From NCBI GenBank assembly GCA_037142835.1, contig JBAWZW010000001.1, positions 4,592-68,591 of the forward strand: a stretch of DNA of 64,000 bases. Direction: 5' to 3'. Under the pieces are notes generated by a model. That model did no database searches. It was not told where the DNA came from and was given only the letters and a program-made list of their open reading frames with translations. Below are positions 1 through 64,000 of this stretch, one piece after another (the stretch's first letter is position 1; the number at the start of each line of letters is the position of its first letter). The DNA is from Verrucomicrobiota bacterium (GTDB lineage: Bacteria > Verrucomicrobiota > Verrucomicrobiia > Chthoniobacterales > Chthoniobacteraceae). The position numbers were made by a program, and so were the translations under genes.

Positions 1-1
1 C

Positions 2-340
2 TCCCCAATCCGCAATAACCGATCTACTCTCTATCTAATTGCTTTCATCATAGTTACTTATGCCATGATGTGTAATATCAAATATGGGATGAATCTTCGC
101 TACACCACCATCTGGGATATGCCTCTTCGTCTGCTTGCTTACACTCAATTAGCCCGACTCACCGCACACTTCGGACCCCGTCAGAAAGTAGTCCTCACGA
201 TCCTCATCATCGCCATTTGTGCCTACGAACTCCGCCAATACGAAATCTTTTTTCAAAAGGGCGCTCTCTACGAACTAGTCTCCGGTGGCCTCCTTCATTG
301 CCTAGACATTCTTAAATTCTCCACCCCCGCTCCCCTCTAA
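2..340 (+). CDS. 3' part of a membrane protein, truncated by the window edge
   Basis: Frame 2 is open from the window start to TAA at 338-340. It has hydrophobic segments (TLYLIAFIIVTYAMM, VVLTILIIAICAY) and is AT-richer than the rest of the window. Confidence 0.55.
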   Translation, partial: SPIRNNRSTLYLIAFIIVTYAMMCNIKYGMNLRYTTIWDMPLRLLAYTQLARLTAHFGPRQKVVLTILIIAICAYELRQYEIFFQKGALYELVSGGLLHCLDILKFSTPAPL

Positions 341-350
341 TCCCCCAACT

Positions 351-380
351 CCATCAGTTCCATCAGTTCCATCAGTTCCA
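351..380. repeat. 9-bp tandem repeat (CCATCAGTT)x3.3
   Basis: ccatcagtt ccatcagtt ccatcagtt cca read directly in the intergenic region. Confidence 0.9.
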
Positions 381-442
381 CCAGCAAATCCTCACCGATT
401 TCCCATCGAATCAGTCGATTATCACTTACCCCCCAAATAAAC

Positions 443-523
443 TGCTCGGAGGGGGACTTGAACCCCCACGCCTTGCGGCATACGCCCCTCAAACGTACGT
501 GTCTGCCATTTCACCATCCGAGC
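443..523 (-). tRNA. tRNA-Leu(GAG)
   Basis: Reverse complement GCTCGGATGGTGAAATGGCAGACACG-TACGT-TTGAGGG-GCGTA-TGCCGCAAGGCG-TGGGGGTTCAAGTCCCCCTCCGAGCA has an acceptor stem, long variable arm and T loop. CCA is not encoded. Confidence 0.95.
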
Positions 524-634
524 TTTCTCCTGAAGAGGGTGAGATCATAACAAGGAAGAAAATCCTCGCAAGAAATTTTCGAAACTTCGCCAAGAAAAAT
601 TTCTGAACGAGCTCTTCCCCCGCTCCGCACTCAC

Positions 635-1933
635 TCAAATCGGTTCGATACACTTCGTCCCCATCGTCATCACCCAAGCGTCCGCCATCGACATTCGCTT
701 CAACTCATGCCCCGCCCCCCAACTATCTGAAAATAAAACCTCTTCGCTGGAGGCATTGTAACCGATGATCAAACGCATATGCCCCCCAGCATTTTGCGGA
801 ATGTTCGGCTCGGGAATCAGCCCCAACATTACCGTCCACAGTAGCGGAACCCCTTGATTGATCTCTGCCTCAATCCGCCTCCGAAACCGCTCGTAATCAG
901 ACCGATTTTTACTCCTAACCTCCTTCAAAATAGACACATCCATCGAGCCGTAAATGCCAGCAATATCAATGACTGGCCCCAGATTCGAAATTTCCCGGAC
1001 CTTGTTTTTCTTCGCAATTCGATTGTACTCCGCGATCAATTTCAATGCCTCGGCAGGCGTTTCCTCCGCCTGAGTATCCCGAAGGCGAAGCCTTAACCGC
1101 GAAACCAAATTCTTCAACGCCCCGTATAACGCCACCGGATTCGTCCCTCCACTCGCAGAACTATTCGCCAACTGCGCCAACTCATTGGCGTCCACAGATT
1201 TACCATAGTAACGCATCACTCGCTCAGCCGCAGCCACTACGCAGTAGCCCTTCGCCCCTTGGTCGACCATCGGAATATCCGCAATCCAAACATCTCCAGA
1301 ATCCCCGTTTTTCTTCAAATGGCTCTGACCAAAAAACTTCTTCGGTTGGGGTCGACTCGCCCCCTCCAAAAGCCCCAACTTCTCCGCCGGTGCCGTCACG
1401 GTCAGCCGAATAAATTCCGCCCGAAACGCCATTCCCCGAGCTTTGTCCGCCTTGGTTTTACTAAACTCCAACACATACTGACTCTGACTATTCACCCAAA
1501 TCAATCTCTCCGCCCTCACTAAATTCGTCGGGTCTTTTCCACGATTCAGAAAAGAGACCCCGCTCGCCTTAGAAATCGCCGCTACCGACTCGCGAACCAG
1601 GGCATCAAATTTCTCCTCAGTTAATTCCCCTGAATCCCCTCGCGCATAAAGGATTAAAGAAATTTGCTTCACCGTATTGCCATCAAAACGCACCACACTT
1701 TCAACTACCGGCCTCCCAAAAATCTCCCGATCAGATAAAGCCACCCGAGCCGAATCCCTCGATCCCGAGGTCCACCGATACCCAAGCCCCGAACCCAAGG
1801 TCATAAAATCATCCGCTTTCAATGACCACACATTCTCCATCGAAACCAATGGATCGAGTGGAATAGCCCAAGCACTCACTCCTCCCCCTGCCCACCAGAG
1901 GAGCATCACCGACGTCTGGAAAATTCGCTTCAC
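635..1933 (-). CDS. Secreted protein with C-terminal C39-like cysteine peptidase domain
   Basis: Signal-peptide-like N-terminus; papain-fold motifs DQGAKGYCVVAA, GGHMRLIIGY and FSDSWG. The GTG start overlaps the aguA stop. Confidence 0.7.
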   Translation of the reverse strand: MKRIFQTSVMLLWWAGGGVSAWAIPLDPLVSMENVWSLKADDFMTLGSGLGYRWTSGSRDSARVALSDREIFGRPVVESVVRFDGNTVKQISLILYARGDSGELTEEKFDALVRESVAAISKASGVSFLNRGKDPTNLVRAERLIWVNSQSQYVLEFSKTKADKARGMAFRAEFIRLTVTAPAEKLGLLEGASRPQPKKFFGQSHLKKNGDSGDVWIADIPMVDQGAKGYCVVAAAERVMRYYGKSVDANELAQLANSSASGGTNPVALYGALKNLVSRLRLRLRDTQAEETPAEALKLIAEYNRIAKKNKVREISNLGPVIDIAGIYGSMDVSILKEVRSKNRSDYERFRRRIEAEINQGVPLLWTVMLGLIPEPNIPQNAGGHMRLIIGYNASSEEVLFSDSWGAGHELKRMSMADAWVMTMGTKCIEPI

Positions 1934-2985
1934 TCAACCAAAGGTTGTTGCTGGGTCAAACAGTGAAAAGCTCCCAGCCCCCAAATGAGTTCCCGACAGT
2001 CGATCGGGACGACTTCTCGGTCGGGAAACGCTTTCTCCAAAATCGCCCGCGCCCACTTATCATGGGGATCAGCAAAAATCGGCAGCAACACCACCCGATT
2101 GCCAATATAAAAGTTCGCGTAACTAGCCGGCAACCGCTGCCCTTCACGAATGATCTTCCGCGGCATCGGAAGGGTGTGCACCTGCAGTGGCGATCCATCC
2201 TCAACCTGCATCCCCCTCAATGCCTCAAGGTTCACTTGCAACGCCGTATAATTACTGTCGTTCGTGTCCTCCTCCACCGCCGTCACCACCGCTGTGCGAC
2301 TGATAAACCGGGTCAAATCATCAATATGCCCGTCCGTATCGTCTCCCTCAATTCCATCACCCAACCACAAAATATTCGTCACCCCAAAAAAATCTTTCAG
2401 ACGTTGCTCAATCTGCTTCTGACTCAAATCAGGGTTGCGGTTCGGATTGAGCAAACAAGACCGCGTGGTCAGCAATGTACCCGATCCGTTGACCTCAATC
2501 GATCCACCTTCCAAGACCATTTTCGGGAAGTAAATCGGGAGCCCCTGAGCCTCCGCAATTCGCTTCGGCACATCATCGTCAAAGTCGAATGGTGGATATT
2601 TCCATCCCCAAGCATTGTAGTCCCAATCCACAATCACCACCCGCGGTGCTTCTCCCCGAGTCAGATAAATCGGCCCATGATCACGACACCACGGCTCGTT
2701 AATCGGAATCCGAAAAAAACTCACGTGGTCGATGGTAATTCCCGCGTCCAGAAGGTGTCCGCGCACCAGATTCTCATGCTCCGCATCGCAGACATTAATC
2801 CGAACCAACTCCGATCGGCCAAGTGCTTCAACCATCGCTACTAACGCTGGCACAATCCGATCGTACGCATCAGGAAAACTAATCCCCTCCCGACGAGGCC
2901 AAGACATCCACGTCGCTTCGTGGGGCTCCCACTCCGCGGGCATTCGATAGCCAAGTTGCGCAGGCGACTGCCCGCTGGACGGCAT
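1930..2985 (-). CDS. aguA: Agmatine deiminase (peptidylarginine deiminase family)
   Basis: RMPAEWEPH, WCRDHGP, LEGGSI, DDTDGHID and GAFHCLTQQ motifs. The start could be at 3006. Confidence 0.93.
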   Translation of the reverse strand: MPSSGQSPAQLGYRMPAEWEPHEATWMSWPRREGISFPDAYDRIVPALVAMVEALGRSELVRINVCDAEHENLVRGHLLDAGITIDHVSFFRIPINEPWCRDHGPIYLTRGEAPRVVIVDWDYNAWGWKYPPFDFDDDVPKRIAEAQGLPIYFPKMVLEGGSIEVNGSGTLLTTRSCLLNPNRNPDLSQKQIEQRLKDFFGVTNILWLGDGIEGDDTDGHIDDLTRFISRTAVVTAVEEDTNDSNYTALQVNLEALRGMQVEDGSPLQVHTLPMPRKIIREGQRLPASYANFYIGNRVVLLPIFADPHDKWARAILEKAFPDREVVPIDCRELIWGLGAFHCLTQQQPLVE

Positions 2986-3009
2986 GATGTGCATAGGCGG
3001 TACCATTGG

Positions 3010-3891
3010 TCAGTCGATATAACGTTTCTGCATCTCCCCGTAGGCATCAATCCGACGATCTCGGAAAAATGGCCAATGCGTCCTCTGGGTATTCAGGGCG
3101 GTAAGATCGGCATCAACAATCAAAATTTCCTCCTCATTCGCCGACGCTTTCGCAACGATCTGCCCCGAGGGATCCACCACAAAACTTTGCCCCCAAAACT
3201 CGATCCCCTCTCCCCCATCAGGTGCCTCGTGCCCCACCCGATTGGGCACCGCAACATAACAACCATTGGCGATCGCGTGCGATCGTTGAATGGTTTCCCA
3301 AGCGTCGTGCTGGCGACGACCATAGGCCGCTTTTTCGCTGGGATGCCACCCGATCGCCGTAGGAAAGAAAAGAATCTCCGCCCCCGCCATCGCGGTCAAT
3401 CGGGCGGACTCGGGAAACCATTGATCCCAACAAATACACACCCCGATCTTCGCAAATTTTGTCTGCCAAGCTCGAAAACCTAAGTCTCCAGGGGTGAAGT
3501 AAAACTTCTCATAAAAGAGCGGGTCATCGGGAATGTGCATCTTCCGATACTTCCCAAGATAGCTCCCATCGGCATCGATAATTGCCACCGTGTTGTGGTA
3601 AAGACCAGGACCCCGCCTTTCAAATAAAGAGGCAATGATGACAATCCCCCGCTCCTTAGCCAGAACTCCAAGGGCGTGGGTGCTCGGCCCGGGAATCTCT
3701 TCGGCAAGGTCAAAGTATTTATGATCTTCAACTTGGCAAAAGTATTCCGAAGTAAAAAGCTCCTGCAGGCAAACAATCTGCGCCCCAAGCTCGGCCGCCT
3801 CAATCGTCTTCGCCATTGCTTTGGCTAAGTTGATCTTCGGCTCCGCAGAGCAACGCATTTGCACGAGACCGAGACGGACTTGGTTTTGCAT
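3010..3891 (-). CDS. aguB: N-carbamoylputrescine amidohydrolase (CN-hydrolase)
   Basis: LQELF, YRKMHIPDDP and ICWDQWFPE (E-K-C triad); adjacent to aguA. Confidence 0.9.
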   Translation of the reverse strand: MQNQVRLGLVQMRCSAEPKINLAKAMAKTIEAAELGAQIVCLQELFTSEYFCQVEDHKYFDLAEEIPGPSTHALGVLAKERGIVIIASLFERRGPGLYHNTVAIIDADGSYLGKYRKMHIPDDPLFYEKFYFTPGDLGFRAWQTKFAKIGVCICWDQWFPESARLTAMAGAEILFFPTAIGWHPSEKAAYGRRQHDAWETIQRSHAIANGCYVAVPNRVGHEAPDGGEGIEFWGQSFVVDPSGQIVAKASANEEEILIVDADLTALNTQRTHWPFFRDRRIDAYGEMQKRYID

Positions 3892-4007
3892 AAAATAACT
3901 AGAAAAGAGACTGCCGTGAAAAAATCCGGGGCGCAAATCGTTGCGGGAGGATGACTTCGTCGCTAAAGTTGCCGGAAGTCTCTTCCCCCACTATTCCCTC
4001 GGAACGC

Positions 4008-4613
4008 TTATTTAATGGAAGCCGCGGGAACAATCTTAACCGTTTCCAAGCTGACTCGGCTCAGTGGCTTACTTGGCTCACCTCCTCCACTGGCTTTAAC
4101 CTCCGTCTGGCCAAGCTTCTGCAAAACGTCCACACCCTTAATCAAACGACCAAATGCCGTATACTTCTGATCGAGTTGAGGAGTCGGCCCGAGGCAGATG
4201 AAGAACTGGCAACTTGCGGAATCAGGACTCGACGAGCGAGCCATCGAAATCACCCCCAACTCGTGCTTGCTATCGTTAAACTCCGCTTTGATTTTTGCAT
4301 CCGCACTTCCCGTCCCCCAGCGCGCCTCTTGGCTGGGATCCTTCGAAAGTGGATCGCCTCCTTGAATCATAAATCCTTTGATGATGCGGTGAAATGCCGT
4401 CCCATCATAGAATCCGCTCTTCGCCAGCTTGATGAAATTAGCCACTGTATTAGGTGCCTTGTCTGGCCAAAATTCCACGACCATTTCGCCCGCAGAAGTC
4501 TTCAGCACAGCGACTTCCTTATCTGGATTTCCATCGGCGGAGAATCCCGTGGATGCAATAACCACCGCCAAAGTAATGCCAGTGAACCAAAAGGATCGGA
4601 GTAATTTTTTCAT
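4008..4613 (-). CDS. Periplasmic cyclophilin-type peptidyl-prolyl isomerase
   Basis: FYDGTAFHRIIKGFMIQGGDP and SMARSSSPDSASCQFFI motifs; signal peptide from MKKLL. Confidence 0.92.
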   Translation of the reverse strand: MKKLLRSFWFTGITLAVVIASTGFSADGNPDKEVAVLKTSAGEMVVEFWPDKAPNTVANFIKLAKSGFYDGTAFHRIIKGFMIQGGDPLSKDPSQEARWGTGSADAKIKAEFNDSKHELGVISMARSSSPDSASCQFFICLGPTPQLDQKYTAFGRLIKGVDVLQKLGQTEVKASGGGEPSKPLSRVSLETVKIVPAASIK

Positions 4614-4757
4614 AGAATCAACACCTTTGCCACGCCTCACCGAGTCTGTCACGCGGAGAAAATTTGCCAGACAAATCCGTCGCCCTCTCACCGATTCGCG
4701 TTCACATAGGAGGGTTGCAAGGCTGACCGAGACCGCTACTATACCCAAACGCTTTTC

Positions 4758-5642
4758 ATGAAATTTTACGCCCTACTTTTCCTGTCCGTCTTTGAAGTGT
4801 CTTCCATCTACGGCCAACAATCCCCTGCTCCAGAACAAAATCCGCAGGTCCTCCTCGCTCAATCTGCCCCACCAAAAGCACCCGCGGTGACCTCAATCGA
4901 AGGCTCTGGAACGAAAGACTCCGTTGCTCGCGGACGAACCACCACCACCACGCCGTCAACCACCACACCCCCATCAATCACCCTCCTCAAGCAAATCGAA
5001 AACGGAGGCTGGGCGATCATCGTCTTGGCCCTCCTCTCCGTTGTCATGGTCATGATGGTGATCGTTTACTTTTTTAGCCTGCGACGCGGGTCAATCGTTT
5101 CCCCTCAATACTTAAACACTGCGGAAGTTCTCCTCAAAAAACGCGACTACCTTGGCCTCCTCGCCATCTCCAATCGCCATACCGAAACGGTCGCACAAGT
5201 GATTCGCCTCACCTTGGATTTCGCCACAAAAAATCCCACCGCCAACTACGATGTCATCCGCGAAATCGCCGAGACCGCCGCAGGCGCTCACGCAGCCGCA
5301 CTCCAACACCGAACGGTGTACTTGGCAGATATCGGCATGCTCGCCCCCATGATTGGTCTCCTCGGTACGGTTTTCGGAATCATCAGTTCTTTTAGTGACC
5401 TCGCCACTGGAGATGCCCGTGACGCCGGCTTGGCTGGCGGAGTCTCCGCCGCACTCGTCGCCACCGCTGGAGGCTTAATCCTCGGGATTGTCTCGATGTT
5501 TTTCTACGCCCTCTTTCGAAACCGCGTGCAAACATTAATCTCCGACCTCGAAGTCGCTACCGCCCAAATTCTCGCCCTCGTCGCGATCAACTATGACAAA
5601 AAACGCGAGTCTTCGAAAACCGCCAAAGACGAGTCATTTTAA
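4758..5642 (+). CDS. MotA/TolQ/ExbB proton-channel family protein
   Basis: LAPMIGLLGTVFGII and ALVATAGGL TM motifs; extra N-terminal signal and Thr/Pro-rich linker. Confidence 0.9.
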   Translation: MKFYALLFLSVFEVSSIYGQQSPAPEQNPQVLLAQSAPPKAPAVTSIEGSGTKDSVARGRTTTTTPSTTTPPSITLLKQIENGGWAIIVLALLSVVMVMMVIVYFFSLRRGSIVSPQYLNTAEVLLKKRDYLGLLAISNRHTETVAQVIRLTLDFATKNPTANYDVIREIAETAAGAHAAALQHRTVYLADIGMLAPMIGLLGTVFGIISSFSDLATGDARDAGLAGGVSAALVATAGGLILGIVSMFFYALFRNRVQTLISDLEVATAQILALVAINYDKKRESSKTAKDESF

Positions 5643-5651
5643 TCGCGCACC

Positions 5652-6065
5652 ATGAATCTTCGTAAACGCGCCGCCCCCCAAGTCCTTGGCTTCCAAATCG
5701 CCCCGATGGTCGACATCCTCCTCGTTCTCCTCTGCTTCTTTATTGTCACTTGGAGTTTCGCAAAAAAAGAACTCGACCTCAAAGTCCGCATTCCTCTCGC
5801 CGAAAATGCCAAAGAATCACCATCAACCGTTAACCAAACCGTTCTCAATGTCCGGGCGGATGGCGAGGTGATCTGGAACAGTAAGCCGGTCCCCCAAGCC
5901 GAATTAGTCAGCCGACTAAAAGATCTCTCCGACATCTATCCCGACTACTCCATCATTGTCCGAGGTGACGAACACGCCGAATACCGCCACATCTCCGCGG
6001 TGCTCGATACCTGCCGCGAGGCGAACATTTGGAATGTGGCCTTCGCTACCCGCAAATCGAAATGA
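5652..6065 (+). CDS. ExbD/TolR biopolymer transport protein
   Basis: IAPMVDILLVLLCFF TM with the conserved Asp; IVRGDEHAEY; follows the ExbB-like gene. Confidence 0.9.
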   Translation: MNLRKRAAPQVLGFQIAPMVDILLVLLCFFIVTWSFAKKELDLKVRIPLAENAKESPSTVNQTVLNVRADGEVIWNSKPVPQAELVSRLKDLSDIYPDYSIIVRGDEHAEYRHISAVLDTCREANIWNVAFATRKSK

Positions 6066-8602
6066 AGCGAGAAATTTTTGCCAGTGTCAGTTTGCTCAGT
6101 TGTTTACTCAGTCACTCACGTGGAGTCGATGCCCCCCCAGCGTCGCTTTTAAAGCCGTTTCTTGATGATTCCAGTCAGCCAATTCCGCGCGCTGAGCCAG
6201 TGAATAAGCCGATTCCGCGCGCCGAAGCCGTGGAGAAACCCATCCCGCGTTCTGAACCAGTCACGACGACACCCAAGTCACCCAACCCACCGGGAACCGT
6301 GAAACCAGCCGAGATCAGTGACCCCAACACCATTCGAATCACCCCCAGTGGCACGCTCCGCTCGCCAGCCCAGCTGCAAGTGGATGTCGCCAACGCCTAC
6401 TACGCACAAAAGAAATTTGAACAGGCCGCTCCTGAATACGAAAAATTCCTTTCCCTTTATCCCAACGCCAGCGAACGCCCCGAAGCCCTCTTCCGTTTAG
6501 GAGAATGCTATCGACTCAGCGGAACAACCAACGCCGCCAAAAATACCTACGAAACGCTCCTTGCTCAGTTTCAAAATGGCGACTTTATCGGTCCCGCAGC
6601 TTACCAACTCGCACAACTCTACTTTGCGGACCGCCAATATCGCGACGCCTTAAGCCTCTATCGAAAGGCCGCCGTTCGCCTCAAAGACCCTCTCGCCGCC
6701 AACTCCGCAAAGTTCTTTAGCGGACGTTGCATGGAAGCCCTCGGGCAAAAACTCGAGGCCCGCGTCGCTTACGAAGAGCTCTTAACCCCATCCGAGAACA
6801 ACCCTTTTCAAGACGCCAGCCGACTCTCGGTTGCCCTCCTTCTCAAAGACAGCGGTCGCAATCCCGAAGCCCTTCGGCAAATCCAAATCCTCGCCGCTAA
6901 AACAGAAAACCCCGATATCAAACTCGAGTCCACAGTGCGAAGTGGCCTCTGGTCCCTCGAAGTCACTCCCCCACAAACCCCCTTGGCAGACGCCGCTTTT
7001 AAAAAAGCCATTACCCTACCCGGTTCCGCTCACTGGAAAGAAATTGCCCAACTCGGGATTTTGCGGATCGCTTTTGATGCGGGAAAATATCAGCAGGTTG
7101 TCGACGCCTATAATCGCCCAGGTTCCCCAACCCCCGTCAACCTCCGAGCAGAGTTTCTGATTATCGTGGGGAACTCTTTCCGCCAATTAAATAAGACCGA
7201 CGAAGCTCTCAAAATCTTCGATCAAGTAGCCAAGGAATTTCCAGACACAGCCTACGCCAAAGATGCCCAGTATGAGCGCCTTAAGATGCTCTACAGCAGC
7301 GGTGATGCCCAAGCACTCACGGCCATCGACCAGTATTTAACCGCCAATCCCGAAGGCGAAAAACACGATCAAATCTTGCTGATGAAGGCGGAGCTCTTTT
7401 TCAAAAAACAAGACTACGCCACCGCCGCCCCCATTTACTCCGCCCTCGAACTCTCCCGCCAACTCAGCGGAACCATGAAAGCGGAGGCTCTCTTTAAACT
7501 CGGGTGGTGTCAAAAAGCCTTGGGAGCGACTTCCCAAGCGACCAAAGCTTTCACCGCCTTTATCGATGGCTACCCAACCCACAAACTGGTTTCCGGGGCC
7601 ATGATTCAACGCGGAATCTGCTGGGAATCGCAGAAAAATTATGGCGCCGCCTTGGCCGACTACAGTGACATTATCCAAAAGTTTCCCCAATCGAAGGAGC
7701 GCGAACTCGCCCTCCAGCGAAAGGCACTCATTCTTGGGACCCAAAGCGACGACGCCAAAATGGCCGAAGTTTTCAAACTTCTGCTCAAAGACTATCCAAA
7801 GACCAAAGCCCGTGCCGAGGCTGATTACTGGATCGGTGATGTCGCCTTCAGAGCAAAGAATTATAAGGAAGCCGTAGAGTACCTGGAAGAGGCCCGTAAG
7901 CTTGAGCCAGATCAATACGGCGAAAAGACGAGCATTCGCTTACTTCAATCCCATTACTATTTAGAGGATAAGGTCGCCACCGCTAAAGAGATCGAATTCA
8001 ATGCCAAAGTAGGAAAATACGCCGTTCCACCAGAAATTCTTCGCTGGCTTGGTACCGAACTCCATTCTGGAAAGGCTTACGATTCCGCCGAAAAATATCT
8101 CCTCATGCTCACCAAGCGAGACGAGGTCATGCCAGAAGATTTCCGCTTGCTCGGGGATAGCCAATTTGAAATTCAAAAGTTCCGCGAGGCCACAGTCTCC
8201 TTCCGGACTTACGCCGAAAAAGTCAAGGGATCCGCCCAACGCGCCACCGCCTTGCTCACTTTAGCCAAAGCACAAATTGCCCTCCGAGACTTTGACTCCG
8301 CTCAAAAGTCTGTCGATGAAGCCGTTGCCCTCCAACCCGAAGGCGATATTAACGGAGAAGCTAAAGTCCGGGCGGGTGACATTCAGTTGGCTCGTGGCAA
8401 CCCCGCAGAAGCCGCGAAACTTTACGAAACGGTTTTTCTAGCAGGAATCGATCACCCAGAAATCACTCCCCGAGCTCTCTCTAAAGCGATCCAAGCAACC
8501 AAACTCGCCCAAGTGGCTGGGAGTGAAGAAAAAGTGAAAAAGTTAACCAACCTCCTGCAAAGCCGCTACCCCGAGTACGTCCAAGGGAACAAAATTCCTT
8601 AA
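6062..8602 (+). CDS. Large exported tetratricopeptide-repeat protein
   Basis: Signal peptide (MKREIFASVSLL), Pro-rich linker and many TPR-like units (EALFRLGECY, EALFKLGWCQ, EADYWIG). ATGA overlap with exbD. Confidence 0.85.
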   Translation: MKREIFASVSLLSCLLSHSRGVDAPPASLLKPFLDDSSQPIPRAEPVNKPIPRAEAVEKPIPRSEPVTTTPKSPNPPGTVKPAEISDPNTIRITPSGTLRSPAQLQVDVANAYYAQKKFEQAAPEYEKFLSLYPNASERPEALFRLGECYRLSGTTNAAKNTYETLLAQFQNGDFIGPAAYQLAQLYFADRQYRDALSLYRKAAVRLKDPLAANSAKFFSGRCMEALGQKLEARVAYEELLTPSENNPFQDASRLSVALLLKDSGRNPEALRQIQILAAKTENPDIKLESTVRSGLWSLEVTPPQTPLADAAFKKAITLPGSAHWKEIAQLGILRIAFDAGKYQQVVDAYNRPGSPTPVNLRAEFLIIVGNSFRQLNKTDEALKIFDQVAKEFPDTAYAKDAQYERLKMLYSSGDAQALTAIDQYLTANPEGEKHDQILLMKAELFFKKQDYATAAPIYSALELSRQLSGTMKAEALFKLGWCQKALGATSQATKAFTAFIDGYPTHKLVSGAMIQRGICWESQKNYGAALADYSDIIQKFPQSKERELALQRKALILGTQSDDAKMAEVFKLLLKDYPKTKARAEADYWIGDVAFRAKNYKEAVEYLEEARKLEPDQYGEKTSIRLLQSHYYLEDKVATAKEIEFNAKVGKYAVPPEILRWLGTELHSGKAYDSAEKYLLMLTKRDEVMPEDFRLLGDSQFEIQKFREATVSFRTYAEKVKGSAQRATALLTLAKAQIALRDFDSAQKSVDEAVALQPEGDINGEAKVRAGDIQLARGNPAEAAKLYETVFLAGIDHPEITPRALSKAIQATKLAQVAGSEEKVKKLTNLLQSRYPEYVQGNKIP
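6179..6268 (+). repeat. 30-bp coding tandem repeat x3 (PIPRAEPVNK / PIPRAEAVEK / PIPRSEPVTT)
   Basis: Read directly in the DNA and in the translation. Confidence 0.85.
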
Positions 8603-8699
8603 CCCCAAACTCCCCCCATTTCTCTCCTTAGACTTGGATGATTTCGCCCCTCAGCTACTCCCTTGATCGATCCGAGAAAAATCGCCAAACTCCCCAGCT

Positions 8700-11006
8700 A
8701 TGAGCATGTGGAATCCCCGTCCGCGGCAACCCTTGGTCGGTCTGGCCTTGGGGGCGGTGCTCGGCATTTTTGGGGCGGATTACTGGCACGTTAATCCGCT
8801 TTGGTCTGGCGCGATTCTCGTTTGCGGACTCCTTGGATTACTCTTTCGCCCATCCACCGCCGCTTGTTCGATTTTCTGCACGGGAGTCTTTTTTTTCCTC
8901 CATAGCCTAACCATCCAAGAGGTGCCAGGTCGCGCACTTGCCCAAGCCTTAGTCGACCGCCCCAGAGTGATCCAAGCGCAAGGAATCGTTTGGAATGAAC
9001 CCGAAGTGCCCACATTCTGGTCGCGCCATATCACCGCTCGATTTCGCCTTCGCCTCGAATCCATTCGACTCGACGACCACTCCTCCGCCTCATCAGGGTT
9101 GATCGACGTGGCTTGGGCAGGCCCTGTTCCCGCCTACGGTGACCGAGTGATCCTCACGGGCAGTGCTTCCAATCTCCCACCCGCACGAAACCCCGGACAA
9201 TTCAACGCCCAATCCTACGCCAACCGCCAAGGAGTCTGGTCAGAGGTTCAATCGTCCTTTGCCACCGACTGCCAAATTGTCAGCCACCACAACGGCAATC
9301 CCGCACAGGCCTTAGCTTACCGATCAGCCCACTGGATTCAATCCCAACTCGCTCTCGGCCTCGAAGATCAACCTGAAATCTCCGGATTAATTACCAGCAT
9401 GATCCTCGGTCTCCGCGGGGAGTCGCCACCCGAAATGAAAGCACTCTTCCAACGAACTGGAACCATGCACCTTTTCGCCGTCAGCGGTCTCAACGTAGCG
9501 ATGCTCGCCGCCATTACCCTTTTTCTCCTCCGACGACTCCGGATTGGTCGCGTTCCAAGCATTCTCATCACTCTTCCCCTCCTTGCATCCTACGCCTTGG
9601 TCACTGGCCTCACCGCAAGTTGCCTCAGGGCTACGGTCATGTGCTCCCTCGTTTTAGTCGCCTACCTCGTGGATCGTCGTCCCCTCGTTTTCAATAGTCT
9701 CGGCGCCGCCGCCCTCGCGATCCTCGTTTGGGATACGAACCAACTCTTTTCCCCAGGCTTCCAATTCTCGTTCGTTCTCGTCCTCACCATCGTCTGGCTT
9801 TCTGGCAAAATCTCTCGTCGCCTCGCTCCCATTGGCCAGCCAGATCCCTTTCTCCCTCGCTCACTCTGGAGCTGGCAAGAGCGAGCCGGATCCTTTCTTT
9901 CCGAAAGTCTCGCCAATACCCTCGGAGTCACTCTTTCCGCTTGGGCTGGCTCCTTCCTCTTTACCATTGGCTACTTCCACCTCTTCTCTCCTTCCGCTCT
10001 CCTCGCCAATTTACTCGCCGTACCCCTAGCCTTCGCCATCCTCGTTCTCGGAGTCGCCTCGCTCCTCACTGCCCCCCTCTGGAGCTTCGGCGCCGTCCTC
10101 TGCAATAATGCCAATTGGCTTTGTGCCAAAATTCTCCTCCTCATCTTGCAAATCTGTTCCCTGATTCCCGGTGGATGGATTTACCTCGAAACCCCCTCCC
10201 TCCACCCTTCCCCAATTTGCGAGTTCACGGTTTTCGATCTCGCCCAAGGAGGCGCCACCCATCTCCGAAGCGAAGGCGAAGATTGGCTTTTCGATTGCGG
10301 TTCCCTCCAAAACTACCAACACATTCTCCTCCCCTATCTTCGCACCCGAGGAGTCAACCAACTCGACGGCTTCCTCATCACCCACGGCGATGCCAAACAC
10401 CTCGGCGGAGCTCTGGCACTTCTCGCCGACTTTCAACCAAGGTCGATCGTCGACTCGGTTCTCCGAGATCGCTCCACCACCCGTCGGGAAATCCACGCCA
10501 CCCTCGCCAAAATCCCCCAGGGAAAAGGCCTCTATCGTCGGGGCGATACCATCTTCATCAGCCCTCAGTCCACCCTTCGTGTGCTCTATCCACCAGCAGG
10601 TATCCAGCGAGGGAGCGCCGACGACAAAGCCCTCGTGGTTCAACTATCCGTCAAAGGAACGCGGGTGCTTTTCCTCTCCGATAGTGGATTTAGGACCGAG
10701 CAGTGGTTGCTCGAAAATGAAGCGGATTTACGCTGCGACCTCTTAGTAAAAGGTCAGCACGCTAAGGATCTCTCGGGCACGCTCGACTTCATCGCACGCG
10801 CCCAACCGGCGGCGGTGATTTGTAGCCAAGCCAATTTTGGCGAACCTCCCGAGATCCTTGCCGCCTGGGAAGAAAGTGTCCGCAAACTTGGTATCGAAGT
10901 TTTCCGGCAAGACCGCGGTGGAGCCGTCGAAGTGAAAATAAATCAAGACGGATTCACCGTCGAAAGCTTCCTCGGCGATCAGCACTTTCGCAGCCGCGCC
11001 CGGTAA
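8700..11006 (+). CDS. comEC: ComEC/Rec2 competence protein (DUF4131 + Competence + MBL domain)
   Basis: RNPGQFN, GTMHLFAVSGLNV, RATVM, GFQFSF and ANLLAVP; C-terminal MBL fold (VFDLAQG, ITHGDAKHLGG). Confidence 0.9.
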   Translation: MSMWNPRPRQPLVGLALGAVLGIFGADYWHVNPLWSGAILVCGLLGLLFRPSTAACSIFCTGVFFFLHSLTIQEVPGRALAQALVDRPRVIQAQGIVWNEPEVPTFWSRHITARFRLRLESIRLDDHSSASSGLIDVAWAGPVPAYGDRVILTGSASNLPPARNPGQFNAQSYANRQGVWSEVQSSFATDCQIVSHHNGNPAQALAYRSAHWIQSQLALGLEDQPEISGLITSMILGLRGESPPEMKALFQRTGTMHLFAVSGLNVAMLAAITLFLLRRLRIGRVPSILITLPLLASYALVTGLTASCLRATVMCSLVLVAYLVDRRPLVFNSLGAAALAILVWDTNQLFSPGFQFSFVLVLTIVWLSGKISRRLAPIGQPDPFLPRSLWSWQERAGSFLSESLANTLGVTLSAWAGSFLFTIGYFHLFSPSALLANLLAVPLAFAILVLGVASLLTAPLWSFGAVLCNNANWLCAKILLLILQICSLIPGGWIYLETPSLHPSPICEFTVFDLAQGGATHLRSEGEDWLFDCGSLQNYQHILLPYLRTRGVNQLDGFLITHGDAKHLGGALALLADFQPRSIVDSVLRDRSTTRREIHATLAKIPQGKGLYRRGDTIFISPQSTLRVLYPPAGIQRGSADDKALVVQLSVKGTRVLFLSDSGFRTEQWLLENEADLRCDLLVKGQHAKDLSGTLDFIARAQPAAVICSQANFGEPPEILAAWEESVRKLGIEVFRQDRGGAVEVKINQDGFTVESFLGDQHFRSRAR

Positions 11007-11629
11007 ATTGGCAGGCCTTGCGCAAGAAATCGCCGCTCGAAATCCGTCAAGATTTCTCCCGGTTCTTCGGACCAATCTAATCGCTCGTAGCCCTTCGCTC
11101 GACTCAAGACTTTTTCAATCCATTGAAAATATGGCTCGTCGTCCGTCTTGATTCGGAGCTCACCCCCGTCCACAAGAATCCCGTGGAGCGCCTCCATAAA
11201 TCCATCTTGAATCAAGCGACGCGGCTGATGGTGTCTCTTCGGCCACGGATCAGGAAAGAGCACATGCGCACGAGCCACGCTAAGAGGCGGGAGCACATAT
11301 CGAAGCGCATTCGCCGTTTCAATGCGCAGAAGTCTCACATTGGTCAGCCCGCGCTCCTCCACTCCGTGGCAAACCTTGCGCACACGACCAAGGAGGCGTT
11401 CAATTCCCAGAAAGTTTTCCTCAGGGTACGCTTTGGCCATCGCCCAAAGAAATCCTCCCTCCCCAGATCCAATGTCGATCTGCAGCGGAGCTTCCCTTGG
11501 AAAGATTTCCTCGATCTTCGCTCGGGTGAAATAGTCCGCGGGAACGAACTCGATCTTTTCGGCGGGATCGACTGGGCCTGACTGTTTTTCGCTAAACGCT
11601 GCTCTCATCCGCAAAGCCGATACGCTCAC
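10979..11629 (-). CDS. trmB: tRNA (guanine-N7)-methyltransferase
   Basis: IDIGSGEGGF, FLGIE, FPDPWPKRHH and KTD motifs. The start may be ATG 11608. Confidence 0.92.
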   Translation of the reverse strand: MSVSALRMRAAFSEKQSGPVDPAEKIEFVPADYFTRAKIEEIFPREAPLQIDIGSGEGGFLWAMAKAYPEENFLGIERLLGRVRKVCHGVEERGLTNVRLLRIETANALRYVLPPLSVARAHVLFPDPWPKRHHQPRRLIQDGFMEALHGILVDGGELRIKTDDEPYFQWIEKVLSRAKGYERLDWSEEPGEILTDFERRFLAQGLPIYRARLRKC

Positions 11630-11765
11630 TAGCTCCTCCCCGCAAGCCCATTTCCTTCATCCTCACCCAAGTCTCATCCGCCTCCTTCATTTACCCCTTC
11701 AGAAAAAGACGGCTTTTTTCACTTCTAGAATTGCCCAACCACTCACTTTTAACCCCTATTCCCTC

Positions 11766-13346
11766 ATGTCCAACGGTCCAACCAACAAAGAAGTCTACCA
11801 TCGTCTGCGTGCCCTACCTTGGGAGAAACTCTGGACTGAGGAGGTCCAAAGATTCACCCAAGCATCTCCACGCGAACGCTTTGAAAACGTGTCGGTTATT
11901 CGTGCCGTAGGCGTAGTCTTTCCCCAGTCTGGCCCCACAGAATTACGGGCGGATGTCCAACTCTGGCTCCGCGAACTCCTCCTAGATCCCGAGGAAAAAA
12001 TTCGCCGCTATGCCATCGCCGCTCTACCCAAGGTCGGAGCGACGGGAACAGACGAAGCAGAATTACTCAAACTTCTCCGCACGACAAAAAATCCTCGCGA
12101 AGAAAAATTTCTCGGCCAAGCCCTCGATAAAATTGGAGGTTCCGCCACCCTAGAAACCCTTGCCGCATCGGGAAAAGGCTCGCCCCAAACCATCCAAAAA
12201 ATTCAAGCCAGCCTCGCCCGAAGAGAAACTCCCAGCACGGTTCGTCTCGATCATCTCCTTCCCGAATCCGAAGCCCAGCGCATCCACCTCCGATGCCGAG
12301 CAGGCCTCGAAGGAATCCTCCGCGCTGAATTAGAAGAACAAGGTAAATTCCGCATCCTCGGTGGAGCGCGGGGACTGGTCGCGATTACCCCCCTCGTGCC
12401 GATCACCCTCGCAGATATTTTCGCTCTTCGATGCTTTGGCACTCTCGGAATCGTCCTGGGCCTCGTCCGAACTCAGCAGGATACCCAGTCCATTGAGTCT
12501 CTCGCCCAGATCATCTCCTCGCCCGCCACCACACGACTTCTCCTCGCTTTAACCGAGGGTTCCCTCCGCTACCGCCTCGATTTTATCGGAAAGGGACACC
12601 AACGGAGCGCCGTCCGCTTAGTCGCCAATCGGGCCTATGCCCTCAGCCAAGCAATTCTCAACGACCCACAAGAAGCCCCTTGGGCGATTGATGTTCACCA
12701 AAATAAATCAGGCGATTCCGTGGAATTGCGCCCGCGCACTTCTCCAGATCCGCGTCACCCCTATCGGCTTGGTGATGTTCCCGCAGCCTCCCACCCTCCA
12801 CTCGCGGCAGCGATGGCTCGCCTCGCTGGGGCGCAAGCACAGGAAAGGATTTGGGACCCGTTTTGTGGCTCAGGATTAGAACTAATCGAACGATCACTGC
12901 AAGGTGGGGTTGAATCGGTCTTTGGAACCGATCGCAACGCCCAGGCTATTGCCATCGCCGAACGCAACTTTGCCGCCGCCACCCTTCCCCAAATCAACGC
13001 CCACTTCATCTGCTCAGACTTTCGTGATTGGGAGAAAATCGCCGGGCTTACCCATCAAAGCATCTCCCTCATCGTGACCAATCCCCCCCTTGGCCGCCGC
13101 GTGCGAGTTCCTCATCTTCGCAGCCTCTTTCATGACCTCTTTTGCGTGGCCGCAGATGTCCTTCGCCCAGGTGGTCGAATGGTCTTAACCAATCCATTTC
13201 AAATGGATAGTCCCACAGATCTACTCCGCCTCCAGTCACGCCAAGTCGTCGACCTCGGTGGTTTTGATTGTCAACTTGAAGTCTACGAAAAAGCTTACCC
13301 TCAAACACCCGATAGCCAGAAACAATCAAACGCTCACCCTCGCTAG
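11766..13346 (+). CDS. HEAT-repeat + THUMP-like + class I SAM RNA methyltransferase
   Basis: DPEEKIRRYAIAAL HEAT-like unit, LRCRAGLEGIL THUMP-like start, WDPFCGSG (motif I) and TNPPLG (motif IV). Confidence 0.75.
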   Translation: MSNGPTNKEVYHRLRALPWEKLWTEEVQRFTQASPRERFENVSVIRAVGVVFPQSGPTELRADVQLWLRELLLDPEEKIRRYAIAALPKVGATGTDEAELLKLLRTTKNPREEKFLGQALDKIGGSATLETLAASGKGSPQTIQKIQASLARRETPSTVRLDHLLPESEAQRIHLRCRAGLEGILRAELEEQGKFRILGGARGLVAITPLVPITLADIFALRCFGTLGIVLGLVRTQQDTQSIESLAQIISSPATTRLLLALTEGSLRYRLDFIGKGHQRSAVRLVANRAYALSQAILNDPQEAPWAIDVHQNKSGDSVELRPRTSPDPRHPYRLGDVPAASHPPLAAAMARLAGAQAQERIWDPFCGSGLELIERSLQGGVESVFGTDRNAQAIAIAERNFAAATLPQINAHFICSDFRDWEKIAGLTHQSISLIVTNPPLGRRVRVPHLRSLFHDLFCVAADVLRPGGRMVLTNPFQMDSPTDLLRLQSRQVVDLGGFDCQLEVYEKAYPQTPDSQKQSNAHPR

Positions 13347-16300
13347 CCACCGAAGGGTTTCGTAGAAAAAGCCTGTCCAACAATCGCCAAAAGTTTTGTG
13401 GGCGTGTACGGCTTCGGCAGATAGTTTGTGCCCTCACGAAGATCCAGACCTCGCCCAGACACCTCCCCAGGATAGCCACTCATAAAGATCACCCGAAGAG
13501 TAGGTTTGGTGGCGAGAAGCTGATCCGCTAACTGCCCACCAGAAACGCTTTCTGGCATCACGACGTCGGTCAAAAGCAAATCCACATTTGCCGCGTGTTC
13601 GGGCCAAAGGATCAGAGCTTCAGCCCCACTCCCCGCCTCGATCACTTGATAACCAAACATCCTCAGCGCCTGGGCAGTGAGCTTCCGCAACGCCAACTCA
13701 TCTTCCACGAGCAAGATGGTCTCCCCAAAACCCGAGCGCTTGTCATTAGCCGCCACTGATGCCGGAGCCACCGAAGCGTCTAATTTTTGGGGAAAATAAG
13801 CATGAAAGGTCGTGCCGACTCCTAGTTGGGTTTCAACCTCAATCCATCCGTGATGTTGCTCAACCACTCCGTAGACCGTTGCCAAGCCTAATCCCGTGCC
13901 TTTACCGATATCTTTCGTCGTAAAAAAAGGCTCAAAAATTCGCTTCACATGCTCTGGCGCGATTCCGCTTCCGTTATCTTGAACGCTCAATCGAATAAAA
14001 TCTCCCATACGGCTAGGGCTTTGCACCGCTTCCGTCTCCAAAATTTTCACCGCCTTTAATGTGAGGGTAATCTCTCCCCCATTCGTCATCGCGTCGCGCG
14101 CATTGACCGCCAAATTGAGAAGCACTTGTTCCACCATTCCTCGATCCGCTTGGATCAGCATACTCTCAGGCAACAACCGCGTCTGAATCGTGACCGCTTC
14201 CGGAATCAGTCGGCGAAGCATTTTCACCATTCCGACCACCACTTCATTCAGATCGATAGACTGAAACCGCAGAGGTTGTTGTCGGCTAAAAGTCAGTAAT
14301 TGCCGGGTCAAATTGCTCGCACGTTCACTCGCCTTGGCAATCTCCTCAAGGAGATGCTGTTGCTGGGGACTGACTTGCCCAAGCTGGAGTAACTCGGTAT
14401 TCCCAAGAATCACCGTGAGCATATTATTAAAATCATGCGCTACCCCGCCCGCTAATTGCCCAAACGCCTCCATCTTTTGCGATTGCCGGAACTTTTCCTC
14501 CAGTTGATGGCGTTCGGTAATGTCTTCCGCCGTTCCAACGACTCGCACCACCTCTCCACTGCTATTCCGAACGGGAAACGCTCGGTCGTGGATCCAACGG
14601 ATTCCCCCGTCTGGGCGGATGATCCGGTAGACAATGTCGTAGTTTCCTTCAGCCTGAGATACCGACGATTGCTTGACCGCTTCCAGGTCCTCGGGATGAA
14701 TCGCCTCCAACCAAGATTGCGGCGAAGCATAGAGACTGGCACAGGTTCGCCCCCAGATTATTTCAAAAGCAGGACTGACATATACCATCTGCTCCTTCGC
14801 CGAATCCGTCACCCAAAAGACTTCCCGAATGTTTTCTGCCAGTTCCCGGAAACGCTCCTCGCTCTCTCTTAAGACTTTCTCCGCAGCCTTGGACTCGGTG
14901 ATATCCCGCATGAATGCGCTAAAGAAAATTTCCCCTCCCGTCTGAACCGGAGTGATGGCCAACTCCACGGGAAACTCCTCCCCACTTTTTCGTAAAGCCG
15001 ATAACTCGAGGCGCTTATTCAAAACCGGTCCGATCCCCGTTGATAAGTAACGTTTCATCCCCTCCGCGTGCCCTCGCCGATACTGCTCTGGAATGATCAA
15101 GTCGGCGAGAGACCGCCCACAGGCCTCACTTTTTTTCCACCCAAAGATGGTCTCCGCTTGCAAATTCCAATTCGTAATCTGACCTCTAATATCCATCCCG
15201 ATCACCGCGTCCAAAGCAGTATCCACGACCGCTTGGTACCGCACGTCGCTCTCGCGCAAAGCACGCTCAGTCATCTTCCGATCGGTAATATCTCGGGTCA
15301 CTCCCACATAGAAAATAATCTGACCGTTTTCATCGTGGAGCAGCGACACACTCAGGTCATTCCAAAAACTTTGCCCGTTCTTTCGATAGTTCAGAATCTC
15401 TCCTGCAAATGGAACCCTAGTTCGAAAAGAATTCCGGAGCGCTTCAATCGTTTCTTGATCGGTCAACGGCCCCTGAAGGAACGCACAGTTGCGCCCCAAA
15501 ACTTCCGCCTCGTCGTAGCCGGTCATCGTGCAAAATGCCGGATTCACCGAGACGATCAGACGATCCGCATTGCAAACTAATACCCCTTGCGAAATCGATC
15601 GCAAAGCCAAGTCGTTCAAGCGCATCGCGGATTCATTTTTCCGCCGTTCGGTAAGATCCGTATTCGTCCCCACCACTCGCACCGCTCGCTTTTGATGATC
15701 CCGAACAATCCAACCCCGTGAGAAAATCGGCACATAGTGACCAGCCCGATGGCGGAGCCGATGCTCAAATTCGTAGCAATTAAGATCGCTAGCTAAAAAC
15801 CCCTTCATTAAGCGACTCACCCGCTCGCGATCATCGGGATGGGTCAGTTCTGACCAAAGATCGGCGGTAACTGTCAGTTGGCCAGGTGCATAGCCGAGCA
15901 TCGAAAACCAGAAGTCCGAATAAAAAACCTCATTTTTAATCAAATCACGATCCCAGACCCCATCCTGAGATGCTTGGATCACCAAATTCAAACGATCCTC
16001 AGACTTTTTTAAACTCATCTCCGCCAGATGCTTGAACTGAGCCATCTCAATGACCGTCTGAAGCTCGCGACCACTAAATGGCTTGAGAACATAGCCATAG
16101 GGCGTGGCTAGCTTGGCACGCGCCAAGGTGTCGGCCTCAGCAAAAGCCGTCAGAAAAACCACCGGCAAACCAAAGCGATTGCGGATTTCCGTAGCGGCCT
16201 CAATCCCATCCATGGATCCCGCTAATTGAATATCCATCAAAATCATGTCGGGTTGCAGTTCTTCCGCGAGAGCGATGGCTTGATCTCCCCGAGTGGCGTG

Positions 16301-16408
16301 ACCCACAGGTAAATATCCGAGCTCAATCAACTGCTGTTGAATATCTCGAGCGACAATCACTTCATCCTCAACGACGAGAATTTTCGGCTTGGAAAGCGAA
16401 GATGGCAT
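13343..16408 (-). CDS. Hybrid sensor kinase REC-PAS-PAS(LOV-like)-PAS(heme-like)-PAS-HisKA-HATPase-REC
   Basis: KILVVEDE...MDIQL (REC1), four PAS/PAC units, [10 protein letters not shown] (H-box), [24 protein letters not shown] and LLTDVVMP (REC2). Confidence 0.93.
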
Positions 16409-16480
16409 AGTCAGCAATTTAAAAAGCTGCGGGAGATTGGCAAGACGCTAAGCGATCGGCAGAAAAAGAAGTTGCCACGC

Positions 16481-19045
16481 TCAATTCTCAATCGGCAAGA
16501 GGGACGTCTCCACTGAAAAAGTCAGGCTAAAAGCAGCTCCCGGACCGGGCTCGATGACCGCCGTCCCACCGAGCTGAAGGGCGAGATCGGAGACCAGTTG
16601 ATGTCCCAATGAATGCCCGCGCTTTTCATCAAAGTCGGCGGGCAGCCCGATCCCGTTGTCCCTAACTCCAATCTGGAACTCTTGGGGATTCTTCCCTTTC
16701 TGCAGGGTGATCCGAACCTCACCTGGCCGATCATTGGGAAAGCCGTGCTTCAGGCAATTCGAGAGCAACTCGTTCATAAATAGCCCGCAGGAAATCGCCT
16801 GATCCATCGGGGCATCAACCGCACACACCTCAAGATGCAATGTCACTCTGCTGGACGAATCCACCAGGCTCCGAAAGGACTCGGTCGCAAGTTTTTTTAA
16901 ATAGTCACCCAAATCCACTTTGGCAAAAGTTCCAGAGCGATATAGCAATTCATGCAAAAGAGACATCGAACGAATCCTTCCCTGCATATCCTGCAAGGCA
17001 ACTTTGGTCTCCAAATTGACACAGCGTCCCGTTTCAAGCCGAAGCAAACTGTAGATGATCTGCAGGTTATTTTTTACCCGATGATGCACCTCTTTGAGAA
17101 GGGCGACCTTGTCCCGTACCGAAGCTTGAAGCTCAAGCTCAGCACGAAGACGACCAGCGAGTTCCTCAGTGAGCTGCTTGTTCGTCCCCGTCAAACTTTG
17201 TCGCGATTGATACAGTCCTTCCCTCGCTCCAGCGAGCCCCTCAGCCGCCCGACCAACCTCCGCTTGCAACCGGTTGAAATTGATCGCCATATCCCCAACT
17301 TCGTCCCTCGAATAAACCTTCACTGGCACGGTATCAAACTCTGCGTGCGCACCATCAAGATCACCCGCCGCCAAGGCCTGCATCGCTTTGGTAAAATCTT
17401 TCAAAGTGCCCGCAACCAGAAGATTCGCCGCCTTCGAAACCTCAACCGCGGAGTGAGCAATCATCCCCGGAAGAATTAACCCCACCGCAATCGTCAAAAG
17501 CGCAACAACCACAAAAATGTCCTGAAGGAGAGAAATCAACGCGCTGTTTTCGGTAGGAACATTGCCCACCGCGATCAGATAACCGCCAGCGTCGAGCACC
17601 AGAACCAAAAGCATCGCCCCCGTGAGCTTCAGGTGGAGGGTTCGGGCGATTCCCGGCAACCCCGCTTTCCTCCGATCCATAAACTTCCGCCAAGCGTAAA
17701 GCGCTGCCCCAGAGTACGCAAAAGAGATGCCAATCAGCACCGTCGTTAAACCAAACTGCTCGAAGCCGAGGATGGCCGTCAAACCCCACGCACCCGCCGC
17801 AAGCAGTCCCAGCCAGATCGTCCCCCGCGGCGCACGATAAGGGCGCGCAAGGGTGGGTTCGTTGCGGCGCAGGAGCCAGACCGCCACGCTCGGAAGGGCG
17901 ATCCCGATTAGGTAGGTCAGATTGGCTGCGGCGATCAGCCAGATGGGATTGCCAATCCACAAAAAGACGATTGCCATCACCCCAGTGGAGACGGTGGCGA
18001 CCCACGGGGCATCCGTCTTCGACCGCTTCGCCAGCGACTCGGGAAGTAACCCATCCTCAGCAAGCTGCGCAAGGGTTCTCGCCGCTCCAGCCAAGGGCGC
18101 CAAACAACCGTGGAGCATGTTAAAGATCATGAACCACGCCGCCGCCGCCTTCGCCGAAGCCCCAAAAAGCGGAGCGAAAGTGGGCCCAAGGACGTCGGCA
18201 AGATCTTTGCCAAGTTCCTCAGGTCCAAGTGCACCCAGCCAAATAATCGGCAGAATGATAAAATAGAGCGAAGCCAGACCAGCACTCGCAAAAACCGCGC
18301 GCGGAACATTCCGGTTGGGATCGATGGTTTCACCAACATGCGAAGTGGCCTGCTCAAAGGCGGGTGCCGCGAAGCCAATCAAATAGAGCCCAGCCATCAC
18401 GCTGGTGACTTGGCCAAACCAACCAGGAAAGGGCACGGTCAAATGAAAGCTAAAGGCCTGATGCCAATCCACCAAACCATTGGTCATCGGAAGAATCGCC
18501 GAGCAAAAAGCCAGCGCAGCCGCCGCCGTCGCCACGGGCATCGCAAGGCGCATCACCCATTTGACCCCGCATAAATTAACCGCCGCAAAAAGAATCACGA
18601 TCCCCGAAGCCAACACCTTCGGTGCGTAATCAGGCATGACTGGCAGGCACCAGTTAATCAACGCCGTCGAGGCCAGAGTCGCAGTCAACCCACACGTTGG
18701 CACCCATCCCCACCAATAACAAACCCCCGTCAGGTTCGCCAAAACTGGACTGTAAGGACGAAAAGCCTCCGCACATGTCGCGGCAATTCCCCCAACCCGG
18801 TTGGGATACATCAAAATCAGTTCCGTCCATCCTGGCGTCGCCGCCCAACTCAAAAGCAACCCAATCGCCAAGAGGACCACCGCAGCACTCCCTTGTCCCG
18901 GAATCGCCCCTTGCCCGATAAAAAGTGCCCCGATCAGAAAGAGACTTTGATTGATTCCCCCCATCGCCACCGCCGTGGTTCCAAACCACCCAATTGTTCG
19001 AGGATGAAGCAACGATGGGGCGGTGGAGGCGGAAGATGATTGCAT
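16481..19045 (-). CDS. APC-family amino-acid permease fused to HAMP + HisKA_2 + HATPase_c kinase
   Basis: About 450 aa of polytopic APC-like sequence (AFEQATSHVGETIDPNRNVPRA, RTLAQLAEDGLLP, RPYRAP), two more TMs, HAMP (DEVGDMAINFNRL), EVHHRVKNNLQII, NELLSNCLKHG, DNGIGLP and SLG. One uninterrupted ORF. Confidence 0.9.
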   Translation of the reverse strand: MQSSSASTAPSLLHPRTIGWFGTTAVAMGGINQSLFLIGALFIGQGAIPGQGSAAVVLLAIGLLLSWAATPGWTELILMYPNRVGGIAATCAEAFRPYSPVLANLTGVCYWWGWVPTCGLTATLASTALINWCLPVMPDYAPKVLASGIVILFAAVNLCGVKWVMRLAMPVATAAAALAFCSAILPMTNGLVDWHQAFSFHLTVPFPGWFGQVTSVMAGLYLIGFAAPAFEQATSHVGETIDPNRNVPRAVFASAGLASLYFIILPIIWLGALGPEELGKDLADVLGPTFAPLFGASAKAAAAWFMIFNMLHGCLAPLAGAARTLAQLAEDGLLPESLAKRSKTDAPWVATVSTGVMAIVFLWIGNPIWLIAAANLTYLIGIALPSVAVWLLRRNEPTLARPYRAPRGTIWLGLLAAGAWGLTAILGFEQFGLTTVLIGISFAYSGAALYAWRKFMDRRKAGLPGIARTLHLKLTGAMLLVLVLDAGGYLIAVGNVPTENSALISLLQDIFVVVALLTIAVGLILPGMIAHSAVEVSKAANLLVAGTLKDFTKAMQALAAGDLDGAHAEFDTVPVKVYSRDEVGDMAINFNRLQAEVGRAAEGLAGAREGLYQSRQSLTGTNKQLTEELAGRLRAELELQASVRDKVALLKEVHHRVKNNLQIIYSLLRLETGRCVNLETKVALQDMQGRIRSMSLLHELLYRSGTFAKVDLGDYLKKLATESFRSLVDSSSRVTLHLEVCAVDAPMDQAISCGLFMNELLSNCLKHGFPNDRPGEVRITLQKGKNPQEFQIGVRDNGIGLPADFDEKRGHSLGHQLVSDLALQLGGTAVIEPGPGAAFSLTFSVETSLLPIEN

Positions 19046-19207
19046 AATGATTAAAGGGGTCGATGAAAATGAACCGCCAACGATTAGCAGTCTTGAGGTC
19101 TCCAGAGCAAGATCAAGCCCAACCGCCCAAAAATCATTTCCCCCCTCCAGTTAAATGTCCCGATTTTTGTCTCCATAGCCCAAAAACACCGTCACCAGAA
19201 AAATCCG

Positions 19208-19236
19208 TTGACGCCAATCCACACCCATCCTATTTT
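19208..19236 (+). promoter_or_regulatory. Sigma70-like promoter of the riboswitch operon
   Basis: TTGACG-N17-TATTTT, 7 nt upstream of the aptamer. Confidence 0.6.
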
Positions 19237-19243
19237 CATATCA

Positions 19244-19369
19244 CTTTCATCAAGAGTGACCGAGGGACTGGCCCAGTGAAGTCACGGCAACCGCCTAATG
19301 CGTAAGCGTTAGGGACCAGGTGCCAAATCCAGCCGCAAACGCGCAAGCGCCCGCGGAAAAGATGAGAAG
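19244..19369 (+). promoter_or_regulatory. SAM-I (S-box) riboswitch aptamer
   Basis: ctttcATCAAGAGtgaccGAGGGACTGGCCCagtGAAgtcacGGCAACC...GGTGCCAAATCC...GAAAAGATGAgaag matches the SAM-I consensus, with P1 tttcatc/gatgaga. Confidence 0.93.
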
Positions 19370-19397
19370 AGATTTTCGAAAACCATCGAAAATCTTT
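19370..19397 (+). terminator. Expression-platform hairpin after the SAM-I aptamer
   Basis: AGATTTTCGA-aaacca-TCGAAAATCT followed by TT; the U-tract is weak. Confidence 0.5.
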
Positions 19398-19448
19398 GTC
19401 CTCGTCGCCATGCAATCGCTCAGATTCTTGATGAAAACATCACGACTT

Positions 19449-20708
19449 ATGGACAAAACATCGCCCTTCTTCATCAATCTCAAATGCCGCGAATGCGGCC
19501 GAACTTATCCAAAGCAAGCCATTCATGTCTGCGACTTCGACTTCGGCCCCCTCGAAGCCGCCTACGACTACGATGCCATTCGATCCGTACTCACTCGCGC
19601 AGTCATCGAAAGTCGCCCACAAACCATGTGGCGCTATCGCGAACTTCTCCCCATCGATGGCGAACCCACCGTCGGCACCCAAGTCGGCTTCACCCCCTTG
19701 GTCAAAGCAGATCGTTTAGCCAAAGCCCTCGGCATTCGCGAACTCTATGTCAAAAATGACACCGTAAACTACCCCACCCTTTCCTTTAAAGATCGGGTCG
19801 TTTCCGTCGCCCTCAGCCGAGCTTGCGAACTCGGATTCAAAGTAGTCGCCTGCGCCTCCACCGGAAACCTCGCCAACTCCGTCGCCGCCAACGCCGCCAG
19901 CGCAGGCTTAAAAAGCTATGTCCTCATCCCCGCCGATCTCGAACAAGGCAAAGTCCTCGGCTCGCTCGTCTACGGAACCAACGTCATCTCCATTCACGGT
20001 GCCTACGACCAAGTCAACCGCCTCTGCTCAGAAATCGCGGGAAAATATGGCTGGGGCTTCGTCAATATCAATCTCCGCCCTTATTATGCCGAAGGCTCAA
20101 AATCCATGGGCTACGAAATCTGTGAGCAACTCGGCTGGCGCATCCCCACCCACACCGTCGCCCCAATGGCCTCTGGCTCTTTACTCACCAAAATCCACAA
20201 AGCCTATGGCGAATTCGCGCGCCTCGGCTTAGTCGAAAATACCCCTTTCTCCGTCTATGGTGCCCAAGCAACCGGTTGCGCTCCCATCGCCCACGCCATG
20301 AAGCTCGGAACCGATATCGTCAAACCTGTGCCCAAACCCGAAACCATCGTAAAATCCCTCGCCATCGGCACGCCCGCCGACGGCTATTATGCGATCCACG
20401 CCATGCGCCAGACCTCAGGCACCGCAGAAGATTGCACCGACGAAGAGGTCGTCGAGGGCATCCGCCTGCTCGCCGAATGCGAAGGCATTTTCTCAGAAAC
20501 TGCCGGCGGTGTCACCGTCTCCTGCGCGAAAAAATTGATCGAAACTGGAAAAATTCCCCGCGATGGCAGCGCCGTTCTCTGCATCACAGGCCACGGACTA
20601 AAAACCCAAGAAGCGATTATCGGAAAGTGTGGAACGCCTCGCATCATCAAGCCCAGCCTCCGAGAATTTGAGGAGCAAGTTTATCATAAAGACTCCGTCC
20701 TCGCTTGA
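19449..20708 (+). CDS. Threonine-synthase-like PLP enzyme, probably MetM-type O-phosphohomoserine sulfhydrylase
   Basis: N-terminal CxxC (CRECG), PTLSFKDR PLP-lysine motif, ASTGN, EGSK and ETAGG. SAM riboswitch upstream and sulfur carrier downstream. Alternative start at 19431. Confidence 0.85.
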   Translation: MDKTSPFFINLKCRECGRTYPKQAIHVCDFDFGPLEAAYDYDAIRSVLTRAVIESRPQTMWRYRELLPIDGEPTVGTQVGFTPLVKADRLAKALGIRELYVKNDTVNYPTLSFKDRVVSVALSRACELGFKVVACASTGNLANSVAANAASAGLKSYVLIPADLEQGKVLGSLVYGTNVISIHGAYDQVNRLCSEIAGKYGWGFVNINLRPYYAEGSKSMGYEICEQLGWRIPTHTVAPMASGSLLTKIHKAYGEFARLGLVENTPFSVYGAQATGCAPIAHAMKLGTDIVKPVPKPETIVKSLAIGTPADGYYAIHAMRQTSGTAEDCTDEEVVEGIRLLAECEGIFSETAGGVTVSCAKKLIETGKIPRDGSAVLCITGHGLKTQEAIIGKCGTPRIIKPSLREFEEQVYHKDSVLA

Positions 20709-20761
20709 CCCTTTCCTCACACCCGAGTCAAATCCCTGCCCCTTCACTCTCCATCATCCCA

Positions 20762-21034
20762 ATGCCTACCGTCCTCATTCCTACTCCACTCCGCAGGCTA
20801 ACCAATGACCTCGAAGAGGTCAGCGCCGCGGGAGCCGATATCGGCACCTTAATCGATAACCTCGATAAAGCCTTCCCCGGATTAAAAGATCGCGTCTGCG
20901 ATGAATCGGGAAATGTTCGCCGCTTCGTTAATATCTACGTCAACGGGGAAGACATTCGCTTTTTGCAAGAGAAAGCCACCCCCGTCAACGAAAACGACGA
21001 AATCAGCATCGTTCCCGCCATCGCCGGAGGCTAA
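20762..21034 (+). CDS. ThiS/MoaD-family ubiquitin-like sulfur carrier
   Basis: VLIPTPLRRLT, RRFVNIYVNGEDIRF and C-terminal IVPAIAGG. Confidence 0.93.
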   Translation: MPTVLIPTPLRRLTNDLEEVSAAGADIGTLIDNLDKAFPGLKDRVCDESGNVRRFVNIYVNGEDIRFLQEKATPVNENDEISIVPAIAGG

Positions 21035-21093
21035 TCTGCCCATCTTCGCCCAACCCATCCCAGCCAAGTTTACTATTTCATCCTCAGCATTTT

Positions 21094-21339
21094 ATGAACG
21101 AAAAACAACGCCTCTGGCTGATGTTCCCAACTAAACTCGTCACCCGACCAGTCCTTTGGGAACTAGGTCAAAAATTTCCCGTGATCACCAACATTCGCCA
21201 AACCAGCGTGACCGATGAAATTGGCATCGTCTCCCTCTCCCTTGAAGGCGAACGAGAAGAAATCAAACGATCCATTGCTTGGCTGGAAGAACTCGGAATC
21301 AAGGTGGAACCAGTAGAAATGAACACCATCGAAGGCTAG
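21094..21339 (+). CDS. Stand-alone NIL-domain protein
   Basis: LWLMFPTKLVTRPVLWELGQKFPVITNIRQ...GIVSLSLEG...WLEELGIKVE follows the NIL/ACT-like pattern. Confidence 0.8.
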   Translation: MNEKQRLWLMFPTKLVTRPVLWELGQKFPVITNIRQTSVTDEIGIVSLSLEGEREEIKRSIAWLEELGIKVEPVEMNTIEG

Positions 21340-21470
21340 TTCGCTTCGACTGTTTCTCCATCCGCTCACTCCCTGTTCCAACTTCCAATCGTCTAGAAGA
21401 CTCCCGCCAGTCGCCGTCTTCAACCGCCCAATAACTGACCCGCTCCGCCGAACATCGCCCACTCCACATC

Positions 21471-21944
21471 GTGACCACGCCTCAGAAATATTCCCGCCTC
21501 TCTCTCCTCGGTCAGACTGCGAACTTCCCTGAAGAACCCAAGTCCACCACCCTCGAAACTTTCCAAAACGAAAGCGCCAAGCGCGACTACTGGATCACTT
21601 TCGACTGCGGGGAGTTCACTTCCATGTGCCCAGTCACAGGCCAACCAGACTTCGCAAAAATCCGCATCGAATATATTCCCGACAAGCTTTGTATCGAAAC
21701 CAAGTCTCTGAAATTTTACCTCGCCTCCTTCCGAAATACCCGAGCGTTCAACGAGTCGATCGTCAACCAAATCCTCGATGATCTCGTCACCGCTTGCCAA
21801 CCCCGCCACGCTTTCGTGCATGGCGAATTCGCCCCGCGTGGCGGAATCGGCGTAACTGTCGACGCTGAGTACCCCTCCCCAACCTCACCCTCCCCCACTT
21901 CCAAACGCCTCAAACCAAAATCCATCAAATCCTCCCGCCCATGA
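21471..21944 (+). CDS. queF: NADPH-dependent preQ0 reductase (short type)
   Basis: EFTSMCPVTGQPDF, ETKSLKFY and PRGG; GTG start. Confidence 0.93.
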   Translation: MTTPQKYSRLSLLGQTANFPEEPKSTTLETFQNESAKRDYWITFDCGEFTSMCPVTGQPDFAKIRIEYIPDKLCIETKSLKFYLASFRNTRAFNESIVNQILDDLVTACQPRHAFVHGEFAPRGGIGVTVDAEYPSPTSPSPTSKRLKPKSIKSSRP

Positions 21945-22639
21945 GCCGGGCGAAGGTCGTTGCTTTAGTAAGCGGGGGAATGGATTCCGTGGTCGCACTC
22001 TATCACGCACACCTCGAAAGTGATGTCGTCGCCGCCGTCAGCTTCGACTACGGCTCCAAACATAATTCCCTCGAAATTCCCTTCGCAAAACTCCACGCCG
22101 ATCGCCTGAGCATCCCCCACCAAGTCATCCATCTGCCCTTTATCAATCAACTTTTCTCCTCTGACCTCCTGCAAAAAGGCGGAGAAATTCCCGACGGCCA
22201 TTACGAAGAACTTTCCATGAAACAGACGGTCGTGCCCTTTCGCAACGGCATCCTTCTTTCCATCGCCGCTGGCTACGCCGAAAGCCTCGGAGCCACAGGT
22301 CTGATCATCGCCGCTCACTCCGGCGACCATGCAATCTACCCAGATTGCCGCGAGGACTTTATGCAAGCCATGGGCGATGCCCTCAGCCTCGGCACCTACG
22401 CCAAAATCGCCCTCCTCCGCCCCTTGATTCATCTCTCCAAAGCCCAAATCGCCACCCTTGGACAGACTCTCGGCGTCAACTTTTCTCAGACTTGGTCCTG
22501 CTATAAAGGACAGGAAATTCATTGTGGCACTTGCGGAACCTGTGTCGAGCGACGCGAAGCCTTCACCCTCGCCGGTCTAAATGATCCCACCGCCTACGCA
22601 AGCACCGCGCCCCTCCCCAGTAAACCACCCGAAACCTGA
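21941..22639 (+). CDS. queC: 7-cyano-7-deazaguanine synthase
   Basis: SGGMDS, VPFRN, YPDCR and WSCY...HCGTCGTC. Confidence 0.95.
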   Translation: MSRAKVVALVSGGMDSVVALYHAHLESDVVAAVSFDYGSKHNSLEIPFAKLHADRLSIPHQVIHLPFINQLFSSDLLQKGGEIPDGHYEELSMKQTVVPFRNGILLSIAAGYAESLGATGLIIAAHSGDHAIYPDCREDFMQAMGDALSLGTYAKIALLRPLIHLSKAQIATLGQTLGVNFSQTWSCYKGQEIHCGTCGTCVERREAFTLAGLNDPTAYASTAPLPSKPPET

Positions 22640-22642
22640 CCA

Positions 22643-23338
22643 ATGCTCATTTCGGAAATCTTCTACTCCATTCAAGGAGAAGGCGAATTGACCGGCGTTC
22701 CATCGGTGTTTATCCGAACTTCCGGATGCAATCTGCGGTGTCGATGGTGCGACACGCCCTACGCCTCTTGGCGCCCTGAGGGAACAGAGATGAGTGTCGA
22801 CAAAATCCTTGAGGAGGTTCTCCGCTTCCCGTCCTCTCACGTGGTTCTCACTGGTGGCGAACCGATGGTCGCCAAAGAGATCCACCTCCTCGCCAGTCGA
22901 CTCCGAGAAAACAAAAAACATCTCACCATCGAAACCGCAGGAACCATCGCCCCCCAAGGCATCGCCTGCGATCTCGCCTCACTTAGCCCGAAACTTCGCA
23001 ACTCCCAACCACAGGAAGGAGAAATCGAAAAGGGATGGCGAGATCGACACGAGATCAACCGACTCCAACCAGAAATTCTTCGCCAATGGATCGATAATTA
23101 CCATTTTCAGCTCAAATTTGTGGTTGAGCAAGCGGACGATTTGCCCGAACTGGAAGACCTCATTCGCAACATCGGCACCCCCATTCATCCCCATCAAGTT
23201 CAATTGATGCCTCAAGGCGTGGACCTAACCACCCTTCGATCACGCGACGCCTTCCTCATCGCTCTCTGTAAAGAAAAGGGCTACCGATATTGTCAACGTC
23301 TCCATGTCGAACTTTTCGGCAATACCCGGGGCACTTAA
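22643..23338 (+). CDS. queE: 7-carboxy-7-deazaguanine synthase (radical SAM)
   Basis: EIFYSIQGEG, GCNLRCRWCDT, TGGEP, IETAG and SPK. Confidence 0.95.
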   Translation: MLISEIFYSIQGEGELTGVPSVFIRTSGCNLRCRWCDTPYASWRPEGTEMSVDKILEEVLRFPSSHVVLTGGEPMVAKEIHLLASRLRENKKHLTIETAGTIAPQGIACDLASLSPKLRNSQPQEGEIEKGWRDRHEINRLQPEILRQWIDNYHFQLKFVVEQADDLPELEDLIRNIGTPIHPHQVQLMPQGVDLTTLRSRDAFLIALCKEKGYRYCQRLHVELFGNTRGT

Positions 23339-23354
23339 CCCTCACTCCTCTTCC

Positions 23355-23810
23355 GTGCCGTATCGCATCTGTAAAACCTTCGAAATTGAAAACGGGCACA
23401 TGCTATCCAAGCACCCCGATAAATGTCGCTTCCCCCATGGGCATTCTCGAAAAGTCGAGTTCACCCTCCAATCACCCGAACTCGACTCCCATCAAATGGT
23501 CTGCGACTTCAAAGTCATCAAGCTACTCATGGGCGAGTTTCTCGATCAATATGATCACGCCATGTGCATCAACACGGATGATCCGATTTATCCCACTTTG
23601 AAAGCGGCTTACGGTGATCGGGTCATTGGCTTTCATCAAGCCGACCCCACCACCGAACTCCTCGCGAAAACCATCTACGACTTTTTCAAAGTCCGCCTCG
23701 ACGAGTATCAAACTCATCCCTCCCCTCAATACCCCATTCAAAAAAATTTGGCAGTCATCAAGGTCCGCCTCTGGGAAACCAGTAGCTCTTGGGCAGAGTA
23801 TTCAGAATAA
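23355..23810 (+). CDS. queD: 6-carboxytetrahydropterin synthase
   Basis: GHML, CRFPHGHS, DHA, PTTE and LWET; GTG start inferred. Confidence 0.92.
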   Translation: MPYRICKTFEIENGHMLSKHPDKCRFPHGHSRKVEFTLQSPELDSHQMVCDFKVIKLLMGEFLDQYDHAMCINTDDPIYPTLKAAYGDRVIGFHQADPTTELLAKTIYDFFKVRLDEYQTHPSPQYPIQKNLAVIKVRLWETSSSWAEYSE

Positions 23811-23898
23811 ATCCATCCCCGCCCCCGAGATCAAAGCCAGCCTCCTCCTTTCTCCCCAAATCTACCCCAGCCGCCCGCCGGTGAACTGAGGCCATTAG

Positions 23899-24861
23899 TT
23901 AAATGTCCCCCGCAAACTCCCCAACTCGACGAAACTTCGCATAGCGCTCCGCGAGAAGTTGATCGAGCGGCATCTTCGTCAACTCGTCAAGTTGCGCACT
24001 CACCGCAGTTCTCAGGTTAGTGATCGCCGAAGAATGGTTCTGATGGGCTCCTCCCATCGGCTCTGGCACAACACCATCAATCAACCCCATCTCGAGGAGA
24101 TCGCTCGCCGTTAGTTTAAGCGCCGCCGCCGCCTCCGGCGCGTGCTTGCGGTGCTTCCACAAGATCGCCGCACAGCCCTCTGGCGAGATCACCGAGTAGT
24201 AAGAGTTTTCGAGCATCAAGACACGATCAGCCACCGCGATCCCCAATGCCCCACCGCTTCCCCCCTCCCCAATCACCACGGCAACGGTCGGCGTGCGCAG
24301 GATCATCATTTCGCGAAGATTCACCGCGATGGCTTCAGAGATATGTCGCTCTTCCGAACCTAATCCCGGATAGGCCCCGGGCGTATCGATTAAGGAGACA
24401 AATGGAAGGCGAAACTTTTCCGCAAGGCGCATCAGGCGGAGCGCCTTACGATATCCCTCAGGATTGGCACACCCAAAATTTCTTTTCAGATTTTCTTTTA
24501 ACTCGCGGCCTTTTTGATGCCCGATGACCACGCACTTGCGGCCACCCATTTGGGCGAAGCCACCTGGCATGGCGCGATCTTCGGCAAATAACCTGTCTCC
24601 GTGCACTTCCAGAAAATGCGTAAAAGAGAGTTGCAAGTAATCAAGGGTAAACGGGCGAGCGGGATGCCGAGCGATCTGCACACGCTGCCAAGCCGTAAGA
24701 TTTTCGTAAATAACCCGTTTCGTTTCTTGAATTTTCTCCTCCATCCGCAGGACCTCCGCATCAAAATTGATGTCATTGGCCCGAGTATGCTTTTTTAAAT
24801 CAGCAAGTTTTTCCTCCAATTCAATGATCGGTTTTTCAAATTCCAAAGGAAGCAGTTTCAT
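23899..24861 (-). CDS. accA: Acetyl-CoA carboxylase carboxyltransferase alpha
   Basis: LEFEKPI, IARHPARP, IDTPGAYPG, GEGGSGGAL and YSVISPEGCA. Confidence 0.97.
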   Translation of the reverse strand: MKLLPLEFEKPIIELEEKLADLKKHTRANDINFDAEVLRMEEKIQETKRVIYENLTAWQRVQIARHPARPFTLDYLQLSFTHFLEVHGDRLFAEDRAMPGGFAQMGGRKCVVIGHQKGRELKENLKRNFGCANPEGYRKALRLMRLAEKFRLPFVSLIDTPGAYPGLGSEERHISEAIAVNLREMMILRTPTVAVVIGEGGSGGALGIAVADRVLMLENSYYSVISPEGCAAILWKHRKHAPEAAAALKLTASDLLEMGLIDGVVPEPMGGAHQNHSSAITNLRTAVSAQLDELTKMPLDQLLAERYAKFRRVGEFAGDI

Positions 24862-24867
24862 AGCAGT

Positions 24868-25725
24868 TTAATCAAGGGTGACGGGATCGTCCTTACTGAG
24901 CAAGGCACCAAGTTCAGTCAAATCCGCAGGAGCGAGAGAAATCCCCCCGTTGGTTGGCTTGGCATTGGGAGCGTCCTTGGCATTCTCGTCTGGATCAGGA
25001 TAGAGGGTACACCCTGTCAGCGTAGTTTCGATCCAAAATTTCGCATCCCAGTATGACTTATCCGTAAAAGTAACCCGATGACCGGCGACCAAAGCAACTT
25101 TGTCCCGGACCTTCCCAACTTGCTTTTGGTGCGGAATAGCGGGGTGACCTCCCTTGTTCATGGAGTTCGTCCAAGCGTGAATCGGGTACTGCTTAAAAAA
25201 CCGACCTTGGTTATAAAGAGTCACGAGTTCCTTTTTCCGATTAATCTTCACGGAAAAATCCGCCGGAGAAATCGCCAGTCTTTGTCCCGTTCTCAGCATA
25301 ATCTGATGCAAATTGTTTGCCCTCATCAGCAACTCGGGGGTCACCTTAAGTTTGGCCGCAACTCGGGTCAGGACATCACCAGGACGAACCACATAAACCG
25401 CTTTTTCCGGCGCCGAACGACTAGAGAGAAATATCTCAATATTAATTTTGCCTAATTGTTCTTTCGCGTCATCGACTTTACTGGAATCAGGATACCTCCC
25501 GACAAAGTCGGCCAACGCAATTCGTGACTCTAAAAAATTGCCTAACTGCAGGACCGATTGCACCCTCGCGTATTCGATCAGGGTCGGATCGGGTGGAGGT
25601 GGGGGAGGCAGTTGTGACTTCTCATGTTGCAACGCGAGTTTCGGGCGAACAAACATCTCATAAGTGAAATAGCTTCCCGTACCAAGAATCGCCAGCGCGA
25701 GCACAATAAGAAAAAGAACTTTCAC
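24868..25725 (-). CDS. Membrane-anchored TPR-like + LysM + YkuD-like protein lacking catalytic His/Cys
   Basis: N-terminal TM, poly-Pro linker, LysM (YVVRPGDVLTRVA...NNL) and YkuD-like VKINRKKELVTLY...NGGISL. Confidence 0.75.
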   Translation of the reverse strand: MKVLFLIVLALAILGTGSYFTYEMFVRPKLALQHEKSQLPPPPPPDPTLIEYARVQSVLQLGNFLESRIALADFVGRYPDSSKVDDAKEQLGKINIEIFLSSRSAPEKAVYVVRPGDVLTRVAAKLKVTPELLMRANNLHQIMLRTGQRLAISPADFSVKINRKKELVTLYNQGRFFKQYPIHAWTNSMNKGGHPAIPHQKQVGKVRDKVALVAGHRVTFTDKSYWDAKFWIETTLTGCTLYPDPDENAKDAPNAKPTNGGISLAPADLTELGALLSKDDPVTLD

Positions 25726-25806
25726 TGCTCCACAAGATTGCTGGTCAATGAGATGCGAAAATGTACCAGGGGTGGATTCATCAAAGATGCTGAATTTTCA
25801 ATGGAT

Positions 25807-26331
25807 TCAAAGCAGTCCGCGACTTTTAAAATCTCCAAAATTCCCTCCCGAGGAGTCCTCGATCAGATCTGCGGCAAATTTTAAAAGACAGATCTCCCAA
25901 CCCTCATCAACTCCTTGAATAATCGCACTGAGAGGATCCTCTTCGCGATCGACCTCCTCACGCAATCGTCCAAGAACCGAGGTAATCGATCCTTGATGCA
26001 CTTGGTCTGAAATGTCGGTCTTCGAAAACCGAAATCCATACTTCAGCGCCACCAGTTGAGGAGCATACAGTTTTATCCAATCAGCAAACCCCCCTGCAGA
26101 TTCGCTAAACCCTTCCAAAAGAAGTTTCTGAAGATGACCAGGCGTGATCAATTGCGGCCGAACTGCATGCATATGACCCGTGCGAACTCGCACTTGATCC
26201 ACCCGATCCATCAACTCAGATACTAGATAGAATCGAAATCGCGTGTCTCCAAAAGTCGCAATCTTCCCCCGAGGCGCTACAACCACTTCAGTGCTGTCGA
26301 TCGCATATTGGATCGTGTCCTCGTTAAACAT
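25807..26331 (-). CDS. Hypothetical protein
   Basis: 174-aa ORF fills the gap between tsf and the LysM gene with protein-like composition; no motif recognised. Confidence 0.75.
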   Translation of the reverse strand: MFNEDTIQYAIDSTEVVVAPRGKIATFGDTRFRFYLVSELMDRVDQVRVRTGHMHAVRPQLITPGHLQKLLLEGFSESAGGFADWIKLYAPQLVALKYGFRFSKTDISDQVHQGSITSVLGRLREEVDREEDPLSAIIQGVDEGWEICLLKFAADLIEDSSGGNFGDFKSRGLL

Positions 26332-26469
26332 CTGTCGGGAAACTTAACCGTAGATCAGACCTAATCAATGAAACTTTTGTCACGACTCTCCACTCCCCAA
26401 GCCAAATCGACTAATGTGATCTGGCAAAAACCCTTGAGACTAACCCCATTGAATTTTGAGGAAGAAAAA

Positions 26470-27321
26470 TCAGTCGACAATTTCTTCTCCGACCATGTAA
26501 CGGATAAATCGTCGGACAACCAGCGTATCTCCCAGCTCTTTGCTTTTCGTGGCCACCAACTGGGCAATCGTCTGATCGGGGTTCTTGATAAATGCTTGGT
26601 CAATCAGACAAGCCCCGCTGTAAAACTTATTCATTTTTCCCTCGATGATCGCCTCAACCATTTGCTCGGTCTTTCCCGGAGGAACCTGGTCGCGGTAGAT
26701 AGCCCGCTCACGCGCCGCCAGCGCGGAAGGAACTTGAGTTCGATCCACACACACAGGATTTGCCGCCGCAATTTGAAGGGTAATGTCCCGAAGCAACTGC
26801 TTGAACTCTTCGCTTGTGGCTGTCGCATCTTTTTCCGCGCCAACTTCTACTAAAACCCCCACCTTTCCTCCCGTGTGGATATAAGCCGCCAAGGATCCGT
26901 TTCCCGTCACCTCAATCCTTGCACTTCGACGAATTCGCACATTCTCCCCGATTTTCTGGACGGCCGCCACGCGGTCGCTTTCAAATTCAGCGCCAGGCTC
27001 TTCAGCAATTTTTTTGGCAATCTCGTCAGTGAAACTTTTAAAGAGGTCATTCTTTGCCACAAAATCCGTTTCGCAATTGACTTCCACAATGACTCCGACC
27101 TTTGAACCAGAAAGGATTGCTTGGGCGATTACGCCATCCTTCGCCTCGCGGTCCGCTTTTTTCGCGGCACTCGCCACGCCCTTTTTCCGGAGAACATCCA
27201 CCGCGGCCTCAAGGTCTCCATTCGTTTCGATAAGGGCACGTTTACATTCCATTAAACCAGCATTGGTTTTTTCGCGAAGGGTTTTGACAGTTTGGGCGTC
27301 GATCAGATTTGCAGAGCTCAT
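26470..27321 (-). CDS. tsf: Elongation factor Ts
   Basis: VKTLREKTNAGLMECK, EVNCETDFVA, YIH and RRFIRY. Confidence 0.97.
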   Translation of the reverse strand: MSSANLIDAQTVKTLREKTNAGLMECKRALIETNGDLEAAVDVLRKKGVASAAKKADREAKDGVIAQAILSGSKVGVIVEVNCETDFVAKNDLFKSFTDEIAKKIAEEPGAEFESDRVAAVQKIGENVRIRRSARIEVTGNGSLAAYIHTGGKVGVLVEVGAEKDATATSEEFKQLLRDITLQIAAANPVCVDRTQVPSALAARERAIYRDQVPPGKTEQMVEAIIEGKMNKFYSGACLIDQAFIKNPDQTIAQLVATKSKELGDTLVVRRFIRYMVGEEIVD

Positions 27322-27355
27322 AGTTAGTTAAAAGAGGGTTGTTTAGAAAAACGAA

Positions 27356-27382
27356 GAGACGAGAGCTCTTGGCCCTCGTCTC
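27356..27382 (-). terminator. Hairpin between rpsB and tsf (terminator/attenuator-like)
   Basis: GAGACGAG...CTCGTCTC inverted repeat followed on the - strand by TTCGTTTTT. Confidence 0.6.
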
Positions 27383-27408
27383 TCCGGAAAGGATTTTTCG
27401 AGGTTAAA

Positions 27409-28134
27409 TTATTCAGAGACAGCCGCAAGGGCTTCTTGATCTTTTTTGCTTCGGCCCGTGTTGGTCTTCACGATAGCGTCCACAAGTTTTTGCAGAACAA
27501 TCCGGATGGCACGAATAGCGTCATCGTTACCCGCGATCGGGTACTTGATCAGATCGGGATTAGCGTTGGTATCCACAATCGCGACCACTGGAATGTTGAG
27601 ACGATTGGCCTCAGCGACCGCGATCCCTTCGCGCATTGTATCGATGATCACAATGGCGTCTGGATATTTTTCCATGTCGCGAATGCCTTCGAGGTTGCGC
27701 TTAAGCTTTTCACCCTCGCGCTTCACCGCCGAAATTTCTTGTTTGCCCATTTTTGAGTACTCGGGCTTTTTTTCCAAGTCCTCGATGTACTTCATCCGAG
27801 CAATGCTTTTACGAATCGTTGCCAGATTGGTCAAAGTTCCTCCCAACCAACGCTGGTTCACATAAAACTGCCCGCAAGCGAGGGCCGCTTCCTTGATCGC
27901 TTCTTGGGCCTGCTTTTTACATCCCACAAAAAGCACTTTCCCCCGACGACTCGCCACATCGCTAAGAAACTTTTCTGCTTCCTCGAGTTGCTCGACAGTC
28001 TTGCCGAGGTTAATGATGTAAATGGCGTTGCGCTCCTCGAAAATGAAGGGTTTCATTTTGGGGTTCCATCGCTTGGTTTGGTGACCAAAGTGGACCCCAG
28101 CCTCAAGAAGTTCCGTCATCAGTTCAGTAGACAT
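27409..28134 (-). CDS. rpsB: 30S ribosomal protein S2
   Basis: LLEAGVHFGHQTKRWNPKM, RWLGGTLTN and IAGNDDAIR. Confidence 0.98.
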   Translation of the reverse strand: MSTELMTELLEAGVHFGHQTKRWNPKMKPFIFEERNAIYIINLGKTVEQLEEAEKFLSDVASRRGKVLFVGCKKQAQEAIKEAALACGQFYVNQRWLGGTLTNLATIRKSIARMKYIEDLEKKPEYSKMGKQEISAVKREGEKLKRNLEGIRDMEKYPDAIVIIDTMREGIAVAEANRLNIPVVAIVDTNANPDLIKYPIAGNDDAIRAIRIVLQKLVDAIVKTNTGRSKKDQEALAAVSE

Positions 28135-28285
28135 AAATTAAGTGCTAAATTTTAGGTGCGTAAGTGTTGCTGTCGAAAATGGGCAGAAGGTGTAATCGAA
28201 TTCACTGGAGAACACAAAGGGAATCTTTAAAAAAATTCCCAAACCAGGATTGGCAAAGCAGATCGACGCCGGGCGCGCAGCGATT

Positions 28286-28753
28286 TCAAAGGCGGAGATT
28301 GGCGAGGTCAGGATCGTGCAAAGCAAGTCCGCGCAACTTCTTATCGATAGAAATGCCCCGCTCAAGGTGCAGTCGAGCGACTTCAGTATGGCCAAGAACG
28401 CACTCGTAACAGGCGAGGTTATAGTGGAAAGAGGATTCCGTGTGGAGCGACTCGGGCCCATGGATCAAGGTGTCTCGAGCTTCTTCAGTTCGCTGAAGTT
28501 CATGCAGACAGAAGGCGGCGTGAATAAACCCCACGGGCTTCTGAGGAAAGGCACCAGAAATCTCTTGACTCAACTGGAGCGCAACCTCCCAGCGCTTCGC
28601 TTGAATGAGGATCATCACTCGCATTTCCAGAGCCGCGAGGCTTCCGCGAGGCTCTGTTGGAAGATTATCAAATTCAGCAAGCGCGTCGTCATACATCCCA
28701 AGCTCAGAATACCCTTGGATGGTCGTAAAAATTCGCCCGTAGCTTTCGATCAT
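28286..28753 (-). CDS. Small TPR protein
   Basis: GYSELGMYDDAL, IHAAFCLHEL and YNLACYEC TPR-like helices; 4-nt overlap with the pepF stop. Confidence 0.8.
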   Translation of the reverse strand: MIESYGRIFTTIQGYSELGMYDDALAEFDNLPTEPRGSLAALEMRVMILIQAKRWEVALQLSQEISGAFPQKPVGFIHAAFCLHELQRTEEARDTLIHGPESLHTESSFHYNLACYECVLGHTEVARLHLERGISIDKKLRGLALHDPDLANLRL

Positions 28754-30579
28754 TCGCTGAGCAGTTCTTCCAACTCGCTCACGCGCTGACTGAAAAGATC
28801 TAGGGCGGAAGCAATTGGATCCGAAGTTGACATATCTACCCCAGCGGCCACGAGGGTTGGCAGCGGCATCTCAACGCCACCAGAGCGAAGGAAGTTCAAA
28901 TAGCGATCGACGCTTCCTCCAGCCAAAACCTTCTGCGATAACGCGACAGCCGCACTAATTCCCGTGGCATACTTATAGACGTAAAATCCTCGATAAAAAT
29001 GCGGGATCCGAAGGCACTCCAACTCGAGTTCCCGATCGATGACAAACTCGGGACCGAAGTACGCATCAAGCAATCCACGGTAGGTGGACCGAAAGCTTTC
29101 TAAAGTAAGAGGCTCCCCAGCCTCCTCCATCGCATGGACGATTTTTTCAAACTCCGCGAACATCGTCTGGCGGTAGAGCGTCCCGCGAAGATCGTCGATT
29201 TGACGATTCACCAAATAAGCGCGCATCCGCCGGTCGGTTGTCGCCTCAAGAAGATGATGGGTTAAGAGCTCTTCATTGAATGTGCTCGCCACCTCCGCAA
29301 GAAAAATCGGGTAGTGATGATCTTGGTAAGACTGCGTGCGCTGAGCATACCAAGTGTGCATCGAATGTCCCGCCTCGTGGGCCAGCGTGTAGACATCAGA
29401 GAAAACATCCCGCTGATAGTTCATTAAAATGAAGGGAGGATTGCCATAGCTTGAGGAACTAAATGCCCCACTCCGCTTCCCCTTGTTTTCGTAGCGATCA
29501 CACCAACGTCCGCGGAGACCACCCTCCAAGGTCGACACATATTCTTCACCCAGTGGCTGCAGGGCCGCAAGCACTTGGTCACAAGCGGCATCCCAAGAAA
29601 GATCGGTCGCCACCTTATCCACAATCGGGACATAAGTGTCGAACTGATGAATCTCATTTAGTCCAAGCAGACGACGGCGCAACCCGTAGTAGCGGTGGAG
29701 GGCCGGGAGATGTTCACGAACAGTTTTTATGAGATTATCGTAAACGCAAACTGGGATATCATCGGCAAAAAGAGCGGCCTCGCGAGCACTGGAATAGTTC
29801 CGAGCACGAGCATAAAAAACATCCGCCTTGACTGAGTTTGCCAAGGTCGATGCGAGCGTAAATTTATGAGCATCGAACTCCGCATAGAATGTTTGAAATG
29901 CGCGCTCCCGAACGGTCGGATCACGCCTCACCAGAAAAGACGAATAACTGCTTTGGCTAAGCTCTCGCACCTCTCCGTTTTCATCCGTGAGCTTGCCAAA
30001 GACCAAGTCGACATCGGTGAGCTGCGAAAAAGTTTCCCCATGCCCGCGGAGAGCACTTGATCCGAGGGCGAGCAACCTCTCCTCGTTTGCCGTCAAAGTA
30101 TGCGACCGAAAGCGCCGTTGCTTTCGCAAGGTGACCCACCACTCCGCAAGATGCACATCCTGGAGAAGTGCCGCGAAAGTCAGGTCGTCGATCGCTTGAA
30201 TTTCAGGCCCCACAAAAGCGGTCGCCTCACCAATGCGAGTCAGAAGATTTTCCAACTGGGCCTCGCGGGCGAGGTGCTCGGCGTTCGCACTATCACCGGA
30301 GGTGAGCAGGCTGGCATAATGCCCGAGTCGCTCAATTCGCAAACTCAGATCCCGATCCAATTCCAAAACCGCCCGCAAAGTGGCCGCCGATTCGCCAACC
30401 CTCCCCCTCCACTGAGAGATAGATAAGTAATCAACCTGAACTTTTTCATAGCTAACCAGCCAATCATTTGGAGTAAGAAAGAGCTGGGTAAGATCCCATG
30501 TATCGCTGGTCTGAACTTGATCGCGACTCGGAATCACCCCCGATCCCCCTTCATCTTTGTCAAAAAATTTTGCCTTCAT
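28750..30579 (-). CDS. pepF: Oligoendopeptidase F (M3B)
   Basis: WDLTQLF, GKRSGAFS, LAHEAGHSMH, AEVAS and YVYKYATG. Start set at MKAKF. Confidence 0.93.
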   Translation of the reverse strand: MKAKFFDKDEGGSGVIPSRDQVQTSDTWDLTQLFLTPNDWLVSYEKVQVDYLSISQWRGRVGESAATLRAVLELDRDLSLRIERLGHYASLLTSGDSANAEHLAREAQLENLLTRIGEATAFVGPEIQAIDDLTFAALLQDVHLAEWWVTLRKQRRFRSHTLTANEERLLALGSSALRGHGETFSQLTDVDLVFGKLTDENGEVRELSQSSYSSFLVRRDPTVRERAFQTFYAEFDAHKFTLASTLANSVKADVFYARARNYSSAREAALFADDIPVCVYDNLIKTVREHLPALHRYYGLRRRLLGLNEIHQFDTYVPIVDKVATDLSWDAACDQVLAALQPLGEEYVSTLEGGLRGRWCDRYENKGKRSGAFSSSSYGNPPFILMNYQRDVFSDVYTLAHEAGHSMHTWYAQRTQSYQDHHYPIFLAEVASTFNEELLTHHLLEATTDRRMRAYLVNRQIDDLRGTLYRQTMFAEFEKIVHAMEEAGEPLTLESFRSTYRGLLDAYFGPEFVIDRELELECLRIPHFYRGFYVYKYATGISAAVALSQKVLAGGSVDRYLNFLRSGGVEMPLPTLVAAGVDMSTSDPIASALDLFSQRVSELEELLSE

Positions 30580-30580
30580 T

Positions 30581-31021
30581 TTAGTGAGAATGGCCATCCG
30601 AATCCACCGATCCATCCTCAACATCAACCGTTCGGACCCGCTTTGCCATCCGCGTTTCCTCCACTTGCGTCCGAAGTAAATCACCCAACTTGAGACTTTT
30701 CGGAACGCTTTCAATGATCACCGAAGGCGTCACGCTATCCGTGGTAATGAGATGAATATTTTCCAACCCAAACAATCGGAGGCTCACCGGCTGAGTGACT
30801 TGCAAGTCTCTCACTCGGTAGAGCTCAAGTGAGTCCTTTGTTTTACTCAAAATACCCCGCTCCGTAATCAGCCGCTCAGTCGTCAGCTCAAACACCGTCG
30901 ATTTTACCTCTAACCACCGGTAAACCGCCCAAGGAATCGGCACGACAAGGATGCACGAAACAAATGGCCATAAATTTTTAAACTGCGATGAAGTACCGCG
31001 CCAGAGGGTTTGTTCAGACAT
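30581..31021 (-). CDS. bPH_2 (bacterial PH) domain membrane protein
   Basis: Short TM hairpin followed by FELTTERLITERGILSK...LELYRVRDL. Confidence 0.8.
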   Translation of the reverse strand: MSEQTLWRGTSSQFKNLWPFVSCILVVPIPWAVYRWLEVKSTVFELTTERLITERGILSKTKDSLELYRVRDLQVTQPVSLRLFGLENIHLITTDSVTPSVIIESVPKSLKLGDLLRTQVEETRMAKRVRTVDVEDGSVDSDGHSH

Positions 31022-31177
31022 AAACAAACACATAGTCAGGCTCTGGCCTCGGTGCAAGAGGTAGAGACAGCAACGCGGAACTTTTCAATGCAATGCCCAT
31101 AGCAAATCTCTTCGGAGATTTCGAGTCGGCGAAAAAAGCAAACTCACCCAAACAACCTTACTCACTAAATCTCAGCA

Positions 31178-32278
31178 CTAGTCTTGATGCCCTTTATCGT
31201 AAACCTTTAAAGCGACCATACAATCGAGTGCTCGCTGCAGAGCAACGTCCCTCAAGGGAGCTTTTGGTCTTTCCCGCTTCGTTTTCTGGGCAAGCTGGAG
31301 TGCGTCAAGTTCTGGATTGGTTCCCGCAACCAGCGACGCTTCATTCATTCGCGGCCGCTCAATATCGACAACCCACTCACTGACCCCATTTCCCATTTCC
31401 TTCTCGAGCAACTCCATCGTTAATTCCCGCGAAACATCCACCAGAATATCTGGCTTAATCCCCTGAGGAAAGATCCACAACTTTTCGGACAAGCAGACTT
31501 CCGCAACAGCCAAACGGAGAAATTTACCGCCGATCAACGGGAGATCATTAAACTCAGCGATTTGGCCTTGCGTTAAACTTCCAATGATCATCGCCTTCGC
31601 ATGAGTCCGAAGAACAGAGGCGATGATCTCGGAACTCCCGGCGTTGCTACCATCAACCAGAAGCGCGAGAATTCCTCGGTAACTTGGGTCGGCGATTGTG
31701 GAAAATATCTGGTCTTTTTGATTCAATCTTTTAATCGAAAAAAGGTCTAAGCCCTTCGGGCAGAAACGCTGACAAATATTGGCTACAGACGCGAAGTCCA
31801 TTCCTGGTGGAGTTGCCCGAAGATCCAGAACCAAGGACTCAATCTTCTTTGCCTGAAAATCAACTAAGGCAAGATCGAGTGAACCGAGATTCGTCGGATT
31901 GATCGAACCCAGTCGCACATAGCCAATGCGATTAGTGAGCACTTCGGCACGAAATGGCCTCAAGTCCCCAGCGGGGGTTGGCAATTCCTTGATAATCTCA
32001 GCCCCAGAAGCCAGCCGATGAACGATCCCCTGTATCAAGGCCCGCTTCAATTCAATGTCCGAGAGCGCTGCTGGCTTTTGGTAGTTTTCTTTCAGCAAAC
32101 GAAGCATCTGATCTAGCTCAGCCTCGGAAAGCGAATCCACCGAATCTCGTCCGCTCCCCGGCGCTGAAACTTTAGCACCAATCGGCAAGTCTGCCCGTAA
32201 AGCCGCAACCTCGGCGAAGGCTCCATCAAAGCCCGTCAACAAGAGAACGCCCCACGCCAAAACCACCAAAAATTTCAT
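31178..32278 (-). CDS. Exported S41 (CtpA/Prc)-like protein with degenerate active site
   Basis: Signal peptide, IGYVRL, LVLDLR, LLVDGSNAGSSEII, GIKPDI and DVALQRA. Confidence 0.8.
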   Translation of the reverse strand: MKFLVVLAWGVLLLTGFDGAFAEVAALRADLPIGAKVSAPGSGRDSVDSLSEAELDQMLRLLKENYQKPAALSDIELKRALIQGIVHRLASGAEIIKELPTPAGDLRPFRAEVLTNRIGYVRLGSINPTNLGSLDLALVDFQAKKIESLVLDLRATPPGMDFASVANICQRFCPKGLDLFSIKRLNQKDQIFSTIADPSYRGILALLVDGSNAGSSEIIASVLRTHAKAMIIGSLTQGQIAEFNDLPLIGGKFLRLAVAEVCLSEKLWIFPQGIKPDILVDVSRELTMELLEKEMGNGVSEWVVDIERPRMNEASLVAGTNPELDALQLAQKTKRERPKAPLRDVALQRALDCMVALKVYDKGHQD

Positions 32279-33561
32279 AAAGTGGAACGAGCATAGTCTC
32301 TCCCATCAGTCGCCGCAATGTCTCGCCGACAATGCCGACCTTCAAATTCAATCAAATCGACAGCCTCGTAAGCCTTACTCCTCGCCTCGAAGAGATCGGG
32401 GGCCGTTGCCATTACCCCTAGAACCCGGCCCCCAGCGGTGACAATTTGATCGCCGTCTCGGCGCGTACCTGCATGAAAAACCGTGGCGCCGACAGGCACT
32501 TCGTTAAGTCCAGTAATGACCAGGCCAGAGGTATACTTTTCCGGATAACCGCCAGAAGCAAGAATCACACAGACCGCGACATCCGGCTTCCATTGAGGCC
32601 GAGTATCCGCGAGCCGCCGATCAATCGTTGCCTCAAGCAATTCCAGAAGATCCCCATCTAATCGAGCGAGGAGAACTTGGGTTTCTGGATCACCAAAACG
32701 ACAATTAAATTCCAGTACTTTAGGCCCGTCAGCGGTGACCATCAGCCCAGGAAAAAGCATCCCCCGATAATCAATGTTGTCTTTTGCAAGACCGTCAATG
32801 AAGGGCTGAAGAATTTCCCGATGAATTCGTGACTCCATCGCTGGGGTAACGAGACCGGAGACTGGACTAAACGTGCCCATTCCCCCGGTATTCAGACCTA
32901 GGTTGCCATCCAGCGCCCGCTTGTGATCTTGGGCACTCGGCCAAAGTTGATAGTTTTTCCCATCGACGAGAGCGTGAATGGAGCACTCTTCTCCACTGAG
33001 AAATTCCTCAATGAGCAGTCTCTTCCCAGCCTCACCAAACTTGCGGGCATCCATTATTTCGTGGATGGCCAAAGCCGCCTCCCAAGGATTTTGAGCGATG
33101 ATCACACCCTTCCCTAAGGCAAGTCCGTCAGCCTTAATGACCAACGGATAAGTTTTTCCACGACAAAAGCTTTGGGCCTCAATACTTTCAGAAAAGCTTC
33201 CTGAATGAGCCGTAGGAATTCCATGCCTTTCCATGAACTCTTTGGCAAAAATCTTCGATGATTCGAGGCGAGCCGCACTTTGGGTGGGGCCAAAAATCTT
33301 CTGCCCATCTGCCTGAAAAAGATCGACGATGCCAGCCGCGAGCGCCTCATCGGGACCAACAATGGTCAGATCAATTTGCTCCTCTTGAACAAATTGCAGA
33401 AGAGCCGCGTGGTCGCTGACGAGAAGAGGAACGATCGTCGCTAAATCAGCGATCCCCGCATTGCCAGGAGCACAAAAAATACTTTGAACGCGGGGCGACT
33501 GCCTGAGCTTCCAGACAATGGCATGCTCACGACCACCGCTACCAAGAACGAGAATTTTCAT
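32275..33561 (-). CDS. purD: Phosphoribosylamine-glycine ligase
   Basis: MKILVLGSGGREHA, KADGLALGKGV, NTGGMG and EFNCRFGDPETQ. Confidence 0.97.
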   Translation of the reverse strand: MKILVLGSGGREHAIVWKLRQSPRVQSIFCAPGNAGIADLATIVPLLVSDHAALLQFVQEEQIDLTIVGPDEALAAGIVDLFQADGQKIFGPTQSAARLESSKIFAKEFMERHGIPTAHSGSFSESIEAQSFCRGKTYPLVIKADGLALGKGVIIAQNPWEAALAIHEIMDARKFGEAGKRLLIEEFLSGEECSIHALVDGKNYQLWPSAQDHKRALDGNLGLNTGGMGTFSPVSGLVTPAMESRIHREILQPFIDGLAKDNIDYRGMLFPGLMVTADGPKVLEFNCRFGDPETQVLLARLDGDLLELLEATIDRRLADTRPQWKPDVAVCVILASGGYPEKYTSGLVITGLNEVPVGATVFHAGTRRDGDQIVTAGGRVLGVMATAPDLFEARSKAYEAVDLIEFEGRHCRRDIAATDGRDYARSTL

Positions 33562-33623
33562 CGATTAACAATAGGAAAGAACTAGAGGAGAAAGCAAACG
33601 CAAGTCGCTAGACACGAGAAGGA

Positions 33624-34379
33624 TTACTGAATTTGAAGGGTGATCGGGCAGTGGTCCGATCCAGTGATCAGCGGGAGAATCCCCGCACTGACGATCCGCG
33701 GACGAAGTGCCGATGAGCACAGAAAATAATCGATCCGCCACCCAATATTGCGGGCCCTCGCTCCCCCCATATGGCTCCACCAACTGTAATGCCCTCCACC
33801 ACTTTCAAACTCCCGGAAAGAGTCGATCAGGCCAATCTGGAGGAACGCATCAAACCCCGCTCGCTCCTCGAGAGTAAATCCGTGCGTTTTGGCATTTTCT
33901 TTGGGACGCGCTAGATCCAAGGCGGTGTGCGCCACATTCAAATCTCCGCAACAAATCACCGGCTTAATCGTGCCGAGTCGCTGAATGTATGCACAAAAAT
34001 CGATGTCCCACTGTTGCCGATAAGGGAGACGAGCGAGTTCACGCTGAGAGTTGGGCACATAGACATTAATCAGGAAAAAGTCCTCATATTCGGCGGTAAT
34101 AACCCGTCCTTCTCGGTCGTGTTGCACAACACCGATTCCGAGAGTCACCGAGAGAGGTTGAGTTCGGCTGAAGATGGCCGTTCCTGCATAACCTTTTTTC
34201 TCCGCGGAGTTCCAGAAGGCAAAGTAATCGGCAAGTTCCGGAGGAATTGCCACGTCCTCCGCCGTAGCTTTCGTTTCTTGAAAACAAACGATGTCCGGAG
34301 CCTCGGTGATGATGAATTCAGGAAGTCCCTTTTTCAAAGCCGCACGGATACCATTGACATTCCAAGAGATCAGTTTCAT
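33624..34379 (-). CDS. xth: Exodeoxyribonuclease III / AP endonuclease
   Basis: SWNVNGIRA, QETK, YVPN, GDLNVAH, GWRIDY and SDHCP. Confidence 0.96.
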   Translation of the reverse strand: MKLISWNVNGIRAALKKGLPEFIITEAPDIVCFQETKATAEDVAIPPELADYFAFWNSAEKKGYAGTAIFSRTQPLSVTLGIGVVQHDREGRVITAEYEDFFLINVYVPNSQRELARLPYRQQWDIDFCAYIQRLGTIKPVICCGDLNVAHTALDLARPKENAKTHGFTLEERAGFDAFLQIGLIDSFREFESGGGHYSWWSHMGGARARNIGWRIDYFLCSSALRPRIVSAGILPLITGSDHCPITLQIQ

Positions 34380-34445
34380 ACGACTTAAACAAAGCCCAAA
34401 AGTCCGCTCGAATGCAAGGCCCGAGACCCGCCGGCAAGCAAATGC

Positions 34446-34709
34446 TTACCGCGCCTGACTATCGCCGTCCGCCACGATCGAAAGATAACAAAACTCCAAG
34501 TGAAGGCGCCGCTGAAGCTGCACGATCTGAGCTTCCAAAAGTGGAATGTTTGTTTCTTCATCAGCCGATTGAACCTCCATCCCTTTGCTTTCAATTGCCC
34601 TGATCAGAAAATCGATAGTGGAGTAAAAAAGTTCGCGGGCCATTTTTCTATTTGGGAGCAGGTTGTGTTCCCTTTCTTCGGCTTGATTTGTCTTTGCCGA
34701 CTTGGGCAA
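34446..34709 (-). CDS. Possible small hypothetical protein
   Basis: 87-aa ORF fills an otherwise empty gap and has amphipathic-helix-like sequence; no motif recognised. Confidence 0.4.
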   Translation of the reverse strand: MPKSAKTNQAEEREHNLLPNRKMARELFYSTIDFLIRAIESKGMEVQSADEETNIPLLEAQIVQLQRRLHLEFCYLSIVADGDSQAR

Positions 34710-34791
34710 CGACTATCCGCACAACCTCTCCCAAAACCCAACGAACCCAACCCGTAAACAGCCTAATTCGTCAGCCAATCCCGCTGGGACG

Positions 34792-34819
34792 TTGACATCC
34801 CCCGCCCGCCTCTTAGGTT
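34792..34819 (+). promoter_or_regulatory. Sigma70-like promoter
   Basis: TTGACA-N16-TAGGTT shortly upstream of ATG 34830. Confidence 0.45.
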
Positions 34820-34829
34820 CGCACGCCTT

Positions 34830-35999
34830 ATGGCAGGATTAGTTATTAAACCACGCTCGCGGATTCTTCATGGGCATGACTGGGTCTACTCGAGCGAAGT
34901 TCTCAAGGCCTTTGGTGCTCCTCAGGACGGTGACGTCGTGGCATTAAAAGATAGCCAAGATCGACTCCTTGGCTCGGCGATTTACAACAGTCGATCGCAG
35001 ATCATTGCCCGACGCTTTTCCCGCCAACGGCAGGACTTAGATTTAGAATTTTTCACTCGAAGAATCGGTCTCGCTTTGGAGTACCGGTTGCGGCGCGGAC
35101 TCGATGCCCGGCTGTGTCGACTGGTTTGGAGTGAGAGCGATGGGCTGCCAGGGTTAATCGTCGATCGCTATGGAGATCATCTCGTCCTTCAGACTCTGAC
35201 CTTGGCCATGGATCAACGGAAAAATTTAATCGTTGAAGCCCTCCGCACCCTAGTGAAACCATCATCGATTTTAGAGCGAAATGACGCCCCAGTACGCAAA
35301 GCCGAAGGACTAGAGTTGGCTACTGGAATGCTCTTCGGTGAAGCTCCAGATCCATTTTTTGTGACGATCGAAGGACTGGAATTCGAGCTTGATCTAAGTC
35401 ACGGACAGAAGACGGGGTTTTACCTTGATCAACGGCCAAACTATGCGGCGGTGGCGGCATTGGCAAAAGGCCGAAAAGTCCTCGATTGCTTTGCCAATCA
35501 GGGAGCCTTTGCCTTGGCATGCGCGAAAGCTGGGGCCACCAGTGTCGAGGCCATCGAGATTAGTAGCGAATGTGTCGAATTAATCCGCAAAAACTCCCTG
35601 AAAAACTGCCTTGAAGTCAAAGCGGAGGTCGGAAATGTCTTCGACGTACTCCATGACCTTGAGCGGCAGAGTGCTCGATATGATCTGATCATTTTAGACC
35701 CTCCTTCATTCACGAAATCTAAAGGAAAGCTCAGCGACGCATTACGGGGCTATAAGGAAATCCATTTGCGAGCCTTGAAACTACTCAATCCTGACGGATT
35801 ACTCGCCACTTTTTGTTGCTCACATCATGTTCCCCGGGAGACTTTTCTCTCGGTAATTAATGAAGCAGTTGTCGACGCTAAAAAGACGCTCCGCCAGATC
35901 TCAGAGTTTTCCCAAGGGGCGGATCATCCGATCGTCACCACCCTCCCAGAGACGGAATACTTAAAGGGATTTTTATTCGAATTGATGCCAGGGCGCTAA
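34830..35999 (+). CDS. rlmI: RlmI-family PUA-domain SAM methyltransferase (23S m5C1962-like)
   Basis: GHDWVYS, SESDGLPGLIVDRY, GQKTGFYLDQR, LDPPSF and ETEYLK. Confidence 0.85.
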   Translation: MAGLVIKPRSRILHGHDWVYSSEVLKAFGAPQDGDVVALKDSQDRLLGSAIYNSRSQIIARRFSRQRQDLDLEFFTRRIGLALEYRLRRGLDARLCRLVWSESDGLPGLIVDRYGDHLVLQTLTLAMDQRKNLIVEALRTLVKPSSILERNDAPVRKAEGLELATGMLFGEAPDPFFVTIEGLEFELDLSHGQKTGFYLDQRPNYAAVAALAKGRKVLDCFANQGAFALACAKAGATSVEAIEISSECVELIRKNSLKNCLEVKAEVGNVFDVLHDLERQSARYDLIILDPPSFTKSKGKLSDALRGYKEIHLRALKLLNPDGLLATFCCSHHVPRETFLSVINEAVVDAKKTLRQISEFSQGADHPIVTTLPETEYLKGFLFELMPGR

Positions 36000-36180
36000 G
36001 TCGAAAAAATCTGGGTTGGCGCTTCAAAAAGGCTGGAAAACTCAGCGCGGAAATTTATCCTTCGGCGATGCCCATCAGCGACCACTCCCTTGAATTTTTT
36101 CTCAATGTTTTTCTGGAGACTCCCTCCTCAGAAATGCTTGCAAATCCTCCGACAAAAGAAGGAAAAAAAGAAGGGACGAA

Positions 36181-36465
36181 ATGAGTGCGAAACGAGAAAA
36201 GAACGATGCGAATGAATTGGAGCTGGGCCTCGAAAAGTCGAAAAACGGGAGGTCTAGAGCAAAAAAAAGCGGAGGCCAAACTTGGGAGAGCGGTTCGCGG
36301 GCATTGCCCGACCGTTGGCGTACCTATGATGCAAATGCGATGGGAAGTTCCTCAGGCAGACCTCGACGAGCAGATCAACGCAGAGGAGTCTGGGGATTTT
36401 TAGTCCTTTTCCCGACCTTCCTTTTAGTGGTTTATTGGCTCTATTGGACGATCACCCAGCGTTAG
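36181..36465 (+). CDS. Small protein with C-terminal TM helix
   Basis: Basic N-terminus and a hydrophobic tail GVWGFLVLFPTFLLVVYWLYW; purine-rich sequence upstream. Confidence 0.5.
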   Translation: MSAKREKNDANELELGLEKSKNGRSRAKKSGGQTWESGSRALPDRWRTYDANAMGSSSGRPRRADQRRGVWGFLVLFPTFLLVVYWLYWTITQR

Positions 36466-36485
36466 ACTCTGGGAGCTGGAATTCG

Positions 36486-37538
36486 TTAAGTGAAGGGCTT
36501 TTTGCGGTATTGATCTGGGCAGAGCGAGCGAAGAGCCACGTTAGAAAATGCCACCGGGACTGCCAAGGCAAGAGCACGATGGACGGTTGAACGGGGAACT
36601 TTCAACTTCTCATTCAAAGTCAACGGAGAGGTTTTCGCCATCAGCTTGAGGGTTTGCACACCGAGATACCAAGGGAGAAAGCATCCCGCTCGGATGCGGG
36701 GGGAGCGAAGCGCAGAGATATAGCGAAAACCATCTTCCAAATAAAGACTGGCCCGAGCATGCCAAAGGTCGAACACAGGCTGGGCCTTTGTCGGATCGTG
36801 AAGCAAAGGCGCAGGAGAAGTTCCTCCGGCCCGGAGCTCGTTCTCGGGAAGATAGCAACGACCCGCGTGCAGGTCCGCAGGGATATCCCGGAGAATGTTC
36901 ACAAGCTGCAGGCCTTTGCCAAAATTCACCCCTAATCGGCGTAAATCCGCTAACCCTAGCTCAGAACAATTTGGTAAGTGATGCAAACAGAGTCGCGTCC
37001 AAAATTCACCGACCGATCCCGCCACAAGATAAGCATACTCTTCGACTTCCGCGGCACTTTGCAGCGCGATGATCGGCCCATCCTCACCAAATCGGGTCAG
37101 ATCCAGAGTCTGGCCTCGAATGATTTTTTCCATCACCCCAAGGATTTCCCCACGATCCTTCTGGCCCACGCTGGCCAACCAACTTAAGCAATCGCCAAGA
37201 CAGGCGATCAGCGTGCACTCGCCATCGTGCGGCGAACTAATTTCTTGCCGTAATTCCTCTAAACCGGCCACGTCGCCAGTGCGAATCATTTGCCAGAGCG
37301 CACCAAGATGGCGCAGTCGGGTCGCCACAGGAATGGTGGTACTATCCGCGATCGTATCACTCGCCCGCGCAAGCAGATAAGCGAGTCCGATCGGACTCCT
37401 CAGAGGCGCAGGAAGGATGCGGATGCTCAGATAAAAAGAGCGAGAAACACTCGCCAATAAAGGCCCTCCGAGGTCTGTAGTATTGATTCGCACTGAATCC
37501 ATGGGGATCCATATTGACCACCCTGAGGAGAAAATCAA
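36486..37538 (-). CDS. Squalene/phytoene synthase family protein
   Basis: VSRSF, YLLARASDTIAD, YLVAGSVGEF and GKGLQLVNILRD. The start may be ATG 37502. Confidence 0.88.
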   Translation of the reverse strand: MIFSSGWSIWIPMDSVRINTTDLGGPLLASVSRSFYLSIRILPAPLRSPIGLAYLLARASDTIADSTTIPVATRLRHLGALWQMIRTGDVAGLEELRQEISSPHDGECTLIACLGDCLSWLASVGQKDRGEILGVMEKIIRGQTLDLTRFGEDGPIIALQSAAEVEEYAYLVAGSVGEFWTRLCLHHLPNCSELGLADLRRLGVNFGKGLQLVNILRDIPADLHAGRCYLPENELRAGGTSPAPLLHDPTKAQPVFDLWHARASLYLEDGFRYISALRSPRIRAGCFLPWYLGVQTLKLMAKTSPLTLNEKLKVPRSTVHRALALAVPVAFSNVALRSLCPDQYRKKPFT

Positions 37539-37605
37539 CTTAGCTCCGAGGTCGGCACGAAGATCGTCAAACCATTACCAACTTCTCACCACAAAAGCTC
37601 GCTGG

Positions 37606-38676
37606 TTATTCTTTCCCAACTGGCCGAACGAAGATTTTTTCTTTGGCAAAATTTCCCAGACCCGCCTCGGTCGCTCCTTCGAGCCAATCGGCACGCTTAC
37701 CGATCGGCGGAAGCTTCGCCTCTTTGCGCCAATCCTCAATCAAACGCACGGCCACAGAATCGAGAGCCACGGGATCAGTGCTCCCGTAAATCGCCCCCCA
37801 AGAAAAAGCATAGTTCGGATCAAAATTTGGGCCCCCAGCATACTGAGGTCGAAGAGCATCCATGATTGTCAAAACGACTTTGGGACCAATGCTCGGATTC
37901 GCGTAGAGGTCGGGAATCGCTTCGGCGCCTCCCTCAACTTGGGTAAAACGTCGCCAATTATCTAAGTTAGCAATCGTCATATTGTAGAGAGCTCCCGCCA
38001 CCCCACAAAACGCATCATTGGAAAGAACTGGCACATTAATCACTTTGGTGACCTCTTGACTAAGAACCTTGGCGATGTGACTAGCTGAGCTAAGTTGTTC
38101 GGCATCAGAAATGCGCTTTCCTCCGCGGCTCCGAGAATCTTGAAAAAGTACATCGCCCCAAATGAGTTTTCCGATGGTCGGCACGATACAGACGGCTTTG
38201 GGGTCGTACCCCACAACCGGAGGAATACTGCGAACCTGATAGCTCCCTCGTCGCTGAAGAAACCCCGCTGCTTGAAGTTTATCAGGATCACGATCCCAAA
38301 CGATGATCCGATTTGGCGGAATGCCCGCATCAGTAAGGCCGGCAACGACCGCCTCGACGATCCCCAAATGAGAAGCAAAATATCGCCCACCTGCCGCGCA
38401 GACCTTGATTCCAACTAAATCCGTGGGAGACACCAGCGACCTCCACGCCTGCCTCACATCCGGTTGCTTGGTGACGGCAAGAACGATTTGGTCGACCATT
38501 CGCCGCGTCACTGCAGGGTTCTCTTCAAGTTGAGTTAAGGCAAAAGAATCCTGTGCACAAAACACCGTCGAGACCGACGGAACTACTGGCAAAGGAGTCA
38601 CATCCGCGGCGAAGAGCGAGCGCAAACAAGTAAACAAAACCACCAAAAAACGCGTCGCCATCATTGGACTCATCAA
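37606..38676 (-). CDS. Exported DUF362-like protein
   Basis: Signal peptide; VGIKV, IIVWD, KVINVPVL, IMDAL and STDPVALD follow the DUF362 pattern. Confidence 0.7.
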   Translation of the reverse strand: MMSPMMATRFLVVLFTCLRSLFAADVTPLPVVPSVSTVFCAQDSFALTQLEENPAVTRRMVDQIVLAVTKQPDVRQAWRSLVSPTDLVGIKVCAAGGRYFASHLGIVEAVVAGLTDAGIPPNRIIVWDRDPDKLQAAGFLQRRGSYQVRSIPPVVGYDPKAVCIVPTIGKLIWGDVLFQDSRSRGGKRISDAEQLSSASHIAKVLSQEVTKVINVPVLSNDAFCGVAGALYNMTIANLDNWRRFTQVEGGAEAIPDLYANPSIGPKVVLTIMDALRPQYAGGPNFDPNYAFSWGAIYGSTDPVALDSVAVRLIEDWRKEAKLPPIGKRADWLEGATEAGLGNFAKEKIFVRPVGKE

Positions 38677-38774
38677 AACATTGGCCGGCGGTCAATCGGA
38701 GGAAGACAAATAACTTTCATGATAAGACTTAGACTCGGCAAATACGTGGACTTTGTCTGGGACATCAGTTCGGA

Positions 38775-39215
38775 TTATTCGCCAACTTGAGAAGGCGAAG
38801 TCTCCGAAATTCTCATGACCTCAGCGTACTCTTCCAGGGTGAGAGGCAACACTGAAAGACGAGACTGCTTGACCAATTTAATTTCGCGAAGAGCAGGATT
38901 AGATTTAATTTCCGCTAGCGTGACGGGACGCTGAAGCGGGCGAAGGGGAACGACGTCGACGCAAGACCAATCCCCATCCACAGCCGTAAAATCTGCATAG
39001 GCTGGAGCACTGACTTGGGCTAACCCGACGACCTCTTTTCCAACGACGCTATGATAAAAAAGGACCAAGTCCCCTTTTCTCATCGCCTGAAGATTGGCCC
39101 GCGCTTGAAAATTTCGAACCCCTGTCCAAGCGGTCACCCCATCGCGCACGAAGTCAGACCACGAATAAGCGGTTGGTTCCTGTTTCACGAGCCAGTAGTG
39201 CACATTCTTCGTCAT
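38775..39215 (-). CDS. EVE-domain protein
   Basis: YWLVKQEP, WTGVRNFQAR, GDLVLFYHS and SRLSV. Confidence 0.93.
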   Translation of the reverse strand: MTKNVHYWLVKQEPTAYSWSDFVRDGVTAWTGVRNFQARANLQAMRKGDLVLFYHSVVGKEVVGLAQVSAPAYADFTAVDGDWSCVDVVPLRPLQRPVTLAEIKSNPALREIKLVKQSRLSVLPLTLEEYAEVMRISETSPSQVGE

Positions 39216-39264
39216 AGATGGAGTCAGCCCAAGTTTGCACAAGGTGCAAGTGAAAAACATCAGT

Positions 39265-39294
39265 GAAGGCGCCCCCCTTGCGGAGAGCGCCTTC
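39265..39294 (-). terminator. Strong hairpin just 3' of rnpB
   Basis: On the - strand, GAAGGCGCTCTCC-GCAA-GGGGGGCGCCTTC followed by ACTGATGTTTTT. Confidence 0.6.
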
Positions 39295-39299
39295 CTTGG

Positions 39300-39718
39300 T
39301 GGCTGGCGATAAGCCGAATTCTGTCTCGGTTCGGTCACCCAAACCGCGTGATGATCATTTCTCTCAGTCTGCCGAAGCAGACCGCCGCGCTCCTCTCGAA
39401 ACGCTGGTGCGACTAATACCCAGAAGGTGCCACGCTTTCGCGTGGCGGGCAGGCGACCCACACTTCCTGTTTTGTCTTGCACCGCATGGGGTTTTTCGTG
39501 CCCCGACGCTTGCGCATCGGGCGGTGGGCTCTTACCCCGCCTTTTCACCCTAACCTCCGACTTTCACCAGAGGCGGTTTATTTTCTGTGACACTTTCCGT
39601 TGCACACGGCTTGGGCCGTGTACCCCCGCGCATTCTACGCGGCATGCTGCCTTGTGGTGTTCGGACTTTCCTCAAGGAAAAAGCTTACGCATTCCCCCAG
39701 CGATCATCTGCCAGCCAG
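39300..39718 (-). ncRNA. rnpB: RNase P RNA (type A)
   Basis: The - strand carries GAGGAAAGTCCGAACACC, AGTGTCACAGAAA, GGTGAAAAGGCGGGGTAAGAGCCCACC, GGTGCAAGAC and GACAGAATTCGGCTTAT. The termini CTGGCTGGC/GCCAGCCA pair. Confidence 0.96.
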
Positions 39719-40028
39719 TATCATTCTGATTGAATCGCCAAAAAAGACGAGCGTTGATTTGATTTCAAAAATCAACCGGGTTGTTTCCTAGAAGCCGACC
39801 CTGCAAAATACTTGGAACGGTCAAGTAACCTGCGGGGCTTTTCTCACGCCGATTTTTCAACCGGCGGGAGTGAAGGATGATGTCCAGTCTTGAGCACAGC
39901 ATCCAATAATCCTCAGGCCATAGACAGAGATCAATGTCCGCCCGGGATAATGCTCGGGCCACTCATTTACTGCTATGCGACAAGTACTTCCAGCATCGGG
40001 TGCACCAAAACACTAAGGCCGACCCCAT

Positions 40029-41237
40029 CTATCGGGTGGCCTCAGGAAGCAGAATCGATGCAGCTTGGGCAACATCCTTATCGCCCCGCCCTGAAAGATT
40101 CACCACAATGGTTTGATCGGAACTCATTGTCGGGGCGACTTTTAAGAGGTGCGCCACCGCGTGCGCCGTTTCAAGCGCTGGAATAATTCCCTCCGTTCTG
40201 GAAAGCCGCTGGAAAGCTTCAAGTGCCTCGTCATCCGTAGCAAAGTCGTAAGTGATCCTTCCTTGATCGCGCAGGAAAGCGTGTTCTGGCCCGATAGCCG
40301 CATAGTCCAGCCCGGCACTGACGCTGTGAGTCAACTGAATCTGCCCGTCGTCATCCGCAAGCAGATAGGTTTTTGTCCCTTGAAGCACCCCGAGCTTTCC
40401 CCCTTGAAAACGAGCGGCGTGATCCCCGTTGTGAATTCCTCGACCACCCGCTTCCACTCCAACCATTTGGACCCCAAGATCTTTTAAAAACGGATAAAAA
40501 AGACCGATCGCATTGCTCCCCCCACCGACACAGGCAATCAGTAAATCCGGCAGGCGTCCTTCACGCTCCAAAATCTGTCGCCGGGCCTCGTCTCCAATCA
40601 CCCGATGAAAATCTCGAACCATCATCGGATAGGGATGCGACCCAAGGGCACTGCCGAGAATATAGTGCGTCGAGCGCACATTGGTCACCCAATCCCTCAT
40701 CGCCTCGTTAATTGCTTCCTTTAGAGTTGCTTGGCCAGCCGTCACGGCCACCACCGAAGCACCGAGAAAACGCATTCGCGCCACATTGAGCGCCTGCCTT
40801 TCCATATCAACCGCCCCCATGTAAATAACACACTCCAGACCAGCTCGCGCGCAGACCGTGGCAGTGGCTACCCCATGTTGACCAGCCCCCGTTTCGGCGA
40901 TGATCCGCTTTTTCCCCATCCGCTGAGCCACCAGAATTTGACCAAGTGCGTTGTTAATTTTGTGGGCTCCCGTATGCAGTAAATCCTCACGCTTCAGGTA
41001 AATCTTCGCTCCACCCAATTGCCCCGTAAGACGTTCCGCAAAGTAGAGAGGAGTCGGTCTCCCAGCGTATTCACGAAGTAGCCAAGCAAGTTCCCGCTGA
41101 AATTCCTCATCAAGCCGGGCCACTTGGTACTCCGCACTCAACTCAGACAAGGCGGTCATCAAGGTCTCAGGAACGAACATCCCTCCGTAAGGTCCAAAGT
41201 GTCCGTGGATGTCAGGAAGCGAATGAAGATCGAGCAT
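40029..41237 (-). CDS. trpB: Tryptophan synthase beta chain
   Basis: [37 protein letters not shown] and NLSGRGDKD. Confidence 0.97.
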
Positions 41238-41295
41238 AAAGTAGTAAAATAAACCCCAGCGAAGAACGGGGCGAAAGTTTAAAATCGGCGTCCCA

Positions 41296-42168
41296 TTACT
41301 CCACAAATTCCAACTCTACGGGAGCAGGAATCAGGTTGGCGGCGTGCGCTTGAGCCAAAAATTCGCGGATCGCCGCCCGCCCAATGTCCCCGTAATCCAG
41401 AGTCATCTGATTCACATACATACCAATAAATTGATCAGCCAGTGCCGTATCGAGTCCACGAGCGAGGGGCATCGCGTGGGCTACCCCAGCACTTCGATGG
41501 TCTAACCCGTAGCGAATGCTCTCGAATAAGACGCGATTAATCGCACTCCGATCGGCGGGAGCAATGTCTTTTCGAATCACGTTTGCCCCCAGCGGAAGAG
41601 GCAACCCCGTTTTGATCTTCCACCAGACCCCGAGATCAAGAATAAGTTCCAACTGCTCCGCTTGATAAGTAAGCTGCCCCTCATGGATGATCAAACCGAC
41701 ATCCGCCAACCCACTTTTAACCGCACTAAAAATTTCGTCAAAAGGAACCACGACAACCTCCGCTTCACCAATCGCCAGTTGCAGGGCTAAATAGGCACTA
41801 GTCATTTTTCCAGGAATCGCAATCCGCTTTCCCCGCAACCAATCCCGCACCTCCCCAAAACGAGGATTTTCGCTTAATCCAACCCGGTTGTTCGCAACAA
41901 GCATCGGCCCATAACCATCTCCCATACTCGCTCCGCAAGGCAGCAGCGCGTATTTATCTAAAACGTAAGCGTAAGCATGAATGGAGATCGCCGAAATGTG
42001 CAACTCCCCTCGCGTGGCCCTCTCGTTGAGCGTCTGAATGTCTTGTAAAATGTGCTGGAACTGCCACCCACCAGTGGCAATTTTACCCTCAGCCAACGCA
42101 TAAAACATGAATGCATCGTCGGGATCGGGGGAGTGACCAAGAGTTAAAACTTGTGGCGGTGAGATCAT
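41296..42168 (-). CDS. mqnD: 1,4-dihydroxy-6-naphthoate synthase (futalosine menaquinone pathway)
   Basis: [26 protein letters not shown] and MYVN. Confidence 0.9.
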
Positions 42169-42187
42169 CTGTTTTCGGAACTGTTAA

Positions 42188-42847
42188 TTACGCTGAAATT
42201 GAGCTTTTTGACGCAGTAACTTTCATCCCGAGAAAGTAAAGAATCCCAACCAGAAAGACCACACCGATCACCAAAGGAGACTCGGCCTTGACGGCGTCGA
42301 CCAATCGGACGGCATCCAGAGGCTCACCTTTCGGCAACCCTTCCCCGATTTTTGCCCCTAACTTTGCCAAAATGGAACACCAGATCGCTGCCCCGAACAC
42401 GGTGAGGATGCTGAATTTTAAAAAACCCATCCGAATGATTCCCGCAGGGATAGAAATGAGGTGGCGAATCACCGGAAGGAGCCGAGCAAAGAAAACCCCT
42501 CCCGCCTCATAACGACGGATAAAACGCTCCGCCCGCTCTAACTTTTCAGCAGGGATGAAAAAAAACTTTCCATAGCGCTCCACCAACGGACGACCGACCG
42601 CTAAACTCACGTAGTAAGTAATCGCTGAGCCCAGCCAAGACCCAAAAGTTCCCGCCAAAATCACCCCAGTAACGGACATTTTTCCACTTGAAATGGCCAA
42701 GATAGCCGCCGGCGGAATGACAACCTCACTCGGAACTGGAAAAATCGAACTCTCCATCGCCATCAGAACAATCACGCCCCAATAACCCCCATTTTCGACC
42801 CAGCCAAGCCAACAAATAATCCAGTGATGGAGAAGTTCATGCAACAT
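42188..42847 (-). CDS. DedA family membrane protein
   Basis: MESSIFPVPSEVVIPPA, ARLLPVIRHLISIPAG. Confidence 0.92.
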   Translation of the reverse strand: MLHELLHHWIICWLGWVENGGYWGVIVLMAMESSIFPVPSEVVIPPAAILAISSGKMSVTGVILAGTFGSWLGSAITYYVSLAVGRPLVERYGKFFFIPAEKLERAERFIRRYEAGGVFFARLLPVIRHLISIPAGIIRMGFLKFSILTVFGAAIWCSILAKLGAKIGEGLPKGEPLDAVRLVDAVKAESPLVIGVVFLVGILYFLGMKVTASKSSISA

Positions 42848-42971
42848 CCGTACAGTTTTTAAAGCGGATGCAAGTTTAGGGCAAACGCAAAGAACCACTC
42901 TCCTAGAAAATCCGGCGCCAGTCCCCAATTCCTCGCTGATACACTCACCAATTCACGCCCTTCGCCACCAC

Positions 42972-43097
42972 CTAGAGCTGCATCCAGCGAATCAGAAAAA
43001 GTAAAAATAATCCCCCAACAATCAGTTCCACACTGACCTGCCAGTTCGCTAGGCATCTCCCTTTCGCTAAAATGAGAAACCGAGGAAATTCGCGCAT
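42972..43097 (-). CDS. Possible 41-aa membrane peptide (not in the ORF track)
   Basis: Hand translation gives MREFPRFLILAKGRCLANWQVSVELIVGGLFLLFLIRWMQL*. Confidence 0.3.
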   Translation of the reverse strand: MREFPRFLILAKGRCLANWQVSVELIVGGLFLLFLIRWMQL

Positions 43098-43143
43098 AGT
43101 GCAATGCTTTAAGCATCTCTTATGCCCTCCATTCCACGGGAAA

Positions 43144-43455
43144 CTAAATAATCTCCGCTTCGTCCGGAAACCCAGAGTCCTGCCGAATGGAGTCCAATCG
43201 ACGCCTCATTCCCCGCTCGGATTCAGGGCGGTTCATCGCTCGGGTCACCATCCCAACCAACGCCGGCAATGCCAGCAAAGCCCCCACTGAAATCATCGTC
43301 GTAGCGGTCGTTTTCTGAGCTGGCCGACCTAGTTTCCCCGCAATTAATAGACCAATTCCACAACCAACGGCCGTTTGGGTGATCGCGAGCAGACTGGTTT
43401 GAAGTGCGGTAGAGGGCTTCGGCATAGATCCAAAACTACGCAGGGATAATGCCAA
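43144..43455 (-). CDS. Hypothetical two-helix membrane protein
   Basis: AVGCGIGLLIAG and ISVGALLALPALVG hydrophobic segments with a charged tail; start uncertain (43455 or 43427). Confidence 0.7.
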   Translation of the reverse strand: MALSLRSFGSMPKPSTALQTSLLAITQTAVGCGIGLLIAGKLGRPAQKTTATTMISVGALLALPALVGMVTRAMNRPESERGMRRRLDSIRQDSGFPDEAEII

Positions 43456-43504
43456 ATTGAAACTGGAATTTAGTCTTCATTACGTGAATTCCCCGTCTGC
43501 CCAT

Positions 43505-43972
43505 CTAAATCAACTGACAGGGAAGAGAAAATTTCAAACACCCCGCTCCAGCACAGAAATCTTCTAACTCAATGAGGATCAATGACCCTTTACGAATATG
43601 GATCGCATCGGAATCTGCAAAGCCTAATAAGTAAGCCACGAGTTCGCTAAAGTCAGGTTCGTGACCAACAAGGAAAATGGCCGACTCTTGCGCGTAGGCC
43701 AGCAACTCCTTCAGCGCCTCCTCAGGACGCATTCCACAAGCTAACCACGGCACAATCACCAGTCTCGAGCGTAGACGCTTCGCCAACGCCCGAGCAGTTT
43801 GATCCGCCCGGAGAATTGGACTGCTCAAAATAAATGACGCTTCCAACCCCTTCTCTTGGCAAAAGCGGGCCACCCTCTCCGCCTGCGCTAAGCCCTTCTC
43901 AGACAACGGCCGATCATCATCTTTCGCCGCGATCGTATCCGCGTTGGCATGGCGAAGAAGGTAAAGTTGCAT
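43505..43972 (-). CDS. sixA: Phosphohistidine phosphatase
   Basis: LYLLRHA, RPLSEKG, SSPILRADQTA and LVGHEP. Confidence 0.92.
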   Translation of the reverse strand: MQLYLLRHANADTIAAKDDDRPLSEKGLAQAERVARFCQEKGLEASFILSSPILRADQTARALAKRLRSRLVIVPWLACGMRPEEALKELLAYAQESAIFLVGHEPDFSELVAYLLGFADSDAIHIRKGSLILIELEDFCAGAGCLKFSLPCQLI

Positions 43973-44023
43973 CGGTCAAAAATTGCAGAACTTCCTAAAA
44001 TCGATTTCCTTCCAGCCCCCTGA

Positions 44024-44767
44024 CTACATCACCATGCCACCATCAACCTGCAAAACTTGACCAGTGATATACTTCGCCTCCGCGCTCGCTAAAAAAGCGA
44101 CAGCAGCCGCAACATCCGCAGGTTCCCCAAATTTTCCCAAGGGAATCGCCCGCATCACCCCTGCTTTGATCTCCTCAGAAAGCACATTCGTCATGTCTGT
44201 CCCGATAAAACCTGGGGCCACGGCGTTGCAAGTAATCCCTCGGCTAGCCAACTCCCGAGCGATCACTTTCGTCAACCCAATCAGCCCCGCCTTGCTCGCC
44301 GCATAGTTCGCTTGACCCGCATTCCCCATAATTCCCGAGACGCTGGCAATATTGATAATCCGCCCACTGCGCTGCTTAAGCATCGGTCGTTCAACCGCTT
44401 GAATGAGGTTAAACGCCCCTTTCAAATTGGTATCAATGACCACATCCCAATCCTCCTCACTCATCCTCATCGATAACCCATCGCGAGTAAGCCCCGCGTT
44501 ATTCACGAGAATATCAACGCGAGAAAAATCCGCTAAAACTTCCTCCACCAACGCTTTACATGCCTTTGTATCCGCCACATCTACCGCATAAGCCTTCGCC
44601 GAACCAAGAGATCTTCCGTTGATTTCTTCAGCGGTACGGTTGGCATTGACCTCCGTTCGACTAACCACCGCAACTTTGGCGCCTTCGCTCGCCAACTGGC
44701 AAGCAATCGCCTGACCAAGTCCTCTTCCCGCACCTGTAACTATCGCTACTTGATTCGCAAATCTCAT
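44024..44767 (-). CDS. fabG: 3-oxoacyl-ACP reductase
   Basis: TGAGRGLG, NNAGLTRD, GNAGQANYAASKAG and VAPGFI. Confidence 0.95.
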   Translation of the reverse strand: MRFANQVAIVTGAGRGLGQAIACQLASEGAKVAVVSRTEVNANRTAEEINGRSLGSAKAYAVDVADTKACKALVEEVLADFSRVDILVNNAGLTRDGLSMRMSEEDWDVVIDTNLKGAFNLIQAVERPMLKQRSGRIINIASVSGIMGNAGQANYAASKAGLIGLTKVIARELASRGITCNAVAPGFIGTDMTNVLSEEIKAGVMRAIPLGKFGEPADVAAAVAFLASAEAKYITGQVLQVDGGMVM

Positions 44768-44937
44768 AAAATATTCCTTACTTTCGACACTCCGAACGGA
44801 CCCTGTCGAGAACCATATGCGAGAGAATCGATCGCCACCCCTTTCCTCAATATCCACATTCGCAATCGCATATCCGTCTCGTCATTCCGCTAAAACGATG
44901 GTTGATTCCCCGCAAAACTTCATCGCAAATTACCCTT

Positions 44938-45447
44938 ATGACCTCCCTCAAATCCAACACCGCAAAGGAACCCAAGCGCCTTCCCGTGCTTCTACGCCGA
45001 GCGTGGTATGGGCTAAATCAAACCTTCCGCCAACGGATCGCCCATCTTGGAATCACTCCTGATCAATTCAGTATCCTTCGCTGGGTCCATGAATCTGGAA
45101 CTGCAGGCCTCACCCAACGCGCTTTAACCGATCTGATGGCTAGCGATTCCAGCACGATCGCTGGCACTCTCTCCCGCATGGAAAAGACGGATCTCGTCAA
45201 GCGACAACCTCACGAAAGCGATCGACGCGCTCGCCGAATTCAACTCCAACCCAACGGCATTAAAGCCCTCAGCGCTGGCCATACAATCGCCCAAGATCTT
45301 CAGGATCATATTCTTGAAGCGTTGCCGCTCATCCAGCGCGAGCTATTTCTCGCTAATCTCGAAGTCATTGCCGAGGCCTGCTCCGTCTCCCACACCCACA
45401 GTCTTCATCAAGAATCCTCCGCAATCCCCAAAGGGAGTCGCCCTTAA
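44938..45447 (+). CDS. MarR-family transcriptional regulator
   Basis: GITPDQFSIL, TQRALTDLM, LSRMEKTDLVKR and DRRARRIQL; divergent from fabG. Confidence 0.9.
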   Translation: MTSLKSNTAKEPKRLPVLLRRAWYGLNQTFRQRIAHLGITPDQFSILRWVHESGTAGLTQRALTDLMASDSSTIAGTLSRMEKTDLVKRQPHESDRRARRIQLQPNGIKALSAGHTIAQDLQDHILEALPLIQRELFLANLEVIAEACSVSHTHSLHQESSAIPKGSRP

Positions 45448-46370
45448 AACAGCTCACCCTGGGTCGACTCCACCACCACCGACGAAGTTATTCCCGCTTC
45501 CTCCGCCCGAACTTCCGCAATTAGGGATTTAAAGTCGCACTTTTCTAACTCCGCGATGAGCTCTCGCCAACGCGGCAGGATCTTTAACTCGTCAATCGGG
45601 GTGGGCAAAGGAAGATCTAGATCAAGTCGAATCATCTCTCGATTTTGCTCGATCTGCTCAAGAGCCGTCTGAACTTTATCCCGCAAACGATCATTCTCAA
45701 TCGCGTTAGGATTCGCCAAAATCGCGTCGAGCGGTCCGTAATTCGCCAACAATGCCACCGCCCCTTTAACCCCGAGACCAAAGACGCCAGGAATGTTATC
45801 GGCTTGATCTCCAGTCAGCGCCAACATCTCCGCAATTTGCCAAGGAGGAATCCCCCACTTCTTTGACACCGCTTCCACGCCAAGGAGGGCAAACGTGTCC
45901 TTCGGAGAAGAAAAATCCGCTTTAATCGTGGAGTAGATTTTCACCCGATCGTTCACCAACTGAAAGAGATCCTTGTCCCTCGTCGCCACAAAAACTTCGT
46001 GCCCCTCTGCCGTCGCCGCTACCGCGTAGGATGCGATCAAATCGTCGGCCTCTGTTTCAGGCAAAGAAAGACCAGCGAATCCCAGCAATGGCAGAAGATT
46101 CTGCAGGAAAACAAGTTGCGACCGCATATTTTCGGGCATCTCGGCTCGCTGTTGCTTATAAGCTGGCTGTAAGGCCGCCCGACGAAGCGGGATGCCTCTG
46201 TCCCAAACCACCGCCCCGTAGTCCGGAGATAGATCCCTGACCATCTTCCGAACCGCCTTCACAAAACCATAAATCGCACTGACTGGTTCACCCCGAGAGT
46301 TCTTCAAGTCTCGGATCGCAAAAAAAGACCGGTAGGCGTAGTAATGACCATCGATAAGCAAAAGTTTCAT
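45444..46370 (-). CDS. Stand-alone 5'-3' exonuclease (PolI N-terminal/FEN-like)
   Basis: LIDG, EADDLI, TRDKDLFQL and ALTGDQADNIPGVFGLG; C-terminus QGELF. Confidence 0.93.
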   Translation of the reverse strand: MKLLLIDGHYYAYRSFFAIRDLKNSRGEPVSAIYGFVKAVRKMVRDLSPDYGAVVWDRGIPLRRAALQPAYKQQRAEMPENMRSQLVFLQNLLPLLGFAGLSLPETEADDLIASYAVAATAEGHEVFVATRDKDLFQLVNDRVKIYSTIKADFSSPKDTFALLGVEAVSKKWGIPPWQIAEMLALTGDQADNIPGVFGLGVKGAVALLANYGPLDAILANPNAIENDRLRDKVQTALEQIEQNREMIRLDLDLPLPTPIDELKILPRWRELIAELEKCDFKSLIAEVRAEEAGITSSVVVESTQGELF

Positions 46371-46482
46371 AAGTAGATCGAAGAGTACGGGCGGACCAAG
46401 AATAGTGCCCAAGGCCAAGTTCTGCCAAACCTCTTCAAACGATCAGCCAGACAAATTTACGCCTCACCTAAACTGCCCAGAA

Positions 46483-46614
46483 CTAGTCGTCGAGATCGAA
46501 TCGCATCTGCGCAGGAGGAACGCGACGATCACGCTCCCGGGCGCGAACCTGACGCCGATGAAGCCAAATAAATAAAAGCGAAACCAAAGTGAGCTCCACA
46601 ATGAGGTCGTACAT
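46483..46614 (-). CDS. Putative 43-aa single-TM peptide downstream of lexA (not in the ORF track)
   Basis: Hand translation gives MYDLIVELTLVSLLFIWLHRRQVRARERDRRVPPAQMRFDLDD*. It starts 21 nt after the lexA stop and has positive-inside topology. Confidence 0.55.
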   Translation of the reverse strand: MYDLIVELTLVSLLFIWLHRRQVRARERDRRVPPAQMRFDLDD

Positions 46615-46635
46615 AATATTCAAAATGGGTTCCAA

Positions 46636-47244
46636 TCAAAACTTCCGAATCAATCCGACCAACACCCCTTGAATGATTAACTCCGCAATCGGAATTAGAT
46701 CAGGAAACAACGGGTTTTCAGCGTGAAGAAATGGGCGTTCCCGCTCCACGAGATAGCGCTTCAGGGTGGTCTCCCCATCAATCAATGCCGCCACAACCGC
46801 CCCAGATACCGGCGGACGATTCTCCAAAACAACCAAGTCCCCATGATAAATCCCTGCCCCAATCATCGAGTCTCCGCGGACTTTCAAAGCAAAGACCCTT
46901 TGCCCCCTTCGTAGCCCGATACTCGCCGCGTCGATCGATACCAATCCTTGATTATCCTGTTCCGTTGTCTCCGAGTAACCCGCGGCAATCTGCCCATAAA
47001 GAGGAACATCAATAATCGTCCGCCTCTCCAGTTGACTCATCGGCACCGCCGCTCGAGCTCGGCCATCTGCCTTCTGAATCACTCCCTTTCGCTCCAAAGC
47101 GCGCAGGTGGTTGATTGCCGCTGTCTGGCTACTAAACCCAAAGTGCTTTTGAATTTCCCGACTCGATGGAATTAATCCCGACTGCGCCTGCGAGTCGGCA
47201 ATAAAATCCAAAACTTCCTGCTGACGTTGCGTGAGCTTGTTCAT
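46636..47244 (-). CDS. lexA: SOS repressor LexA
   Basis: LTQRQQEVL, PSSREI, HLRALERKG, GQIAAG (Ala-Gly cleavage site), VRGDSMI (Ser) and TLKR (Lys). Confidence 0.96.
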   Translation of the reverse strand: MNKLTQRQQEVLDFIADSQAQSGLIPSSREIQKHFGFSSQTAAINHLRALERKGVIQKADGRARAAVPMSQLERRTIIDVPLYGQIAAGYSETTEQDNQGLVSIDAASIGLRRGQRVFALKVRGDSMIGAGIYHGDLVVLENRPPVSGAVVAALIDGETTLKRYLVERERPFLHAENPLFPDLIPIAELIIQGVLVGLIRKF

Positions 47245-47257
47245 GTTCTTGCGAACA
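47244..47257. promoter_or_regulatory. Verrucomicrobia-type LexA box TGTTC-N4-GAACA
   Basis: Perfect TGTTC-TTGC-GAACA overlapping the lexA start. A degenerate second site TGCCA-TAAT-GAACA lies at 47259-47272. Confidence 0.85.
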
Positions 47258-47354
47258 CTGCCATAATGAACACCCTTTGCAATCAAAAAATTACTGCCCA
47301 TTAGATTGATTTGATCTTTTCCTTCTGAAGGTTGCTCGGCAATAAGGCAGGCGT

Positions 47355-48113
47355 ATGAACATTCTCATCTTAGCCGCAGGTTACGCTACTCGACTCTATC
47401 CCCTTACCCTCAACCTCCCAAAACCACTCCTCCCCGTCGCCGGTAAACCCATGATGGAGTGGGTCATCGATAACCTCGCACCCATCCAAGGCATCGAAAA
47501 AGTCTATGTCGTCACCAACCACAAATTCGCAGAGGCCTTTCAAAATTGGGCCAGTGAGTATAACCAAACCCACGCCAAAATTTCCTTTGAAATCATCGAC
47601 GACGGTTCCACCAGCGACCTCGATAAATTAGGGGCAATCGGAGATATGTCCCACGTCATCCAGCGCTGTGGCATCGATCAAAGTGACCTCATTGTCGTCG
47701 CAGGAGACAACCTATTTAGCCAAAGTCTGGAAGACTTTGGCACTTTCTGCCTCGGAAAAAATCAGCCGGTTCTCGGCATCTACGATGTCCAATCTCTCGA
47801 GCAGGCCAAGAAATATGGGGTCGTCGACCTTGACGAAACTGGCACCATTTCTCAGTTCATCGAAAAGCCCGAGAACCCACCCAGTACCCTGATCGGGATC
47901 GCCCTCTACTTCTATCCCGCAACCACCGTCCAGCGCGTCGCCCAATATCTCGAAGAAGGAAATAATCCCGATCAACCAGGCCGATTCATCCAGTGGCTCT
48001 ATCCTCGAACTCCCGTTCAAACTTGGTGCGTTCCGGGAACTTGGTTCGATGTCGGTAGCAAAGAAACCCTCGAAGAAGCCAATCAGGTATTCGCCGAATT
48101 CGCGGGGAAGTAG
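47355..48113 (+). CDS. Sugar-phosphate nucleotidyltransferase
   Basis: ILAAGYATRLYPLT, PKPLL, IAGDN-like VAGDNL, FIEKP and WFDVG. Confidence 0.92.
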   Translation: MNILILAAGYATRLYPLTLNLPKPLLPVAGKPMMEWVIDNLAPIQGIEKVYVVTNHKFAEAFQNWASEYNQTHAKISFEIIDDGSTSDLDKLGAIGDMSHVIQRCGIDQSDLIVVAGDNLFSQSLEDFGTFCLGKNQPVLGIYDVQSLEQAKKYGVVDLDETGTISQFIEKPENPPSTLIGIALYFYPATTVQRVAQYLEEGNNPDQPGRFIQWLYPRTPVQTWCVPGTWFDVGSKETLEEANQVFAEFAGK

Positions 48114-48120
48114 CGCCCGA

Positions 48121-49281
48121 TTGAAAATCACCCTCATTCATTATACCTACGCCCCAATCGTCGGGGGCGTAGAAATCGTCCTCGCCGAACACGCCCGACT
48201 TTTCGCCGACCACGGCCACGAAGTCACCGTGCTTTGTCAACGCGGCGCCAGCCTCGATCCCCGCATCCAAATTCGCCAGATTCCCTCATCCGATCACCCC
48301 GAGACCCTCACGGCTTTTCTTTCCGCTACTTTAGAAAATCAATCGGTGGTTTTTCTCCACAATCTCGCCACCATGCCCTTCCACTTGCCCCTCACAAAGG
48401 CACTCTGGGAAGTAGCTACCCAGCTTCTCCACACCCGCTTTATCGCCTGGATTCACGATATCGCTCACTGCCATCCCGACTATGCTTCCACCACCATCCC
48501 CAACGCGTCGGGAAGGATCCTCAATCAAGCTCACCCACGCTACGAGTTCATCGCCATCTCCGAACTCCGACGCCGACAATGGACCGAGCTCACCGGTGCC
48601 CCATGCGAGATCATTCCCAACGGATTAAATCCCTCTCGATGCCTCGGACTATCCCCATCCATCGCCCATCTCGCCAGCCAACATCAACTCTTCGACCGCG
48701 AAATCCTCCTGCTCCACCCTACCCGCTTACTCCGTCGCAAAAATCTCGAACTCGGTCTCCATGTCGTGTCCGCACTCCAATCCAGCGGACGATCTGTAGC
48801 CTACTTGATCACCGGTCCACCCGACGAACACAACCCGCGCTCTCGGGAGTATGTCGCCGAACTCCTCCAACTTCGGACCCAACTCCACCTCACCAATGAG
48901 GCGATTTTTCTTCACGAAGAAACCCCCGTCGGCGACCACGATTTAGCTAGCCTTTTTACCCTCGCCGACGCCCTTTTCTTCCCCAGTCGCCAAGAAGGTT
49001 TCGGCCTTCCCATCCTCGAGGCCGCCCTCCACCGTCTCCCCATTTTTACCGCCGACATCGAGCCCCTCAACACCATTCTCCAACACGGAATCCACCATTT
49101 TCATCTCGACGATCCACCCCAAAAAATCGCCACCCAAATCATTGACAAACTTGCCTCGACCGCCTCCTGGCAAGCGAATACTCAAGTCCGTCACCAATAC
49201 GCTTGGTCCGCTATCTATAAAAAATACCTCGCGCCACTTCTCGCACGAAAACACTCCAGATCACTCTTGCTATCCTCATGA
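48121..49281 (+). CDS. GT4-family glycosyltransferase
   Basis: TTG start MKITLIHY, GGVE, TRLLRRKN and FPSRQEGFGLPILEA. Confidence 0.88.
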   Translation: MKITLIHYTYAPIVGGVEIVLAEHARLFADHGHEVTVLCQRGASLDPRIQIRQIPSSDHPETLTAFLSATLENQSVVFLHNLATMPFHLPLTKALWEVATQLLHTRFIAWIHDIAHCHPDYASTTIPNASGRILNQAHPRYEFIAISELRRRQWTELTGAPCEIIPNGLNPSRCLGLSPSIAHLASQHQLFDREILLLHPTRLLRRKNLELGLHVVSALQSSGRSVAYLITGPPDEHNPRSREYVAELLQLRTQLHLTNEAIFLHEETPVGDHDLASLFTLADALFFPSRQEGFGLPILEAALHRLPIFTADIEPLNTILQHGIHHFHLDDPPQKIATQIIDKLASTASWQANTQVRHQYAWSAIYKKYLAPLLARKHSRSLLLSS

Positions 49282-51539
49282 AAAATTCGGCGCAAATTCC
49301 CACGATCGACCATCATTCCCTCGCCACCATTCTCTCCGCAGAAAACCCTGATCCTTTTGCCTGCCTTGGGATGCACGAAGTCAGCAACCAGATTGTCGTT
49401 CGTGTTTTCCGCCCAGATGCCGCCACCGTAACCATCAGGGCGACTGACTCTTCCAACTCCACCTACCCTGCTCTTCAAGTTCACCCCGATGGATTTTTTG
49501 AAGCCGTACTTCCCCCCACTCTCACCCGTTTCCCCTACGTCCTCGATTGTACGACCGCAGACGGACACGCGTGGACTGAACAGGATCCTTACGCCTTCGG
49601 TGCACTACTCGACTCCTCTGACCTCGACCAAATGAACCGCGGCGAACACTGGGAACTTTACCGAAAACTCGGCGCCCATCTCACCGCAATCGAAGGCGTC
49701 GCAGGCGTCACTTTTCGCGTCTGGGCTCCCAACGCTCAACGCGTCAGCGTCGTCGGCGACTTCAATGCCTGGGACGGACGCCGCCACCCCATGAGAAAAT
49801 ATGGCAACGGTGTCTGGGAGATTTTTCTGCCATCGATCACCGAAGGCGCACACTACAAATTTGAGGTCCGGCAAAGCCACGGGGCCGTTGTCAAAAAAAG
49901 CGATCCTTGGGCCTTTTTTGGCCAACACGGACCATCCACTGCCTCTCTCGTTTTTGACCTTAACCGCTTCACCTGGAGCGACACAGATCTCGCTTGGATG
50001 AAAGCGCGCCGCCCCAAATCCCCGCATCTCGAACCCATGAGTATCTACGAGGTCCATCTCGGGTCATGGAAACGACACGTCGAAGAAAATCGCCCCCTCA
50101 GCTACCGCGAACTCGCCGAAACGCTCCTCCCCTATGTCGTCGAAATGGGCTACACCCATCTCGAATTATTACCCGTCGCCGAACATCCTTGCGACGAATC
50201 TTGGGGTTACCAAATTACTGGTTACTTCGCCCCCACCTCTCGCTTTGGAGACCCCGACGAATTTCGCTATTTCATCGATCGTTGCCACGCCGCAGGCATC
50301 GGCGTCATCCTCGACTGGGTCCCCGGTCACTTCATTACCGATGAACACGGCCTCGCAAATTTCGATGGAACTCACCTCTACGAACATGCTGACCCACGCC
50401 AAGGCCAACAAATGGACTGGGGAACTCTCAACTTTAATTTCGGCCGCCACGAAGTGCGCAACTTCCTCATCGCCAATGCTCTCTTCTGGTTCGATCAGTT
50501 TCATATCGATGGCCTCCGCGTCGATGGCGTCGCCTCCATGCTTTATCTCGACTACTCCCGCAAGCCAGGCCAGTGGGTCCCCAATCAATACGGTGGCAAC
50601 GAAAATCTCGAAGCCATCGCCTTTCTAAAGTCCTTCAACGAAGTCAGTTACTCCCGCTTCCCCGGAATTTTTACCATCGCTGAAGAAAGCACCGCCTGGC
50701 CAGGCGTTTCCCAACCCACTTATCTCGGCGGTCTTGGCTTTGGTCTGAAATGGAATCTCGGCTGGATGCACGACTTTCTCGACTTCATGCACCGCGATCC
50801 CAGTCACCGTAAATTTCACCAAGGCGACATCACCTTCTCCCTCCTTTACGCCTTTAAAGAACACTTCGTGCTCGTTCTGAGCCACGACGAAGTCGTCCAC
50901 GGAAAAAAATCACTCCTTTCCAAAATGCCCGGCGATCGCTGGCAGCAGTTTGCCAATCTCCGCCTCCTCTACGCTTGGATGTTTGCTCATCCTGGGAAAA
51001 AACTCCTCTTTATGGGAGGTGAATTCGGACAACTTCACGAGTGGAATCACCGACAGTCCCTCGACTGGCATCTCTGCGACCAACCAGATCATGCGGGGCT
51101 TCAGCGCCTCGTCAAAGACCTCAACCACCTCTACAAAAATCAACCCGCGCTTTTTGACCAAGACGACACTTACGATAGTTTCCAGTGGATCGACTTTCAG
51201 GATAACGACCACTCCGTCTTCTCCTTCCTCCGCAAGTCTCGCGAGGGCGAAACCATCGCCTTCATCATCAACGCCACCCCAGTCCCACGAGAGGGATACA
51301 GAATCGGCGTCCCCAGCGAGGGGTGGTGGAAGGAAATCATCAACACCGACTCCTCAACCTACGGTGGATCAAACATCGGCAACCTTGGTGGTCAAAATAG
51401 CCTCTCAGAACCTTGGCAAGGATTGCCCAACTCTCTTCTCCTCACCCTCCCTCCGCTCGCCGTCATCGGGCTAAAATATCAACCCATCCCTACTCCCCCA
51501 CCAGTTCTCCAAAAAATCTCCGTAGCACCCTCGAAATAA
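49278..51539 (+). CDS. glgB: 1,4-alpha-glucan branching enzyme
   Basis: WAPNA, YEVHLGSW, WGYQ, ILDWVPGHF, GLRVDGVASM, AEESTAWP and LSHDEVVHGK. Confidence 0.97.
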   Translation: MKNSAQIPTIDHHSLATILSAENPDPFACLGMHEVSNQIVVRVFRPDAATVTIRATDSSNSTYPALQVHPDGFFEAVLPPTLTRFPYVLDCTTADGHAWTEQDPYAFGALLDSSDLDQMNRGEHWELYRKLGAHLTAIEGVAGVTFRVWAPNAQRVSVVGDFNAWDGRRHPMRKYGNGVWEIFLPSITEGAHYKFEVRQSHGAVVKKSDPWAFFGQHGPSTASLVFDLNRFTWSDTDLAWMKARRPKSPHLEPMSIYEVHLGSWKRHVEENRPLSYRELAETLLPYVVEMGYTHLELLPVAEHPCDESWGYQITGYFAPTSRFGDPDEFRYFIDRCHAAGIGVILDWVPGHFITDEHGLANFDGTHLYEHADPRQGQQMDWGTLNFNFGRHEVRNFLIANALFWFDQFHIDGLRVDGVASMLYLDYSRKPGQWVPNQYGGNENLEAIAFLKSFNEVSYSRFPGIFTIAEESTAWPGVSQPTYLGGLGFGLKWNLGWMHDFLDFMHRDPSHRKFHQGDITFSLLYAFKEHFVLVLSHDEVVHGKKSLLSKMPGDRWQQFANLRLLYAWMFAHPGKKLLFMGGEFGQLHEWNHRQSLDWHLCDQPDHAGLQRLVKDLNHLYKNQPALFDQDDTYDSFQWIDFQDNDHSVFSFLRKSREGETIAFIINATPVPREGYRIGVPSEGWWKEIINTDSSTYGGSNIGNLGGQNSLSEPWQGLPNSLLLTLPPLAVIGLKYQPIPTPPPVLQKISVAPSK

Positions 51540-51712
51540 AAGATTTACGCCAATCCATTTCATCCTCACTTTCCCTCATTTTTCCTCAACCAACTCGCCC
51601 AAATTAGCTCAGCCAAGCCGTCTTCCACCTTCTTCAGAATTCCCTTAAAAAAAAGTTGCCAGCCCAATTTCAACTGATAGATTCAAGTAAATAACCAATA
51701 ATAATTAAAATT

Positions 51713-52438
51713 ATGCGTCTGAAACCAACTCAACAAAGCGCCTTCACCCTGATCGAACTCCTCGTCGTCATCTCGATCATCGCCATCCTCGCGGGCATCT
51801 CCCTTCCCGTTTTTAGCCAAGTCAAAATTCGGGGCGAGCAAACCAAGGCTCTCGCCCACGCCAAACAAATCGGTCTTGCCTGCAAGCTGTATGCACAAGA
51901 TTACAGCGGATCCTTTCCAATCTACACCGACCTCGCAGCTAAAACGCCCGCGACCTCCTCATCCACCGCAAACCAAATCCTCCAAACCCTTATCCCTGAT
52001 TACGTCCCAGACAAATCTCTTTTTATCGTTAACAAATCTAAGTACTGTAAAAACGCTGGAACGGCCGCCGCCAATAGTGCCGAAGGTATTAACAAACTCG
52101 GTCCCGCTGAAAGCGAGTGGGCTTATGTGGCCGGTTTGAACGACACCTCTTTCGGCCGATGGCCCATCCTAGCCGACGGATTTTACCAAAACACTACCTA
52201 CTCGCCCATCGAAACCGAATACGGTGGAGTTTGGCAGGCAAAAAAAGCCATCGTCATTCGCTGTGATATGAGTGGAGCCGTAGAAACCCTCAAAAAATCC
52301 GACAAAACCGTAAAGCGAAACGCCGAGGAAGCTGACGCCACCGCTAAAGACGCCTTCGCCGATGGTGCAGGTGATACCCCCCCTTGGTTCGCTTTTTCTG
52401 ATACCCTCTTTCTTGCCCAGGCCCAAAAAGCCCAGTAA
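51713..52438 (+). CDS. Prepilin-type N-terminal cleavage/methylation domain protein
   Basis: SAFTLIELLVVISIIAILAGISLP and AKQIGLACKLYAQD. Confidence 0.9.
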   Translation: MRLKPTQQSAFTLIELLVVISIIAILAGISLPVFSQVKIRGEQTKALAHAKQIGLACKLYAQDYSGSFPIYTDLAAKTPATSSSTANQILQTLIPDYVPDKSLFIVNKSKYCKNAGTAAANSAEGINKLGPAESEWAYVAGLNDTSFGRWPILADGFYQNTTYSPIETEYGGVWQAKKAIVIRCDMSGAVETLKKSDKTVKRNAEEADATAKDAFADGAGDTPPWFAFSDTLFLAQAQKAQ

Positions 52439-52464
52439 TCAGTATCGTTTGTTGTTGTTCGTTG

Positions 52465-52499
52465 AAAACAGGCTCCAGTTCGCTGGAGCCTGTTTTTTT
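52465..52499. terminator. Bidirectional intrinsic terminator
   Basis: AAAACAGGCTCCAG-TTCG-CTGGAGCCTGTTTTTTT between convergent genes. Confidence 0.9.
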
Positions 52500-52523
52500 G
52501 CGAAAATCGCCCGCTATATTTCT

Positions 52524-53927
52524 CTAGCCACCCTCCTGACCCAAATATTTAACCTCCACCCGCGACTCCACTCTCCCATCCCTGAACTGCGTCGTTAGCG
52601 TCATTCCCTCCTTCACATCCCCCACCGATCCCACCATCTTCCCACCCTCACCCATCGTCATCGTGTATCCCCTCGCCAAGATCGCCTGCGGAGCAAGTAA
52701 ACCCAGCATCTCCTCCAACCGCCTCAATTGATCCGCCCTCGCTTTCCTCGCATCCTTACTTTTCCGCAGAAACCGCTCTTCCAGCGCATCAAAAGCCTGC
52801 CGCCGCAATGCCAAAAGCTGGTCCGGCCGATACTCCCGTAACCGAGATTGTAACCCCATCACCTGGTGGCGCCCTCGTTCCATCCCCCGCCCCAGCGCTC
52901 TCTCCAACGATTCCTGCGCCAAATCCGTTCTCTGCGACGCCTCAGCCAATCGCTTTTCCGGCTCCCGAAATAATCCACTCCTCGCCAGCACCTCCACCCC
53001 TCGGCGCTTTTCCGCCAGGCCACTCACCAAGCTTCGCCCCAATCGCATCGCCAGTTCCCCAATCCGACGGATCAGCTCCCCACCATCCGGTGCGATCAAC
53101 TCCGCCGCCGCACTCGGGGTCGGCGCCCGCAAGTCCGCCACAAAATCGGCAATCGTAAAATCAATCTCATGACCCACCGCTGAAACCACCGGAAGAGCAG
53201 AGCCCGCAATCGCCCGTGCCAGCACATCTTCATTAAAAGCCCAAAGATCCTCCACGCTCCCCCCTCCCCTCGTCACCACAATTAAATCCAATTCCCGCTC
53301 CCCAGACTTTGCTAAACGATTCAAAGCCTCAATCCCAGAAGCCACCTCTTCCGCTGCGCCTCCACCTTGCACCCGGGCCGGAAACAAAACCACCCGCAAC
53401 CACGGCGCACGACGCCCCAACACACTCAACATATCTCGCAAAGCCGCCCCAGTCGCCGAGGTCACAATCCCCATCGCTTTCGGGAATCTTGGAAGGGCTC
53501 GCTTTCTCGAAGCCTCAAATAATCCCTCCGCCTGCAACTGCCTTTTCAACGCCTCAAACTTTGCCTGCAAAAGCCCTGCTCCACCCGCCTGCACGATCTG
53601 CACATTCATCTGATACTGCCCACGCGCCTCATAGACCGTCAAAACTCCCCGCACCTGAATCTGCATGCCCTCCGCCAATGCCACCGACTTCAACCTCGTT
53701 CCCCCACGAGCAAACCGCACGCAAGAGAGTTGCGCCGAGGCATCCTTCAAAACAAAATACTCATGCCCGCTCGCCTGTTTCCGATAATTACTAACCTCAC
53801 CCTCCACCCAAATAGTTCCAATTTCATCCTCCAAAACACCTCGCACCGTCTTGGTAATTTCACTGACAGAAAAGACCCTCGGTTCCTCTCTTTTCCCCTT
53901 AACCTCCCCAAAAAAATCATCATTCAT
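52524..53927 (-). CDS. xseA: Exodeoxyribonuclease VII large subunit
   Basis: WVEGEVSN, GIVTSATGAALRD, RGGGSVEDL, SAVGHEIDF and APTPSAAAE. Confidence 0.96.
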   Translation of the reverse strand: MNDDFFGEVKGKREEPRVFSVSEITKTVRGVLEDEIGTIWVEGEVSNYRKQASGHEYFVLKDASAQLSCVRFARGGTRLKSVALAEGMQIQVRGVLTVYEARGQYQMNVQIVQAGGAGLLQAKFEALKRQLQAEGLFEASRKRALPRFPKAMGIVTSATGAALRDMLSVLGRRAPWLRVVLFPARVQGGGAAEEVASGIEALNRLAKSGERELDLIVVTRGGGSVEDLWAFNEDVLARAIAGSALPVVSAVGHEIDFTIADFVADLRAPTPSAAAELIAPDGGELIRRIGELAMRLGRSLVSGLAEKRRGVEVLARSGLFREPEKRLAEASQRTDLAQESLERALGRGMERGRHQVMGLQSRLREYRPDQLLALRRQAFDALEERFLRKSKDARKARADQLRRLEEMLGLLAPQAILARGYTMTMGEGGKMVGSVGDVKEGMTLTTQFRDGRVESRVEVKYLGQEGG

Positions 53928-53962
53928 CTCATTCTCCTCCAATATTTTAGCATATATTAATG

Positions 53963-54622
53963 TCAATACTTTTCATAAAAACGCAACGCCTCGATCTGAC
54001 TCCCAAGCTCGCGCAACGGATACATTCCCCGATCCGCCCCAATCCCAGGGTCACGGGTCAAATAATCAAACCCATCCTTCCCTGCCACCACCACAAAGTG
54101 CGTCACGCCCGATTTCATCCGCAAGCGCACAATCACGGGATTTCCCCGAGCTAAATTACCATCAATCAACTCATAAGAAGGCAAATCCTCGTAGACATGC
54201 CGAACTCGATCTCCCCCCAACTCCGCCGCTTTCTCCCAGTAAATCCACCCTTCGGGCGTGTATCCTTGGTTCTTTTGTAAATAGGCGTTCAAGCGATGGG
54301 GATCCGTGTCCACCCCATAACTAGCCAAAACCATCGCCGCAGATGTCACCGCGCATCCTTCTGCACCTAAAGTATTTACAGTATTTCCAAGCAAATCATG
54401 AGCCCATCGATCATCCGCCTGCCGAAACAAGGGCACCGCTAGCTCCACCCGCCAAAAAAAATATCGCCCCCCGCTGGCCTCGATCTTCTCCTTTCGAGAC
54501 CATCCCTTCGCCCATTCAGCGTAACCGATCCACCCCACCACCACCCCCACGACTAACCCCAGCAGCATCCACTGCCTAAAACGCCCCAAAATATTCCCGC
54601 TCCCCTTCTCCCTTCCACTCAT
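53963..54622 (-). CDS. Membrane-anchored C39-like peptidase
   Basis: N-terminal TM, PLFRQADDRW, GCAVTSAAM, HFVVVAG and DP. Confidence 0.8.
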   Translation of the reverse strand: MSGREKGSGNILGRFRQWMLLGLVVGVVVGWIGYAEWAKGWSRKEKIEASGGRYFFWRVELAVPLFRQADDRWAHDLLGNTVNTLGAEGCAVTSAAMVLASYGVDTDPHRLNAYLQKNQGYTPEGWIYWEKAAELGGDRVRHVYEDLPSYELIDGNLARGNPVIVRLRMKSGVTHFVVVAGKDGFDYLTRDPGIGADRGMYPLRELGSQIEALRFYEKY

Positions 54623-55620
54623 CACCCCTTCCCTCCGCCAAACAAAATCTTCCCCGAACGCTCCCCGCACGCCGCTCGCTCCAAAGCCAATTTGACGTCC
54701 GCCAATGCATACACCCCCTCCACTGGTACCGCGATCACCCCACCGATCGACAGCCTAAAAATCTCCGCCAGCATTTCCCCAATCTCCCCTCGGCTGGCCT
54801 CTCCATACCACTTGGAAATCCAAAATCCCCGCCACCGAATATCCTTAAAAATCAGCAACCCATTGGGAATCCTCAACGGCTTCCTCCCCATCGCCCCATA
54901 GGTCACCACCGTCCCACTAGTCGCCAAAGCCGAAGCCATTCGCAACGCACTCTCCCCACCCACCGCGTTCAACGCCAGCCGCGCCGGCGCATCCCCCGTC
55001 GCCGCCACAATCTCCGCCGGGAGATTCTCCCCCTCCACTAAAACCACATCCGCCCCCAGCGCCTTTAACTCATCAATCAACTCCGCCCTTCGCACCACAT
55101 TGACCGTTCGTAAACCCGCCACCCGAGCCATCCCGATCACCGCCCGCCCCACCCCTGAATTTGCGGCATTCTGAATCACCCAATCGCCCGCCTTCAAATC
55201 CACAAAATCACGGAGCATCCGCAACGCCGTCGGCGGATTAATCCCTAACATCGACGCCTGCTCAGCCCCAATCCCCGCAGGTACCACCCAAAGCAAGTCA
55301 GCACTCACCACCCCAACCTCTCGCCACGTTCCATAGCCGAGTGGCAATAACACCATATCCCCAACCGCTATTCCCTCCACGTCCTCGGAAATCGCCTCCA
55401 CCCGCCCAACCCCTTCCACCCCAACCACCGCTGGCAATTTTGGCAATTTTCCATACTTGCCCTCGAGCACATTCAAATCCGCTGGGTTAATCGGCGCCGC
55501 CAACAATCGTACCAACACCTCGCCTTTTCCCATCTCCCGTTCTTCAATCTCTTCGCAGAAAGCCACTTCTGCAGGATTCCCATATTCACGAAAAATAATC
55601 GCCCTGCCTTTCATTTTCAT
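54622..55620 (-). CDS. MECR-like trans-2-enoyl thioester reductase (MDR superfamily)
   Basis: AAPINPADLN, GVEGVG, INPPTALRML, QNAANSGVG, TYGAMG and GFW. Start at 55620 or 55614. Confidence 0.85.
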   Translation of the reverse strand: MKMKGRAIIFREYGNPAEVAFCEEIEEREMGKGEVLVRLLAAPINPADLNVLEGKYGKLPKLPAVVGVEGVGRVEAISEDVEGIAVGDMVLLPLGYGTWREVGVVSADLLWVVPAGIGAEQASMLGINPPTALRMLRDFVDLKAGDWVIQNAANSGVGRAVIGMARVAGLRTVNVVRRAELIDELKALGADVVLVEGENLPAEIVAATGDAPARLALNAVGGESALRMASALATSGTVVTYGAMGRKPLRIPNGLLIFKDIRWRGFWISKWYGEASRGEIGEMLAEIFRLSIGGVIAVPVEGVYALADVKLALERAACGERSGKILFGGGKG

Positions 55621-55639
55621 CACATCATCGTCTCTCACC

Positions 55640-56605
55640 GTGACCGATCTCTCCAAGCCAATTATCCAACTCGACTCTCTCTCCACCCGACGCTCCCAAG
55701 CCTTTGGAATCGGATCCCGCCTCGCGCTCATTGGCGTCTCCGTCAACTTGCTCCTCGCCATCATCAAAATTGCCACCGGCATCCTCGGCCACTGCTACGC
55801 CCTCATCGCCGATGGCATCGAATCCACCCTAGATATTTTTAGCTCCCTCGCTATTTGGTTCGGACTAAAAGTCGCCGCCGAACCACCCGACGAAAGCCAC
55901 CCCTACGGCCACGGAAAAGCCGAACCCCTCGCCTCAGTCGCCGTGGCCCTCGCCATCATCGGTGCCTCCATCGCCCTCGCCTTCAAAAGTATCCAAGAAA
56001 TCAATACCCCCAGTCACCCACCAGCACTCTTCACCCTCGGCGTCCTCATCGTTGTCATCCTCGTCAAAGAAACCCTCTTCCACAAAGTCGCCCGCGCCGC
56101 CCAACAACTCGGCAGCGGCGCCGTCAAAACCGAGGCCTGGCATCACCGCTCCGACGCCATCACTTCCGCAGGCGCTTTCATCGGCATTTCCATCGCCATC
56201 TTTGCAGGTCCCGGCTGGGAAGCCGCAGACAAATGGTCCGCCCTTTTTACCTGCGCGATCATCGCCTTCAACGGATGGGGAGTCCTCGTTCCTGCCATCC
56301 AAGAAATCATGGATACCGCCCCACCCAAGGAAGTCATGGAAAGTGTTCGCCTCGTCGCCCTCCGCGTCCATGGCGTCATCAATGTCGAAAAATGCCGGCT
56401 ACGCAAAATGGGTGCCGATTTCTATGCGGATATTCACATCGGCGTCGACGCCGAACTCTCTGTCCGCGAAGGACATCGCATCAGCCACGATGTCAAAGAC
56501 GCCATCCGCCATGCCAATCCCGCAATGGCAGACGTCCTCGTTCACATCGAACCCATCGAGCCTTTCACCGAACCGAGTCATCCCCAGCCGCCCGAAGCCG
56601 ATTGA
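55640..56605 (+). CDS. Cation diffusion facilitator (FieF-like)
   Basis: ALIADGIES, HPYGHGKAE, AWHHRSDA and DVLVHIEP. Start uncertain. Confidence 0.92.
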   Translation: MTDLSKPIIQLDSLSTRRSQAFGIGSRLALIGVSVNLLLAIIKIATGILGHCYALIADGIESTLDIFSSLAIWFGLKVAAEPPDESHPYGHGKAEPLASVAVALAIIGASIALAFKSIQEINTPSHPPALFTLGVLIVVILVKETLFHKVARAAQQLGSGAVKTEAWHHRSDAITSAGAFIGISIAIFAGPGWEAADKWSALFTCAIIAFNGWGVLVPAIQEIMDTAPPKEVMESVRLVALRVHGVINVEKCRLRKMGADFYADIHIGVDAELSVREGHRISHDVKDAIRHANPAMADVLVHIEPIEPFTEPSHPQPPEAD

Positions 56606-57035
56606 TCAAAACCTTCGAGGCACTCTTCATCCGCGTCAGAATGTAATAGACCGTTTGAGAACGAATCCGCACCAACTGCCCCCCGACAATCTTCGGCACA
56701 AAATCCGCAGGCAAATCCATGACTTCGGCAAGTCGGATCCCCTCTAATCCCTTGCACAAAATCGAGGTCATCGCCTTCGTCAAAGTCTGAACCTGTGGCC
56801 CAAGGGTGACCCGAAAATGCACCCGACTCTCCTCATCCAGTCGCAAAAATACCCCAACGGTATCCGTGCACTCCTCGTCCTTCCGAACATCCTCAACCGT
56901 AAAAGTTTCCCCCTCCTTTGGCTCGTGCTTCTTCGATTGCTCAGAATAAGCAACCAAATTTTCCCGCTTCTCTTCCTCAGAAAGCGACTCAAAAAGGGCA
57001 ATGATCGCCGCAAGTTTTGGTGGATACTCAGACAT
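56565..57035 (-). CDS. SufE-family sulfur acceptor
   Basis: VRKDEECTDTV (Cys), TKAMTSIL and VRIRSQT; directly after the rhodanese gene. Confidence 0.75.
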   Translation of the reverse strand: MSEYPPKLAAIIALFESLSEEEKRENLVAYSEQSKKHEPKEGETFTVEDVRKDEECTDTVGVFLRLDEESRVHFRVTLGPQVQTLTKAMTSILCKGLEGIRLAEVMDLPADFVPKIVGGQLVRIRSQTVYYILTRMKSASKVLINRLRAAGDDSVR

Positions 57036-57063
57036 AGGGACCCTCAAAAAACTTCGCCCCTGA

Positions 57064-57927
57064 CTAACTCCGCTCAATCGGCGCCCTCACCTTGTTGCCC
57101 CATTCCGTCCACGATCCATCATAATTCCGCACTTTTTCATAGCCGAGCAGATAGGTGAGCACAAACCACGTATGACTGGATCGCTCTCCAATCCGACAGT
57201 AAGCGATGATCTCCTCGTCAGGTCGGAGCGCGCAACCCACCACGTAAATTTCCCGCAATTCCCCCGCCGTTTTAAAAGTTCCGTCTTCTTTTACCGCAGT
57301 TTTCCACGGGACACTCTTCGCCCGAGGAATGTGGCCCCCACGCAAAACACCCTCCTGCGGATACTCCGGCATGTGCGTGATCTCCCCGCTAAATTCACCA
57401 GGCGACCGGACGTCAATCAATGGGCGACTTTCCGCACTCTGCTTTAACGCATCCTCATAAAATGCCCGAATGTCATCGTCATAACGCTTCGCTGGCACCG
57501 GATAGTTCACCGCAGAAAAGGCGGGTTTTTCCTTCGTCAATCCTCGGCCTTCTTTGACCCACTTATCTCGCCCTCCATCAAGAATCTTCACCTTCCCATG
57601 CCCAAAAAGACGGAACGCCCAAAGTGCGTAACACGCCCACCAGTTCGACTTATCCCCGTAAAAAATCACCGTGGTCTCAGGGCCAATACCGTGCCGAGCA
57701 CAAAGCGCCGCAAATCCTTCTGGCGCAATGTAATCCCGCACCAATTCATCCTGCAAATCTTCCCGCCAATCAATCTGCACAGCGCCAGAAATATGCCCAC
57801 TGTCGTAGAGCAAAATATCTTCATTGCTCTCCACAATTCGCATATTCGGTTCATCCAAATGTTCCGCAAGCCACTCCGTACTCACTAAGGCGTCGGGGTG
57901 GGCGTAGGCAGCAGTTTGTTCGGTCAT
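57064..57927 (-). CDS. Tandem-domain thiosulfate sulfurtransferase (SseA/CysA type)
   Basis: [32 protein letters not shown] and [10 protein letters not shown]. Confidence 0.93.
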
Positions 57928-57978
57928 AAATGTAATCTTAGGGCAGCACGCATCGAGTCTCAAGTGGCGATTCTAACC

Positions 57979-58464
57979 TCACCCCTTCAGCGGCTTGATG
58001 GTTTTTTGCCCCGCCCAAATCGAAGAAAAAAGAAAACAGCCCGTCGCCATAAAAATCGCACTATCCGCCACATTAAACGCTGGCCACGGATCCGCAAAAC
58101 GCACGTGCAAATCCACCAAGAGGAAGTCCACCACATGGTGAAATCGCAACCGATCCGTTAGATTGCCCATAATCCCCGCCACTAAAAGTCCCACCCCAAT
58201 TCGCGAAAGTAGATCGCTGAAATAGCCACAAAAATACCCCACAAGCAGCCCAACCAGCGTGACCGCAGAAAGCCCCACAAAAAACCAATTATTCCCCGAT
58301 CCAATACTAAAAGCCGCACCCGTATTCTCCCAATGACACAGGGAAAAAAAACCGTCAATGATTGACCATGGTTCACCGTATGGAGGGAGGTGATTCACCA
58401 CCCACTGCTTGCTCCATTGATCGAGTACGAAAAGCGGAACGGCGATCGCCAAAAGAAGTTTCAT
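57979..58464 (-). CDS. lspA: Lipoprotein signal peptidase II
   Basis: LDQWSK, NTGAAFS, GNLTDR, VVDF and FNVADS. Confidence 0.95.
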   Translation of the reverse strand: MKLLLAIAVPLFVLDQWSKQWVVNHLPPYGEPWSIIDGFFSLCHWENTGAAFSIGSGNNWFFVGLSAVTLVGLLVGYFCGYFSDLLSRIGVGLLVAGIMGNLTDRLRFHHVVDFLLVDLHVRFADPWPAFNVADSAIFMATGCFLFSSIWAGQKTIKPLKG

Positions 58465-58490
58465 CGCGCTTTTAAAATCCCAGTCCCCAC

Positions 58491-61229
58491 TCAATTACCA
58501 ATCACCGCGTCCACCACCTCAGCACACCGACCACACAGATCGGCGTGCGACACACTCACCCCCACATTCGCCCGATGCCGCCAACAACGCGCACACTTGC
58601 GATGTGCAGAAGGCACAATCTCCGCCTTCACTTCCGGCCCTGCCACCAAACGGAGCTCGCTAAGAATAAAGAACTCTTCCAACTCCGCCTCTTGCCCACG
58701 CAAGCTACTCAACAACTCCTCGTCCGATAACCCCAGAGTAACCGCCCCCTCCAGAGCGTTGCCAATCTGCTTCGCCTGTCGCCCCGCCTCCACCGCCTGC
58801 GCAATCACCGCACGCAAACTAAGTAACTTCTCCACTCGCGCTTCCAAATCCTCATCCAATAATCCCGGATCAGCCTCCGGAAAAATTTCCAGATGCACAG
58901 AACCCTGACCCCGGAAAAACTCCCAAGCCTCATCCGCAGTGTAAACCAAGATCGGTGCCAGTAAGCGCGTCAATCCATCCAAAACTCGCGCCATTACCGC
59001 CTGCGTCGCCCTCCGCCGAGGCGATGCCGCCCCATCGCAATACATCCGGTCCTTCGTCATATCCACATAAAGAGCACTAATCTCCACCGCCACAAACTGG
59101 TTCAATGTCTGGAAAACTCGGCGGAAATCGTACCCCGCATAAGCCTCCCGACAAGTCGTCGTCACCGTTTGCAACCGCGAAAGCACCCACCGATCAACCA
59201 TCGTCGCCCCCTCAAAGGAACTTTTCGCCAAATCGAAATCGGCCAAATTCGCCAAAAGAATCCTCAAAATATTCCGAAAACTTCGGTACGACTCCGCGAG
59301 GCCTTTAAAGCTCTCCTCAGAAAACGGCACCTCATTCTGGTAATCCACGCTCGCCGCCCACAAACGCACAATGTCCGCACCATAAGTCCCCACAAAATGC
59401 TCGGCGTTCATCGGCTTCGCATAGGTCCCCTGCTCCGATTTCGATACTTTTTTCCGCGTATCCTTATCCACAACAAATCCATGGGTGATCACCGACCGAT
59501 AGGGTGCCCGCCCCCACATCGCGATGCTGGTCATCATCGAGGACTGAAACCAACCACGATGCTGATCCGTCGCCTCTAGATAAAGATCCGCCGGACGATC
59601 TGCCCCGCCTAACTCTGGCCGCTTCCCGACCACCGCTGTATGCGATACTCCAGAGTCAATCCACACATCCAAGGTGTCGTTTCTCCGTGTCGTCCCCTTC
59701 GGCAAGTCGAGCATCTCTGCCCACTCCTCATCGCTCTTTTCAAACCACAAATTGGTCCCGTGTAACTCCACCAAGTCCGCCACCCGACGCGCGATCATCG
59801 CGTCAAGCAAGACCTTGCCCTCGGCGTCGTAAAATACCGGCAAGGGCACCCCCCAAGTCCGTTGTCGCGAAATACACCAATCAGGGCGGGACTCCACCGT
59901 TCCATAAATCCGATTCCGTCCCCAGTGCGGCAACCACGTCACCCCGTCAATCGCCGCCAACGCCTCCTCGCGGATCGCTTCAATTTTAATAAAAAACTGT
60001 TCCACCGAACGAAAAACAATCGGCGTCTTCGACCTCCAACAGTGCGGATAATCGTGCCGATATTCCGCATTCAACCCCAGCAAGACGCCTCGCGTCCGGA
60101 GCATCTCCACAATCAGTGGGTTCGCCTTAAATATATACTGCCCAGTTAGTTCTGGAACCCCAGCGTCCTCCGTTAAACACCCACGATCATCAACAGGAGA
60201 CAAAATCGGCAACCCATTCTGACGCCCAGCGAGGTAATCGTCCGCTCCGTGCCCCGGCGCAATATGCACCTGTCCAGTCCCCGTATCCATGGTGACAAAT
60301 TCCGCCGTAATCACTTTCGATCGCCGGTCTAAAAATGGATGCTCCGCTTCCATCCCCGCCAACGCATCGCCTTTCAATCCCTGAACCTCCGCAATCAGTT
60401 CCAACCCCGTCTCCGCAATAAAAGACTCCACCAATGCACGCGCCACAATCACGTCCTCCTCCACCCCATTCCGCCGCACTTTCAAAATCAAATAATCCTC
60501 TCGCGGATGAACAGCCACCGCCACATTCGCCGGGAGGGTCCATGGAGTCGTCGTCCAAATCACCAAACTCGCTTGCCCAGCGAGCGATCCAGTCACCAAC
60601 GGAAATTTGACGTAAATCGCCGAATCAACCCGCTCCGCGTATTCCACCTCCGCTTCAGCCAAAGCCGTCTGCGCACCGGTACTCCAGGAAACTGGCTTCA
60701 TCGATTGGTAAACTAATCCCTTCTCCACAAAGGTCGCAAATGCCCGCAACACTTCCGCCTCGTAGCTAGGGTCTAAGGTCAAATAAGGATTTTGCCAGTC
60801 GCCCAAAACGCCTAACCGCTGGAATTGCTCCCGCTGGATTCCGACAAATTTTCGCGCATACTCCTCACTCTTCCGACGAATCTCCACCGGCGAAAGTCCT
60901 CGGGACTCTTTAACCACTTTAAATTCAATCGGTAATCCGTGGCAGTCCCACCCAGGAATAAACGGTGCCCGAAACCCCGCCATGGTTTTCGATTTTACGA
61001 CTAAATCCTTGAGCACCTTATTCAAAGCCGTCCCCATGTGGACATCTCCATTGGCAAAGGGTGGCCCGTCATGAACGACAAAAAGTTCCGCATCCTTTCT
61101 CGCCACTTGGATCTGCTCATAAAGCCCATCGGCCCTCCACTTCGCCAACCGCTCAGGCTCACGCTTCACCAAGTCTGCTTTCATCGGAAATTCCGTCTTC
61201 GGCAGGAGGAGTGTATCTTTGTAGTTCAT
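58491..61229 (-). CDS. ileS: Isoleucyl-tRNA synthetase (type 1)
   Basis: DGPPFANG, GWDCHGLPIE, WTTTPWT, DWCISRQR, EATDQHRGWF, KVSKS and C-terminal CARC...CGRC zinc finger. Confidence 0.97.
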   Translation of the reverse strand: MNYKDTLLLPKTEFPMKADLVKREPERLAKWRADGLYEQIQVARKDAELFVVHDGPPFANGDVHMGTALNKVLKDLVVKSKTMAGFRAPFIPGWDCHGLPIEFKVVKESRGLSPVEIRRKSEEYARKFVGIQREQFQRLGVLGDWQNPYLTLDPSYEAEVLRAFATFVEKGLVYQSMKPVSWSTGAQTALAEAEVEYAERVDSAIYVKFPLVTGSLAGQASLVIWTTTPWTLPANVAVAVHPREDYLILKVRRNGVEEDVIVARALVESFIAETGLELIAEVQGLKGDALAGMEAEHPFLDRRSKVITAEFVTMDTGTGQVHIAPGHGADDYLAGRQNGLPILSPVDDRGCLTEDAGVPELTGQYIFKANPLIVEMLRTRGVLLGLNAEYRHDYPHCWRSKTPIVFRSVEQFFIKIEAIREEALAAIDGVTWLPHWGRNRIYGTVESRPDWCISRQRTWGVPLPVFYDAEGKVLLDAMIARRVADLVELHGTNLWFEKSDEEWAEMLDLPKGTTRRNDTLDVWIDSGVSHTAVVGKRPELGGADRPADLYLEATDQHRGWFQSSMMTSIAMWGRAPYRSVITHGFVVDKDTRKKVSKSEQGTYAKPMNAEHFVGTYGADIVRLWAASVDYQNEVPFSEESFKGLAESYRSFRNILRILLANLADFDLAKSSFEGATMVDRWVLSRLQTVTTTCREAYAGYDFRRVFQTLNQFVAVEISALYVDMTKDRMYCDGAASPRRRATQAVMARVLDGLTRLLAPILVYTADEAWEFFRGQGSVHLEIFPEADPGLLDEDLEARVEKLLSLRAVIAQAVEAGRQAKQIGNALEGAVTLGLSDEELLSSLRGQEAELEEFFILSELRLVAGPEVKAEIVPSAHRKCARCWRHRANVGVSVSHADLCGRCAEVVDAVIGN

Positions 61230-61368
61230 CGAGTTCGTTTATAAAGAACGGCCACGCTAACCACTCAGCAACCGCTGGTCAAACTTCCCAGAAATCCCCC
61301 CGATCCTTCCCGCCGAAATCCTTGCCGTCTGCCCATGTTCTCTTTTAGTCTAATCACTTCACTTCATC

Positions 61369-61442
61369 GCACTCGTAGCTCAATTGGATAGAGCATCGGT
61401 CTTCGAAACCGAGGGTTGTGGGTTCAAGCCCCGCCGAGTGCA
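61369..61442 (+). tRNA. tRNA-Arg(TCG)
   Basis: GCACTCG TAGCTCAATTGGATAGAGC A TCGGT CTTCGAA ACCGA GGGTT GTGGG TTCAAGC CCCGC CGAGTGC A. Confidence 0.95.
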
Positions 61443-61525
61443 CCCCCCTAAAATCCCCCCTCGGCCCCACGCCGTTCCAACATGTCCAGTTGATCCTTCC
61501 TCTGAACGCTCTAATCTCTCCACTC

Positions 61526-62650
61526 ATGAATGTCCTCTCCCGTGACCTCACCCGCATCGTTCTCGCCATCCTTGCGCTCGGCGCAATGCTCTTCTTTTCA
61601 TCTTGGATTGTTCGCCCATTCGTTCCCGCAACTATCTGGGCCGCAACGATCGCTTCCGCCACTTGGCCCGCCTTGCGCCTCATCCAAAAACGCTCCTGGG
61701 GCAAACGATGGATCGCTGTCCTCATCATGAGTTCTGCCCTCTTCCTGCTTTTTCTCATCCCTCTGTCCGTGATCATCCGCACAATCGTCCACCACGAGCA
61801 CGATATCTCAGGATGGGCAAAAACCGCCACCAGCTACCGCTTAGCCCCGCCGCCAGATTGGGTGAAAAGCCTTCCCCTCGTTGGAGACACCGCCGCTCGC
61901 CAATGGATCCGCTTTGCTCACGAAGACTCCGCTGATCTTCAGGCCATGCTCACTTCCCACTCCAGTACCTTAGTCACTTGGTTCGTCAGCGAAGTCGGCG
62001 CTCTCAGCGTCGTCACCTCCCAGCTTTTACTCACTCTCGGCATCACCGTGATCTTTTACGCCACAGGCGAAAGAGCCGCCCTCGGTACCCGCCTCTTTCT
62101 CACTCGCCTCGCCGGCGAACGGGGAAACGATGTCATCAGCCTGATGGCGCGCGCCATTCGGGGAGTCATTCTCGGAACCATCGTCGCTGGCCTGATCGTC
62201 GCCATCGTCAGCGGCGTCGGCCTTTTCCTCACCGGTGTTCCACAGGCGCTCCTCCTCACCGCTGTCATGTTCCTCCTCTACCTCATTCAAATCGGCACCA
62301 CTCCAGTCCTCGGTATCGCCACGATCTGGCTCTATGCCAGCGGACACACCACCGCTGGAACGATTCTCCTCATCTGGACGGTCTTCATCGTGGCCTTTGA
62401 TCAAGTCCTCCGCGCCATCCTCATGAAAATGGGCGCCGATCTCCCCATCGCCCTCATCTTCATCGGTGTCGTCGGCGGAATGGCCGCCTTTGGCCTCGTC
62501 GGAATTTTCGTCGGCCCAGTCATTCTCGCCGTAAGTTACACCCTCCTCGAAGCTTGGGTTCGCGAAGGATTACTCGAACCCCCAAAAATCTCCGCCACCA
62601 TCGATCCCGCCCCTCCCGCGATTGAGGAAAATCCCCACACCCCAATCTAG
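61526..62650 (+). CDS. AI-2E family transporter (YdiK-like)
   Basis: RPFVPATIWAATIASATWP, IRGVILG, FDQVLR and FIGVVGGMAAFGLVGIFVGPV. Confidence 0.9.
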   Translation: MNVLSRDLTRIVLAILALGAMLFFSSWIVRPFVPATIWAATIASATWPALRLIQKRSWGKRWIAVLIMSSALFLLFLIPLSVIIRTIVHHEHDISGWAKTATSYRLAPPPDWVKSLPLVGDTAARQWIRFAHEDSADLQAMLTSHSSTLVTWFVSEVGALSVVTSQLLLTLGITVIFYATGERAALGTRLFLTRLAGERGNDVISLMARAIRGVILGTIVAGLIVAIVSGVGLFLTGVPQALLLTAVMFLLYLIQIGTTPVLGIATIWLYASGHTTAGTILLIWTVFIVAFDQVLRAILMKMGADLPIALIFIGVVGGMAAFGLVGIFVGPVILAVSYTLLEAWVREGLLEPPKISATIDPAPPAIEENPHTPI

Positions 62651-62686
62651 CCCTCACTCATCCCATCACCCAGCCCACAAAAATCC

Positions 62687-63850
62687 TCATCCGCTCGTCT
62701 TCAATATCGACCCCAGAATCGTCAAGCCCTCCACCAACTCCGCCTCACTGACCTTCGCACAGTTTAAACGAAGAAACGTTTTCCCCGGCGACTTCACAAA
62801 AAACACCTCTCCCCCACCAAAAACAACCCGCGCTTGCGCCGCCTTGATTCGCAACCACTCAAGGTCTACCACTCGAGGAAGTTCCACCCAAAGCATGTAA
62901 CCTCCACGCGGGGGAGTTACCCGAATCCCCGCAGGAAAAGTGGCCGCCATCACCGCCAACGCCAATCCCCGGCGAGCCATATACCCCGCCCGCAATCGTT
63001 CCAGATGAGGATCAAATCCCCCCGCCTCCAAAAACTCCCGCAAGATCACCTCCGTGGGCACCGCACTATGCAAATCCTGCTGACACTTCCTCGCCGCATA
63101 CTCCTCATGCAACGTTCCAGGCACACAAAATCCCACCCGTAAACCAGGCGCAACCGTCTTCGAAAAACTCGTCACATAACTGACCACCGATCCGTCATCC
63201 CACGACAGAAAACTCCGTGGCACGACCCCATCCACGAGCTCCCCATAAATATCGTCCTCGATTAATCTCACCCCATGTTCCCGACAAATCCCCACCAATC
63301 GCTCTCGATCCCCATTCTCAATCGTCGCTCCCGACGGATTAGAAAGTGCCCCACAAACAATCAAACAGCGCGGCTTCCACTCAGCCAATAACTCCGCCGC
63401 CGCATCCAAATCTATCCCCTCCGCCGATCTCACCTCCAATGGCAAAACCCGAACACCAGCCACACTCAGAAGCTCCAACAAACCATAATAAGCGGGCGAT
63501 TCCACCGCCACGACATCCCCCGGCTGCACCAATATCGAGAGCAAAATCTGCAGCCCTTGCGTGCACCCAGTGACCGTGACAATCCCCGAACCACTCACGC
63601 CAGCTCCACGCGCCTGGATTCGCGATGCCAATAAATCCCGAAGCCGCGGATCTCCCTCAGGGTGATGGTAGCCATACATCCGTGCCCCGTCGCGCTCCCA
63701 CCCACGCTCCATGGCCGCCCGCAGTCCCTCGACTGGCAACCCATCGAGACTCGGCACCCCCGCCGCCAGATTGATTAACCCTCCTTGATCCGCTTGCCGC
63801 ATAAAGTCGATCAACCGACCCTTTGCCTGAAATAATTGGGGCTCAATCAT
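62687..63850 (-). CDS. Class I PLP aminotransferase (MocR/ARO8-like, no HTH)
   Basis: INLAAGVP, VESPAY, SNPSG, IEDDIYGEL and SFSKTVAPGLRVG. Confidence 0.9.
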   Translation of the reverse strand: MIEPQLFQAKGRLIDFMRQADQGGLINLAAGVPSLDGLPVEGLRAAMERGWERDGARMYGYHHPEGDPRLRDLLASRIQARGAGVSGSGIVTVTGCTQGLQILLSILVQPGDVVAVESPAYYGLLELLSVAGVRVLPLEVRSAEGIDLDAAAELLAEWKPRCLIVCGALSNPSGATIENGDRERLVGICREHGVRLIEDDIYGELVDGVVPRSFLSWDDGSVVSYVTSFSKTVAPGLRVGFCVPGTLHEEYAARKCQQDLHSAVPTEVILREFLEAGGFDPHLERLRAGYMARRGLALAVMAATFPAGIRVTPPRGGYMLWVELPRVVDLEWLRIKAAQARVVFGGGEVFFVKSPGKTFLRLNCAKVSEAELVEGLTILGSILKTSG

Positions 63851-64000
63851 TAAAAAATTCGCACAAATTCACGAAGAAATTGCACCCAAAGAAAAAACAA
63901 TCCTCGCCAAGAATAGCGAACCTCTCCCGCGAGATTCTTGCGGAGAATCCCGGTGGTTAAATTGAAATTCACCTGATCACGCAAATCACCCTCAATGGCT

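Follow-up and report, generated by a model that had tools for sequence, protein, structure and literature searches.

A freshwater Verrucomicrobia genome carries two adjacent, co-oriented minus-strand open reading frames, one encoding a histidine kinase with a permease fold (K1) and the other a hybrid kinase that begins with a receiver (K2). The locus raises the question of whether K1 signals to K2 and, if so, through which receiver and in response to what. We favor a two-tier histidine-kinase cascade encoded by this two-gene unit, in which K1 would act on the N-terminal receiver (REC1) of K2, and assign this reading of the sequence comparisons a probability of about 0.65. Coordinates below refer to the window, the whole stretch of 64,000 nucleotides that was analyzed.

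16481-19045, minus strand: K1 gene, permease-fold sensor histidine kinase, 854 aa (ORF, translation, Pfam/NCBIfam)
17666-18994, minus strand: K1 APC/LeuT-fold 12-TM permease-like domain, aa 18-460 (Pfam, AF2, Foldseek)
17426-17650, minus strand: K1 two extra TM helices linking permease to HAMP, aa 466-540 (AF2, hydropathy)
17258-17404, minus strand: K1 HAMP, aa 548-596 (Pfam, 28.2 bits, cut-off 25)
16868-17092, minus strand: K1 HisKA_2 DHp, aa 652-726 (PF07568, 88 bits)
16511-16777, minus strand: K1 HATPase_c catalytic domain, aa 757-845 (Pfam)
16409-16480, minus strand: K1-K2 intergenic spacer, 72 nt (sequence)
13343-16408, minus strand: K2 gene, REC-PAS x4-HisKA-HATPase-REC hybrid kinase, 1021 aa (ORF, translation, Pfam/NCBIfam)
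16049-16381, minus strand: K2 REC1, about aa 10-120 (Pfam Response_reg)
15632-16012, minus strand: K2 PAS1, aa 133-259 (one of four TIGR00229 stretches)
15281-15589, minus strand: K2 LOV-like PAS2, aa 274-376, Cys308 in GRNCAFLQG (PDB phmmer)
14900-15241, minus strand: K2 FixL-like PAS3, aa 390-503, candidate proximal His447 (PDB phmmer)
14528-14851, minus strand: K2 PAS4, aa 520-627 (PAS_3 top stretch at 545-630)
14276-14458, minus strand: K2 HisKA DHp, about aa 651-711, His658 in VAHDFNN (Pfam)
13784-14143, minus strand: K2 HATPase_c, aa 756-875 (Pfam)
13373-13723, minus strand: K2 REC2, aa 896-1012, Asp948 (Pfam)

The ORFs bear out the first-pass annotation of the locus, which placed two co-oriented genes 72 nt apart among unrelated housekeeping genes. 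K1 ends in a TGA stop (16483-16481), and the K2 length of 1021 residues takes the ATG at 16408 as the start; a TTG at 16417 would add three codons. Orthologs of 854 aa (K1) and 1021 aa (K2) begin with the same residues. No terminator-like site was found in the 72-nt spacer, and its folding does not surpass that of shuffled controls; it does contain a weak promoter-like match. The flanking genes encode ComEC, a methyltransferase, a PALP enzyme and a ThiS-like protein, QueC, and a radical-SAM enzyme that is probably QueE; all are on the opposite strand. A scan of the whole contig detected no receivers or kinases besides K1 and K2, and the genome (95.7% complete) has no HisKA_2 kinase other than K1.

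The domain orders originally described for the two proteins also hold. K1 runs from an APC-fold permease through two additional TM helices and HAMP to a HisKA_2 kinase, and the Pfam and NCBIfam searches found no receiver in the protein. AA_permease_2 matches residues 18-416 (109 bits), and the AF2 model of the membrane module is confident (pLDDT 85), with Foldseek TM-scores of 0.74 to 0.81 against APC/SLC7 transporters (y+LAT1, LAT1, AdiC, and ApcT). The permease domain retains 82% mean pairwise identity across phyla, and its TM1 and TM6 helix-break residues are invariant in 77 sequences. In the linker, AF2 helices span residues 470-494 and 501-559, and hydropathy peaks at 476-494 and 511-529. 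The H-box EVHHRVKNN (His654/His655) is invariant in the ortholog alignment, and PhyK is the top NCBIfam match for the kinase core (95.8 bits). The K1-type membrane module is also found joined to differing outputs.

For K2, Pfam, NCBIfam, and phmmer searches of the PDB confirm an intact receiver, four PAS domains (one LOV-like and one FixL-like), HisKA, and a second receiver. Pfam Response_reg gives two stretches, the first at residues 13-123 and the second taken as the C-terminal REC2. The catalytic set of REC1 is intact (D14/E15, phospho-acceptor D59, T87, and K109; ATG numbering), and all of these residues are kept in orthologs with overall identities of 32-95%. Its top NCBIfam model is the PhyR-family receiver (99 bits; runner-up 64); it is 60-73% identical to the N-terminal receivers of many HisKA_2-linked proteins, and its nearest paralog within the genome reaches only 38 bits. 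REC2 likewise retains its catalytic residues (D948, S977, and K999; ATG numbering), and its top NCBIfam model is the CckA receiver (94.5 bits, compared with only 37 for PhyR). The K2 core, in which Pfam places HisKA at residues 654-714, is CckA-like according to NCBIfam (413 bits, under the cut-off). Orthologs of 1021 aa share 89-95% identity with K2. The four PAS stretches were recognized by TIGR00229, with the top score at 388-515, and PAS_3 also matches K2. The limits of PAS1 are our own domain split, and phmmer recovers PAS1 in the L013 ortholog. K2 is not a FixL ortholog (223 bits, cut-off 850), nor is it an ortholog of YtvA or LOV-HK.

A search for the gene pair in other genomes, suggested at the outset, shows that it is kept together across phyla. 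A REC-first hybrid kinase lies directly downstream in 16/16 distinct HisKA_2-type permease-kinase loci with enough downstream DNA (Verrucomicrobiota, Planctomycetota, and Burkholderiales), and a protein-based context look-up gave the same arrangement in 6/6. Intergenic distances in orthologous pairs range from -4 to +64 nt, which would make many of these pairs translationally coupled; 4-nt overlaps are frequent and the flanking genes differ. Among genus-mates, all 16 REC1-like receivers (109-141 bits; next best at most 60 bits) reside inside HisKA_2 kinase clusters, 15 of them immediately downstream of the kinase. The tier-1 sensors vary (CHASE2 in three, MASE1-CHASE, a PAS array, and REC-PAS; six examined with Pfam), and the tier-2 genes are REC-(PAS)-HisKA-HATPase-REC in 10/10 fetched. 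In the reverse direction, four distant proteins that begin with a REC1-type receiver were checked, and all four have a HisKA_2 kinase immediately upstream; their outputs are GGDEF-EAL, a HisKA_3 kinase, HK-REC-HPt, and GAF-HK. Judged from these alignments and neighborhoods, the coupling follows the kinase core, not the sensor. The conserved unit appears to be any sensor joined to HisKA_2, plus REC1 followed by zero to five PAS/GAF domains and an output; the permease sensor, LOV, and heme-PAS would be interchangeable add-ons. Neither a conserved third gene beside the cassettes nor a conserved metabolic gene near the permease kinases was found.

The comparisons support K1 and K2 as a functional pair with REC1 as the likeliest acceptor, because the adjacency of HisKA_2 and REC1-type proteins is strict and reciprocal across phyla with unrelated sensors, and because the K1 core is PhyK-like and REC1 is PhyR-receiver-like, REC2 being CckA-receiver-like. 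Known PhyR donors are HWE/HisKA_2 kinases (PMC5898713). That K1 phosphorylates REC1 had been proposed from the start, and the pairing stands; the choice of acceptor does not follow from adjacency alone, since nearly all cassettes contain REC2 as well as REC1. This co-occurrence would equally accommodate partners with another phosphoryl flow, in which K1 serves REC2 or an unlinked response regulator and REC1 is fed by the K2 core as feedback, by another kinase, or by acetyl phosphate, which has been proposed as an alternative donor to the REC-first kinase LvrB (PMC5863495). We regard such a flow as unlikely. In a mirror-tree analysis of 20 cassettes, the K1 core gives Spearman correlations of 0.79 with REC1, 0.31 with REC2, and 0.45 with the K2 core. 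The partial r is 0.87 for K1 core-REC1 given REC2 and -0.15 for K1 core-REC2 given REC1, while REC2 covaries with the K2 core (0.74 given REC1); this contrast is confounded by the proximity of the K1 core and REC1 on the DNA, and it is smaller within the APC-only and non-APC subsets (0.88 versus 0.85-0.87 for the K2 core and 0.62-0.72 for REC2). Furthermore, the REC-PAS-GGDEF-EAL protein of L114, which has neither a kinase core nor a second receiver, still has a HisKA_2 neighbor, and the receiver of ExsG is not phosphorylated by the ExsG kinase core (PMC3899027).

In the favored K1-to-REC1 cascade, the 12-TM APC/LeuT-fold domain of K1 would bind, and possibly transport, a small solute. The conformational change would pass through the two extra TM helices and HAMP to the PhyK-like HisKA_2 core, which, given the conserved adjacency and family matching, is predicted to phosphorylate or dephosphorylate Asp59 in REC1. 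In the second tier, the phosphorylation state of REC1 would act together with the PAS array to gate the CckA-like HisKA-HATPase core of K2; in this lineage the array adds the LOV-like and FixL-like domains, which might carry flavin and heme. The K2 core would then phosphorylate its own REC2 at Asp948, and the signal would exit by a route without genes nearby. No ChpT-like protein was found in the genome, and its single HPt domain is within another hybrid kinase (contig C24).

The first-pass annotation had been more specific about inputs: K1 would respond to external amino acids, the LOV domain to blue light, and the heme-PAS domain to O2, all converging on K2 and on one output. We consider this literal version improbable, and neither the three inputs nor the single output is supported as stated. 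K1 shares its fold with amino-acid and polyamine transporters, but identity to solved amino-acid transporters is only 14-21%, the top curated family, a TMAO permease, falls far short of its cut-off (110 bits, cut-off 690), and the permease kinases have no conserved metabolic neighbor. The top PDB match of PAS2 is CagFbFP (6rhg, E 8e-30). PAS2 keeps the LOV cysteine, both Asn residues, and the second Arg, but its flavin pocket is altered: the Arg after Cys is replaced by Ala and the Iβ Gln by Thr371. Natural LOV receptors that lack Gln can work (PMC9098866). The cysteine is lost in one of four close orthologs (RSFGFLHG, Cys to Phe), and a Cys-containing LOV motif occurs in only 4 of the best 120 REC1-type proteins. 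PAS3 matches 1d06 (E 6e-19) and 8js5 (E 1e-18) with the proximal His aligned; His447 is kept in 4/4 close orthologs, and the Arg206/Tyr207 equivalents are present. Against oxygen sensing, the equivalent of His214 is Pro and the distal Arg is shifted by one position. PAS2 may bind flavin and PAS3 may bind heme, and light and O2 are possible inputs; as far as sequence can tell, however, both domains are lineage-specific additions outside the conserved cassette.

A K1-K2 heteromeric complex or scaffold, in which the kinases touch without His-to-Asp transfer and REC1 is a docking or dimerization module, is a general possibility that the sequence data fit as well as they fit transfer. We rate it as very unlikely, as REC1 keeps all of its phosphorylation residues across orthologs and the HisKA_2 H-box does not vary. 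That K1 and K2 are independent sensors sharing only a transcript, as the spacer with its promoter-like match and the unrelated flanking genes might suggest, is already strongly disfavored and scarcely credible given strict reciprocal adjacency (16/16, 16/16, and 4/4) across phyla with differing flanks and frequent 4-nt overlaps, and given that the genome's sole HisKA_2-family kinase has no other receiver close by.

The proposed cascade is most likely of a known general type, and its novelty is the transporter-like membrane domain as input. The initial statement that no described system has this wiring was too strong. Transfer from a histidine kinase to the N-terminal receiver of a second one has already been demonstrated for BphP1 and ExsG (PMC3899027): Asp62 of the ExsG receiver is phosphorylated by the cluster-mate BphP1, and the receiver controls ExsG autokinase activity in an inhibitory manner. 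The logic of this BphP1-ExsG-ExsF pathway (Rhizobium NT-26/Agrobacterium) matches that proposed for K1 and REC1 (Asp59), although the kinase families trade places. In that pathway a classical phytochrome histidine kinase forms the first tier and an HWE kinase with an N-terminal receiver and no PAS array the second; in the K1/K2 pair a HisKA_2 kinase comes first, followed by a CckA-like HisKA hybrid that carries PAS domains and ends in a receiver. The input also differs, being a phytochrome in one case and a permease fold in the other.

Two further pathways have this tiered form. In vitro experiments demonstrated transfer for LvrA-LvrB of Leptospira, whose genes lie side by side in an operon that lacks a DNA-binding output (PMC5863495). 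KipF-PakF-PhyR of Sphingomonas melonis, where transfer from KipF to the N-terminal receiver of PakF has likewise been shown, is a two-tiered pathway from a histidine kinase to a REC-HK, as cited in PMC5863495. The Paks are HWE/HisKA_2 kinases serving the PhyR receiver (PMC5898713), the type that REC1 resembles; PakF places the HisKA_2 member in tier 2, whereas it forms tier 1 in the K1/K2 pair. Unlike K1/K2, neither system has a transporter-fold sensor or a LOV/heme-PAS second tier. The domains that set K2 apart have relatives of their own: FixL heme-PAS domains align with PAS3, while PAS2 finds its counterparts among LOV domains in multi-sensor hybrid kinases, for example the one behind CagFbFP; both K2 domains carry the substitutions given above.

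The closest counterparts of the K1 architecture are the SLC5-STAC-PAS kinases CbrA and CrbS ("transceptors"), which also fuse a whole LeuT-fold transporter to a histidine kinase; CbrA binds and transports histidine (PMC13022988). Their transporter is SLC5/SSS with 13 TM helices, whereas that of K1 is APC/AA_permease_2 with 12+2; the coupler is STAC rather than two TM helices and HAMP, and the kinase is HisKA rather than HisKA_2. The target of CbrA is the DNA-binding regulator CbrB, whereas K1 is proposed to act on another kinase. Ks-Amt5 (Amt-histidine kinase) and Sd-Amt1 (Amt-HAMP-GGDEF) likewise reuse a transporter fold as a receptor (PMC5764959, PMC11152129), with the Amt/Rh fold and ammonium as ligand in place of the APC fold of K1. 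Sd-Amt1 couples through a HAMP domain to a signaling enzyme, as K1 does, and the Amt modules resemble the K1-type module in that one membrane module serves differing outputs.

K1, a permease-fold sensor histidine kinase, and K2, the hybrid kinase downstream of it, are encoded by two co-oriented genes; 72 nt separate the stop codon of K1 from the start codon of K2:

16481-19045, minus strand: K1 gene, open reading frame of 854 aa
13343-16408, minus strand: K2 gene, open reading frame of 1021 aa, start ATG at 16408

The first-pass annotation had described this arrangement, and the minus-strand reading frames and the sequence bear it out. The domain orders that it gave are likewise recovered with Pfam and NCBIfam. 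K1 comprises AA_permease_2 (residues 18-416), HAMP (548-596), HisKA_2 (652-726) and HATPase_c, and lacks a receiver. K2 runs from an N-terminal receiver (REC1) through four PAS stretches, HisKA and HATPase_c to a C-terminal receiver (REC2). Both receivers retain the acidic pocket, the phospho-acceptor Asp, the Thr/Ser and the Lys; in REC1 these residues are D14/E15, D59, T87 and K109. Same-length orthologs of K1 and K2 share their start residues. Scans of the 72-nt spacer for promoters and terminators, and its predicted RNA folding, gave nothing better than shuffled sequence gives.

The flanking genes lie on the opposite strand: those for ComEC and a methyltransferase border the pair at one end, and those for a PALP enzyme, a ThiS-like protein, QueC and a radical-SAM enzyme, probably QueE, at the other end. 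No receivers or kinases besides K1 and K2 were detected across the whole contig. The 462-aa PLP-dependent (PALP) gene overlaps the ThiS-family sulfur-carrier gene by 4 nt (window 19320-21034, plus strand), and the pair is divergent from K1 across a spacer of 274 nt. As a pair they are reminiscent of sulfur-carrier-dependent cysteine, homocysteine or threonine-synthase-like systems. We also note that the GC skew of the plus strand is strongly negative over window positions 1-64000 (-0.05 to -0.41 in 4-kb windows), independent of gene orientation; the usual bacterial replication skew is much smaller.

The first-pass annotation had called for a search for the gene pair in other genomes, and the pair proves to be conserved. 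In exact-protein context look-ups of HisKA_2-type permease kinases, a Response_reg-first PAS-HisKA-HATPase-Response_reg gene sits directly downstream in six of six cases, with entirely different flanking genes among these contexts. A scripted scan of 100 loci left 16 distinct loci with enough downstream sequence (one of them, L020, from a separate look-up), and all 16 carry a REC-first gene downstream, at gaps of -4 to +64 nt. REC1-like matches in the genus-mates (compared genomes of the same genus) are sharply bimodal, at 109-141 bits and then 60 or less. All 16 strong matches fall within a HisKA_2 kinase cluster, 15 of them immediately downstream of the kinase. A search with the REC1 region matched 1823 proteins, and REC1 is 60-73% identical to the N-termini of hybrid kinases, HisKA_3 kinases and GGDEF-EAL proteins. 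Contexts of REC1-type proteins were inspected in Rhodoferax, in Roseateles albus and on two metagenomic contigs, and in all four a HisKA_2 kinase is immediately upstream. The two features of a two-tier system, an intact N-terminal receiver and a linked upstream kinase (adjacency 16/16, 16/16 and 4/4), are thus both present, and several independent lines of comparison agree in indicating that the K1-K2 pair is real.

Ten genus-mate cassettes, each a HisKA_2 kinase (tier 1) with a REC-first gene (tier 2), were retrieved. Six of the tier-1 kinases were analysed with Pfam: three have CHASE2 sensors, and the others have MASE1-CHASE, a PAS array or REC-PAS (one each). All ten tier-2 genes encode REC-(PAS)-HisKA-HATPase-REC proteins of about 505-684 aa. 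Since REC1-like receivers sit in HisKA_2 clusters with such other sensors, the REC-first coupling evidently belongs to the kinase core and not to the permease. One locus (L104, G021:C40:69000-79500) places two tandem HisKA_2 kinases, one of them REC-PAS-HisKA_2, ahead of a single REC-PAS-HisKA-HATPase-REC gene, which is followed by a gene for a KaiC-like double ATPase; here a single tier-2 kinase may take its input from several kinases of tier 1. Some proteins of about 710-780 aa (P0128, P0131, P0132, P0137, P0138, P0141 and P0146-P0148) combine a receiver 46-51% identical to REC1 with a family-2 glycosyltransferase domain; one of them is named from Methanobacterium sp.

The family relationships of the individual domains point to the receiver that K1 would feed. 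The K1 core matches PF07568 (HisKA_2) at 88.1 bits against a cut-off of 22.3 and HATPase_c at 38 bits, and its EVHHRVKNN motif is unchanged across 20 homologs. It therefore has the H-R-x-x-N H-box and HATPase_c that define the HWE/HisKA_2 kinases, whose H-box is HRxxN (PMC5898713), and its best family match is PhyK. K1 is the sole HisKA_2 kinase in the genome, which is 95.7% complete. Taken alone, REC1 matches the PhyR-family receiver best (99 bits, next family 64), and REC2 the CckA receiver (94.5 bits, with 37 bits to the PhyR model). The established PhyR donors are HWE/HisKA_2 kinases (PMC5898713). In a mirror-tree test over 20 distinct cassettes, the K1 core correlates with REC1 at a Spearman coefficient of 0.79, as against 0.31 with REC2 and 0.45 with the K2 core; the partial correlations are 0.87 for REC1 and -0.15 for REC2, and REC2 tracks K2's own core (0.74). 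This contrast is weak within subfamilies and confounded by DNA adjacency, and we count it as minor support for that reason. Taking the family matches, the sole HisKA_2 kinase and the mirror-tree together, we infer, with a probability of roughly 0.65, that K1 phosphorylates REC1; of the wirings considered, this one, proposed in the first-pass annotation, is the best supported by the comparative data.

The N-terminus of K1 matches PF13520 (AA_permease_2) at 109 bits. An AF2 model of full-length K1 from a 20-sequence alignment was unusable for the membrane domain (pLDDT below 50), and the sensor module was modeled instead as residues 1-610 from a 77-sequence alignment (pLDDT 85, pTM 0.82). This model contains 12 helices, with TM1 broken at about residue 36 and TM6 at about residue 227, and two more TM helices (470-494 and 501 onward) that lead into HAMP. 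Foldseek identifies the APC/SLC7 transporters y+LAT1, LAT1, AdiC, BasC, GkApcT and ApcT as neighbours of the 12-TM part, with target-normalised TM-scores of 0.74-0.81 at sequence identities of only 14-21%. PF13520, the AF2 model and Foldseek thus all place the N-terminus of K1 in the APC superfamily, with a 12-TM LeuT fold and discontinuous TM1 and TM6.

The permease-2TM-HAMP module is a discrete and widespread family. At a 50% identity level it comprises at least 262 clusters (E ≤ 1e-30), and at least 447 species-representative genomes carry it. Carriers belong to the Verrucomicrobiota, Planctomycetota, Beta-, Gamma- and Alphaproteobacteria, Acidobacteriota, Actinomycetota, Gloeobacterales and Omnitrophota. 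The partners to which the module is joined vary: HisKA_2 kinases, PAS-HisKA hybrid kinases (some with HPt, some lacking it) and GGDEF-EAL. The permease part has a mean pairwise identity of 82%, the ATPase domain one of 47%, and the residues at the TM1 and TM6 breaks, among them N32, Q33, S34, E231 and H236, do not vary in the 77 sequences. Such high conservation argues for a single conserved ligand site. By sequence, the curated family that the permease part matches best is a TMAO permease, with a score of 110 bits where the cut-off is 690. When 760 flanking ORFs from about 85 loci were clustered all against all, no conserved metabolic neighbour and no clue to ligand or regulon emerged; the recurrent clusters are generic ABC ATPases and small receivers only. 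The "amino-acid transceptor" of the first-pass annotation is therefore an assumption rather than a finding.

At nine loci of relatives in the genus or order (L003-L011, in genomes G002, G007, G010-G014, G017 and G039), an orthologous permease-2TM-HAMP sensor (identity 61-71%) is fused straight to PAS-HisKA-HATPase-REC in proteins of 1050-1500 aa that lack the HisKA_2 core. The split two-gene version in the window is thus atypical for its genus. The HisKA_2-type relatives closest to it come from different lineages, a pattern that hints at swapped domains or at a transfer of both genes together. Fused variants are also carried by two cultivable bacteria, Verrucomicrobia bacterium IMCC26134 and Undibacterium arcticum KCTC 42986 (loci L058 and L091).

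The LOV-like PAS domain of K2 (PAS2) has as its top PDB match the LOV domain of a Chloroflexus hybrid kinase (E 8e-30), and Cys308 in GRNCAFLQG occupies the place of the adduct-forming Cys (GXNCRFLQ). In the flavin pocket both Asn and the second Arg are retained, but the Arg after the Cys is replaced by Ala and the Iβ Gln by Thr. Natural Gln-less LOV receptors exist, Thr variants included, and at least one works (PMC9098866). The NCAFLQG motif is kept in three of four close orthologs (89-95% identity). In the fourth (P0125, locus L013, GCA_016463145.1; K2 89% identical, adjoining K1 93% identical), GRNCAFLQG has become GRSFGFLHG and the Cys is lost, with the heme-PAS His retained. Of the 120 best-scoring REC1-type proteins, only 4 contain a LOV motif with the Cys.

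The FixL-like PAS domain (PAS3) aligns with FixL heme domains (E 6e-19). FixL positions are given here in the BjFixL numbering (His200, Arg206, Tyr207, His214, Arg220). His447 aligns with the proximal His (His200) and is conserved in all four close orthologs; the equivalents of Arg206 and Tyr207 are also retained. In the FG loop, the position of the propionate ligand His214 is occupied by Pro, and in the ungapped HMMER alignment an Arg lies one position before the distal Arg220. The four-PAS layout is shared with a 73%-identity relative (L021), but elsewhere one or two unrelated PAS or GAF domains are usual. PAS2 and PAS3 are lineage-specific insertions; REC1, the kinase core and REC2 make up the conserved cassette. 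Light and O2 sensing by K2, as proposed in the first-pass annotation, are plausible, each at less than even odds.

As regards output, no conserved third gene follows the tier-2 kinases in the 10 genus-mate cassettes. The genome contains one HPt domain, within another hybrid kinase, and a ChpT-like HPTransfase was not found in it; in some relatives, an HPt is fused to the tier-2 kinase. Roseateles albus has a nine-gene signalling cluster (L115, JAQQXT010000010.1) in the order HK, REC, REC-HisKA_2, PAS-HisKA_2, REC-PAS-HisKA-HATPase-REC-HPt, REC-HisKA_3, REC-GerE, REC and REC-PAS-GGDEF-EAL, a candidate multi-tier relay with a DNA-binding regulator and then a c-di-GMP enzyme at its end. That this cluster runs on to REC-HisKA_3 and REC-GerE hints that such cassettes can form parts of longer relays.

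Overall, the original observation is confirmed and its interpretation partly supported. A broader joint reading, which we regard as possible but on balance doubtful, combines a new class of membrane receptor with a universal "plug" of HisKA_2 kinase and PhyR-type receiver. The permease-2TM-HAMP module may be the first prokaryotic APC-fold sensor, reading one conserved solute and driving HisKA_2 kinases, hybrid kinases or c-di-GMP enzymes, and the plug, outside the Alphaproteobacteria, may link membrane sensors of any kind to a PAS-gated enzyme of the second tier. If so, cytoplasmic cues such as flavin/light, heme/gas or redox state would act as a gate on the extracellular solute signal within the kinase cascade itself.

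Transporter-fold sensors such as CbrA and the Amt-type receptors are regarded as rare; here a complete APC fold forms the input side of a kinase family that spans hundreds of species, most of them from freshwater and soil. The comparative data also yield a specific and testable rule: outside the Alphaproteobacteria, a HisKA_2 core is firmly tied to a PhyR-like receiver on PAS-containing kinases or c-di-GMP enzymes. Such a rule would make a widespread design of what is so far a handful of kinase-to-kinase cascades established by experiment (ExsG, PakF, LvrB), and would offer a natural system that combines external solute with internal light, gas or redox signals ahead of any transcription factor.

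Among known proteins, K2 is not an ortholog of FixL or YtvA by the curated cut-offs. Nor is it CckA, which it matches at 413 bits against an NCBIfam equivalog cut-off of 1000 in a genome that lacks a ChpT-like protein; K2 is CckA-like in its core and receiver only. In the literature searched, no description of an APC-permease/kinase fusion was found. An APC-fold sensor on a kinase, the strict cassette of HisKA_2 kinase and PhyR-type receiver on a hybrid kinase outside the Alphaproteobacteria, and its combination with LOV-like and FixL-like PAS domains all appear undescribed there. CbrA is a transporter-fold kinase of the SLC5-STAC type (PMC13022988), and Ks-Amt5 and Sd-Amt1 are signalling proteins with the Amt fold (PMC5764959, PMC11152129). 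K1 works like these proteins and falls outside their families: CbrA-type kinases combine SLC5/SSS with STAC, whereas K1 has AA_permease_2, two TM helices and HAMP, with no SSF or STAC match in Pfam. The wiring itself has precedents. BphP1 phosphorylates Asp62 of ExsG, which inhibits the ExsG kinase, and ExsG phosphorylates ExsF (PMC3899027); LvrA to LvrB and KipF to PakF are further kinase-to-REC-kinase cases (PMC5863495). Given ExsG, PakF and LvrB, the claim that no system with this wiring had been described was too strong. K2 shares with them an N-terminal receiver and a genetically linked upstream kinase, and K1/K2 is most likely a two-tiered kinase cascade known in kind, served by an as yet unstudied input module that is both novel and widespread.

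Follow-up and report, generated by a model that had tools for sequence, protein, structure and literature searches.

A LOV-type PAS domain with threonine at the active-site glutamine position in a verrucomicrobial multi-PAS hybrid histidine kinase

The hybrid kinase gene and its domain layout

The window, a stretch of 64,000 nucleotides of verrucomicrobial DNA, carries on its minus strand the coding sequence of a hybrid sensor histidine kinase (13343..16417), delimited from the list of open reading frames, the Pfam matches and the starts of orthologous proteins. Read from the TTG codon at 16417 the protein has 1024 residues. In all orthologues, however, translation begins at the ATG that lies at 16408 in the window, three codons past the TTG, so this ATG is likely the true start and the kinase probably comprises 1021 residues. 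Residue numbers throughout follow the 1024-residue (TTG-start) reading, and all features of the protein given below lie on the minus strand. The peptide strings quoted in the original prediction, a note made from this DNA without database searches, are present in the translation of this reading frame, although the note was silent on both the strand of the gene and its likely start at the ATG.

Pfam places the domains in the order REC-PAS-LOV-PAS(FixL-like)-PAS-HisKA-HATPase-REC. The N-terminal receiver (residues 13-123; 16049..16381) matches Response_reg and has Asp62, Thr90 and Lys112 in place. It is followed by PAS1, a PAS_3-type domain at about residues 140-255 (15653..16000, Pfam), and then by the LOV-type domain, which is the second of the four PAS domains in the kinase. 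PAS3 (residues 393-506; 14900..15241) is a FixL-like, putative heme PAS domain, recognized in a phmmer search of PDB sequences in which it matches FixL heme domains with an E-value of 4e-18 and the FixL proximal histidine falls on His450 (codon 15068-15070). PAS4 (residues 545-630; 14528..14785) is assigned to PAS_3 by Pfam. The kinase core (13784..14458) consists of HisKA (residues 654-714) and HATPase_c (residues 759-878) by Pfam; it retains His661 as well as the N, G1 and G2 boxes. The C-terminal receiver (13373..13723, Pfam) contains the motif residues Asp951, Ser980 and Lys1002. Asp62 and Asp951 are the phospho-acceptor aspartates of the two receivers. With these elements in place, the protein is a hybrid histidine kinase of the cytoplasmic type and apparently functional.

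The gene immediately upstream, also on the minus strand, encodes a kinase with the Pfam arrangement APC-permease-HAMP-HisKA_2 and without a receiver. Its fate is mixed in three orthologous loci: L081 still has the gene, L082 has a remnant left by a deletion, and L001 lacks it. Its pairing with the hybrid kinase is therefore not obligatory. Neither an Hpt protein nor an output regulator was found near the kinase gene.

Family, fold and key residues of the second PAS domain

The core of the second PAS domain spans residues 270-380 (15278..15610), as delimited by phmmer, by the Pfam PAS_9 match at residues 277-379 and by AlphaFold and Foldseek. Searched with phmmer against all PDB sequences, the 125-residue domain finds its best match in the LOV domain that is the parent of CagFbFP, from Chloroflexus aggregans (6rhg; E 7.8e-30, 51% identity), and the next matches are Brucella LOV-HK, PpSB1/2, YtvA, YF1, aureochromes and phototropins. 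The fold was predicted with AlphaFold for residues 255-396 using a 31-sequence alignment. The resulting model has a mean pLDDT of 86 and consists of a PAS core held between an N-terminal and a C-terminal helix. Its best 50 Foldseek matches in the PDB are LOV domains only, with TM-scores of up to 0.89, and the fold matches include the helix-flanked LOV constructs 9vf7, 4gcz and 7a6p. The model superposes on the Meiothermus LOV domain with both of its helices (MrLOVe) with a TM-score of 0.88, and on CagFbFP with an r.m.s.d. of 0.8 Å. By sequence and by predicted fold alike, the domain is a genuine member of the LOV family of PAS domains, the similarity being far beyond chance.

The LOV motif of the domain reads GRNC(311)A(312)FLQ and is followed by R328, N343, N353 and YVGVT(374)RDIT; G308, N310, C311, F313, L314 and Q315 are all in place. 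Cys311 occupies the position of the adduct-forming cysteine, in alignment with that of GRNCRFLQ in CagFbFP, and its codon is TGT (ACA on the plus strand) at 15485..15487. Three residues expected to contact the flavin are kept as well, namely Gln315 (the Q of FLQ; 15473..15475) and, by alignment with NYRKDGQPFWN of CagFbFP, the two contacts to the flavin ring Asn343 (15389..15391) and Asn353 (15359..15361), which are equivalent to Asn94 and Asn104 of YtvA. The first FMN-phosphate-binding arginine (YtvA R63) is replaced with Ala312 (15482..15484). The second, Arg328 (15434..15436), is retained; it lies in EALRNSF on the next helix and is presumably in contact with the FMN phosphate. The loss of one of two conserved salt bridges to the phosphate through Ala312 could weaken or change flavin binding.

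The active-site glutamine of LOV domains, which lies on the last β-strand, is Q123 in YtvA and Q513 in AsLOV2. In the HMMER alignment Thr374 (ACC; 15296..15298) shares a column with Gln148 of CagFbFP, VGVTRDI being set against VGVQTDV, and Thr374 thus sits on the position of this glutamine. It is directly followed by Arg375 (15293..15295). The original prediction had proposed a variant LOV domain in mid-protein at 15280-15610, with the cysteine codon at 15485-15487, alanine for the arginine after the cysteine, and threonine for the terminal glutamine. The boundaries given here differ by only two nucleotides at one end, the cysteine codon is found at exactly the position named, both replacements are confirmed, and every sequence- and fold-level test identifies it as a LOV domain whose adduct cysteine and flavin-ring contacts are intact.

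On either side of the core the model predicts a helix. The N-terminal A′α helix covers residues 257-273 (15599..15649; helix 3-19 of the 142-residue construct), whereas on the C-terminal side the DIT motif and a Jα-like helix cover residues 378-395 (15233..15286; helix 124-141) and lead into PAS3. The same arrangement, A′α-core-Jα with a DIT motif running into a coiled coil toward the kinase, is found in Brucella LOV-HK, YF1, the PpSB-based kinases and MrLOV. In all of these the glutamine is present and the LOV domain either adjoins the kinase or is one PAS domain away from it, whereas the kinase studied here has two further PAS domains between LOV and kinase and receivers at both flanks.

LOV domains that naturally lack the glutamine have been grouped as LOV-ΔQ, defined by the presence of at least eight of nine YtvA residues (G59, N61, C62, R63, F64, L65, Q66, N94 and N104) without Gln123 (Dietler et al., PMC9098866). 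The domain has eight of these nine, the sole missing residue being the equivalent of R63 (Ala312), and threonine at the glutamine site, and so fits the LOV-ΔQ class. About 350 natural LOV-ΔQ proteins have been counted, in which the glutamine is replaced by, among others, Leu, Ile, Ser, Thr, His or Cys (PMC9098866). According to the same study, the light response of the YF1 kinase survives every substitution of the glutamine but Pro, His, Trp, Tyr and Arg, and a natural Met-type LOV-ΔQ diguanylate cyclase is regulated by blue light, although the signal amplitude of Gln-less variants is usually reduced (PMC9098866). These data match the premise of the original prediction that natural Gln-less LOV receptors still signal. 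The Gln-less class, threonine included, is therefore already published and the kind of domain is known, though our search of the literature found no chromophore or photocycle report for any Thr-type member. The domain answers to the same sequence definition as that of the Mesorhizobium loti LOV-ΔQ-GGDEF-EAL protein WP_140774521.1, which has methionine at the glutamine site. It differs from the latter in having a multi-PAS hybrid kinase as effector, threonine rather than methionine, and no arginine after the cysteine.

An assignment to flavin PAS domains of the NifL/MmoS type was also considered. MmoS PAS-A and NifL PAS1 have the PAS fold and a C-terminal RDIT similar to that of the domain, but they lack both the cysteine and the asparagine pair. 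Furthermore, a profile built from the clade that contains the domain (see below) scores 144 bits on CagFbFP versus 76 bits per domain on PAS-A of the FAD sensor MmoS, or about half the score of a LOV domain. MmoS ranked third against this profile because two of its PAS domains sum. On these grounds the assignment was rejected.

Variation at the glutamine and arginine sites among relatives

Close relatives were defined as domains with a score of 80 bits or more in comparison with the studied domain (n = 124), pooled from a word-indexed search and an exhaustive search of representative sequences. In the latter, carried out with the 125-residue domain, the best 150 matches were mostly giant multi-PAS proteins with summed scores, and single domains were re-scored. 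The cysteine is kept in 116 of the 124 relatives, and among these Cys-bearers the asparagine pair is present in 109 of 116 and the equivalent of Gln315 in 114 of 116. Two other sites are far less uniform: the glutamine site is occupied by T in 51, Q in 27, I in 13, S in 7, M in 6 and others in the remainder, and the site after the cysteine by R in 50, K in 19, A in 15, S in 10, N in 8 and others. Among the relatives without the glutamine the pocket is retained, with Gln315 in 87 of 89, Asn343 in 88 of 89 and Asn353 in 84 of 89. This group also has two sequence marks of its own. The residue following the glutamine site is arginine in 88 of 88 relatives without the glutamine versus 11 of 27 with it, and Gln277, part of an SQG that precedes the first strand, is found in 81 of 89 relatives without the glutamine.

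A tree was computed from 117 columns after addition of five canonical LOV domains (AsLOV2, YtvA, EL222, PpSB1 and CagFbFP), the CagFbFP sequence being that of the PDB match; small errors are possible in the sequences of the other four. The canonical domains fall in a 19-row clade in which all members have the glutamine (SH-aLRT 98), and the studied domain in a separate, mostly proteobacterial clade of 97 rows, whose support is moderate (SH-aLRT 93). In this second clade the glutamine site is occupied by T in 55, I in 13, S in 7, M in 6, A in 4, L in 3 and V in 2, with glutamine in only 6, and the site after the cysteine by R in 37, K in 15, A in 11, S in 8 and others. The best solved relative, Cagg_3753 of C. 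aggregans (the parent of CagFbFP), is likewise a multi-sensor hybrid kinase with an internal LOV domain, but that domain has the canonical GRNCRFLQ and GVQTD and belongs to the all-Gln clade, whereas the studied domain belongs to the Gln-poor one.

The frequency of threonine in the set of close relatives is inflated, because a word-indexed search favors shared words such as GVTRD. Less biased samples gave a different picture. Among domains with the cysteine and the asparagine pair in the exhaustive search of representatives, the glutamine site has Q in 34, L in 14, M in 3 and A in 2, with no threonine. A six-frame sample of 401 Verrucomicrobiota species genomes contains about 13 with a Cys-bearing LOV-like domain; nine of these have the glutamine, and in four the site reads L, L, S or I. 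The window's own genome is the only one in the sample with the Thr type. In 401 species genomes from the order of an Undibacterium relative, also searched in six frames, 12 Cys-bearing domains passed a threshold of E 1e-25, with Q in 4, S in 2, L in 2 and A, T, V and M in 1 each. The view that threonine is the commonest residue at the glutamine site was therefore rejected, and threonine is one of many replacements.

As judged from these alignments, the clade is one in which the cysteine and the ring contacts are conserved while the glutamine site and the arginine after the cysteine vary freely. Absence of the glutamine is common in it, and threonine at that site is an ordinary state, one among several. 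By the same evidence, neither the Gln-to-Thr nor the Arg-to-Ala change is peculiar to this kinase gene, since both sites are variable across the Cys-bearing LOV-like clade. If flavin photochemistry is the conserved feature, one would expect the cysteine, the asparagine pair and Gln315 to be retained while the glutamine site varies, and this is the pattern seen.

The same pattern bears on a second possible use of the flavin, as a redox sensor working in the dark in the manner of NifL and MmoS, with light reactivity being incidental. Such a role would be compatible with light sensing, and several points speak for it. N5 of the flavin is protonated by reduction and by adduct formation alike, LOV receptors have been argued to descend from redox-active flavoproteins (Dietler et al., PMC9098866), the FixL-like heme PAS domain makes an oxygen or redox theme plausible for this kinase, and the glutamine that tunes the light signal is absent. 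The conservation of the cysteine, near-invariant in the set of relatives, and the preference of the clade profile for a LOV domain over the FAD sensor MmoS both count against it. To our knowledge the cysteine is not conserved in known redox flavin PAS domains. We therefore regard a purely redox role as unlikely. Less probable still is a conversion of the PAS pocket to another small ligand and use of the cysteine as a thiol or oxidant sensor. Apart from the near-invariant cysteine, all that speaks for this is that PAS pockets are versatile in general, whereas every LOV residue that contacts the flavin ring is kept and nothing in the sequence hints at an alternative ligand.

Allele lineages of the kinase and a proposed role for the domain

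Full-length orthologues of the kinase, with 89-95% identity, occur in several independent metagenome-assembled genomes (MAGs) of Verrucomicrobiales/Akkermansiaceae, and all of them have Thr374. The 25 orthologues with a readable LOV segment form two lineages. The lineage of the window (12 of 25) has NCAFLQ together with Arg328, whereas the other (13 of 25) lacks the cysteine and has [S/D]FGFL[Q/H] together with Glu328. The Cys-less lineage thus carries the changes N310S/D, C311F, A312G and R328E, and sometimes Q315H. A compensated frameshift as the origin of its GRSFGFLH was ruled out, as the differences are separate non-synonymous point changes, and the kinase gene is intact in both lineages. 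Pairwise dN/dS values of the LOV segment are 0.25-0.45, similar to those of the other domains of the gene, which indicates that the segment is under purifying selection as is the rest of the gene; in a comparison by domain the LOV domain is not singled out, and the selection seen is general.

The joint loss of Cys311 and Arg328 in the sister lineage suggests that, where they are kept, the two residues serve a single function, presumably that of holding and reacting with the flavin. Since about half of the sampled orthologues have phenylalanine in place of the cysteine and glutamate in place of Arg328 in an otherwise intact gene, the kinase of close relatives of the window's genome can, to judge by these alleles, do without light input.

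The sister lineage also speaks for a different view of the domain, in which it would be a LOV remnant, decaying or devoid of cofactor, that serves the coiled-coil spine of the kinase as a PAS module with a structural or relay function. In that lineage the LOV residues are further altered and yet the protein is intact, so the module persists there without LOV chemistry, and in the window's own lineage one phosphate-binding arginine is already replaced with alanine and the glutamine with threonine. However, Cys311, Gln315, Arg328, Asn343 and Asn353 are all retained across several independent assemblies of the window-type lineage, the pocket residues are likewise conserved in the wider clade, and the alanine and threonine states recur in many relatives whose pocket is otherwise conserved. 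These observations make a remnant improbable, about as much so as a purely redox sensor.

We consider it probable, by analogy with characterized LOV receptors, that the domain is a true LOV-ΔQ domain providing a flavin-based blue-light input to the multi-PAS hybrid kinase. Its most likely role, given the domain composition, would be that of a blue-light (and possibly also redox) flavin input within a REC-PAS-LOV-hemePAS-PAS-kinase-REC protein. By homology, the domain would bind a flavin whose ring is gripped by Asn343, Asn353 and Gln315 and whose phosphate is held by Arg328 only, because the other arginine is Ala312. Blue light would then produce a thioadduct between Cys311 and C4a of the flavin, accompanied by protonation of N5. 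Without the glutamine, the signal may be relayed to the β-sheet by water, perhaps with the help of Thr374, in the way suggested for other LOV receptors that lack this residue (PMC9098866). From there it would travel via the A′α helix and the DIT-Jα segment into a coiled-coil spine, and through the FixL-like heme PAS domain and then the fourth PAS domain to the DHp/CA kinase core, resulting in altered autophosphorylation and phosphotransfer to the C-terminal receiver. The domain may in addition respond to redox state, since N5 becomes protonated on flavin reduction too. Moreover, as PAS3 resembles FixL and has its proximal histidine at His450, the kinase may integrate light and oxygen inputs.

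A more far-reaching interpretation of the variation is that the Gln-poor, Cys-keeping clade forms a functionally distinct LOV branch, marked by the arginine after the glutamine site and by SQG, in which the relay from N5 to the β-sheet is different or the flavin is anchored differently. A different flavin, riboflavin or FAD, is conceivable because the phosphate-binding arginines are relaxed. Under this interpretation the Cys311/Arg328 and Phe311/Glu328 alleles of a verrucomicrobial genus would in addition be natural polymorphic forms of one kinase, the first light-sensing and the second light-blind. We offer it as speculation, with the odds well against it.

Whichever flavin is used, a natural LOV domain of the Thr type that also lacks the arginine would be a test case for LOV signaling without glutamine, with the Cys-to-Phe sister alleles as a ready natural control, and a kinase with both a LOV domain and a FixL-like heme PAS domain would be one for the combination of light and oxygen inputs. 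What is mildly new is the combination of threonine and alanine in a multi-PAS hybrid kinase with a putative heme PAS domain, its lone appearance in the Verrucomicrobiota sample, and the natural pair of Cys/Arg and Phe/Glu alleles. The overall picture of LOV receptors is unchanged, as Gln-less members have been published and a large clade shows free variation at the glutamine site. The find is thus genuine, though rather ordinary.

The host genome is a 3.68-Mb MAG that is 95.7% complete. No second LOV-like domain and no BLUF domain was found in it, and it contains two genes of the photolyase family, a pair consistent with a life that includes some exposure to light.

Residue changes within the LOV domain

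The LOV kinase is listed with a TTG start at 16417 (minus strand), and the ATG at 16408, three codons downstream, is the start in all orthologues. Among the 25 close orthologues read, 13 carry [S/D]FGFL[Q/H] in place of the NCAFLQ motif, and in the same 13 Arg328 is replaced by Glu. Phe thereby takes the place of the Cys, and neither phosphate-binding position is basic, with the 1021-aa gene otherwise intact. These Phe/Glu orthologues, found at L081:3496-6561 (P0007) and among P0266-P0279 of the orthologue cluster, where the changed stretch corresponds to window 15434-15490, look from their sequences like a natural light-blind allele lineage.

Comparison across relatives of the LOV domain also drew attention to the Arg directly after the Gln site (window 15293-15295, minus strand), which is present in all 88 relatives that lack the Gln, whereas only 11 of the 27 with Gln have it. 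This Arg may be a relay or interface residue specific to the clade. The relatives further share a conserved SQG ahead of the first strand.

Distribution and possible origin

When window 15278-15610 was compared with a sample of 401 Verrucomicrobiota genomes, the Cys-bearing domain with Thr at the Gln site was restricted to the window's own genome. Most of its nearest non-orthologous relatives are proteins of Burkholderiales, Rhodocyclales and Methylococcales, at about 50-56% identity. Taken together, this distribution and relatedness hint that the domain or gene was acquired from Proteobacteria.

Other sensor modules and genes

The PAS that follows the LOV domain (window 14900-15241, minus strand) matches the FixL heme-binding PAS (E 4e-18), and the FixL proximal His aligns with His450 (codon 15068-15070, minus strand); given this match and alignment, O2 may be an additional input of the kinase.

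Upstream lies an APC-permease-HAMP-HisKA_2 kinase (window 16481-19045, minus strand). It is kept adjoining the LOV kinase orthologue in one orthologous locus (L081:859-3423), persists in another as an internal-deletion remnant without residues 36-669 (L082:2151-2770), and is missing from the 6 kb upstream of the orthologue in a third (L001). A distance of about 21 kb separates the LOV kinase from a gene of the squalene/phytoene-synthase family (SQS_PSY, 157 bits), which may serve the synthesis of carotenoid or hopanoid precursors and occupies window 36486-37538 on the minus strand.

Follow-up and report, generated by a model that had tools for sequence, protein, structure and literature searches.

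An APC permease fold joined to a HAMP domain and a HisKA_2 histidine kinase belongs to a large modular family and is probably a receptor

The gene studied here lies on the minus strand of a 64,000-nucleotide stretch of DNA from a Verrucomicrobiota bacterium, referred to here as the window. As originally predicted, it is a single ORF of 854 aa with no internal stop; it begins with ATG. The protein matches AA_permease_2, HAMP, HisKA_2 and HATPase_c, all above the Pfam gathering cut-offs, and these matches together with an AF2 model confirm the order permease, hairpin, HAMP, coiled coil and kinase that had been read from the letters. The gene, its parts and the partner gene are as follows.

16481..19045, minus strand: whole gene, a putative APC-fold sensor/HAMP/HisKA_2 histidine kinase of 854 aa (ORF, Pfam, identical protein on an independent contig).
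17666..19006, minus strand: 12-TM APC core (SLC7/AdiC-like, LeuT-fold), aa 14-460 (Pfam AA_permease_2, AF2, Foldseek, PDB profile).
18938..18964, minus strand: motif of the TM1 unwound segment, M28-G-G-I-N-Q-S-L-F36 (invariant in 40 close homologs, AF2 break, AdiC alignment).
18352..18372, minus strand: TM6 signature F225-A-A-P-A-F-E231, with the gate aromatic and an invariant Glu (hmmalign to E. coli AdiC).
17465..17665, minus strand: invariant basic cytoplasmic linker (DRRKAGLPG) and TM13-TM14 hairpin, aa 461-527 (AF2; 45% invariant positions).
17210..17464, minus strand: aa 528-612, the helix that prolongs TM14, the HAMP domain with AS1, connector and AS2, and the conserved GAREGL that closes the module (Pfam, AF2).
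17096..17209, minus strand: variable signaling helix/coiled coil from HAMP to DHp, aa 613-650 (first AF2 model, conservation).
16865..17095, minus strand: HisKA_2 DHp, aa 651-727, with the H-box H654-H655-R-V-K-N (Pfam, motif search).
16484..16864, minus strand: HATPase_c catalytic domain, aa 728-854, with N-box NELLSN and G1 DNGIG (Pfam, motif search).
13343..16417, minus strand: partner hybrid kinase REC, three PAS (one LOV-like), HisKA, HATPase, REC (Pfam; 63-72 nt downstream).

A SAM riboswitch adjoining the gene is part of a divergent thrC-like operon on the opposite strand. Scanning for promoters and terminators returned counts at chance level, which are uninformative on operon structure.

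An independent ENA contig carries a gene for an identical 854-aa protein, flanked by the same neighbors as in the window, and a second 854-aa homolog, 93% identical, is the representative of 79 sequences. The chimeric assembly that the original prediction had flagged for checking is ruled out by that contig and by the junction being shared among more than 2,400 homologs. That two separate genes were joined by an assembly or gene-calling artefact has next to no probability left and is already refuted for practical purposes, also in view of the loci found across species-representative genomes and of conservation that runs unbroken over the junction.

The N-terminal core clearly displays an APC fold. 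AA_permease_2 (PF13520) matches aa 18-416 with 109 bits (E 3e-31, cut-off 27), and PF00324 also scores above its curated cut-off (52.6 bits vs 24.6). The AF2 model on which we relied (pLDDT 91, pTM 0.87) was built from a 69-sequence alignment including distant branches and exhibits 12 TM helices followed by a two-TM hairpin; being a monomer, it is uninformative on the dimer interface and on hairpin docking. A first run with 40 close homologs (pLDDT 68.9, with TM1 and TM6-7 below 50) was used only for the helix from AS2 to DHp. Foldseek matched the fold to LAT1, y+LAT1, AdiC, BasC and GkApcT, with TM-scores of 0.75-0.81 normalized to the target, and NKCC1 is also among the structural matches of the model. 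A profile search against the PDB matched xCT (E 2.8e-22); trimmed sequences were used, full-length distant members having given mostly kinase matches. The model is a 12-TM LeuT fold in which TM1 is broken at residue 32, while TM6 (209-239) is modeled as one continuous helix without visible unwinding.

The description of this core as a complete APC transporter stands for the fold and the gates, but not for TM1. The TM1 motif, which had been singled out as atypical (AMGGINQSLF rather than GxxIGxG), is indeed so, and it shows no variation among the 40 close homologs. In place of G-[ST]-G, the TM1 motif that binds the substrate α-carboxylate, stands N32-Q33-S34, which aligns with AdiC G25-S26-G27 by ungapped extension of the local AdiC alignment and by the AF2 break. 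Across the wider clade, only G30, one turn before, is conserved in TM1 at 90% or more. Because the substrate-binding Gly-Ser-Gly is replaced, canonical amino-acid binding is not to be assumed. The gates are retained: Y110, F225 and E231 are the counterparts of the AdiC gate residues Y93, W202 and E208 (hmmalign), and E231 is unchanged even in branches of 31-45% identity. Likewise, the post-TM6 motif G238-E-T-I-D-P-N-R-N-V-P248 aligns with AdiC NPKRNVP and has the form E-x-x-N/D-P-x-R/K-N-hydrophobic-P. At the sites that correspond to the substrate and gate positions of AdiC, 10 of the 11 mapped are invariant in close relatives, against a background of 43%. The TM3 sequence CYWWGW, considered as an aromatic box for quaternary amines, was dropped because AdiC carries the same Y-W...W pattern (LYWLACW), which makes it a general APC feature.

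As for the connection between permease and kinase, the predicted two-TM hairpin, whose loop leaves no room for a sensor domain, is borne out by the AF2 model. TM13 (470-494) and TM14 are joined by an outer loop of six residues (495-500), and TM14 is a single helix (501-559) that enters AS1 of HAMP. The HAMP domain (PF00672, aa 548-596; 28.2 bits, cut-off 25) directly follows this last TM helix, with its connector at 560-581 and AS2 from 582. In the first AF2 model, an unbroken helix spans 582-674 (residues 635-643 below 50), and within the linker at aa 613-650 the majority frequency falls to 0.51.

The output is a HisKA_2 kinase, with PF07568 at aa 652-726 (88 bits, E 4e-25) and HATPase_c (PF02518) at aa 757-845 (38 bits). 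A HisKA_2 DHp and the N and G boxes are all present (HHRVKN at aa 654-659, NELLSN, DNGIG), and N758, D796 and G814 are invariant among kinase outputs. A REC-first hybrid kinase lies directly downstream on the same strand in 13/13 HisKA_2-type loci and in the window (REC E ≤ 1e-28), a pairing which suggests the partner receiver as the putative phosphoryl acceptor. No DNA-binding regulator is adjacent at the locus. The LOV-like motif of the partner was rejected as a component of the system; it occurs in only 2 of 14 partners and is thus an addition specific to a lineage.

The 854-aa protein is not peculiar to one genome but belongs to a large modular family. Clustered at 90% identity, the homologs that were matched amount to more than 2,400 clusters, and a scan of species genomes found 369 loci, mostly in freshwater Verrucomicrobiota but also in Planctomycetota, Burkholderiales and others. 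Two of the family's genome records are not labeled MAGs, that of Undibacterium arcticum KCTC 42986, in which the module has a GGDEF-EAL output, and that of Verrucomicrobia bacterium IMCC26134, in which the output is HisKA-REC. Named members are called "amino acid permease" and once "hybrid sensor histidine kinase/response regulator" by NCBI, names that miss part of the function, and in the literature searched we found no paper on APC-HAMP sensors or on this family.

What is conserved is a unit of residues 14-615, that is, permease, hairpin and HAMP, in which a set of 40 proteins shows no variation at 43% of positions. In the same 40 proteins, which differ in output, the segments within residues 14-612 have 27-45% invariant positions and the linker and kinase 0-3%, conservation dropping past approximately aa 615, at the output. 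The module is joined to five output types (HisKA_2, HisKA±REC±HPt, PAS-HK, GGDEF-EAL or GGDEF-HD-GYP), the 854-aa protein shares 60-94% identity over it with more than 100 proteins carrying them, and its tree requires at least nine output changes. An HMMER scan was exhaustive over 1.84 billion clusters, and among the best 150 cluster representatives, which were assessed, there is no evident stand-alone permease. The full-module representatives among the matches listed are 785-1539 aa long, with identity down to 33%, P0122 being the exception, and those scanned with Pfam have HAMP and/or output domains in all but one, which has no Pfam match. P0122 (574 aa) was rejected as a stand-alone form; it stops inside HAMP and is therefore most likely truncated. 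Block conservation, exchanged outputs and the lack of stand-alone forms among these 150 argue strongly, if short of proof, for the permease as the signal input, as first proposed, and the transporter-like module is most likely a plug-in sensor for many signaling enzymes. The genomic context offers no clue to the ligand; neighbors differ in every lineage examined, and flanking metabolic or catabolic genes are not conserved at the inspected loci.

We consider it probable that the protein is a ligand-gated receptor kinase with a transporter fold, feeding a kinase-to-kinase relay. In the mechanism that we infer, the 12-TM APC (SLC7/AdiC-like) domain would be the sensory input, and a small periplasmic solute would bind at a central site flanked by TM6 and the broken TM1. 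Binding would switch the domain between an outward-facing state and one that is occluded or inward-facing, and by way of the invariant basic linker this movement would reach the TM13-TM14 hairpin from TM12. As one helix, TM14 would carry the signal on into the dimer's HAMP bundle, and the coiled coil from HAMP to the HisKA_2 DHp would set autophosphorylation on H654 or H655. From there, the most likely acceptor of the phosphoryl group would be the N-terminal receiver of the neighboring hybrid kinase (REC-PAS-HisKA-CA-REC), in a relay that may integrate further PAS inputs.

The best-scoring curated transporter family is TmoP (the TMAO permease of Methylocella silvestris; NF053774) for 19/19 clade members tested (best E 3e-40). 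This is a weak hint at a small solute of the amine or amine-oxide type, as opposed to a standard α-amino acid. The score of 110-113 bits falls below the 690-bit cut-off of this equivalog, and the protein is thus not itself a TmoP member. A tentative extension of the receptor reading is that the 14-TM APC plus hairpin plus HAMP constitutes an ancient, horizontally mobile and dedicated receptor cassette with no transporting members, in which Asn-Gln-Ser would bring a ligand chemistry unlike that of amino-acid carriers, possibly suited to a small amine oxide or methylated amine, as in its nearest relative TmoP. Obligate exchangers, which switch only when loaded, are the closest relatives in structure, so that in such a cassette occupancy would be converted directly into a conformational signal. 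Its HisKA_2 branch would then feed a fixed relay from HK to REC-gated hybrid HK while other branches set c-di-GMP levels, which would provide a general route linking an external solute to lifestyle decisions in freshwater and soil bacteria.

We rank a binding-only receptor slightly ahead of a true transceptor, that is, a working transporter or exchanger whose kinase reports on transport turnover or on the inward-facing conformation, which would tie uptake to signaling in the way proposed for yeast Gap1; the latter is possible, if doubtful. It would fit the complete fold, the transporter gates Y110, F225 and E231 and the post-TM6 E-x-x-D-P-x-R-N-V-P that are kept, the kinship with obligate exchangers, and the precedent of CbrA, whose SLC5 domain transports histidine (PMC7096432). 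It is harder to reconcile with the change from Gly-Ser-Gly to Asn-Gln-Ser in TM1, with the count of zero evident stand-alone transporters among the best 150 representatives, with adjoining catabolic genes that are not conserved, and with the many members that drive c-di-GMP enzymes and not uptake regulons. Moreover, the Amt-HK receptor Ks-Amt5 (PMC5764959) retains all transporter motifs and does not translocate (PMC11152129; PMC5764959), which is why sequence cannot separate a receptor from a transporter.

It is improbable that the module is instead a physical or energetic sensor, one that needs no specific organic ligand and in which the LeuT-fold equilibrium would respond to membrane potential, PMF, pH, ionic strength or lipid packing. 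Such a sensor would be consistent with the uninformative genomic context, with the polar Asn/Gln/Ser in place of Gly in the unwound segment of TM1 and with acidic E231, D485 and D509 in or near the membrane. Carriers of the CCC family, which belong to the APC superfamily, bind ions at this site, and NKCC1 is among the matches. However, conservation is very strong at the positions corresponding to the organic-substrate site of AdiC/LAT, and the top matches are carriers of amino acids and amines rather than of ions.

We give very little credence to a fusion that is uncoupled or reversed, the permease being an anchor or dimerization scaffold, or the cytoplasmic domains regulating transport. The halves of CbrA, which is the fusion studied best, are independent in vitro, where none of its measured activities is significantly affected by L-histidine (PMC7096432), and fusion therefore does not guarantee coupling. 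Nevertheless, an anchor would not hold 43% invariant positions across phyla under varying outputs, and kinases and GGDEF-EAL behind the same module fit a single input that serves many outputs rather than a set of regulators acting on a single transporter. HAMP, in addition, normally passes signals from the membrane to the output.

That a transporter fold can act as a receptor is a principle already known from Amt and SLC5 fusions, which limits the value of the finding. Transporter-fused sensors are still portrayed as rare: a preprint of 2026 speaks of CbrA as "a rare transceptor" (PMC13022988), and in 2024 the link between an ECF S-component and 5TMR was presented as the first prokaryotic transceptor case (PMC11109136). 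Here, in several phyla and with five outputs, a LeuT-fold APC permease appears to serve on a large scale as a portable receptor module. The family is a natural system for how alternating-access movements become HAMP signaling, in which the natural GGDEF-EAL variants would offer an easy in vivo read-out and the HisKA_2 branch, with its fixed pairing to a receiver-first hybrid kinase, would be a clean case of kinase-to-kinase relay.

Among known proteins, TmoP stands alone as a transporter and lacks hairpin, HAMP and kinase. The kinase core here matches HisKA_2 and, in part, the NCBIfam models of PhyK and LOV-HK (H-box HHRVKNN), but those kinases have other inputs, mostly cytoplasmic or periplasmic, and none is known to have a permease as input. 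The SLC5-STAC kinases CbrA and CrbS, given as precedents in the original prediction, are valid ones, although the list was incomplete in omitting the Amt-fold receptors Ks-Amt5 and Sd-Amt1. CbrA, CrbS, MxtR and RpuS likewise carry a LeuT-fold secondary transporter and a histidine kinase in one chain and are termed transceptors (PMC7096432, PMC13022988, PMC9100948). However, they combine a 13-TM SSS domain, a STAC and PAS coupler, HisKA and an NtrC-type regulator as partner, whereas the present protein has a 12-TM APC/SLC7-like core plus a 2-TM hairpin, a HAMP coupler, HisKA_2 and a receiver-first hybrid kinase. No SSF or STAC domain is among its Pfam matches at E ≤ 0.1, which places it outside the SLC5-STAC group.

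The same APC permease superfamily fold serves in sensing in yeast, in Ssy1 (the SPS sensor) and Gap1. Ssy1 is regarded as a non-transporting sensor. Both are eukaryotic and signal via separate proteins (Ptr3/Ssy5 or PKA), not via a fused HAMP-kinase; references on Gap1 are listed in PMC11109136. In the pairs BceAB-BceS, DctA-DcuS and LysP-CadC, which the Introduction of that paper cites, a minimal 2-TM kinase or regulator with a short loop reads the state of a transporter, LysP being an APC permease as is the core here. By analogy, the TM13-14 hairpin with HAMP resembles an intramembrane-sensing kinase such as BceS with BceAB, seemingly hard-wired by fusion; the known pairs are non-covalent and made of separate proteins, in contrast to one chain that co-evolves as one block.

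The best functional analogue is provided by the sensor Amt proteins. In Ks-Amt5 and in Sd-Amt1, an Amt-HAMP-GGDEF receptor (PMC11152129), a transporter fold has been recruited as receptor, HAMP is the relay, and kinase and diguanylate cyclase are alternative outputs, as in the arrangement proposed here. The folds are unrelated, a trimeric 11-TM Amt channel as opposed to a LeuT-fold APC, and while HAMP or kinase in the Amt receptors comes straight after the last core helix, the present family interposes the TM13-14 hairpin, within the conserved module.

The gene at 16481-19045 (minus strand) is a single unbroken ORF in our window ORF scan, with an ATG start, encoding 854 aa. The original prediction was of an APC permease fused in-frame to a HAMP-HisKA_2 kinase, and every domain that it named is recovered by Pfam:

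aa 18-416: AA_permease_2 (E 3e-31, above the curated cut-off)
aa 548-596: HAMP (28.2 bits, cut-off 25)
aa 652-726: HisKA_2 (E 4e-25, above the curated cut-off)
aa 757-845: HATPase_c (above the curated cut-off)

A motif search located the kinase catalytic motifs, that is, an H-box (H654-H655-R-V-K-N), an N-box (NELLSN), and a G1 box (DNGIG). The fusion is real. An identical 854-aa protein with identical neighbors is encoded on an 18-kb contig of an ENA metagenome assembly (L011), and a 93%-identical 854-aa homolog, named as from an Akkermansiaceae MAG, represents 79 sequences. Matches to the protein fall into more than 2,400 clusters (90% identity), those listed all sharing its junction, and 369 loci encoding such proteins turned up when one genome per species was scanned. 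A chimeric assembly is therefore excluded. GC content shows no break along the gene.

From 40 close homologs, AF2 modeled TM1 and TM6-7 poorly; a second run on aa 1-640, using 69 sequences including branches down to 30% identity, reached a pLDDT of 91 and a pTM of 0.87. In this model, TM1 is broken at residue 32 (helices 20-31 and 33-42), eleven more TM helices extend to residue 460, and a short cytoplasmic linker connects this 12-TM core to TM13 (470-494). The outer loop between TM13 and TM14 consists of six residues (495-500), which bears out the hairpin with a very short loop noted originally. TM14 is a single unbroken helix (501-559) running into HAMP AS1, followed by the HAMP connector (560-581) and by AS2, which extends as a long helix. 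In Foldseek, the core matches the SLC7/APC carriers y+LAT1, LAT1, SLC7A10, AdiC, BasC, GkApcT, and ApcT, with target-normalized TM-scores of 0.75-0.81 at 18-22% identity. Scores are highest for structures in outward-facing or substrate-bound states and lower for inward-open LAT1 (0.67-0.69).

As for the sequence of the core, a profile built from the permease part of the family matches xCT, y+LAT1/2, LAT1/2, GkApcT, LysP, and AdiC. When Escherichia coli AdiC (from the K-12 record) is aligned to this profile, its gate residues Y93 (TM3) and W202 (TM6) correspond to Y110 and F225, I205 to P228, and E208 to E231, a residue that shows no variation down to the most distant branches. Typical APC features are kept, including E-x-x-D-P-x-R-N-V-P after TM6, P-x-x-x-G-G in IL1, and D-G-L-L-P after TM8. 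Ten of the 11 positions mapped to AdiC substrate or gate sites are invariant in close relatives versus a background of 43%, a binomial probability of ~0.0015 for positions that were not chosen blind. A TM3 "aromatic box" was dropped as ligand evidence, the same Y-W...W pattern being present in AdiC. TM1 is indeed atypical: local alignment pairs AdiC V28-F-L-L-P with L35-F-L-I-G, and its ungapped backward extension places N32-Q33-S34, which coincides with the TM1 break in the model, opposite G25-S26-G27. In AdiC/LAT-type carriers, this Gly-Ser-Gly binds the substrate α-carboxylate via backbone amides. Its replacement suggests that the ligand need not be a standard α-amino acid.

In an alignment of 40 homologs with differing outputs, 43% of the positions of the 12-TM core (aa 14-470) are invariant, as are 45% of those of the hairpin (aa 471-530) and 27% of those of the HAMP region (aa 531-612); for the coiled coil, DHp, and catalytic domain, the shares are 3%, 0%, and 2%, respectively. 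Conservation ends at about residue 615, right behind a conserved G-A-R-E-G-L, which delimits a module (aa ~14-615) from its output. Many hairpin and HAMP positions, such as K473, G488, Y489, D509, and P526, as well as D581, E582, F590, and N591, are at least 90% conserved in the 69-sequence alignment with its distant branches. Behind the module we found HisKA_2-HATPase, HisKA-HATPase with or without REC and HPt, PAS-HK, PAS-GGDEF-EAL, and PAS-GGDEF-HD-GYP; the best 80 of the 369 genome loci comprise 13 HisKA_2, ~50 HisKA-type, and 14 GGDEF-EAL outputs. A maximum-likelihood module tree of 75 sequences requires at least nine changes of output type, the minimum possible being two, with well-supported branches forcing at least five for the HisKA_2 label, and phyla are intermixed. 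This pattern suggests that the module is portable, an input cassette repeatedly recombined with outputs and moved between lineages. The intermixing itself could reflect horizontal transfer or mis-binned contigs. L064, a Gammaproteobacteria MAG, and L055, Verrucomicrobia strain IMCC26134, are sisters on the tree, and MAGs labeled Actinomycetota (L033), Gloeobacterales (L062), and Klebsiella (L091) nest among Verrucomicrobia or Proteobacteria. In a Methylotenera MAG (L014, 1-7211), a HisKA-type member adjoins integrase, AlpA-like, primase-like, and SMC-like ATPase genes, which hints at a location within or next to a mobile element.

An exhaustive HMMER scan of 1.84 billion cluster representatives with aa 1-530 gave 1,412 matches at E ≤ 1e-3 and 229 at E ≤ 1e-30. 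No stand-alone permease was seen among the best 150 of these 229 (listed to ~1e-48), where full-module proteins, including branches at 33-47% identity, are all 785-1539 aa long, bar one, and short matches cover the module only partially. Eight of nine such distant full-module proteins scanned with Pfam carry HAMP and/or HATPase, HisKA, GGDEF, EAL, or HD-GYP, the ninth having no Pfam match at all. The one exception in length, a 574-aa protein (P0122) considered as a stand-alone form, is most likely truncated since it ends inside HAMP. Some family members look broken: a 785-aa protein (P0126) has an Arg/Gly-rich, frameshift-like C terminus after HAMP, and at locus L052 a 694-aa module ORF ends 101 nt before a separate PAS ORF.

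Directly downstream of the kinase gene lies a second kinase gene:

13343-16417, minus strand: partner hybrid kinase, 63-72 nt downstream, with REC, three PAS, HisKA, HATPase, and REC domains (Pfam)
15470-15496, minus strand: LOV-like motif GRNCAFLQG in its second PAS domain (partner aa 308-316)

No terminator-like site was found in the gap between the two genes, in a scan that was at chance level overall. All 13 HisKA_2-output loci have a receiver-first gene directly downstream, overlapping or ≤64 nt away, whose receiver is closely related to the REC of the window's partner (E 1e-28 to 1e-51). Where complete, these partners continue with (PAS)-HisKA-HATPase and in most cases end in REC. Among the best 80 genome loci, our probe domains recognized no partner for most members with other outputs; behind a few of these members comes a REC-only gene or a HisKA-type kinase. 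REC and REC-HD-GYP genes lie behind the Methylotenera HisKA-type member. Because the HisKA_2 output and a receiver-first hybrid kinase are paired at all 13 loci, we infer that the former phosphorylates the N-terminal receiver of the latter, in a kinase-to-kinase relay. No DNA-binding regulator adjoins the pair. The LOV-like motif occurs in only two of 14 partners, that of the window and of its nearest relative (L017, GRNCDFLQ); flavin photochemistry is uncertain, since the Arg of NCRFLQ and the distal Gln (GVT vs. GVQ) are replaced.

Across the lineages compared, no conserved neighbors point to a ligand, and flanking genes differ in each. The window has queuosine genes and genes under a SAM riboswitch, whereas an Opitutae MAG has genes for an ABC transporter and an amidase, a Burkholderiales MAG has TctABC, and Methylotenera has phage-like genes. 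Other features of the window are:

19244-19368, plus strand: SAM riboswitch (RF00162, 73 bits)
19410-21339, plus strand: thrC-like PALP gene, then ThiS-like and NIL-domain genes, downstream of the riboswitch
21471-about 24000, plus strand: queuosine precursor row of queF-like, QueC, radical-SAM QueE-like, and PTPS/QueD genes (Pfam)
39296-39717, minus strand: bacterial class A RNase P RNA (203 bits)
61369-61442, plus strand: tRNA gene

The genes at 19410-21339 look like a SAM-controlled, sulfur-carrier-type methionine/homocysteine operon, which is on the strand opposite to the kinase and unrelated to it. The thrC-like gene, annotated by ENA as 432 aa, probably starts near 19410, since the mechanical GTG start at 19320 overlaps the SAM aptamer. 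The best curated NCBIfam match in 19 of 19 clade members tested is the TMAO permease TmoP (NF053774, best E 3e-40), which for the window protein reaches about double the bit score of the generic models (amino-acid, ethanolamine, or LAT) and stays far below its 690-bit cut-off. This is a weak pointer to a ligand among small amines or amine oxides.

The proposal that the transporter serves as signal input is supported, and we consider it probable that the APC module has this role. Ligand occupancy would shift the alternating-access equilibrium of the APC core, and this shift would reach the TM13-14 hairpin from TM12 by way of a basic linker that is invariant (W-R-K-x-x-D-R-R-K-x-G-L-P). The continuous TM14-AS1 helix would then carry it to a dimeric HAMP, and the coiled coil from there to DHp. 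LAT/AdiC-type exchangers change conformation mainly when loaded. Since these are the closest structural relatives, an exchanger-type fold would make a good converter of occupancy into conformation. The sequence is compatible with a transporting or a non-transporting module. Among known transporter-kinase fusions, Ks-Amt5 has retained the full set of Amt motifs and binds ammonium without transporting it (PMC11152129, PMC5764959), and CbrA transports histidine, L-histidine being without significant effect on any activity measured in vitro (PMC7096432).

The gene belongs to a family that is large, conserved, and modular, and whose members are probable transporter-fold receptors. The principle is already known; we found no description of an APC-HAMP sensor family in the full-text literature searched. 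CbrA is still termed a rare transceptor (PMC13022988), and TCDB lists an MFS-sensor-kinase fusion family, with no APC equivalent in PMC3924187. NCBI names for the family, where given, are "amino acid permease" and once "hybrid sensor histidine kinase/response regulator"; JGI uses [quoted passage not shown] CbrA/CrbS are alike in principle, but the window protein, in which Pfam finds no SSS or STAC domain, is not a member of their family. Nor does it belong to the Amt-fold receptors Ks-Amt5 and Sd-Amt1, which it probably resembles in its way of working, its fold being APC and not Amt (Foldseek). The same superfamily fold serves in sensing in yeast Ssy1 and in LysP, an APC protein that is co-sensor of CadC; both signal through separate proteins. 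Together, the six-residue-loop hairpin and the HAMP that follows it resemble the membrane portion of intramembrane-sensing kinases, BceS among them, by which a partner transporter is read, except that here transporter and kinase are fused.

Follow-up and report, generated by a model that had tools for sequence, protein, structure and literature searches.

The closest described counterpart of the locus analyzed here is the MetM/MetO route of Streptomyces albulus, in which MetM and MetO, together with MoeZ and Mec, convert O-phosphohomoserine to homocysteine (Hasebe et al. 2024, Appl Environ Microbiol 90:e0124724, as described in GapMind 2026, PMC13759103). The latter source notes that annotations often mistake MetM for threonine synthase, and it assigns Mec a part in the maturation of the carrier. 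A Microcystis enzyme of the clade described below acted as a threonine synthase and threonine deaminase in vitro, and with sulfide it gave only an unidentified peak (PMC12172450). A second, independent homocysteine pathway, which starts from aspartate semialdehyde, combines a DUF39 protein with an essential NIL/ferredoxin partner (MA1821/MA1822; DvMF_1464/DvMF_0262) (PMC5764234). The CysM/CysO/Mec+/MoeZ system of M. tuberculosis, which makes cysteine, relies on the same kind of carrier, a rhodanese-domain E1 and a phosphorylated hydroxy-amino acid as acceptor. Finally, Krishnamoorthy and Begley are said to have described in 2011 a protein-thiocarboxylate route to homocysteine in Wolinella succinogenes, made up of HcyS, HcyF, HcyD and MetY.

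The window, that is, the whole stretch of 64,000 nucleotides analyzed (GCA_037142835.1, contig JBAWZW010000001.1, positions 4,592 to 68,591 of the forward strand), belongs to a 3.68-Mb assembly of 456 contigs that is 95.7% complete, so that gene absences are not absolute. The host is a soil-type Verrucomicrobium. An earlier note, made from the sequence alone, had described four elements at positions 19244-21339, and all of them were recovered on the + strand: a SAM-I riboswitch aptamer (19244..19368; Rfam RF00162), a metM-like gene for a ThrC-fold PLP enzyme of 419 aa (19449..20708; PF00291, TIGR00260), a metO-like gene for a ThiS/MoaD-fold sulfur carrier of 90 aa ending in Gly-Gly (20762..21034; PF02597), and a gene for a stand-alone NIL-domain protein of 81 aa (21094..21339; PF09383). 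A scan for a sigma-70-like consensus located a putative promoter, TTGACG-17 nt-TATTTT (19208..19236, + strand), that ends 8 nt before the start of SAM-I and is a consensus match only, with 9/12 positions agreeing. The spacer between the metM-like and metO-like genes is 53 nt long. No terminator was detected downstream of the NIL gene, where the spacer is unstructured, and the operon does not lie within a biosynthetic gene cluster. Of 103 related loci, drawn from about a dozen phyla, 98 have the same order of enzyme and then carrier, an arrangement that is far beyond chance.

Compared with the Streptomyces loci, this one has the same sequence of SAM-I, ThrC-fold enzyme and GG-ended ThiS-fold carrier, with each protein 52% identical to its Streptomyces counterpart, the same clade and active-site signature, and a MoeZ-type E1 elsewhere in the genome. 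It differs in its host phylum, in the lack of any detectable Mec/JAMM gene, and in the NIL gene, which none of the four Streptomyces loci examined contains and which does not figure in the four-protein scheme as set out in GapMind (PMC13759103). The resemblance to CysM/CysO is looser, since here the enzyme has the threonine synthase fold, the substrate would have four carbons, the predicted product is homocysteine, and control is by SAM. The HcyS system shares the use of a carrier thiocarboxylate as the sulfur source for homocysteine, but in Wolinella the acceptor is O-acetylhomoserine, the enzyme is of the MetY type (fold type I) and a metalloprotease is needed, while the window genome has no detectable MetX/MetA, MetY or JAMM.

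The enzyme has an N-terminal zinc-ribbon-like motif (CxxC...CxxD) and matches both PF00291 (4e-63) and the threonine synthase model TIGR00260 (272.8 bits, above the cut-off of 167.1). Translation most likely starts at the ATG at 19449, and the resulting 419 aa agree with the size of most homologues; further in-frame ATGs at 19410 and 19431 lie 5' of it. These three ATGs, which relatives do not conserve, belong to a single reading frame, and no separate leader peptide with methionine codons is present. Over 408 aa the enzyme shares 52% identity with a Streptomyces orthologue in a SAM-I/MetO context, and its identity to the genome's own ThrC is 38%. In the phylogenetic tree, one clade of 110 rows (SH-aLRT 98) holds all 81 carrier-linked ThrC paralogues, namely the window gene and 80 others, including four Streptomyces genes, while the 15 canonical ThrCs of Verrucomicrobiota all fall outside it. 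The expected grouping with MetM rather than with canonical ThrCs was thus borne out, through the Streptomyces orthologues: the four genomes were assigned to that genus from the NCBI names of proteins 82-93% identical, and the link to the characterized S. albulus MetM (UniProt A0A059WBP2) runs through them by name and context.

The clade has a signature of its own, which in the window enzyme (numbered from the Met at 19449) comprises Lys114 (Schiff base), Leu141, Asn208, Arg210, Tyr213 and Ser217. The PLP lysine is retained, the canonical STGN-T motif has become STGN-L, and NSxNPxRxEGQK has become NxNLRPYYAEGSK, with the arginine shifted by three residues; both replacements are found in 104/104 clade members. 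Thr88, Ser155 and Arg160 of Thermus thermophilus ThrC, which we take, following Omi (2003) and Murakawa (2011), to be its phosphate-site residues, correspond to Leu141, Asn208 and Tyr213 here, and likewise in all 104. Canonical ThrCs have T/A/S, S/T and R at these positions, and the window enzyme does not have the residues expected there of a functional ThrC. The evidence supports its classification as a predicted O-phosphohomoserine-dependent homocysteine synthase of the MetM type. All named homologues nevertheless carry the label threonine synthase, as the earlier note had anticipated in calling the gene one that would be misannotated as thrC, and as GapMind 2026 says is often the case.

The aptamer is a full-length match to RF00162 (model positions 1-108; 73.4 bits against a gathering threshold of 44.4; E value, 2.7e-15), co-oriented with and directly upstream of the predicted methionine-pathway gene. 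An nhmmer profile made from 15 SAM-I copies detected no second SAM-I anywhere in the 3.68-Mb assembly. Among the orthologous loci, 36 of 103 have SAM-I upstream of the enzyme gene, including 9 of 11 in Verrucomicrobiota, 7 of 9 in Planctomycetota and all 4 in Streptomyces, as well as loci in Kiritimatiellota and Acidobacteriota. Single-sequence folding of the region that follows, a putative expression platform (19369..19456, + strand), gave a 10-bp A/U-rich hairpin at 19370-19395 followed by UUUGU. The segment 19396-19407 has two possible partners in these folds, the P1 3' strand or the start-codon region (19443-19456). In the unconstrained fold, the P1 5' strand forms 11 perfect pairs with 19426-19436 and the AUG at 19449 stays unpaired; when P1 is kept closed, the start-codon region takes part in pairing. 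Clear intrinsic terminators stand at the equivalent place in two relatives (L027 and L031). When SAM is plentiful, SAM-I would close and the operon would be switched off, probably, to judge from folding, by the terminator-like hairpin, by pairing of the start-codon region, or by both.

The carrier (PF02597, 1.1e-16) ends in PAIAGG with a free Gly-Gly, has M. tuberculosis CysO as its closest solved relative (3dwg_C, 2.2e-18), and is the only one of the MetO/CysO type that a family HMM detected in the assembly. The earlier note had placed the activating MoeB/ThiF enzyme outside the window, and there is indeed a single MoeZ-like ThiF+rhodanese enzyme elsewhere in the genome, on contig C275 (548 and 506 bits to MoeB/MoeZ models, both below the strict cut-offs). 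Fold, free Gly-Gly end and a MoeZ-type E1 in the genome identify the carrier as one of the MetO/CysO type, and we infer that the C275 enzyme acts on it. The suggestion that no trimming protease is needed agrees with the C-terminus and with the assembly, in which neither the Pfam Prok-JAB model (PF14464) nor an HMM from the JAMM genes of related clusters found a gene; nor is a JAMM gene detectable in a relative from the same order whose closed genome measures 0.92 Mb. The Mec maturation step would be dispensable for a carrier that already ends in Gly-Gly. If, by analogy with CysO and HcyS, the carrier-homocysteine thioester were to rearrange to an amide, release would have to take place by a non-JAMM route.

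Genome content fits a role in methionine rather than threonine synthesis. The window gene is not the sole thrC, since a second, canonical one lies at C20:12727-13935 and scores better with TIGR00260 (335 bits against 273). As proposed, metA and metX are both missing from the 95.7%-complete assembly, and MetY is absent as well. Since thrB (homoserine kinase) is present on contig C89, O-phosphohomoserine can be made; metH is on contig C9, and a separate CysK/CysM-like gene on C307. The sole Cys/Met-PLP family enzyme of the genome, on C3 in a catabolic-looking cluster, was rejected as a homocysteine synthase: it scores below all NCBIfam cut-offs, is closest to methionine gamma-lyase, has as neighbors a BCCT-type transporter and an FAD oxidase (identifications made by eye on the translations), and has no acyl-homoserine source.

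The same pattern extends across the phylum. Among 151 Verrucomicrobiota genomes, 8 had the enzyme (at least 612 bits, with the next best at 220 or below). MetX and MetA were both absent from seven of these eight, the exception (G005) having MetX beside MetM, and one or the other was present in 141-142 of the 143 enzyme-negative genomes (Fisher p ~2e-10, with genomes counted without phylogenetic correction). In other phyla, a clear MetX was found in only 6 of 50 enzyme-bearing genomes. The 0.92-Mb relative has lost the Moco genes and most thiamine genes and keeps MetM, an adjacent MetO, a MoeZ-like E1 and a canonical ThrC; MetE and MetH were not detectable in it. Genome content, clade membership, active-site changes and complementarity with MetX/MetA all point, at the level of sequence, to the methionine pathway, as first proposed.

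We therefore consider it highly probable that the locus functions as a metM-metO-NIL operon under SAM repression and serves to make homocysteine in a thiocarboxylate-dependent reaction. This view is built on what was observed, namely the set of genes, the placement of the enzyme in its clade, the presence of the riboswitch and the phyletic distribution; we infer from it how the enzyme works chemically, that MoeZ and MetO pair, how the riboswitch acts and whatever role the NIL protein may have. Homoserine kinase would supply O-phosphohomoserine, and the MoeZ-like enzyme would turn the Gly-Gly terminus of the carrier into a thiocarboxylate by way of adenylation. On PLP, the MetM-type enzyme would eliminate phosphate from O-phosphohomoserine, and homocysteine would form by addition of the sulfur of the carrier to the gamma carbon rather than of water to the beta carbon. 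MetH would then methylate homocysteine to methionine, the canonical ThrC would draw threonine from the same O-phosphohomoserine, and the NIL protein would be an accessory part.

Three other readings were weighed against this one. A different sulfur product, whether cysteine from O-phosphoserine in the manner of CysM/CysO, cysteate, or a thio-amino acid of secondary metabolism, could be suspected from the likeness of the carrier to CysO and from the CysM-like gene that lies within the same cluster in several other phyla, and cysteate synthase is among the homologues of ThrC. The cysteate synthase identity was rejected, the model scoring 63 bits where 325 are required; cysteine has its separate CysK/CysM-like gene on C307, no biosynthetic gene cluster is at hand, SAM-I points to methionine, and homocysteine synthesis is the step that the genome is missing, all of which makes this reading most unlikely. 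The annotation taken at face value, namely a second threonine synthase isozyme ("thrC 2") with unrelated carrier and NIL neighbors, can appeal to the TIGR00260 score, to the label borne by every named homologue and to the weak threonine synthase and threonine deaminase activities of the Microcystis homologue in vitro (PMC12172450). We regard it as very unlikely, given that control is by SAM and not by threonine or isoleucine, that a better-scoring canonical ThrC is present and the window enzyme belongs to a separate clade, that the positions of Thr88 and Arg160 are Leu and Tyr throughout that clade, and that the distribution complements MetX/MetA and not ThrC.

The remaining reading keeps the product and changes the sulfur donor: O-phosphohomoserine would be sulfhydrylated by free sulfide, with the carrier and NIL protein not obligatory and serving only under low sulfide or in some other process. 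In its favor, sulfide is often a usable donor for related PLP enzymes, an amide-linked product would find no JAMM hydrolase in this genome to release it, and 5 of the 103 loci have no adjacent carrier. Against this, the carrier is adjacent in the other 98 across about a dozen phyla, and carrier and MoeZ-like E1 have been kept in the 0.92-Mb genome despite the loss of Moco and most thiamine genes. Moreover, the published Streptomyces system, as GapMind presents it, uses a thiocarboxylate, and the Microcystis enzyme supplied with Na2S gave no clear homocysteine (PMC12172450), so that free sulfide seems unlikely and a carrier-dependent homocysteine synthase is the reading that we retain.

The NIL protein was identified both by sequence (PF09383, 2.7e-10; 40.4 bits, cut-off 24) and by fold. 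Its AlphaFold2 model (pLDDT 89, pTM 0.79) had MetN C2 domains as top PDB matches in Foldseek (3dhw_C, with a TM score of 0.81 and an rmsd of 1.4 A, and 3tuz_H). Across the E. coli MetN C2 structures (3dhw, 3dhx and 3tuz), TM scores were 0.77-0.81, rmsd values 1.4-2.2 A and identities 29-32%; in contrast to MetN, the modeled domain is stand-alone at 81 aa, or fused to a carrier in other loci, with no ABC ATPase attached. It is unlike the NIL partner of the DUF39 system (PMC5764234) in having no ferredoxin domain and in going with another enzyme and another substrate. NIL domains occur in 30 of the 103 related loci, in several phyla, and in 8 they are fused behind the Gly-Gly of the carrier. The motif TNIR-A is conserved in 29-31 of 32 NIL domains, and Asn33 aligns with MetN Asn295 in a conserved "NI" motif; this MetN residue is presumably needed for trans-inhibition by methionine.

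Two roles were discarded. A persulfide relay does not suit a protein that has no cysteine, in a family in which 24 of 32 domains have none either, and replacement of the missing JAMM hydrolase is unlikely since the 0.92-Mb relative has neither; because NIL is absent there, it is also dispensable in that organism. A model of a carrier-NIL fusion, from an alignment of only 7 sequences, had both domains confident but a pTM of 0.52, a Gly-Gly junction with pLDDT <50 and no sign of a fixed interface. T. thermophilus "MoaD-related protein" (PDB 1v8c, 168 aa) was considered as a candidate for an already solved carrier-NIL fusion; sequence similarity to it spans only the carrier part and about 11 residues more. 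By analogy with the C2 domain of MetN, we tentatively favor as the most likely role that of a subunit which binds methionine or homocysteine and regulates MetM or MetO or serves them as an adaptor. That NIL is a true third subunit, a sensing module for methionine or homocysteine that acts as a protein-level gate on the carrier or the enzyme, is possible but rather doubtful. In the fused forms, where NIL follows Gly-Gly directly and a JAMM gene is nearby, ligand binding by NIL could govern the cut behind Gly-Gly and with it the release of active carrier.

The core route is not new, because it has been published (Hasebe et al. 2024), is included in GapMind 2026 and belongs to a widespread family, present in 40% of the sampled Actinomycetota and in many cyanobacteria, Nitrospirota and Planctomycetota. 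The earlier note's emphasis on a distant phylum holds insofar as the host is a member of the Verrucomicrobiota, but loses weight given this distribution and since the misannotation already appears in GapMind (PMC13759103). The NIL protein is the only part outside the published scheme as given there, and its recurrence as a partner, together with the carrier fusions, points to a component missing from that scheme in the form in which GapMind presents it. If the sensing role is true, NIL would supplement the SAM riboswitch with rapid feedback at O-phosphohomoserine, where the methionine and threonine routes diverge, and the fused forms would be comparable to a ubiquitin-fusion precursor controlled by a metabolite. 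For the family as a whole, the motifs STGNL and NxNLRPYYAEGSK are simple markers that separate MetM from ThrC. As long as its members are labeled threonine synthase, organisms that rely on them look like methionine auxotrophs in automated reconstructions, while the complementarity with MetX/MetA and the wide distribution indicate that the route described in Streptomyces in 2024 is a major pathway and no curiosity.

The four elements that the earlier note had read from the sequence, a SAM-I riboswitch, a PLP fold-type-II enzyme, a GG-ended carrier and an 81-aa NIL protein, were all recovered by Rfam and domain matches. The aptamer (19244-19368, +) was a full-length Rfam match (73.4 bits versus a gathering threshold of 44.4), and a sigma-70-like promoter, by sequence match only, ended 8 nt 5' of it on the same strand. 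Three genes followed, all co-oriented (+) and separated by 53 and 59 nt: the enzyme (19449-20708, 419 aa; PF00291, 4e-63; TIGR00260, 272.8 bits), a ThiS/MoaD-fold carrier (20762-21034, 90 aa, C terminus AIAGG) whose best solved relative was M. tuberculosis CysO, and the NIL-domain (PF09383) protein (21094-21339, 81 aa), the last two by domain match. The reading frame of the enzyme has in-frame ATGs at 19410, 19431 and 19449 (window 19410-19451); gene callers took 19431 (425 aa), and the lengths of homologues favor 19449. Downstream of the NIL gene, with no terminator detected in between, lies a group unrelated to the operon (21471-23810, +), consisting of queF, queC, a radical-SAM gene (queE-like) and a PTPS gene (queD-like). 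On the 5' side, an 854-aa ORF on the opposite strand (16481-19045, -) combines a full amino acid permease (PF13520) with HAMP, HisKA_2 and HATPase_c domains, a predicted permease-histidine kinase (transporter-kinase) fusion adjoining the methionine operon. The close homologues carry names that put the organism in Chthoniobacterales (Verrucomicrobiota). Elsewhere, the window contains a class A bacterial RNase P RNA (39296-39717, -; 203 bits) and a tRNA gene (61369-61442, +).

The central question was whether the enzyme is a threonine synthase or a relative of MetM, the ThrC-like homocysteine synthase of Streptomyces that works with the sulfur carrier MetO. In a maximum likelihood tree of 163 proteins, all 81 carrier-linked enzymes, those of the window and of Streptomyces included, formed one clade (SH-aLRT, 98), and the 15 canonical ThrCs of Verrucomicrobiota, among them the second copy from the same genome, fell outside it. 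Mapping the alignment onto T. thermophilus ThrC showed that the PLP lysine is retained in this clade, while three features are changed in 104 of 104 members: STGN-T is replaced by STGN-L, NSxNPxRxEGQK by NxNLRPYYAEGSK (in which the position aligned with Arg160 is Tyr, with a new Arg three residues earlier), and the Gln preceding the conserved Lys by Ser. An N-terminal zinc-ribbon-like motif (CxxC...CxxD) is also present in the window enzyme, its fourth ligand position (residue 31) being Asp, not Cys, as in 21 of the 104. In ThrC, the changed positions line the phosphate site, by which water is directed onto the beta carbon. Such remodeling would fit gamma-replacement by a bulky nucleophile, and here, as for the rest of the chemistry of the window enzyme and carrier, we infer the reaction. 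The earlier note inferred that this gene would be misannotated as thrC; a caution that MetM genes are mislabeled as threonine synthase is already part of GapMind 2026 (PMC13759103).

Genomic content pointed in the same direction. The assembly (3.68 Mb, 456 contigs, 95.7% complete) encodes, on contig C20, the second, canonical thrC that the earlier note proposed looking for, with a better fit to the threonine synthase model TIGR00260 (335 bits versus 272.8 for the window gene), as well as thrB and a full-length MetH; as also anticipated, neither MetX nor MetA was found in this fragmented assembly. The sole Cys/Met-PLP family gene was closest to methionine gamma-lyase, under every curated cutoff, and lies in a cluster that looks catabolic (contig C3, 28966-32968), together with an FAD oxidase and a BCCT-type transporter, both named by eye from translations; the cluster suggests breakdown of a methylated amine or sulfur compound. 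One MoeB/MoeZ-type adenylyltransferase (E1) with a C-terminal rhodanese domain is encoded on another contig (C275) and probably serves several carriers, since MoaD/MoaE and ThiS/ThiG are also encoded. No Prok-JAB/JAMM gene was found in the 456 contigs.

Across 151 Verrucomicrobiota genomes, the enzyme was bimodal, with 8 genomes scoring at least 612 bits and all others no higher than 220. All 8 also had a canonical ThrC, and 7 had neither MetX nor MetA; among the 143 negatives, all but one or two had MetA or a MetX scoring at least 229 bits. The association (Fisher p, ~2e-10) represents few independent events, because the eight positives fall in only four families. In other phyla, a clear MetX was detected in only 6 of 50 enzyme-bearing genomes, a count that covers MetX.

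With each species represented by a single genome, a scan gave 80 named loci (57 to 86% identity) in Verrucomicrobiota, Kiritimatiellota, Planctomycetota, Thermodesulfobacteriota, Nitrospirota, Nitrospinota, Cyanobacteriota, Actinomycetota, Acidobacteriota, Methylomirabilota and Omnitrophota. In an Actinomycetota sample, 161 of 401 genomes had a match at E 1e-90 or better, including four genomes of 8 to 10 Mb and ~70% G+C that are Streptomyces, judged by the names of 82 to 93% identical proteins. The loci of these four run from SAM-I to enzyme to GG-ended carrier, and the window enzyme and carrier are each 52% identical to the Streptomyces counterparts. This order agrees with what citing papers relate of a SAM riboswitch upstream of metM in S. 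albulus and of a gene for a sulfur carrier adjoining the homologue in Microcystis (PMC12172450). Over 103 loci, the carrier was adjacent in 98, SAM-I upstream in 36, NIL present in 30 (fused to the carrier in 8), a ThiF-type E1 nearby in 26 and a JAMM hydrolase nearby in 14.

A relative of the same order has a closed, reduced genome (G090; 915,884 bp, 0.92 Mb; loci L135 to L180). It retains MetM (451567-452946, -), an adjacent MetO carrier, a MoeZ-like E1 and a canonical ThrC, with no Moco genes, NIL, JAMM or SAM-I in the closed sequence and thiG as fragments only. This supports the E1-carrier-enzyme trio as a working core and shows that this relative can do without NIL and JAMM. Neither MetE nor MetH was detectable by phmmer or tblastn; the organism might export homocysteine to a host or use an unrecognized methionine synthase.

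The window riboswitch was the only SAM-I in its assembly (nhmmer profile of 15 SAM-I copies). Its aptamer is followed by an A/U-rich hairpin of 10 bp and UUUGU, at best a weak terminator; in relatives L027 and L031, the corresponding place is occupied by a textbook terminator. Single-sequence folding of the whole leader gave two mutually exclusive states. In one, helix P1 is open: its 5' strand forms a perfect 11-nt pairing with 19426-19436, its 3' strand is taken up by CUCGUC (19401-19406), and the AUG at 19449 stays unpaired. In the other, P1 is closed, and 19396-19407 covers the AUG by pairing with 19443-19456. Folding of this one leader thus gives the expected OFF switch.

The AlphaFold2 model of the NIL protein (pLDDT, 89; pTM, 0.79; 29-sequence alignment) matched best the methionine-binding C2 domains of MetN (TM, 0.77 to 0.81; rmsd, 1.4 to 2.2 Å). 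The TNIR-A motif is near-invariant, Asn33 aligns with MetN Asn295, and the NIL domains compared share no conserved cysteine. NIL accompanied the system in 7 of 11 loci of Verrucomicrobiota, 7 of 7 of Nitrospirota and 5 of 6 of Thermodesulfobacteriota and allies, and in none of 32 cyanobacterial or 4 Streptomyces loci. In the eight fusions (L033, L034, L035, L038, L040, L042, L044 and L052), all downstream of the MetM-like gene, a single reading frame runs from the carrier Gly-Gly through 3 to ~20 residues into NIL, and 7 of the loci also encode a JAMM protease. One modeled fusion (pTM, 0.52) had two confident domains and a low-confidence Gly-Gly junction, which suggests that the junction is flexible and exposed. 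At most fusion loci, a ThiF-type E1 gene and a gene for a CysM-like enzyme are found as well, and TusA-like genes occur at L035, L042 and L044. In one lineage of low-G+C Actinomycetota MAGs (L056, 6229-7296; L103), the carrier is fused via Gly-Gly directly to a ThiF-type adenylyltransferase, and a separate NIL gene follows. A Nitrospinaceae protein (L100, 9433-10041) has two tandem NIL domains ~3 kb downstream of a MetM-MetO pair. The T. thermophilus “MoaD related protein” (PDB 1v8c, 168 aa) continues for ~75 residues after its carrier domain and Gly-Gly, its sequence similarity to the fusions extending ~11 residues beyond Gly-Gly. The unrelated DUF39 pathway to homocysteine depends on a NIL/ferredoxin protein as an essential component (PMC5764234).

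The core MetM/MetO route was published by Hasebe et al. (2024) and is built into GapMind 2026, so the window operon, judging from its genes, adds one new member to an established pathway. Clade members were also noted in cyanobacteria in the Microcystis study, with ambiguous in vitro activities (PMC12172450). NIL is absent from the four pathway proteins listed in GapMind 2026 (PMC13759103), and the window operon belongs to a three-gene variant in which NIL is the third gene, outside that list.
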